Virus record (IMG/VR): IMGVR_UViG_3300000293_000037 | Direction: 5' to 3' (one strand) | Length of the DNA: 8,868 bases | Origin: a virus | Lineage: Duplodnaviria > Heunggongvirae > Uroviricota > Caudoviricetes | In this document: one piece after another, positions 1 through 8,868 of the stretch | Layout: every line of letters starts with the position of its first letter | Numbering within the stretch: position 1 is the first letter of the stretch | Program-made: the position numbers and the translations under genes | The notes under the pieces: generated by a model | The model's input: the letters and a program-made list of their open reading frames with translations, nothing else | Told to the model about the DNA's origin: nothing | The model's database searches: none

Positions 1-1971
1 GGTCAGGCGAAGCAGGAAGCTCACGCCCTTCACCACCTTCGGCGTGTCCCAGCGCGCCAGCACCTGGTATTCCCCGCTGTCTGCGGTGACTTCTGCGGTC
101 AGATGCTGCACTGCTGGCGGCGTGACACCATTCACCGTGCCGCTCTGGTCGCCGTCAAAGTGCGCCCCGTTATCCACGATGGCCTCTTTTTCCGGTACAT
201 GCTGCACGGCGGTGATGGCATACGTGCCGTCATCGTTCTCACGGATACTCACGCAGCGGAACAGGCGCTGGCGCAGCGTCGGCAGCTTCAGCCCCCATAC
301 GCTGTATCCGGCAACGCCGTCAGGAACACGGCTCACTTTTACCTTCACGCCGTCGGTGACGGACTGGACCTCCACGCTGACCGGATTGCCACTTCCGTCA
401 ACCAGGCTTATCAGCGTGGTACCGGAGGATGGCAGCGTGATTTCACGGTCGAGCGTCAGCGTCCGGGTCTGGCTGTTCACCGCCAGCACGCGCCCGCCGA
501 TGCTGATACCGGCATAGTCATCATCGCAGATTTCAATGACATCGCCCGGTACATGGCGAAGCCCTTCAGCACCCACGCTGAAGTCCACGGTCTGCGTTTC
601 CAGCAGCTCCGTTTTAATCAGCCACAGCCCGGCGCGGTGTGCCTGCCCCCGGCTGGTACAGCCAAAGGCATCCATCTTCGTGACGTGACGACCGTAACGG
701 GCAATGGCCTGCGTATCCTCCACAAGCTCTGTCGCCGTCTCCCAGCCGTTGTTCGGGTCAATCCAGTTCACCTCAACGGCATTATGGCGGTCCTTCAGGG
801 CGCTGAAGCTGTAGCGGAACGGCGCGCCATCATCCGGCATCACCACATTACTGCGGTTATAGGTCCACACCTTATCTGATGGCCGGTCCTGCACGAACGT
901 CAGCGTCTGCCCGTTCCATACCGGCATACAGCGCATCGCCGAGCAGAAATCACTGAGAACATCCCACACCTTACGCTGTGTGGTCAGCCAGGCATTACAG
1001 GTGATGCGCGGCTCCGTGCCGCCAAAACCGTCCGGCACCGACTGGTCGCAACACTGGCCGATGACATACAGCGCCCATTTATCCACATCTGCCGCACCAA
1101 GACGTTTACCCATGCCGTAGCGCGGGTGGGTCAGCATATCCCACAGACACCAGGCCATGTTGTTGCTGTATGCTGGCTTAAACGTTCCGTCCCAGATACC
1201 GCTGTATTGCCGCGTCTGCGGGTTATAGTTCGACGGCACCTGCAGAATGCGTCCGCGAAGATGATAATTACGGCTCACCTGCTGGCTGCCGAACTGCTCC
1301 GAGTCCACCTGCACGCCGACCAGTGCCGTGTTCGGGTAGCACTGTTTCACATCGATGATTTCGGTGTATGACGACCAGAGCGTTTTGTTCTGCAGCTGGT
1401 CTGTGGTGCTGTCCGGCGTCATCCTGCGCATCCGGATATTAAACGGGCGCGGCGGCAGGTTATCCACCACCACCGAGGCCAGATACTGCGAGGTGGTTTT
1501 GCCCTTAATGGTGATGTCTTTTTCCGTCACCCAGCCACCATTACGCTGTATCTGAACCAGCAGGCGAACTTCCGACGGATTCCGGTCCCCCTTTGAGGTG
1601 GTTTCCACCAGTGCCTGCACACCGAAGGTAAAGCGCAGACGGTCGATGTTTGCAGACGTAATGGTGCGGGTGATCGGCGTGTCATATTTCACTTCCGTAC
1701 CCAGCACCGTCTCGGAGCCGGAGGATTCAAACCCCTCCGGCGGTGTCTGCTCCTGCTCACCGGCACGGAACACCACCGTGACACCGGAGATGTTGGTATT
1801 CCCCTCAGTGTCCAGCACCGGCGTACTGTTCAGCAGCACGCTTTTTAATCCATCCACCGGACCTTCAACCGGCCCTTCGCTGATGGCATCGATCACACTC
1901 AGCAACTGCGTGGACTTCAGGTTGTCCTTCGCTTCGCGCGGGGTATGCCCCTTACTGCTGCCTTTACCCAT
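1..1971 (-). CDS. J: Host specificity protein J (central tail fibre / tail tip), N-terminal 657 codons; 3' end lies beyond the window start
   Basis: Manual translation of the minus strand from ATG at 1971-1969 gives MGKGSSKGHTPREAKDNLKSTQLLSVIDAISEGP...GVSFLLRLT with no stop down to position 1. This matches lambda J as I recall it along the whole length. Not in the ORF track because no stop falls inside the window. Start sits 60 nt downstream of the I stop, preceded by GAGGA. Confidence 0.9.
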   Translation of the reverse strand, partial: MGKGSSKGHTPREAKDNLKSTQLLSVIDAISEGPVEGPVDGLKSVLLNSTPVLDTEGNTNISGVTVVFRAGEQEQTPPEGFESSGSETVLGTEVKYDTPITRTITSANIDRLRFTFGVQALVETTSKGDRNPSEVRLLVQIQRNGGWVTEKDITIKGKTTSQYLASVVVDNLPPRPFNIRMRRMTPDSTTDQLQNKTLWSSYTEIIDVKQCYPNTALVGVQVDSEQFGSQQVSRNYHLRGRILQVPSNYNPQTRQYSGIWDGTFKPAYSNNMAWCLWDMLTHPRYGMGKRLGAADVDKWALYVIGQCCDQSVPDGFGGTEPRITCNAWLTTQRKVWDVLSDFCSAMRCMPVWNGQTLTFVQDRPSDKVWTYNRSNVVMPDDGAPFRYSFSALKDRHNAVEVNWIDPNNGWETATELVEDTQAIARYGRHVTKMDAFGCTSRGQAHRAGLWLIKTELLETQTVDFSVGAEGLRHVPGDVIEICDDDYAGISIGGRVLAVNSQTRTLTLDREITLPSSGTTLISLVDGSGNPVSVEVQSVTDGVKVKVSRVPDGVAGYSVWGLKLPTLRQRLFRCVSIRENDDGTYAITAVQHVPEKEAIVDNGAHFDGDQSGTVNGVTPPAVQHLTAEVTADSGEYQVLARWDTPKVVKGVSFLLRLT

Positions 1972-1993
1972 TCCTCACGCTCCATAAACGACA

Positions 1994-2013
1994 AAACCGC
2001 CCGGAGGCGGTTT
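1994..2013 (-). terminator. Intergenic hairpin between I and J: 8-bp stem AAACCGCC / GGCGGTTT with 4-nt loop, followed on the minus strand by a T-rich stretch (TTTTGTCGTTTAT)
   Basis: Inverted repeat read directly from the sequence at 1994-2001 and 2006-2013. Terminator or attenuator function is inference. Confidence 0.3.
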
Positions 2014-2031
2014 CACATAAAACATTTTGCC

Positions 2032-2769
2032 TCAGCGACCAATCACCACAACCTGACCACCGTCCCCTTCGTCTGCCNNNNNNNNNNNNNNNNNNNNNNN
2101 NNNNNNNNNNNNNNNNNNNNNNNNNNNNNNNNNNNNNNNNNNNNNNNNNNNNNNNNNNNNNNNNNNNNNNNNNNNNNNNNGAGAAACCACACGTGATCCC
2201 ACGCGCATTTCACCGTACAGAACAGGCAGAACATTGCCCTGGGCAACCATGTTATCCAGTGACGAGAAATACGTGTTCTGCTTACCGTTATCCGTGCTGG
2301 TCGTTGTTGCGGTACTGGCTTTCGGTGCCAGCATCTGCGCCACACCGCCAAGGATCATACTGGCCCCCGCAGCATACATGCCCGATAAAGCCGCAGCTCC
2401 CAGCCAGCCTGCAGGGTTCCACCACGCCACTGCAATCAGCGCCGCACCCAGCACCGCCTGAAACACACCGCCACTTTTTGCTCCCGCAAGACGCGGAACG
2501 ATGTGGATCACGGCACCATTTTTCAGCGGCTCATTAAGACGGGCTGATAATTCGTTTTCGCCTGCATCACGCCCGGCAATGCGCACCTGATACCAGCCAT
2601 CGCTCAGTTTCTGACGAAACGCCGGGATCTGCATGGCCAGCGCCCGGATGGCTTCGGCCCCTGTTTTCACACGAAGGTCGATGCGGCGGCCAAATCGTTG
2701 CAAATCCCCGTAAAGGCAGATGCGTGCCATGCCCGGTGATGCCAGAGGGAGTGTGTGCGTCGCTGCCAT
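2032..2769 (-). CDS. I: Tail tip assembly protein I, interrupted by a 103-nt run of N
   Basis: ORF track 2032..2769 (-). N-terminus MAATHTLPLASPGMARICLYGDLQRFGRRIDLRV and C-terminus ADEGDGGQVVVIGR match lambda gpI as recalled. ATG at 2769-2767, stop TGA at 2034-2032. The frame is continuous across the N-run only if the gap is really 103 nt. Confidence 0.85.
   Translation of the reverse strand: MAATHTLPLASPGMARICLYGDLQRFGRRIDLRVKTGAEAIRALAMQIPAFRQKLSDGWYQVRIAGRDAGENELSARLNEPLKNGAVIHIVPRLAGAKSGGVFQAVLGAALIAVAWWNPAGWLGAAALSGMYAAGASMILGGVAQMLAPKASTATTTSTDNGKQNTYFSSLDNMVAQGNVLPVLYGEMRVGSRVVSXXXXXXXXXXXXXXXXXXXXXXXXXXXXXXXXXXXADEGDGGQVVVIGR
2078..2180. other. Run of 103 ambiguous bases (assembly gap or masked sequence) inside gene I
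   Basis: Literal n characters at 2078-2180. Confidence 0.99.
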
Positions 2770-3410
2770 TTGTCGGTATACCTCTCTCGTTTGCTCAGTT
2801 GTTCAGGAATATGGTGCAGCAGCTCGCCGTCGCCGCAGTAAATAGCGGCATGATTCGGCACCGATGAACCAAAACAGCACAGCAGCACATCGCCCGGCAG
2901 CGCCGCTGACAACGGCACCTGATACAGCCCCGTTGCCTCCATATTATCCAGATAGAGATTCTGACCGTGACGCCACCAGTCATCCTCACGATGAAAATCA
3001 GGCATCTCAATTCCCGCCAGATGGTAAGCATCCCGGAACAGCGTGTAACAGTCCGTCACCCCGTGCTCAAAGCGCCGCCCGGTAAGATGCGGCACACAGC
3101 GGAACTTGTGAATCGCCCCCCGGCAGACCAGCCACCACGGCAAATCACTCTGCACCTGCAGCCGCCGGTCAGCCTCACTCAGCCAGGGCAGAGCACCGGG
3201 GTGACTGTGGACCAGCGCCACAATCTCACCCTGCATTTCTGCCCGCAGCCAGTCCTCCGGAGCCATCCGGAAATACGCCTCCGGCTCACCGGAGATATTC
3301 ACGCAGGGAAAATATCTTTCCCCTTCCGGCGTTCTCACCACGAAGCCGCACGACTCCGCTGGCGCACATCGCCGGGCGTGCGCCAGAATCGCTGATTCGG
3401 TCTGTGTCAT
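2667..3410 (-). CDS. K: Tail tip assembly protein K, full-length 247-aa form with a JAB/MPN (JAMM) domain followed by an NlpC/P60-type cysteine peptidase domain
   Basis: ORF track 2667..3410 (-). JAMM motif HSHPGALPWLSEAD (HxH-x7-S-x2-D) at residues 69-82. Candidate NlpC/P60 residues: Cys in DCYTLF, His in NHAAIY and ELLHHIP. ATG at 3410 lies 5 nt after the L stop. The 3' end overlaps I by 103 nt. Confidence 0.9.
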   Translation of the reverse strand: MTQTESAILAHARRCAPAESCGFVVRTPEGERYFPCVNISGEPEAYFRMAPEDWLRAEMQGEIVALVHSHPGALPWLSEADRRLQVQSDLPWWLVCRGAIHKFRCVPHLTGRRFEHGVTDCYTLFRDAYHLAGIEMPDFHREDDWWRHGQNLYLDNMEATGLYQVPLSAALPGDVLLCCFGSSVPNHAAIYCGDGELLHHIPEQLSKRERYTDKWQRRTHSLWHHRAWHASAFTGICNDLAAASTFV

Positions 3411-3415
3411 GGGAT

Positions 3416-4114
3416 TTACTGCGAAAGTTTGTTAATGGAAAGGAAGCCGCCAAAGTTGCCGACGTTATTGCGAAACTTACAGCCACTCAGGCATTTGCTG
3501 CATTTATCCTTCGTGATATCGGACGTCGGCTGATCATATTCATCCGCGACCGCCGGACCGTGATAACTGCACTCATCACCGCGATAGGTCCAGGTGCAGG
3601 TATTAGCCAGCATGATGCGGCCCGGAAAAACAGCGCCGTCCGTTTCCGTCGGCGTGGACAGTACAAAGGAGGCACTGACCGCGCTCAGTTCGCTGCACTG
3701 CTCAATGCGCCAGCGGCTGATTACCTCCTGCTCCGGATCGGCGTCACTGTTTCCGTTGACGAAGTTCACCGCATCCAGAAAACGGGCGTAAACCTTACGC
3801 CTGACCACCGTTCCGCCGACCAGACTCTGCAGGTCTTCCGCCATCCCGGTGACCATGCCGTGCAGATTAGAGACTTTCAGCGTTGGCCTTGCACTGGCAC
3901 CTTTGCCGTTCATCTCAAATCCACTCCCCTGAATGGGATAGGCCTGATACTGCCGCCCCTGCCAGGTGACTGGTTCACCTTTTTCGTTCTGCTCATTACA
4001 GAAGAAATAACGATCTCCGCCGACCTCTGTCAGATCAATTTCCCAGAGCACGATCAGCGCGGATTGCTCCGTTTTAGTGCACTCATTGAGTGTTTCCTGC
4101 TGTATATCCTGCAT
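3416..4114 (-). CDS. L: Minor tail protein L (tail tip complex), 232 aa
   Basis: ORF track 3416..4114 (-). MQDIQQETLNECTKTEQSALIVLWEIDLTEVGGDRYFFCNEQNEKGEPVTWQGRQYQ... is near-identical to lambda gpL as recalled and the same length. Start ATG overlaps the M stop in an ATGA arrangement (4111-4114). Confidence 0.95.
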   Translation of the reverse strand: MQDIQQETLNECTKTEQSALIVLWEIDLTEVGGDRYFFCNEQNEKGEPVTWQGRQYQAYPIQGSGFEMNGKGASARPTLKVSNLHGMVTGMAEDLQSLVGGTVVRRKVYARFLDAVNFVNGNSDADPEQEVISRWRIEQCSELSAVSASFVLSTPTETDGAVFPGRIMLANTCTWTYRGDECSYHGPAVADEYDQPTSDITKDKCSKCLSGCKFRNNVGNFGGFLSINKLSQ

Positions 4115-4455
4115 CAGTGAGTGACCTCTTCAAAGGTACAGTTAAAATCGGTATACATGGCATTATCCGAAATGCTCCACTCCCTGCAGACAACCCGGAC
4201 AGTCCTGTTGTGTTTTGGCGGACGCCACAAAAAAGCACGAATCCCGGCATGACGGGATAAAAAACTGTCCAGCGCGGCACGGGAATATTCATCTGTGACA
4301 CGAAATACCGGTTTAAACGTTTTCAGATCCGCATTCAGACCACCAGCCCGTCGCTGTTCATATCCGTCACCAAACTTTACCGTAATAACTGATGGCTTTC
4401 GTGTCGTCTCCATCCCCTCACGGGGGATCCAGTTAAAAACTTCAGGCTCAGGCAC
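4114..4455 (-). CDS. M: Minor tail protein M; start uncertain (GTG 4455 preferred, ATG 4470 or TTG 4500 possible)
   Basis: ORF track 4114..4500 (-) begins at a TTG. The FNW...KFGDGYEQRRAGGLNADLKT core aligns with lambda gpM (FRW...RFGDGYSQ). GTG at 4455 has a GGAGGA Shine-Dalgarno 7 nt upstream and overlaps the H stop (GTGCCTGA). Lambda M is 109 aa. Confidence 0.85.
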   Translation of the reverse strand: MPEPEVFNWIPREGMETTRKPSVITVKFGDGYEQRRAGGLNADLKTFKPVFRVTDEYSRAALDSFLSRHAGIRAFLWRPPKHNRTVRVVCREWSISDNAMYTDFNCTFEEVTH

Positions 4456-7400
4456 TGTACAATCCTCCATCCCGACGCGATGACTGCATAATTGACACAA
4501 CCCTGCTGTCGATCAGATCCACCAGTCCCCTGGCTGAGCGCGCATCTATCTCGCCATTGCTCCCTTGATTCTGAATGCTGATGTGATACACGGGAGAATA
4601 AACAAACCCCCCGCCACTATTCACATTGCCAATGGCTCTGACCCCAAGAGAGCCGTCCGCTGCCCGTGTCAGTGGCATGATAGCTTCAGGCCCGGCCTCG
4701 CCCATCAGCCCGGCACCTTTCGCAAAAGCAAAATACGTCGGTGTATCCACAATAGTGTTACTGTAAGCACTCAGATTTGCCGATGTGTAAACACCACCTT
4801 TTGCGTTTGCCACCGCCCCCGAAATCCATCCGCCGACCGTACCAAGCCACCCTCCGGCACCGGAGAGTGACTTCAGTCCGTTAACAATGGCCGCATTCAT
4901 CAGAATTTTTGAAACTTCCTGGAGAATTGAACTCCCCCAGTTTCTCCAGTCCACAACATTTCCGGCCAGTGCATCGGAAATATTTGATACCAGTCCGTCC
5001 ATAGTGGAAACGACAGCATCTGCCGCCTGCGAAGCATAATCGGTGGCACTGTCTGCCCAGTTGGTCAGCCCCTCCTGGAGTCCTGCATTCCAGTTATTAC
5101 GTAAAGCATCGGCCTTTGCATAATAATTCTGCTGATCGCTGAGACGCTCTTCCAGATATTTTTTATTCAGTTCTTTCTCCTGTTTCCACAGGGCTTCTTC
5201 AATTTCTCCGGCCTGATACTGTCTCAGCAGCTCGTTATTTTTCTGCTCAAACTCATGCCGGATACTCCACATTTCCTGGAGTCGTTCACGCATCCGTGAG
5301 CCTTCACCATATCCCAGTAACTGCGCGTCGTTAGACGCCCGGGTACTGGCATTACTGTCCGCCAGGCTGCTTTCATACGCAGCAAGCTGCTCACGAATCT
5401 TTTTCTGGTCGATGAGTGCTGCATTCTGCAAAAGCGTTTTTTTCTGCGCTTCTGACAGGGTTGATAATTCGCCCTGACTGACCTGATATTTCATCTTAGC
5501 CAGTTCAGTATTCTGCCCTGCCAGTGCTATTTGTTCTTTTTGCTGTTTAATCAGCCGTTTATAAATATCTTCTGTTTTTTCCGCTTCGGTCTTTTTATGC
5601 GCTTTGGGTTTATTTGCCTGGTTATTTCGCCAGGCATCCAGTGAGTTATTGATATAATTCTGTCTGGCTGTCTGATACGCCTCTCCCACAAAGCCGAGAT
5701 CATCCGCAGCATAACCCAAGCGGGCACGCTCACGGGCTTCCCCCTTCAGGCGGGACAGAGCCAGTTCGCGCTCGCTGTTATTCAGTGCAGTCTGCTGTTT
5801 ATCATCCAGGGTTGCCTGTGGTAGCCGTAACGGTACATTCACCAGCCCCTGTCGCTGCTGAAGTAATTCATTACCGAGCCCGAGAAGGCGATTAAACTCG
5901 GTATGCTGCCCATTCATGATCAACAGGGACTGATACGCTTTGTTTTGTTCCGCGGCCTGTTGACGGATCAACGCCACCCGTCGCTCCTCCAGCCCGGCAA
6001 GTACATCCTGAATGGATTGCGCTTTGCCCTGCATTTGTGTGAGACGGGACTGTTCAACTGCCAGTTGATTTGTTGCTTCTGCAAGCCCTTCTGTGACAGT
6101 TTTTACCGACGTCATGTGGTTAATCATAAAACCGTTATCGGTTGTCCAGCCCGGGTTTGCCAGCACATACTGATAGCCAGCAATTTTTTCCTGTAAGGAT
6201 TTAATCTTACTTTTCTGCTCGTCAATTAACCTGTTTTGCTCATCAAGTGCCTGCCGCGTCTTTTCCTCATTATCTGACGCTTCAGGAAGCGACATTGCCG
6301 ACGTTTTCTGGCGAATTTCGTCGATTGTTGCGGCATACTGGCGTGCAGATTCTCTGGCCTGCTCCTGATTCTGATACATCGTGTACCAGGCCGTCGCCCC
6401 CAGCATGACGAGTCCCGGCACACCACCAACCAACCCCAGCGCACCACTTAACAGACGACTCCCCACTGACGTGACAGTATTCAGCGTTGTCTGTGCCGCT
6501 GTTCTGGCCGCAATATTACGGGTAAGTGACGCCTGAGCAGCTGTCAGCTTCGCTTCTGCTGCGGCCTGCCTTTCGGTACCGCGAGCAGCAACAACCGCCT
6601 GTTGCGCACGATAAACCGCCGCACGCGCCCTGGCGGTTGCTATCTGTGTCCCCCGAAGTTGCGCTTCAGCAAGAGCCACTTCGTTTCTGGCTGCAGTAAT
6701 TAATCCGGCAGTTGCAGATCCAGCAGAAGACGCCATATTGCCAAAATATCGGGCTACCCCGACGGCAACCAGAGCACCGGCAGCGGTTGCCACGGTGTCA
6801 ATATTGCCTGCAAGACCATTCAGCACCCCGGAGAGCGTCTTCGTCACTCCGCTTGCCTCGTTCGCACCACCAACCCAAGCCATAAAGGCGTTTTCAACTT
6901 TGGTTGCAGAGGATGAAACCGTATCAGGCATTGCTGCATATTCATCACGCAACGCCCCAAGCTGACTAATCAGTGCAGGAACAACCTTATCGGCGGTTAG
7001 TTTTCCGTTATCCGCCATGGCCTTCAGATCCTTACGGGCAACGCCCATTCCCGCAGCCAGCGCACGAATAACACGATCACCGCTCTCATTCACCGAGTTA
7101 AACTCTTCACCGCGCAGCACTCCCTGCGCCAGTGCCTGACTGAACTGCGTGATCACCGAACTGGCTTCTGCTGTACTGGCACCGGATAATTTCAGGCCCG
7201 TGGAGATCGCCTCGGTGACTTTCAGTACCTCCTCAGAACTGTAACCATACTCCCGCATGGAAGCTGCAGAACGGGCAAAAAGGCTGGCGTTATCAGAAAA
7301 CGCCGTCCCCGTTCTCTGGCTGATCGCCATTAATTCACGTTGTGATACCTGAAAATCATCACTGGACTGTGAGGCCTGCTTCAGACGGGCATTTACTGAA

Positions 7401-7681
7401 TTCCACTCATCGGCGAGAGAAATAAGATGACCGGTAGCAAAAGCCCCGGCAAATGCCCCCGCCATATTCAGTGCCGAAGATTTAGCTGTATTTATCTGAT
7501 CCGTCACTTCTGCCAGTGCACGCCGCATTTCACGGGATGCAGCAGCGGACTGCCGGCCTCCGTTCTGCATGGTACGGTAGTAATCCTGCCCCATACGCGA
7601 AGCCCGGGAGATCTCTGACTGGAATGACCGGGAATTTGCCGAGATTTTAATAATCAGTTCACGTAATGTCGCCACACTCAT
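4448..7681 (-). CDS. H: Tail tape measure protein, 1077 aa
   Basis: ORF track 4448..7681 (-). Long Ala/Gln/Glu/Lys-rich, largely coiled-coil-like protein. The C-terminal region (GGVYTSANLSAYSNTIVDTPTYFAFAKGAGLMGEAGPEAIMPLTRAADGSLGVRA) resembles the lambda gpH C-terminal domain as recalled. Sits immediately downstream of the G/G-T chaperone pair and upstream of M-L-K-I-J. Confidence 0.93.
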   Translation of the reverse strand: MSVATLRELIIKISANSRSFQSEISRASRMGQDYYRTMQNGGRQSAAASREMRRALAEVTDQINTAKSSALNMAGAFAGAFATGHLISLADEWNSVNARLKQASQSSDDFQVSQRELMAISQRTGTAFSDNASLFARSAASMREYGYSSEEVLKVTEAISTGLKLSGASTAEASSVITQFSQALAQGVLRGEEFNSVNESGDRVIRALAAGMGVARKDLKAMADNGKLTADKVVPALISQLGALRDEYAAMPDTVSSSATKVENAFMAWVGGANEASGVTKTLSGVLNGLAGNIDTVATAAGALVAVGVARYFGNMASSAGSATAGLITAARNEVALAEAQLRGTQIATARARAAVYRAQQAVVAARGTERQAAAEAKLTAAQASLTRNIAARTAAQTTLNTVTSVGSRLLSGALGLVGGVPGLVMLGATAWYTMYQNQEQARESARQYAATIDEIRQKTSAMSLPEASDNEEKTRQALDEQNRLIDEQKSKIKSLQEKIAGYQYVLANPGWTTDNGFMINHMTSVKTVTEGLAEATNQLAVEQSRLTQMQGKAQSIQDVLAGLEERRVALIRQQAAEQNKAYQSLLIMNGQHTEFNRLLGLGNELLQQRQGLVNVPLRLPQATLDDKQQTALNNSERELALSRLKGEARERARLGYAADDLGFVGEAYQTARQNYINNSLDAWRNNQANKPKAHKKTEAEKTEDIYKRLIKQQKEQIALAGQNTELAKMKYQVSQGELSTLSEAQKKTLLQNAALIDQKKIREQLAAYESSLADSNASTRASNDAQLLGYGEGSRMRERLQEMWSIRHEFEQKNNELLRQYQAGEIEEALWKQEKELNKKYLEERLSDQQNYYAKADALRNNWNAGLQEGLTNWADSATDYASQAADAVVSTMDGLVSNISDALAGNVVDWRNWGSSILQEVSKILMNAAIVNGLKSLSGAGGWLGTVGGWISGAVANAKGGVYTSANLSAYSNTIVDTPTYFAFAKGAGLMGEAGPEAIMPLTRAADGSLGVRAIGNVNSGGGFVYSPVYHISIQNQGSNGEIDARSARGLVDLIDSRVVSIMQSSRRDGGLYSA

Positions 7682-7691
7682 TCTCCGGACG

Positions 7692-7713
7692 AAAAAAAAC
7701 CGCCGAAGCGGTT
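7692..7713 (-). terminator. Intergenic hairpin plus U-tract between T and H: minus-strand AACCGC-TTCG-GCGGTT followed by T8
   Basis: Plus strand 7692-7713 is A8-CCGCCGAAGCGGTT. On the minus strand this is a 6-bp stem with a UUCG tetraloop followed by eight U. It sits in the 40-nt spacer between the T stop (7722) and the H ATG (7681). Function is inference. Confidence 0.3.
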
Positions 7714-7721
7714 ATGTTGAC

Positions 7722-8395
7722 TCACTGAGACACTATTAAAAGCGCTTTTTCCAGTCCGGCAAATGGATCTGATACGCCTTCTGTCTGCTCCTTCTCCCAC
7801 TGAAGAAGCGCATCATTCAGTGGCACTCTGACCCCCTGCGCACCGTAAACAGCCGAAACAATCTGGGCAGCCCGGATATCAGCCCGTTCGTCCCCCAGCG
7901 GGCTGAACCTGTCAAATTCTGCCCACATCATGATTTCTGATGCGGACATTTCCCGGCGTAACTCTGACAATGTGCGCCCCATCCTGAGCGCCAGCATCAT
8001 CAGAAAACGCATCCCCGGAAGCGCTACTTTTTTTTAACCTCGCCGGCATCACTGATCAGTTCCAGAGACTGCCGAAGAAGCCGCGCATGCACCGGGCCAT
8101 ACACGGCAATCACCTGTTCACGATCATCCTCTGAAAATACAGGTTGCAGTCCGGTATCACACAGAACATCAATGAACAGTTCAACATCTGCCTCCAGATT
8201 TCGGCGGGCGCGCTCCGCAACGGATAACGGTGTCTCATTATCTTTTGCTTTAACGATCTCCTGCCAGCGCAACCAGGCTTCTGCAGAAGGTTCCCGTAAT
8301 ACAACCGTTGCCCCTTCCCATTCAGGCACATCAACAGTTTTATGGCGAAACCCCGACATCGTTGCCAGTGCCAGATTGCGGATATTTTTAGTCAT
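7722..8395 (-). CDS. G-T: Tail assembly chaperone G-T fusion made by programmed -1 ribosomal frameshift (G frame 8395..8027, T frame 8033..7722)
   Basis: The G frame ends ...GAG GTT AAA AAA AAG TAG. The -1 frame is open from the A-run (AAA AAA GTA GCG CTT CCG GGG ATG CGT TTT...) and continues as the 96-aa T-like ORF 7722..8012. Position directly upstream of the tape measure gene matches the conserved G/GT arrangement of long-tailed phages. Confidence 0.75.
8024..8395 (-). CDS. G: Tail assembly chaperone G (zero-frame product); start ATG 8395 preferred over ATG 8410
   Basis: ORF track 8024..8410 (-). ATG at 8395 is preceded by GAGGA at 8-nt spacing (AGGATAGATGTGATG); the ATG at 8410 has no Shine-Dalgarno. 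Ends in the slippery A AAA AAG followed by TAG. The call rests on position and architecture, not on recognised sequence similarity to lambda G. Confidence 0.8.
   Translation of the reverse strand: MTKNIRNLALATMSGFRHKTVDVPEWEGATVVLREPSAEAWLRWQEIVKAKDNETPLSVAERARRNLEADVELFIDVLCDTGLQPVFSEDDREQVIAVYGPVHARLLRQSLELISDAGEVKKK
8027..8033 (-). promoter_or_regulatory. Slippery heptamer A AAA AAG for the -1 frameshift between G and T
   Basis: Plus-strand CTTTTTT at 8027-8033 is minus-strand A AAA AAG in the G frame, two codons before the G stop. Part of a T8 run at 8028-8035. Confidence 0.7.
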
Positions 8396-8494
8396 CACAT
8401 CTATCCTCATTAACTGACGGTAACAGTGCAGGAAGTGGAGGTCACCTTGTTAACAGGGCTTGCTGAATCAGAAATCTCGCAGGTATGGGCAGCT

Positions 8495-8868
8495 CTATCT
8501 GCACTGCTCATTAATATACTTCTGGGTTCCTTCCAGTTGTTTTTGCATAGTGATCAGCCTCTCTCTGAGGGTGAAATAATCCCGTTCAGCGGTGTCTGCC
8601 AGTCGGGGGCTGGTTGCATTATCCACGCCGGAGGCGGTGGTGGCTTCACGCACTGACTGACAGACTGCTTTGATGTGCAACCGACGACGACCAGCGGCAA
8701 CATCAGCGCGCAGAGTTTCATTTTCAGCTTTCGCATTGGCTAATTCTCTCGAGTACTTTGCATCGAGTGCAGCAACATCACGCTGATGCTGCTGCATGTC
8801 AGCGATGGTGGCGATCGCCTGCTTCAGCTCACTGACTTTTTTATCACGCTGTTCTTTGTAGGCGATGG
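8495..8868 (-). CDS. Rz: Rz i-spanin (inner-membrane spanin), C-terminal part; 5' end lies beyond the window end
   Basis: ORF track 8495..8797 (-): MQQHQRDVAALDAKYSRELANAKAENETLRADVAAGRRRLHIKAVCQSVREATTASGVDNATSPRLADTAERDYFTLRERLITMQKQLEGTQKYINEQCR matches the lambda Rz C-terminus as recalled. The frame stays open upstream of 8797 to the window edge (IAYKEQRDKKVSELKQAIATIAD-MQQ...), so the true start is outside the window. Confidence 0.9.
   Translation of the reverse strand, partial: IAYKEQRDKKVSELKQAIATIADMQQHQRDVAALDAKYSRELANAKAENETLRADVAAGRRRLHIKAVCQSVREATTASGVDNATSPRLADTAERDYFTLRERLITMQKQLEGTQKYINEQCR
8554..8736 (-). CDS. Rz1: Rz1 o-spanin (outer-membrane lipoprotein), 60 aa, nested in the +1 frame of Rz
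   Basis: ORF track 8554..8736 (-): MRKLKMKLCALMLPLVVVGCTSKQSVSQCVKPPPPPAWIMQPAPDWQTPLNGIISPSERG. Has an LVVVGC lipobox and a proline-rich segment; near-identical to lambda Rz1 as recalled and wholly contained inside Rz. Confidence 0.88.
   Translation of the reverse strand: MRKLKMKLCALMLPLVVVGCTSKQSVSQCVKPPPPPAWIMQPAPDWQTPLNGIISPSERG

Follow-up and report, generated by a model that had tools for sequence, protein, structure and literature searches.

The stretch of phage DNA analysed here (8,868 nt, hereafter the window) carries, on the minus strand, a portion of the tail operon of a lambdoid prophage (Table 1). Assigned by open reading frame and Pfam matches, its genes run in the order G, T (in a −1 frameshift), tape measure protein (TMP), M, L, K, I and J. 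After the TMP gene come M, L and K, homologous to their lambda counterparts, and then an I-like reading frame and the start of J; for these last two, the names are those given in annotated records that match. The TMP gene thus sits after the G/G-T chaperone pair and before the M-L-K-I-J tip genes, as expected of an HK97-type tape measure gene. In contrast to the HK97-type system, the window has no gp15 moron between T and the TMP gene. On the scale of the operon, affinities change from gene to gene: G and T are 63% identical to their HK97 counterparts and give no hit to lambda, L and K are 93–94% identical to lambda L and K compared with 34–35% to HK97, and M is about 40% identical to lambda and HK97 alike.

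Table 1. Features of the tail locus and of its tape measure gene; residue numbers count from the ATG at 7681.
Feature	Position (nt)	Strand	Residues	Remarks
Rz-type spanin gene, 3′ part	8495..8868	−		runs off the window end; stop codon 8495-8497; joined to the tube-gene remnant at ~8481-8486
Tube (major tail) gene remnant	8410..8486	−		last 77 nt including stop codon; delimited by the match limit of intact relatives
Tail assembly chaperone, G-like	8024..8395	−		Phage_TAC_1 (Pfam); slippery heptamer A AAA AAG at 8027-8033
T-like part of G-T frameshift product	7722..8012	−		Phage_tail_T (Pfam); −1 frame relative to G
Tape measure (TMP) gene	4448..7681	−	1-1077	from ATG 7681; reading frame and Pfam
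N-terminal Ala/Ser/Gly-rich part	6362..7681	−	1-440	GC 0.551, GC2 0.534; contains TMP_3
Central K/E/Q/N/L-rich part	5057..6361	−	441-875	overlaps Phage_HK97_TLTM
C-terminal Gly/Ala/Ser/Val-rich part	4448..5056	−	876-1077	Tape_meas_lam_C spans its start
TMP_3 (PF20155)	6860-7429	−	85-274	E=8e-57, above curated cut-off
Phage_HK97_TLTM (PF06120)	5618-6493	−	397-688	E=1e-93, above curated cut-off
Tape_meas_lam_C (PF09718)	4880-5095	−	863-934	E=9e-14, above curated cut-off
Weaker hydrophobic segment	6740-6808	−	292-314	Kyte-Doolittle peak 1.38
Strongest hydrophobic segment	6398..6454	−	410-428	LLSGALGLVGGVPGLVMLG; Kyte-Doolittle peak 1.81; just N-terminal to the charged centre
Hypervariable patch	6092..6241	−	~481-530	from identity profile against HK544 and close relatives
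Block closest to HK544	5492..6091	−	531-730	92-100% nucleotide identity to phage HK544

Read from the ATG, the TMP frame encodes 1077 residues, compared with 853 for lambda gpH; both lengths are as an earlier note on this DNA had given them. Translation likely starts at the GTG at 7675, giving 1075 residues: the start codon of the HK97 TMP gene aligns with this GTG, and relatives in RefSeq are annotated at 1075 residues. The protein contains three Pfam families and two hydrophobic segments, the latter located by Kyte-Doolittle hydropathy in a 19-residue window. Equivalent hydrophobic segments occur in the tape measure proteins of HK97 and HK544 and in lambda gpH (residues 107–138). The C terminus ends in RRDGGLYSA, much as gpH ends in MRDGGLFS.

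The earlier note had described GC-rich, Ala-rich ends enclosing a markedly AT-richer centre, placed at about residues 450–900 (nucleotides 5000–6350), and had read this centre as an inserted or exchanged module. We divided the protein near these limits, at residues 441 and 875, and the shift in composition is there. GC is 0.490 (49.0%) in the centre compared with 0.551 (55.1%) in the N-terminal and 0.535 (53.5%) in the C-terminal part, the coding strand is 32% A compared with 22% in each end, and A/T runs of at least 4 nt number 12.3 per kb compared with 6.1 and 6.6, respectively. In sliding profiles of the plus strand, GC is lower and AT skew strongly negative over about 5000–6350. The protein changes in step: Lys, Glu and Gln together make up 28.0% of the centre compared with 12.9% of the N-terminal and 6.5% of the C-terminal end, and Ala makes up 19.3% and 13.4% of the two ends compared with 11.3% of the centre. 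'Markedly', by contrast, overstates the size of the drop, which is a modest 5.5 GC points between ends and centre (z=2.9 against free codon shuffling), with total GC heterogeneity over 50-codon bins at p=0.03.

The drop is located entirely at one codon position. At the second position, GC falls to 0.359 in the centre from 0.534 and 0.515 in the N- and C-terminal parts (chi-square p=6e-8), whereas the first position (0.605 compared with 0.611 and 0.574) does not differ and the third (0.508 compared with 0.507 and 0.515; p=1.0) is flat. Along the whole gene, heterogeneity is likewise significant at position 2 (p=0.0002) and not at position 1 (p=0.24) or 3 (p=0.15); two 50-codon windows at residues 676–750 have a GC3 of 0.36, which is inside this sampling noise (p=0.15) and leaves room for a local effect. 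A shuffle of synonymous codons that leaves the protein unchanged predicts a drop of 0.053±0.010 compared with the observed 0.055 (z=0.21), and windowed GC follows the GC expected from amino-acid content at average codon usage with r=0.88. Because the fall is at second positions only and the synonymous shuffle reproduces it, the dip is a consequence of the amino-acid sequence. Nothing points to a centre that evolved under other mutational pressures or another codon usage. What is useful here is a point of method: before a drop in GC within a coding gene is taken as a sign of horizontal transfer, it should be resolved by codon position.

These results bear directly on the idea that the centre came from an AT-richer source, by horizontal acquisition or exchange, and entered a tape measure gene of the lambda kind. 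The 5.5-point deficit is what such a module might show, but with GC1 and GC3 flat the whole drop is explained by amino-acid content, and since that content accounts for the composition, a foreign origin is not needed. A uniform GC profile had been named as evidence against the module; the computed GC profile is not uniform, but its synonymous sites are flat, and the deviant synonymous sites or codon usage of a compositional island are not found across the gene. The lambda tape measure protein has a centre of the same composition. Low GC2 and richness in Lys, Glu and Gln in the centre are common to HK97 gp16, HK544 gp14 and lambda gpH; in gpH, residues 300–600 have a GC2 of 0.37–0.42 and a combined Lys, Glu and Gln fraction of up to 0.43.

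A second possibility is that the centre hides another gene, nested or antisense, or else a regulatory element, and that this constrains its composition. Four mechanically called reading frames do overlap the centre (5903-6196 on the plus strand; 5224-5424, 5551-5733 and 6226-6447 on the minus strand), but none of the four matches Pfam, promoter- and terminator-like sites are no commoner than in shuffled sequence, and the composition is fully accounted for by the amino acids that the main frame encodes. We regard this as the least probable of the explanations considered, its chance close to nil.

If the centre were an addition, close relatives should exist without it. Instead, the protein aligns from end to end with known tape measure proteins. 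HK97 gp16 matches residues 3–1077 over its own residues 1–1084 by BLASTP (55% identity, E=0, collinear end to end) and contains the identical three Pfam families (TMP_3, Phage_HK97_TLTM and Tape_meas_lam_C). HK544 gp14 is collinear over its full length at 78% protein identity. At 1089 and 1085 residues, respectively, the two are slightly longer than the 1075–1077 residues here; both lie at the same place after the G/G-T chaperone genes and have the same composition profile as the window TMP, and they differ from it in a C-terminal third that is only about 50% identical. Much closer relatives exist among other phages and prophages. Phage vB_EcoS-689R5 is collinear with the TMP gene at 99.3% nucleotide identity, ten phage records cover at least 80% of the gene at 96.5–99.3%, and a potB-adjacent prophage of DETEC-P169 is 100% identical over it; vB_EcoS-689R5, phi467, Evi and the DETEC-P169 prophage match the whole gene at 96.5–100%. 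The earlier note had itself named a full-length collinear alignment with a known tape measure protein as evidence against an inserted centre, and 689R5, HK544 and HK97 each provide one.

The same layout extends far beyond these close relatives. In protein searches, 26,005 representative clusters match at E≤0.001, and 5939 clusters among the candidates scored match at E≤1e-10; the best 120 of these 5939 are 1042–1081 residues long and have the same three domains, and clusters of tape measure relatives from E. coli prophages and phages hold thousands of member sequences. Full-length collinear relatives can be followed through 27–35% identity, and at 27–28%, the lowest reached, the segment is still present, with lengths of about 1055–1154 residues. 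Searched by themselves, the central 435 residues have matches that cover 80% or more of their length in 147 phage records (identity about 45–99%), among them phages of Escherichia, Klebsiella and Enterobacter, Stx-converting phages, and HK97, HK75 and mEp234. Among the relatives examined, none lacks the segment with junctions at its edges, as an island would require. To judge from these alignments, the centre is an old, integral part of the HK97-type tape measure family. With the whole 8.9-kb window as query, 5205 of the 5426 complete E. coli genomes had matching relatives. The window TMP is of an already known, ordinary kind; its gene belongs to one of the commonest tape measure families of Escherichia prophages, and the find in itself matters little.

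Lambda gpH, against which the centre had first been judged, is on sequence grounds the wrong comparator. Its Pfam families are TMP_2 (PF06791) and Tape_meas_lam_C, and TMP_2 is absent from the window TMP. The two proteins are homologous through the C-terminal Tape_meas_lam_C region and not through the N-terminal half that holds TMP_2 in gpH. By BLASTP, only residues 755–1076 align, with gpH 510–849 at 26% identity; phmmer against PDB sequences aligns residues 642–1076 with 392–849 of chain 8iyk_H; and hhalign of five HK97-type against three lambda-type tape measure proteins gives a sole significant alignment, of residues 701–1073 with lambda 443–848 (E=6.6e-43). Homology is thus limited to the last ~375–400 residues. 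Over the N-terminal ~700 residues neither BLASTP nor hhalign detects any, though the profiles are shallow and a very remote relationship is possible. The AT-rich centre itself, in its last ~175 residues, is homologous to the charged centre of lambda gpH. The window TMP is 222–224 residues longer than gpH, and because the 224-residue excess lies in the non-homologous N-terminal two-thirds, it is not an insertion into a shared frame; without detectable gpH homology over those 700 residues, there is no lambda-like frame for a module to have entered. The protein is, by its alignments and domains, an HK97-type tape measure and not a lambda gpH with an insert. What gpH, HK97, HK544 and the window TMP do have in common is one plan, consisting of one or more hydrophobic segments, a highly charged stretch and a Gly-rich C-terminal region, and presumably the role of ruler.

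Recombination has nevertheless left its mark inside the gene, at other places than the composition would suggest. Codon-level identity profiles against HK544 change in steps: nucleotide identity is about 70% over residues 1–80, 70–95% (mostly 82–95%, with a dip to 70–75% at about residues 271–300) over residues 80–470, 17–55% over residues 481–530 and 92–100% over residues 531–730, a block whose flanks stand at 82–95% on one side (residues 301–470) and fall past residue ~740 on the other, to about 65% and lower. Relatives that are 94% identical or more likewise differ chiefly in the patch at residues 481–530. From its profile, we take residues 531–730 to be a genuine recombination block. Against HK97, protein identity is only 17–40% over residues ~300–700, a strongly diverged centre, and 70–100% over residues 1–300 and 700–740. 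In the representative search, for which the best stretch of each match alone is reported, that stretch often ends at residues ~450–500 or ~760–780 or starts at ~680–735, which suggests deep modularity and is indicative rather than firm.

The divergence of the centre from HK97 between better conserved flanks and the many partial matches that end at ~450–500 or begin at ~680–735 also speak for an acquired module. But the points of divergence and the junctions fall at residues ~80, 300, 475–530 and 700–740 and the edges of the compositional segment at 441 and 875. The expectation that breakpoints would be found in the gene was therefore right as to their existence, with junctions at residues ~80, 475–530 and 740, and wrong as to their place, as none coincides with 441 or 875. 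With flat GC3, a shuffle that leaves nothing over (z=0.21) and a centre present in all relatives examined, the claim of an inserted or exchanged module is not supported; we consider the foreign-module reading already largely refuted and its probability very small. Overall, the earlier note's observation is confirmed in part, whereas most of its interpretation lacks support.

The junctions themselves are ordinary lambdoid phage mosaicism, a concept that a review credits to the comparison of the HK97 and HK022 genomes (Juhala et al. 2000). More specifically, a recent intragenic homologous recombination may have exchanged the block at residues 531–730 independently of composition, with a possible effect on a specificity function in DNA injection. 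The stepwise identity to HK544 and the variability of the adjoining patch even among relatives at least 94% identical argue for such an exchange, as does literature that ties the HK97 tape measure protein to inner-membrane and periplasmic factors of the host. Such mosaicism is common among lambdoid phages, however, and the exchange leaves the composition shift unexplained. We think it somewhat more probable than its opposite that this event took place. That the block and the patch together form a recently exchanged specificity cassette is a more ambitious and, in our view, unlikely proposition; if it were true, the cassette might determine, at DNA injection, the phage's dependence on particular host factors of the inner membrane or periplasm, or its dependence on or evasion of particular superinfection-exclusion proteins.

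The centre had also been described as repetitive and coiled-coil-like. Repetition is not borne out: Tandem Repeats Finder finds no tandem repeats in the centre (its sole array in the gene, 23 nt at 7437-7459, is in the N-terminal part), and self-BLASTP of the protein returns the identity match only. The coiled coil fares somewhat better. A single-sequence AF2 model of low confidence (mean pLDDT 43) is helical over residues 3–961, and so well beyond the centre, with a break at ~509–521, inside the hypervariable patch, and a non-helical stretch of the last ~115 residues. In a crude Fourier test of hydropathy, by contrast, the 3.5–3.67-residue periodicity expected of heptads is at the level of shuffled sequence over residues 441–875 (z=0.4); the same periodicity is present in the N-terminal (z=7.6) and C-terminal (z=4.2) parts. 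The centre may therefore adopt a coiled coil or some other extended helical arrangement.

Taken together, we favour, at a probability of roughly 0.9, the reading that this is an ordinary HK97-type tape measure protein whose compositional layout reflects functional architecture and not a patchwork of DNA. What the analysis establishes directly are the accounting of the composition, the membership in the family and the conservation of the layout across relatives. The architecture itself is as follows. An N-terminal Ala/Gly/Ser-rich domain carries the hydrophobic segments and precedes a long hydrophilic shaft in which Lys, Glu, Gln, Asn and Leu abound; a hydrophilic, helix-prone centre would suit a soluble, extended shaft. 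The Gly/Ala/Ser/Val-rich C-terminal part would dock in the tail tip. The hydrophobic segments at residues 292–314 and 410–428 and the Gly-rich C terminus are in keeping with the roles proposed at the membrane and in the tip. The residues of the shaft use codons with A or T in second position (AAR, GAR, CAR, AAY and YTN); such codons lower GC and raise A on the coding strand, and third positions keep the composition of the rest of the gene. Inside the tube, the protein would extend and set tail length at ~0.15 nm per residue.

This picture draws on work on other phages. Tape measure proteins are described as spanning the lumen of the tail tube and setting its length at ~0.145–0.15 nm per residue (PMC5099701). 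In lambda, a trimer of gpH is reported to lie inside 32 gpV rings, with gpI holding the C-terminal helix of gpH in the tip (PMC10721106). For HK97, injection of the genome is stated to need the inner-membrane protein PtsG and the periplasmic chaperone FkpA, a requirement tied to the tape measure protein (cited in PMC5099701).

The window copy of the operon is incomplete. Reading frames and Pfam reveal no tube gene within the window, as the earlier note had observed; only the last 77 nt of one remain, at the position given in Table 1. Upstream of the chaperone gene, intact relatives carry a major tail gene with an Ig domain, neck and head genes of HK97 type and the terminase genes, and their match to the window ends at 8486; the Rz-type segment matches from 8481 on. 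The loci of 689R5, phi467, Evi and DETEC-P169 keep the major tail and head genes where the window has the Rz gene, and in DETEC-P169 an Ig-domain major tail gene occupies the very position of the remnant. A search of 5426 complete E. coli genomes finds the junction of Rz and tube remnant in none of them, so it is either a deletion peculiar to this copy or a product of assembly. The tube gene is missing because of this deletion or misjoin at 8481–8486, which is unconnected with the tape measure. Between Rz and the chaperone gene, the copy lacks the genes for tube, head and packaging, and it therefore cannot build a tail by itself.

The proposal that the longer protein implies a longer tail than lambda's must accordingly be divided. 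The window copy is defective (or its contig misjoined), so the inference holds for intact relatives only; for the tube-less copy itself it does not stand. In the literature searched, we found no measured tail length for the HK97 family. Applied to intact relatives, the ruler rule gives ~161 nm for 1075 residues compared with ~128 nm for 853 residues. It is a fair inference that their tails would be ~1.26 times as long as that of lambda, with ~40 rings in place of 32 if the rise per ring is similar.

The tail genes of the window include an HK97-like and a lambda-like module. L and K are 93–94% identical to their lambda counterparts; the tail assembly chaperone gene (G), the T-like ORF (the frameshift part of G-T) and the tape measure gene (4448–7681, minus strand) are of the HK97 type; and M reaches no more than about 40% identity with the M of either phage. 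Because of this distribution, the HK97-like and lambda-like tail modules, as judged from sequence identity, meet in or beside M, or at the C-terminus of the tape measure protein. On the scale of the operon, the module junction lies within 2667–4500.

A second junction joins the Rz spanin gene directly to a remnant of the major tail (tube) gene. Around 8–9 kb carrying the terminase, portal, capsid, neck and tube genes of intact relatives is absent from the window at this point, or about 8.2 kb when measured on the DETEC-P169 prophage, an intact E. coli relative whose tape measure gene is identical to that of the window. The matching segments on the Rz side and the tube side share a 6-nt overlap. 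Since none of the 5426 complete E. coli genomes searched contains this junction, it is either a deletion private to this copy or a misjoin in the assembly. Elsewhere, an apparent GC dip in the profile (1951–2400) is caused by a run of N. At that place the window exceeds the DETEC-P169 prophage, to which it is otherwise 100% identical, by 90 nt; the run therefore does not simply stand in for sequence of equal length.

Features of the tail gene region
Feature	Position	Strand	Remark
Run of 103 N	2078–2180		Inside the I-like tail assembly gene
Hypervariable patch (short)	6092–6241		Residues ~481–530 of the tape measure protein
Terminator-like hairpin, AACCGCTTCGGCGGTT, then T8	7698–7713	−	Within the 40 nt that separate T from the start of the tape measure gene
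Slippery heptamer, A AAA AAG	8027–8033	−	Immediately 5′ of the chaperone gene stop codon
Tube gene remnant, last 77 nt	joined to Rz at ~8481–8486		Directly after Rz; region 8410–8500
Rz stop codon	8495–8497

Upstream of the tape measure gene, the presence of a slippery heptamer together with a T-like ORF (7722–8012) that reads in the −1 frame indicates that the conserved programmed G/G-T frameshift appears intact. A terminator annotated in HK97 and HK544 occupies the position equivalent to the hairpin, in their case after the gp15 moron; compared with these phages, the lineage of the window keeps the hairpin without the moron gene. The tape measure ORF opens mechanically at an ATG (7681), but a GTG at 7675 aligns with the start codon of the HK97 and HK544 tape measure genes, and the RefSeq relatives are annotated at 1075 amino acids, so that the true product probably has this length.

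Within the tape measure protein, the hypervariable patch is predicted by an AF2 model to be only partly helical. Its DNA is unalignable with that of HK544, and substitutions and differences in length are chiefly concentrated here even between relatives that share 94% identity or more.

Follow-up and report, generated by a model that had tools for sequence, protein, structure and literature searches.

A conserved A AAA AAG slip site and a very probable programmed -1 frameshift in the G-T tail chaperone genes of a phage sequence closely related to Escherichia coli prophages

Introduction

Does the short gene that precedes the tape measure gene in this viral sequence always end at its own stop codon, or do some ribosomes slip back by one base over its last codons and go on to make a longer protein? 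The sequence, referred to here as the window, is the whole 8,868-nucleotide stretch of IMG/VR record IMGVR_UViG_3300000293_000037; all G-T features described below are read on its minus strand, and positions are given in window coordinates. In phage lambda (Levin, Hendrix and Casjens 1993; Xu, Hendrix and Duda 2004, 2013, 2014), the corresponding genes also lie just before the tape measure gene, and a low-level shift between them sets the ratio of G to GT. Frameshifting of this G-T type is widely conserved (Atkins et al. 2016). An initial annotation of the window proposed such a frameshift at an A AAA AAG heptamer, the sequence used by E. coli dnaX, and set this site against the G GGA AAG of lambda. 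We examined the anatomy of the locus, the families of its two protein parts, the conservation of the slip site among relatives, and the sequences on either side that might act as stimulators.

Results

The G-type tail assembly chaperone ORF (8024..8395) begins at ATG 8395, with a GAGGA read 8 nt 5' of this start in the sequence, and consists of 123 codons followed by TAG (8024..8026); this is the product of standard decoding. Its 3' end reads ...GAT GCC GGC GAG GTT AAA AAA AAG TAG, in which an eight-A run (8028..8035) contains the slippery heptamer A AAA AAG (8027..8033) in the X_XXY_YYZ register, covering the final two sense codons of G. G thus ends at an in-register heptamer as the initial annotation had described, but not two codons before the stop as it had also stated: AAG is the last sense codon, and the TAG abuts the 3' end of the heptamer in a possible "shifty stop" context.

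The -1 frame translates as R G (stop) K K V A L P G M R F ... S Q (stop). It is closed by a TAA at 8034..8036, immediately 5' of the heptamer, so a productive shift is confined to the A run, and the overlap of the 0 and -1 frames is exactly 7 nt, the heptamer itself. The -1 extension, or T domain (7722..8027), begins GTA GCG CTT ... and continues for 101 codons to a TGA at 7724-7722. This stop is 40 nt before ATG 7681 of the tail tape measure protein gene (4448..7681, 1077 aa), in agreement with the earlier description of a frame of about 100 codons running up to the spacer before that gene. Two overlapping ORFs thus adjoin the tape measure gene on its upstream side, the second shifted by -1 relative to the first, and their overlap contains a slippery sequence in the right register. 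The 40-nt spacer holds a terminator-like hairpin and T run (7698..7713); a rho-independent terminator is likewise annotated just upstream of the tape measure gene in the HK446 record. The predicted G-T fusion is 224 aa long, and translation confirmed the junction that had been foreseen, EVKKK and then VALPGMRF (in full, ...AGEVKKK|VALPGMRF...), with the peptide across the predicted junction reading VKKKVALPGMRF....

The bare heptamer is not significant by itself: AAAAAAG occurs three times in the window against 1.2 expected, and at least three copies were found in 21 of 200 shuffles. The significance of this copy comes from its register, from its place in the 7-nt overlap before a Pfam T domain, and from its conservation in relatives.

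Profile searches identified G as a full-length match to Pfam PF06222 (Phage_TAC_1, E 1.6e-57) and the -1 part as PF06223 (Phage_tail_T, E 1.1e-18). PHROG matches were to phrog_344, tail assembly chaperone, for G, and to phrog_337, "tail protein". A third profile, phrog_14766, has 224 positions, of which 1-121 match G and 126-220 match the -1 part; this suggests that fused G-T proteins of such length are already among annotated phage proteins. The tape measure annotation of the 4448..7681 gene is carried by records that are 97-100% identical to the window.

Relative to lambda, the two parts of the locus have different affinities. Lambda T belongs to PF06223, the same family as the T domain of the window, whereas lambda G hits PF06894 (Phage_TAC_2) and the window G hits PF06222 only; BLASTP of one G against the other found no similarity (E 4.8). 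This is a G-T system by its architecture and T domain, with a chaperone family that is not lambda's. The slip sites differ as well, since the lambda site is G GGA AAG and five further codons separate it from the stop, whereas the stop in the window is immediate. HK97-like phages (HK446, HK75, and HK106) share PF06222 with the window at about 61% identity, but their slip region reads CGG GAA AAG TCT ..., with the stop five codons later, and its G_GAA_AAG is not a perfect tandem site.

The closest measured system is found in Stx-converting phages. Antonov et al. 2013 (PMC3711429) described a cluster of 41 frameshift genes, called "phage tail assembly chaperone" and resembling HK97, and tested two of its cassettes in an E. 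coli GST-MBP reporter, obtaining 7% frameshifting with an A_AAA_AAG_TAG cassette and 6% with a G_GGA_AAG cassette. An exact copy of the A_AAA_AAG_TAG insert is present in a Stx-converting E. coli O157:H7 phage whose G is a PF06222 protein and whose G-T region has 63% protein identity to the predicted window fusion. These Stx-converting/O157 lambdoid phages share with the window the chaperone family, A_AAA_AAG followed by TAG, and the location before the tape measure gene, and their -1 peptide is homologous (VARPEIRFLM, compared with VALPGMRFLM in the window). They differ from it in having a run of six A instead of eight. A fusion product has thus been shown for a homologue of the window locus that has the same layout of A_AAA_AAG, TAG, and homologous -1 peptide.

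The site itself is also on record. Drawing on earlier comparative work, Lynch et al. 2012 (PMC3483164) gave AAAAAAG as the tail-gene frameshift site of the E. coli phage VT1-Sakai, and listed it also for psiM2, PVL, PV83, ul36, and a Borrelia prophage. Phages of Paenibacillus larvae are annotated in like manner. The use of A_AAA_AAG for G-T frameshifting has thus already been reported in E. coli phages, and we infer that the tested Stx cassette is that of VT1-Sakai itself. The comparative work behind the published slip-site list is reportedly that of Xu et al. 2004.

To follow the slip site through more distant relatives, we ran an alignment-based search of genome contigs and kept one genome per species. 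This gave 50 loci with a G identity of 46-69%, from Enterobacter, Serratia, Pectobacterium, Brenneria, Symbiopectobacterium, Morganella, Proteus, Providencia, Yersinia, Kosakonia, Pantoea, and other genera; the 47 loci with intact G and T frames were counted. (A search of viral contigs with a single protein returned only loci that were 99-100% identical and was uninformative on conservation.) An in-frame A_AAG lies inside the overlap in all 47 intact loci, and the full A_AAA_AAG is present at the homologous position in 28. A stop codon, TAG or TAA, directly follows the heptamer in 21 of these, comes eight codons later in six, and comes four codons later in one. The other intact loci carry [A/G]_GCA_AAG followed by TAA (nine loci), G_GAA_AAG (eight), A_GAA_AAG (one), or G_GTA_AAG (one), and in 11 loci without the full heptamer the stop again falls directly after A_AAG. 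The run of A varies from six to eight in the heptamer loci and is three or four long in the 19 other intact loci, and the codons flanking the heptamer on either side vary freely among homologous loci. Within the PF06222/PF06223 G-T family, A_AAA_AAG is therefore the most frequent slip site and not an unusual one. The initial annotation was right that the heptamer is that of dnaX and not the G GGA AAG of lambda, but the contrast with lambda is no peculiarity of this locus, as the chaperone belongs to a different family.

When 17 distinct sequences were aligned, without gaps, AAAAAAGTA proved invariant. The -1 frame begins V-[A/K/T]-x-P in 16 of the 17, and F-L-M-x-L-A-L-R is common to all of them. 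Upstream of the invariant Met, identity at the first, second, and third codon positions is 0.80, 0.80, and 0.63; downstream of it, the values are 0.78, 0.89, and 0.66. Third positions are thus the most variable from the first -1 codon onward, as one would expect were the heptamer the point at which ribosomes enter the -1 frame.

The likeness to dnaX is limited to the heptamer. A_AAA_AAG is the same in both and is decoded by the single E. coli tRNA-Lys; it is among the shiftiest sequences in E. coli, because this tRNA pairs better with AAA than with AAG (Atkins et al. 2016). The dnaX signal also has an upstream Shine-Dalgarno-like stimulator, within the spacing of 9-14 nt that a review gives as stimulating -1 shifts (a spacing of 3 nt is given for +1 shifts). 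The window has a GAGG at 8038..8041, in the codons GAG G-TT. The initial annotation had placed it 3 nt upstream of the heptamer, which needs correction: the spacing is 4 nt, with TTAA between. That its spacing differs from that of the dnaX stimulator holds all the same, and reading the sequence 9-14 nt 5' of the window heptamer revealed nothing Shine-Dalgarno-like.

Nor is the GAGG conserved. Among 21 distinct relative sequences there is no conserved upstream Shine-Dalgarno-like motif; 10 have no such 4-mer at all, and in the remaining relatives the 4-mers lie at 6-9 nt and come from Asp and Glu codons. The GAGG is probably just coding sequence. A cmscan of positions 7600-8500 against Rfam, with E values up to 10, gave four chance-level hits to unrelated RNAs and no frameshift element. 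On the 3' side, dnaX has a stem-loop, whereas the window hairpin described below is only a candidate. The outcomes differ too: about 50% of ribosomes shift into an early stop in dnaX, whereas the shift in the window would extend the protein and would probably involve a few percent.

No convincing downstream stem had been resolved by eye, and folding agreed with this for the 60 nt 3' of the heptamer (z +0.28, no better than shuffles) but not for 80 nt. Over the longer stretch, a long irregular hairpin was predicted with an MFE of -31.7 kcal/mol (z -2.49; 3 of 200 shuffles as stable), and a second run of dinucleotide shuffles of the same 80 nt gave z -2.75. This candidate extended hairpin (7951..8020) starts 6 nt 3' of the heptamer and has its predicted core helix at 8005-7962 and an apical GCGCUC/GGGCGC helix at 7991-7974. 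Its stability was also unusual when synonymous codons were randomised with the T protein kept, 2% of the randomised sequences being as stable (z -2.36).

The same synonymous randomisation of 27 distinct A_AAA_AAG sequences gave a mean z of -1.4 to -1.5 at this position, with 37% below -2, compared with a mean z of 0.0 to -0.44 and 4-15% below -2 for nine control windows elsewhere in G and T. Striking hairpins with the same apex were predicted in some relatives, among them Pectobacterium (z -6.1, dinucleotide shuffles) and Symbiopectobacterium (z -5.2, synonymous randomisation). Across 17 diverse homologues, however, the 80-nt structure of the window showed no covariation (61% of cells paired, compared with 60% in shuffles), and RNAalifold on 17 homologues returned only an invariant 5-bp hairpin about 36 nt downstream. 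We therefore rejected the window hairpin as a family-wide conserved structure. Among relatives, the stem begins anywhere from 1 to 36 nt after the heptamer. The near-identical E. coli relatives were uninformative, as they hold only 10 variants, of which a few break pairs and none is compensatory.

We also considered whether weaker slip sites are compensated by stronger hairpins and rejected this: the 18 loci with weaker slip sites showed no enrichment of structure (mean z -0.45). The 80 nt downstream of the tested Stx cassette are not unusually structured (z -0.6, compared with about -2.5 for the window). We regard the hairpin as a candidate modulator, and a rather doubtful one, and not as an established part of the signal. 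With equal reserve, we can picture a long hairpin in about the first 80 nt of the T-coding region, at 8020-7951 in the window, as being kept at synonymous sites within the A_AAA_AAG branch as a clade-specific 3' modulator of G:GT, with a minimal "A_AAG plus slow A site", and not a tandem heptamer, as the invariant core of the signal in the whole family.

Discussion

Taken together, a programmed -1 ribosomal frameshift that yields two tail assembly chaperones from one message is very probably at work at this locus. What the initial annotation proposed, a conserved tail-chaperone G-T frameshift of -1 on A AAA AAG, is borne out by the pairing of PF06222 with PF06223, the match to phrog_14766, the adjacency of the tape measure gene, the 28 of 47 intact relatives with the same heptamer, and the 7% measured for a homologue. 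The feature is a standard recoding signal that has already been described and whose homologue has been measured.

The layout of the locus, the families of its two domains, and the conservation of the slip site are direct observations from sequence; we infer how often ribosomes shift here, by which exact route they slip, and what G and T do. Most ribosomes would read G to ...E-V-K-K-K, stop at the TAG, and release G as a protein of 123 aa. A minority, probably a few percent, would slip back by one base at A AAA AAG and read GTA GCG CTT ... to give the 224-aa G-T fusion; a low rate of fusion is what the 7% obtained in E. coli with the homologous A_AAA_AAG_TAG cassette would lead one to expect. 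The slip might take place with tRNA-Lys on both the AAA and the AAG of the heptamer, or with tRNA-Lys on AAG in the P site and the TAG in the A site. The main signal appears to be the heptamer, perhaps modulated by the adjacent stop and by the hairpin predicted downstream. If the roles are those known from lambda, binding of the tape measure protein would fall to the G part and recruitment of the major tail protein to the T part, and the low frameshift rate would set a high ratio of G to GT.

The same fusion could in principle arise during transcription, if RNA polymerase added one A within the eight-A run, since translation of a nine-A mRNA would give the same EVKKKVALPG... protein; by its sequence this product would be indistinguishable from that of a frameshift. 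The run of eight A in the window is long enough for this to be considered, as Antonov et al. 2013 (PMC3711429) place runs of more than seven A among the sequences implicated in transcriptional realignment and, in another family, saw the frameshift product rise with the length of the A run. The relatives argue otherwise. They keep the site with six or seven A, the 19 intact loci with runs of only three or four A still have an in-frame A_AAG, and the tested cassette still gives 7% with six. Moreover, all 28 heptamer loci retain both the G that follows the run and the X_XXY_YYZ register, which matters for re-pairing of the tRNA and not for slippage of the polymerase. What is conserved is the register of the AAG codon and not the length of the A run, and this is not the pattern of transcriptional realignment. 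Given the short runs in relatives, the AAG register and G that are always kept, and the six-A tested cassette, slippage cannot be the mechanism of the family; it may make a small addition in the window, and as an account of the fusion here we consider it very improbable.

A fusion would not be needed at all if T were made separately, from ATG 8012 or from the conserved ATG at 8000-7998, possibly by re-initiation after the TAG. The first of these lies 12 nt after the G stop, an observation that counts against a reading in which the fusion is the only source of T; the second, 27 nt from the heptamer, is shared without exception by 17 relatives, and genome pipelines annotate T as a CDS of its own. 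As read from the sequence, however, neither ATG is preceded by a well-spaced Shine-Dalgarno element, and the first is absent from several relatives, which have PGTFF, PLTFF, or PDTFF there. Ahead of the invariant ATG, nine -1 codons show conservation at the protein level and variation at wobble positions, and a fusion product was seen for the homologous cassette. Separate synthesis thus strikes us as slightly less credible still than slippage. An error of sequencing or assembly, or a pseudogene, in which the true length of the A run differs and G and T form one in-frame or broken gene, can be set aside almost entirely. Raw public assemblies do hold variants of the run (EVKKSSAS... in P0001 and a fused EVKKVALPG... 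in P0002), and the window has its N run and odd junction. Yet complete genomes match the window at 99.9-100%, and the two-frame layout is conserved across genera. The initial annotation had made that layout depend on the length of the A run, and the length stands: among near-identical viral loci (64 matched by context pattern, of 80 fetched), the heptamer is identical and the run is exactly eight A in 63. Programmed frameshifting remains the reading that we favor.

The surroundings of the cassette in this particular element are less regular. Upstream, all that the window keeps of the major tail gene is its 3' end, about the last 77 nt, with a lysis region of the Rz/Rz1 type adjoining it; in the window, then, G-T does not follow a complete major tail protein gene as it does in phages and genomes that are 97-100% identical, where that gene is present just upstream. 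The window also carries an N run and an odd junction. The missing gene reflects the integrity of the element or of its assembly and not the identity of the G-T cassette, although without a major tail gene the chaperones may be functionless in this particular element.

The biology is unchanged by these findings, as the G-T frameshift is a textbook recoding event. To what was known, the survey adds the in-frame A_AAG core kept by every intact member, the exact 7-nt overlap, and a hairpin that is suggestive and unproven. The practical value lies in annotation. At the DNA level, the window shares 97-99% identity with E. coli phages, Evi and phi467 among them, and 99.9-100% with prophages of complete E. 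coli genomes, and the 224-aa G-T fusion is absent from the protein sets of the identical genomes. In a 100%-identical E. coli genome, the NCBI pipeline gives "phage tail assembly chaperone" and "phage tail assembly protein T" as separate CDS, and other best-matching genomes have the same two products, also filed separately. The HK446 RefSeq record, from the same PF06222 family, carries a joined G-T CDS.

Annotation and variation of the G-T slip site

In records 99-100% identical to the window, the tail assembly chaperone gene G and its -1 frame extension T are filed as two, even three, separate coding sequences, for example at 2592-3265 in L002 (NZ_CP116166.1) and at 3092-3765 in L001 (ON470580.1). 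A ribosomal-slippage join is absent from the annotation of such records but present in the RefSeq record of the HK97-like phage HK446; the 224-aa fusion is therefore missing from the protein sets of the 99-100% identical records.

The perfect tandem slip site is itself missing from some family members (first set: loci L083-L085, L089, L095, L097, and L134, which is HK446; second set: loci L098, L099, L109, L111, L114-L116, L129, and L130), yet the RefSeq record of HK446 annotates its join. The first set, HK446 included, carries CGG or CAG followed by GAA AAG and reaches its stop five codons further on, and the second set has GCA AAG TAA, i.e., only an A_AAG tetramer with an adjacent stop. These imperfect sites suggest that single-tRNA slippage beside a stop may suffice.

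Among near-identical G proteins from public raw-read assemblies, P0001, P0002, P0003, and P0005 have changed C-termini that match changes in the length of the A run. P0001, which represents 54 member sequences, reads EVKKSSASGD..., and in P0002, G and T are fused directly in frame (EVKKVALPG...). Homopolymer read errors are the most likely source of these variants, and RNA-derived runs are a less likely one.

Two further AAAAAAG strings are found in the window, and neither looks like a recoding site: at 8836-8842 (minus strand; Rz region) the reading register is AAA_AAA_G and hence does not contain AAG as a codon, and the string at 4229-4235 (plus strand) is antisense to the tail genes.

Other features of the window

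The 40-nt gap from the T stop to the tape measure start is occupied by a hairpin that resembles a terminator, with AACCGCTTCGGCGGTT and then TTTTTTCGTC (minus strand; hairpin at 7698-7713, run of T residues to about 7688). A rho-independent terminator is annotated in the HK446 record directly 5' of its tape measure gene. The spacer hairpin may act as a partial terminator that reduces expression of the tape measure gene compared with that of G and T.

Farther upstream (minus strand; context 8400-8868), an Rz/Rz1-type lysis gene pair (Rz stop at 8497-8495; 98-99% match to rzpD) adjoins the final ~77 nt of the major tail gene. The intervening region lacks the terminase, the head genes, and the greater part of the tail tube gene. 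At 8481-8486 the lysis and tail matches share 6 nt (ATACCT), and among 5,426 complete E. coli genomes none spans the junction. Either a defective prophage has undergone a rare microhomology deletion here, or the assembly is chimeric. A run of 103 Ns at 2078-2180 falls within ORF 2032-2769 on the minus strand, a tail gene resembling lambda I, and the window therefore derives from a scaffolded or masked assembly.

Follow-up and report, generated by a model that had tools for sequence, protein, structure and literature searches.

The window is the entire 8,868-nt stretch of DNA that was analysed, and its minus strand is the coding strand of every gene that it contains. Gene assignments were based on Pfam matches, all of which lie well above the curated cut-off, and they place two spanin genes, Rz and Rz1, next to the tail genes G, G-T, H, M, L, K, I and J, arranged in the order that characterizes a lambdoid late region:

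8495–8868, minus strand: Rz (i-spanin), 3' part, 123 codons plus the stop at 8495–8497 (PF03245 Phage_lysis, E 1.4e-49)
8554–8736, minus strand: Rz1 (o-spanin lipoprotein; PF06085 Rz1, E 2.8e-20)
8024–8395, minus strand: G-type tail assembly chaperone, 123 aa (PF06222 Phage_TAC_1, E 1.6e-57)
8027–8033, minus strand: slippery heptamer A_AAA_AAG at the end of G, located in a three-frame translation of 7991–8070
7722–8000, minus strand: T segment of the G-T chaperone (PF06223 Phage_tail_T, E 8.3e-19)
4448–7675, minus strand: tape measure protein H, 1075 aa (PF06120, PF20155, PF09718)
4114–4470, minus strand: minor tail protein M (PF05939, E 1.2e-31)
3416–4114, minus strand: minor tail protein L (PF05100, E 9.7e-100)
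2667–3410, minus strand: tail protein K, with JAB and NlpC/P60 domains (PF14464, PF00877)
2032–2769, minus strand: tail assembly protein I, broken by a run of N (PF06805 on the N-terminal part)
1–1971, minus strand: tip attachment protein J, N-terminal 657 codons (PF24801, PF13550, PF24421)

The 5' end of Rz lies beyond the window edge at 8868, and J is cut off by the window start. Rz1 is nested inside Rz in another reading frame, the layout of a two-component spanin, and corresponds to rzoD in the annotation of the identical parent prophage described below. The match of G to Phage_TAC_1 begins at profile position 1, and the G start at 8395 coincides with the RefSeq start of the 'phage tail assembly chaperone' in that identical prophage; an in-frame ATG further upstream, at 8410, is a less likely start, as GAGGA is found ~8 nt before the ATG at 8395. 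The 3' end of G reads ...GTT AAA AAA AAG TAG: a −1 shift at the heptamer enters the T frame and would yield a G-T fusion. This G/G-T chaperone arrangement is conserved in long-tailed phages. The tape measure protein and the chaperone play a role in tail assembly (PMC10721106). K and I overlap by 103 nt (2667–2769) in different frames, are annotated in this way in all relatives and represent a normal configuration for the tail module. The 46-nt gap between T and H accommodates a terminator-like hairpin (AACCGCTTCGGCGGTT) with a T run behind it, at 7698–7713 on the minus, that is, the coding strand; this structure is also present in the intact parent and is thus unrelated to the rearrangement discussed here.

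The initial annotation of this DNA had assigned the same genes, which the Pfam matches confirm, and had located the Rz stop (8495) about 100 nt from the G start (8395). These coordinates are right, and the spacer between the two genes, 8396–8494, is 99 nt long. It had also pointed out that terminase, head and tail-tube genes are missing: no terminase, portal, capsid or tube gene is present in the window, and the tube gene is represented by a 24-codon 3' stub only. The evidence for this is structural rather than statistical. This stub is part of the spacer, which consists of three stretches, two of them abutting at a TAT trinucleotide. Coordinates preceded by L001 are those of the prophage region of E. 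coli DETEC-P169 (NZ_CP116166.1), in its own numbering:

8487–8494: native sequence just 3' of the Rz stop, 8 nt, equal to L001 21881–21888, where it belongs to the 3' arm of a hairpin in the parent
8484–8486: putative deletion junction TAT, a 3-bp microhomology common to both parental breakpoints
8410–8486, minus strand: 3' remnant of the major tail (tube) gene, 77 nt, identical to the 3' end of L001 12811–13515
8396–8409, minus strand: native sequence separating the tube gene from G, 14 nt, with the Shine-Dalgarno sequence GAGGA for G, identical to L001

The tube gene remnant retains the final 24 codons (TCEISDSASPVNKVTSTSCTVTVS) with their stop, plus 2 nt from a codon that was broken, and has no start codon. 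Promoter or terminator consensus sequences newly made in the spacer were sought on the coding strand between Rz and G and none was found.

The intact parent prophage and its relatives

When the segment 7600–8868 of the window was compared by megablast with 5,426 complete E. coli genomes, the query split into two: 7600–8486 aligned with tail regions and 8484–8868 with Rz regions. None of these genomes contained a record covering at least 80% of the query. In the phage collection the query split at the same point. A single genome, E. coli DETEC-P169 (NZ_CP116166.1, ~2.716–2.740 Mb), carries both halves of the window at 100% identity, in one prophage and on the same strand. The correspondence consists of three blocks:

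window 1–2077 = L001 4492–6568, 100.000% identity
window 2181–8486 = L001 6582–12887, 100.000% identity
window 8484–8868 = L001 21878–22262, 100.000% identity

There are zero substitutions between the window and DETEC-P169 over all 8,765 non-N bases. The 6.3-kb tail block is 100% identical in DETEC-P169 only, the next-best genomes reaching 99.8%, and the portion of Rz contained in the window (8495–8868) is 100% identical to L001 21889–22262. A base-by-base comparison established that the left homology ends at 8486 (L001 12887) and that the right one begins at 8484 (L001 21878). The offsets of the two blocks differ by 8,993 bp, and in DETEC-P169 both have the same orientation. As regards the Rz locus of this genome, the RefSeq annotation calls Rz1 (rzoD) alone; the full Rz frame at L001 21889–22350, 153 codons long and beginning with GTG, is open and unannotated.

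The window and the DETEC-P169 prophage, together with its relatives (Escherichia phages such as vB_EcoM-606R7, Evi and phi467), have the same order and orientation of J-I-K-L-M-H-T-G and of Rz/Rz1. Two differences set the window apart from the DETEC-P169 prophage: 103 N take the place of 13 bp inside gene I, and the 8,993 bp extending from iss/bor to the major tail gene are absent. According to the annotation of the parent, the interval absent from the window contains the following genes:

lysis side: iss/bor, HNH endonuclease, P27-family TerS, TerL and a small ORF
head genes: portal, HK97-type (S78) prohead protease and major capsid protein (HK97-fold)
connectors: head-tail connector, head closure, gp10-like protein and gp17-like tail completion protein
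tail side: 628 of the 705 nt (89%) of the major tail gene

The tube gene truncated in this way is located at L001 12811–13515 in the parent and encodes an immunoglobulin-domain protein of 234 aa.

The arrangement in which Rz lies next to G is not the normal order in the relatives of this element. Exact look-ups of the G and H proteins retrieved 20 distinct genomic contexts, and all 20 display the canonical order Rz-(bor/small genes)-HNH-TerS-TerL-portal-protease-capsid-connectors-tail completion-tube-G. The distance between Rz and G is ~9 kb in every one of these contexts and in all the phage records examined. Some short 'phage' records (11–21 kb), in which G seemingly lies near a contig end, were considered and discarded: they are partial contigs with normal gene order. 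Of the 900 complete genomes that carry the stretch from the tube gene to G, 893 have it uninterrupted, and the median is one copy per genome. The junction itself is absent from the 5,426 complete E. coli genomes, from 50,697 phage records and from 72,556 plasmids (PLSDB), and a 37-mer and a 24-mer spanning it found no match in GTDB species representatives, JGI metagenomes or IMG/VR.

A comparable loss has occurred, at L024 ~9412–9577, in a related prophage in the complete genome of E. coli AR_0119 (NZ_CP021535.1), one of the few genomes in which the tube-G region is broken. In this prophage G adjoins a truncated HNH pseudogene, and everything from TerS to the tube gene has gone, save for 27 nt of the latter. 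The AR_0119 junction is found in one of the 5,426 complete E. coli genomes. Its breakpoints differ from those of the window and the deletion is therefore an independent event; the tube-gene endpoints of the two deletions are 50 nt apart and both spare G-J. Deletions from the head genes to the tube gene recur sporadically in this common E. coli prophage family, each as a private allele. Two deletions are too few to speak of a hotspot or of selection.

The run of N, at 2078–2180 inside gene I, replaces 13 bp of the reference (GTGCTGATCTCCT, L001 6569–6581) and makes the window 90 nt longer, by chance in frame. Almost all of the 20 related contexts encode a protein I of 215 aa, which makes a true insertion of 30 codons unlikely, and no exact match to the X-containing I protein was retrieved. 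The appearance of the run, which resembles a scaffold gap or a mask, suggests that the window was scaffolded or otherwise processed.

Breakpoints and junction

One breakpoint is located 77 nt before the end of the tube gene (L001 12885–12887), where many prophages have 100% identical sequence. The other lies 8–11 nt past the Rz stop (L001 21878–21880), within a hairpin positioned between the convergent iss/bor and Rz genes. In the parent this hairpin occupies L001 21864–21889 and consists of an 11-bp stem separated by a CGAT loop, GAGTTGCCCAT-CGAT-ATGGGCAGCTC. Its DNA fold has an energy of −11.1 kcal/mol (z −3.8), and none of 200 shuffles was as good. The breakpoint falls exactly at the border between the loop and the 3' arm, and the 3' arm survives at 8485–8495 of the window. 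The hairpin lacks a T run and is thus not a classical intrinsic terminator. DNA folding disclosed no comparable hairpin structure at the left breakpoint.

The two breakpoints have TAT alone in common at the junction. In the sequence up to 300 nt from both, common direct words do not exceed 9 nt and inverted ones 13 nt, and the longest of either kind is situated away from the junction. By our own calculation, the chance of a microhomology of at least 3 bp in random joins is ~5%, and TAT alone is weak evidence on mechanism. No IS element or IS end is present at the junction: the tube gene passes seamlessly into the sequence that follows Rz, which is at variance with an IS-mediated adjacent deletion. 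The IS copies harboured by two relatives (L007 and L012) are not present in the window.

Several candidate origins were rejected. Site-specific, homologous or IS-mediated recombination finds only TAT and no IS at the junction. Homologous recombination and repeat-mediated misassembly alike lack any common sequence beyond TAT, and most genomes contain the tube-G stretch once. A join at a mosaic boundary was dismissed too, as homology between prophage types ends at L001 21890 (the Rz stop) or 21908 and not at 21878–21880. A deletion hotspot at the Rz end had been suggested by ON470600.1 (phage vB_EcoS-569R6), a record apparently 'lacking' 212 bp, which on alignment proved to be a 10-N scaffold gap only. 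In this record 10 N, at 10070–10079, replace 212 bp of Rz starting from the Rz stop, so that the annotated 'endopeptidase Rz' is 99 aa long; contigs in short-read assemblies evidently break at the 3' end of Rz.

Origin and fate of the element

The window probably represents an E. coli lambdoid prophage from whose interior one very recent event of illegitimate recombination has deleted 8,993 bp. As is expected of a defective prophage, the flanks are collinear with and 100% identical to one intact prophage, and a truncated gene remnant marks the junction. A short microhomology combined with a hairpin at one end is a classical signature of illegitimate recombination, and it is the 3-bp microhomology together with the hairpin at one breakpoint that points to this process here. 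The zero substitutions in 8,765 bases indicate that the deletion is very recent. The parent combines a lambda-type tail and lysis cassette with an HK97-type head module. Replication slippage or a break-and-join event at TAT may then have joined the ends, without the intervention of an IS element or a long repeat, and would have removed iss/bor, the HNH gene, the cos/packaging region, TerS, TerL, the head, connector and tail completion genes and 89% of the tube gene.

The initial annotation had regarded the spacer as a possible deletion scar of a cryptic prophage. A prophage deletion scar agrees well with the 100% identity of both flanks to one intact prophage, where 8,993 bp separate them, and with the tube gene remnant; the 'cryptic' part of the description does not hold, as the scar is not old and carries zero substitutions relative to the intact parent. 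The alignment of the spacer and its flanks, proposed as a means to place the breakpoints, did locate them, at 8484–8486. The claim that roughly 10 kb of lambda-type packaging, head and tail genes have been lost was correct as to the loss, yet the missing genes are not the lambda set Nu1-A-W-B-C-D-E...Z-U-V: they belong to an HK97-type module and the missing interval measures 9.0 kb. The caution that intact reading frames from G to J do not prove retention was well placed: with zero substitutions relative to the parent, intact frames are expected under neutrality and are uninformative on retention or selection.

In the lambda tail pathway a tip initiator (J, I, K, L and H, with G/G-T, and M) is formed first and the tube protein then polymerises. 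In the element described here, G-J would now lie directly behind S-R-Rz in the same orientation and would still be on the Q-antiterminated late transcript upon induction. Transcription of G-J with the lysis genes on induction is expected because the late-operon orientation is maintained and the spacer holds no terminator-like site on the coding strand. Without tube protein, tail terminator, head, terminase and cos, and provided that no head genes lie elsewhere in the genome, only tail-tip initiator complexes could be formed. The element would be lysis-competent at most, a presumption that extends to holin, endolysin and Q genes situated outside the window, and no virion or transducing particle would be made or packaged.

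The main competitor of a genuine deletion is a junction of non-biological origin, whereby a chimeric read or molecule, an error of gap closing or scaffolding, or an edited sequence joined parts of an intact prophage like that of DETEC-P169; the initial annotation had listed an assembly artefact among the findings that would refute its reading. This is a real but distinctly minor possibility. It draws strength from the exact agreement of the window with one public genome, apart from the 8,993-bp gap and the 103 N standing for 13 bp, and from the fact that the junction is found in none of the collections searched, so that no independent sequence confirms it. Moreover, the run of N suggests a processed sequence and thereby lessens the trust in the contiguity of the window, contigs of short-read phage assemblies are known to break in the Rz region (ON470600.1, 10-N gap), and a microhomology of at least 3 bp is so common among random joins that TAT proves little. 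On the other hand, a false join made by a graph or overlap assembler needs a common k-mer, whereas only 3 bp are shared here and the breakpoints contain no repeat: no repeat of at least 20 nt (k-mer length), such as a repeat-driven misjoin involves, was found at the junction. Most genomes have one copy only of the stretch that contains the left breakpoint, and this breakpoint does not coincide with a mosaic boundary. Scaffolders leave N, as at 2078–2180, whereas the junction at 8484–8486 is seamless. Finally, the comparable deletion in the finished AR_0119 genome demonstrates that prophages of this family do undergo such losses. If the junction were an artefact, the lesson would be one of assembly quality control.

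The remaining explanations accept the junction and assign it a biological meaning. The initial annotation had contemplated a non-canonical or domesticated tail-tip module, in other words a unit in which the lysis cassette and a tube-less G-J set are kept by the host, for example for the release of receptor-binding tip complexes. The intact G-J frames, their late-operon orientation behind Rz and the native ribosome-binding site of G would suit such a unit, as would the two independent deletions that end in the last 27–77 nt of the tube gene and spare G-J. It is nonetheless highly improbable: in the absence of substitutions relative to the parent the frames are expected to be intact without any selection, both deletion alleles are singletons among 5,426 genomes, and known tail-like bacteriocins keep the tube protein that is absent here. 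Loss of iss/bor, the one recognised host-beneficial gene in the interval, speaks against selection of the rearrangement by the host. The literature was checked for tail-tip modules that lack a tube, and nothing relevant was found. The more specific proposal of a selected unit that releases tip complexes as decoys, adhesins or a minimal killing device is scarcely credible; if it were true, the closeness of the tube-gene endpoints of the window and AR_0119 deletions, and the sparing of G-J in both, would reflect that selection. Equally, there is only the faintest chance that Rz followed by G is the normal order of some lambdoid lineage, perhaps arising from recombination at a mosaic boundary. 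Lambdoid phages are mosaic and a module boundary does exist at the Rz stop (L001 21890 or 21908), but the breakpoints at L001 12885–12887 and 21878–21880 are off the mosaic boundaries, the spacer holds a broken tube gene devoid of a start codon, and no phage, plasmid or E. coli genome record displays the Rz-G order. For close relatives this explanation, which the initial annotation had named as a finding that would overturn its reading, is already refuted by the canonical order of all 20 contexts and of the phage records.

The element is best regarded as a defective prophage that has only begun to decay, and not as a selected module. Inactivation of prophages by internal deletion is a well-known phenomenon, and this particular allele is unrecorded. 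In practical terms, the prophage copy is to be labelled defective and left out of counts of intact or inducible phages and of iss carriers. The deletion provides a tidy case of early prophage decay, with breakpoints defined to the base pair, a 3-bp microhomology and a hairpin at one end; beyond annotation, it matters little.

Comparison with known systems

The late region of phage lambda follows the order S-R-Rz/Rz1-bor-cos-Nu1-A...Z-U-V-G-T-H-M-L-K-I-J. Like lambda, the window contains the G/T, H, M, L, K, I and J families in the lambda order, and its Rz/Rz1 region is ~91–92% identical at the DNA level to that of lambda-group phages. Unlike lambda, the parent prophage has an HK97-like head and packaging module (HNH, P27-type TerS, S78 protease), which is absent altogether in the window.

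F-type tailocins are lambda-like, flexible particles that keep the tube protein and the tail terminator and are encoded at a conserved chromosomal locus across strains. The window resembles these systems in that lambda-type tail genes lie beside a lysis cassette without head genes. In contrast to F-type tailocins, the tube gene of the window is cut to 24 codons, the gp17-like tail completion gene has gone and the arrangement occurs once only: the conserved, fixed locus that marks tailocins and domesticated elements has no counterpart here, the junction being found in none of the 5,426 E. coli genomes.

The closest parallels are provided by defective prophages. DLP12, Rac and Qin of E. coli K-12 are defective lambdoid prophages that arose from internal deletion and are old, heavily decayed and fixed in their lineage. 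As in these elements and in the AR_0119 prophage, morphogenetic genes have been lost from the window by deletion, and lysis genes and some tail genes are left. Unlike the K-12 elements, the deletion in the window is accompanied by no substitutions and is private to this one sequence, being present in no other genome.
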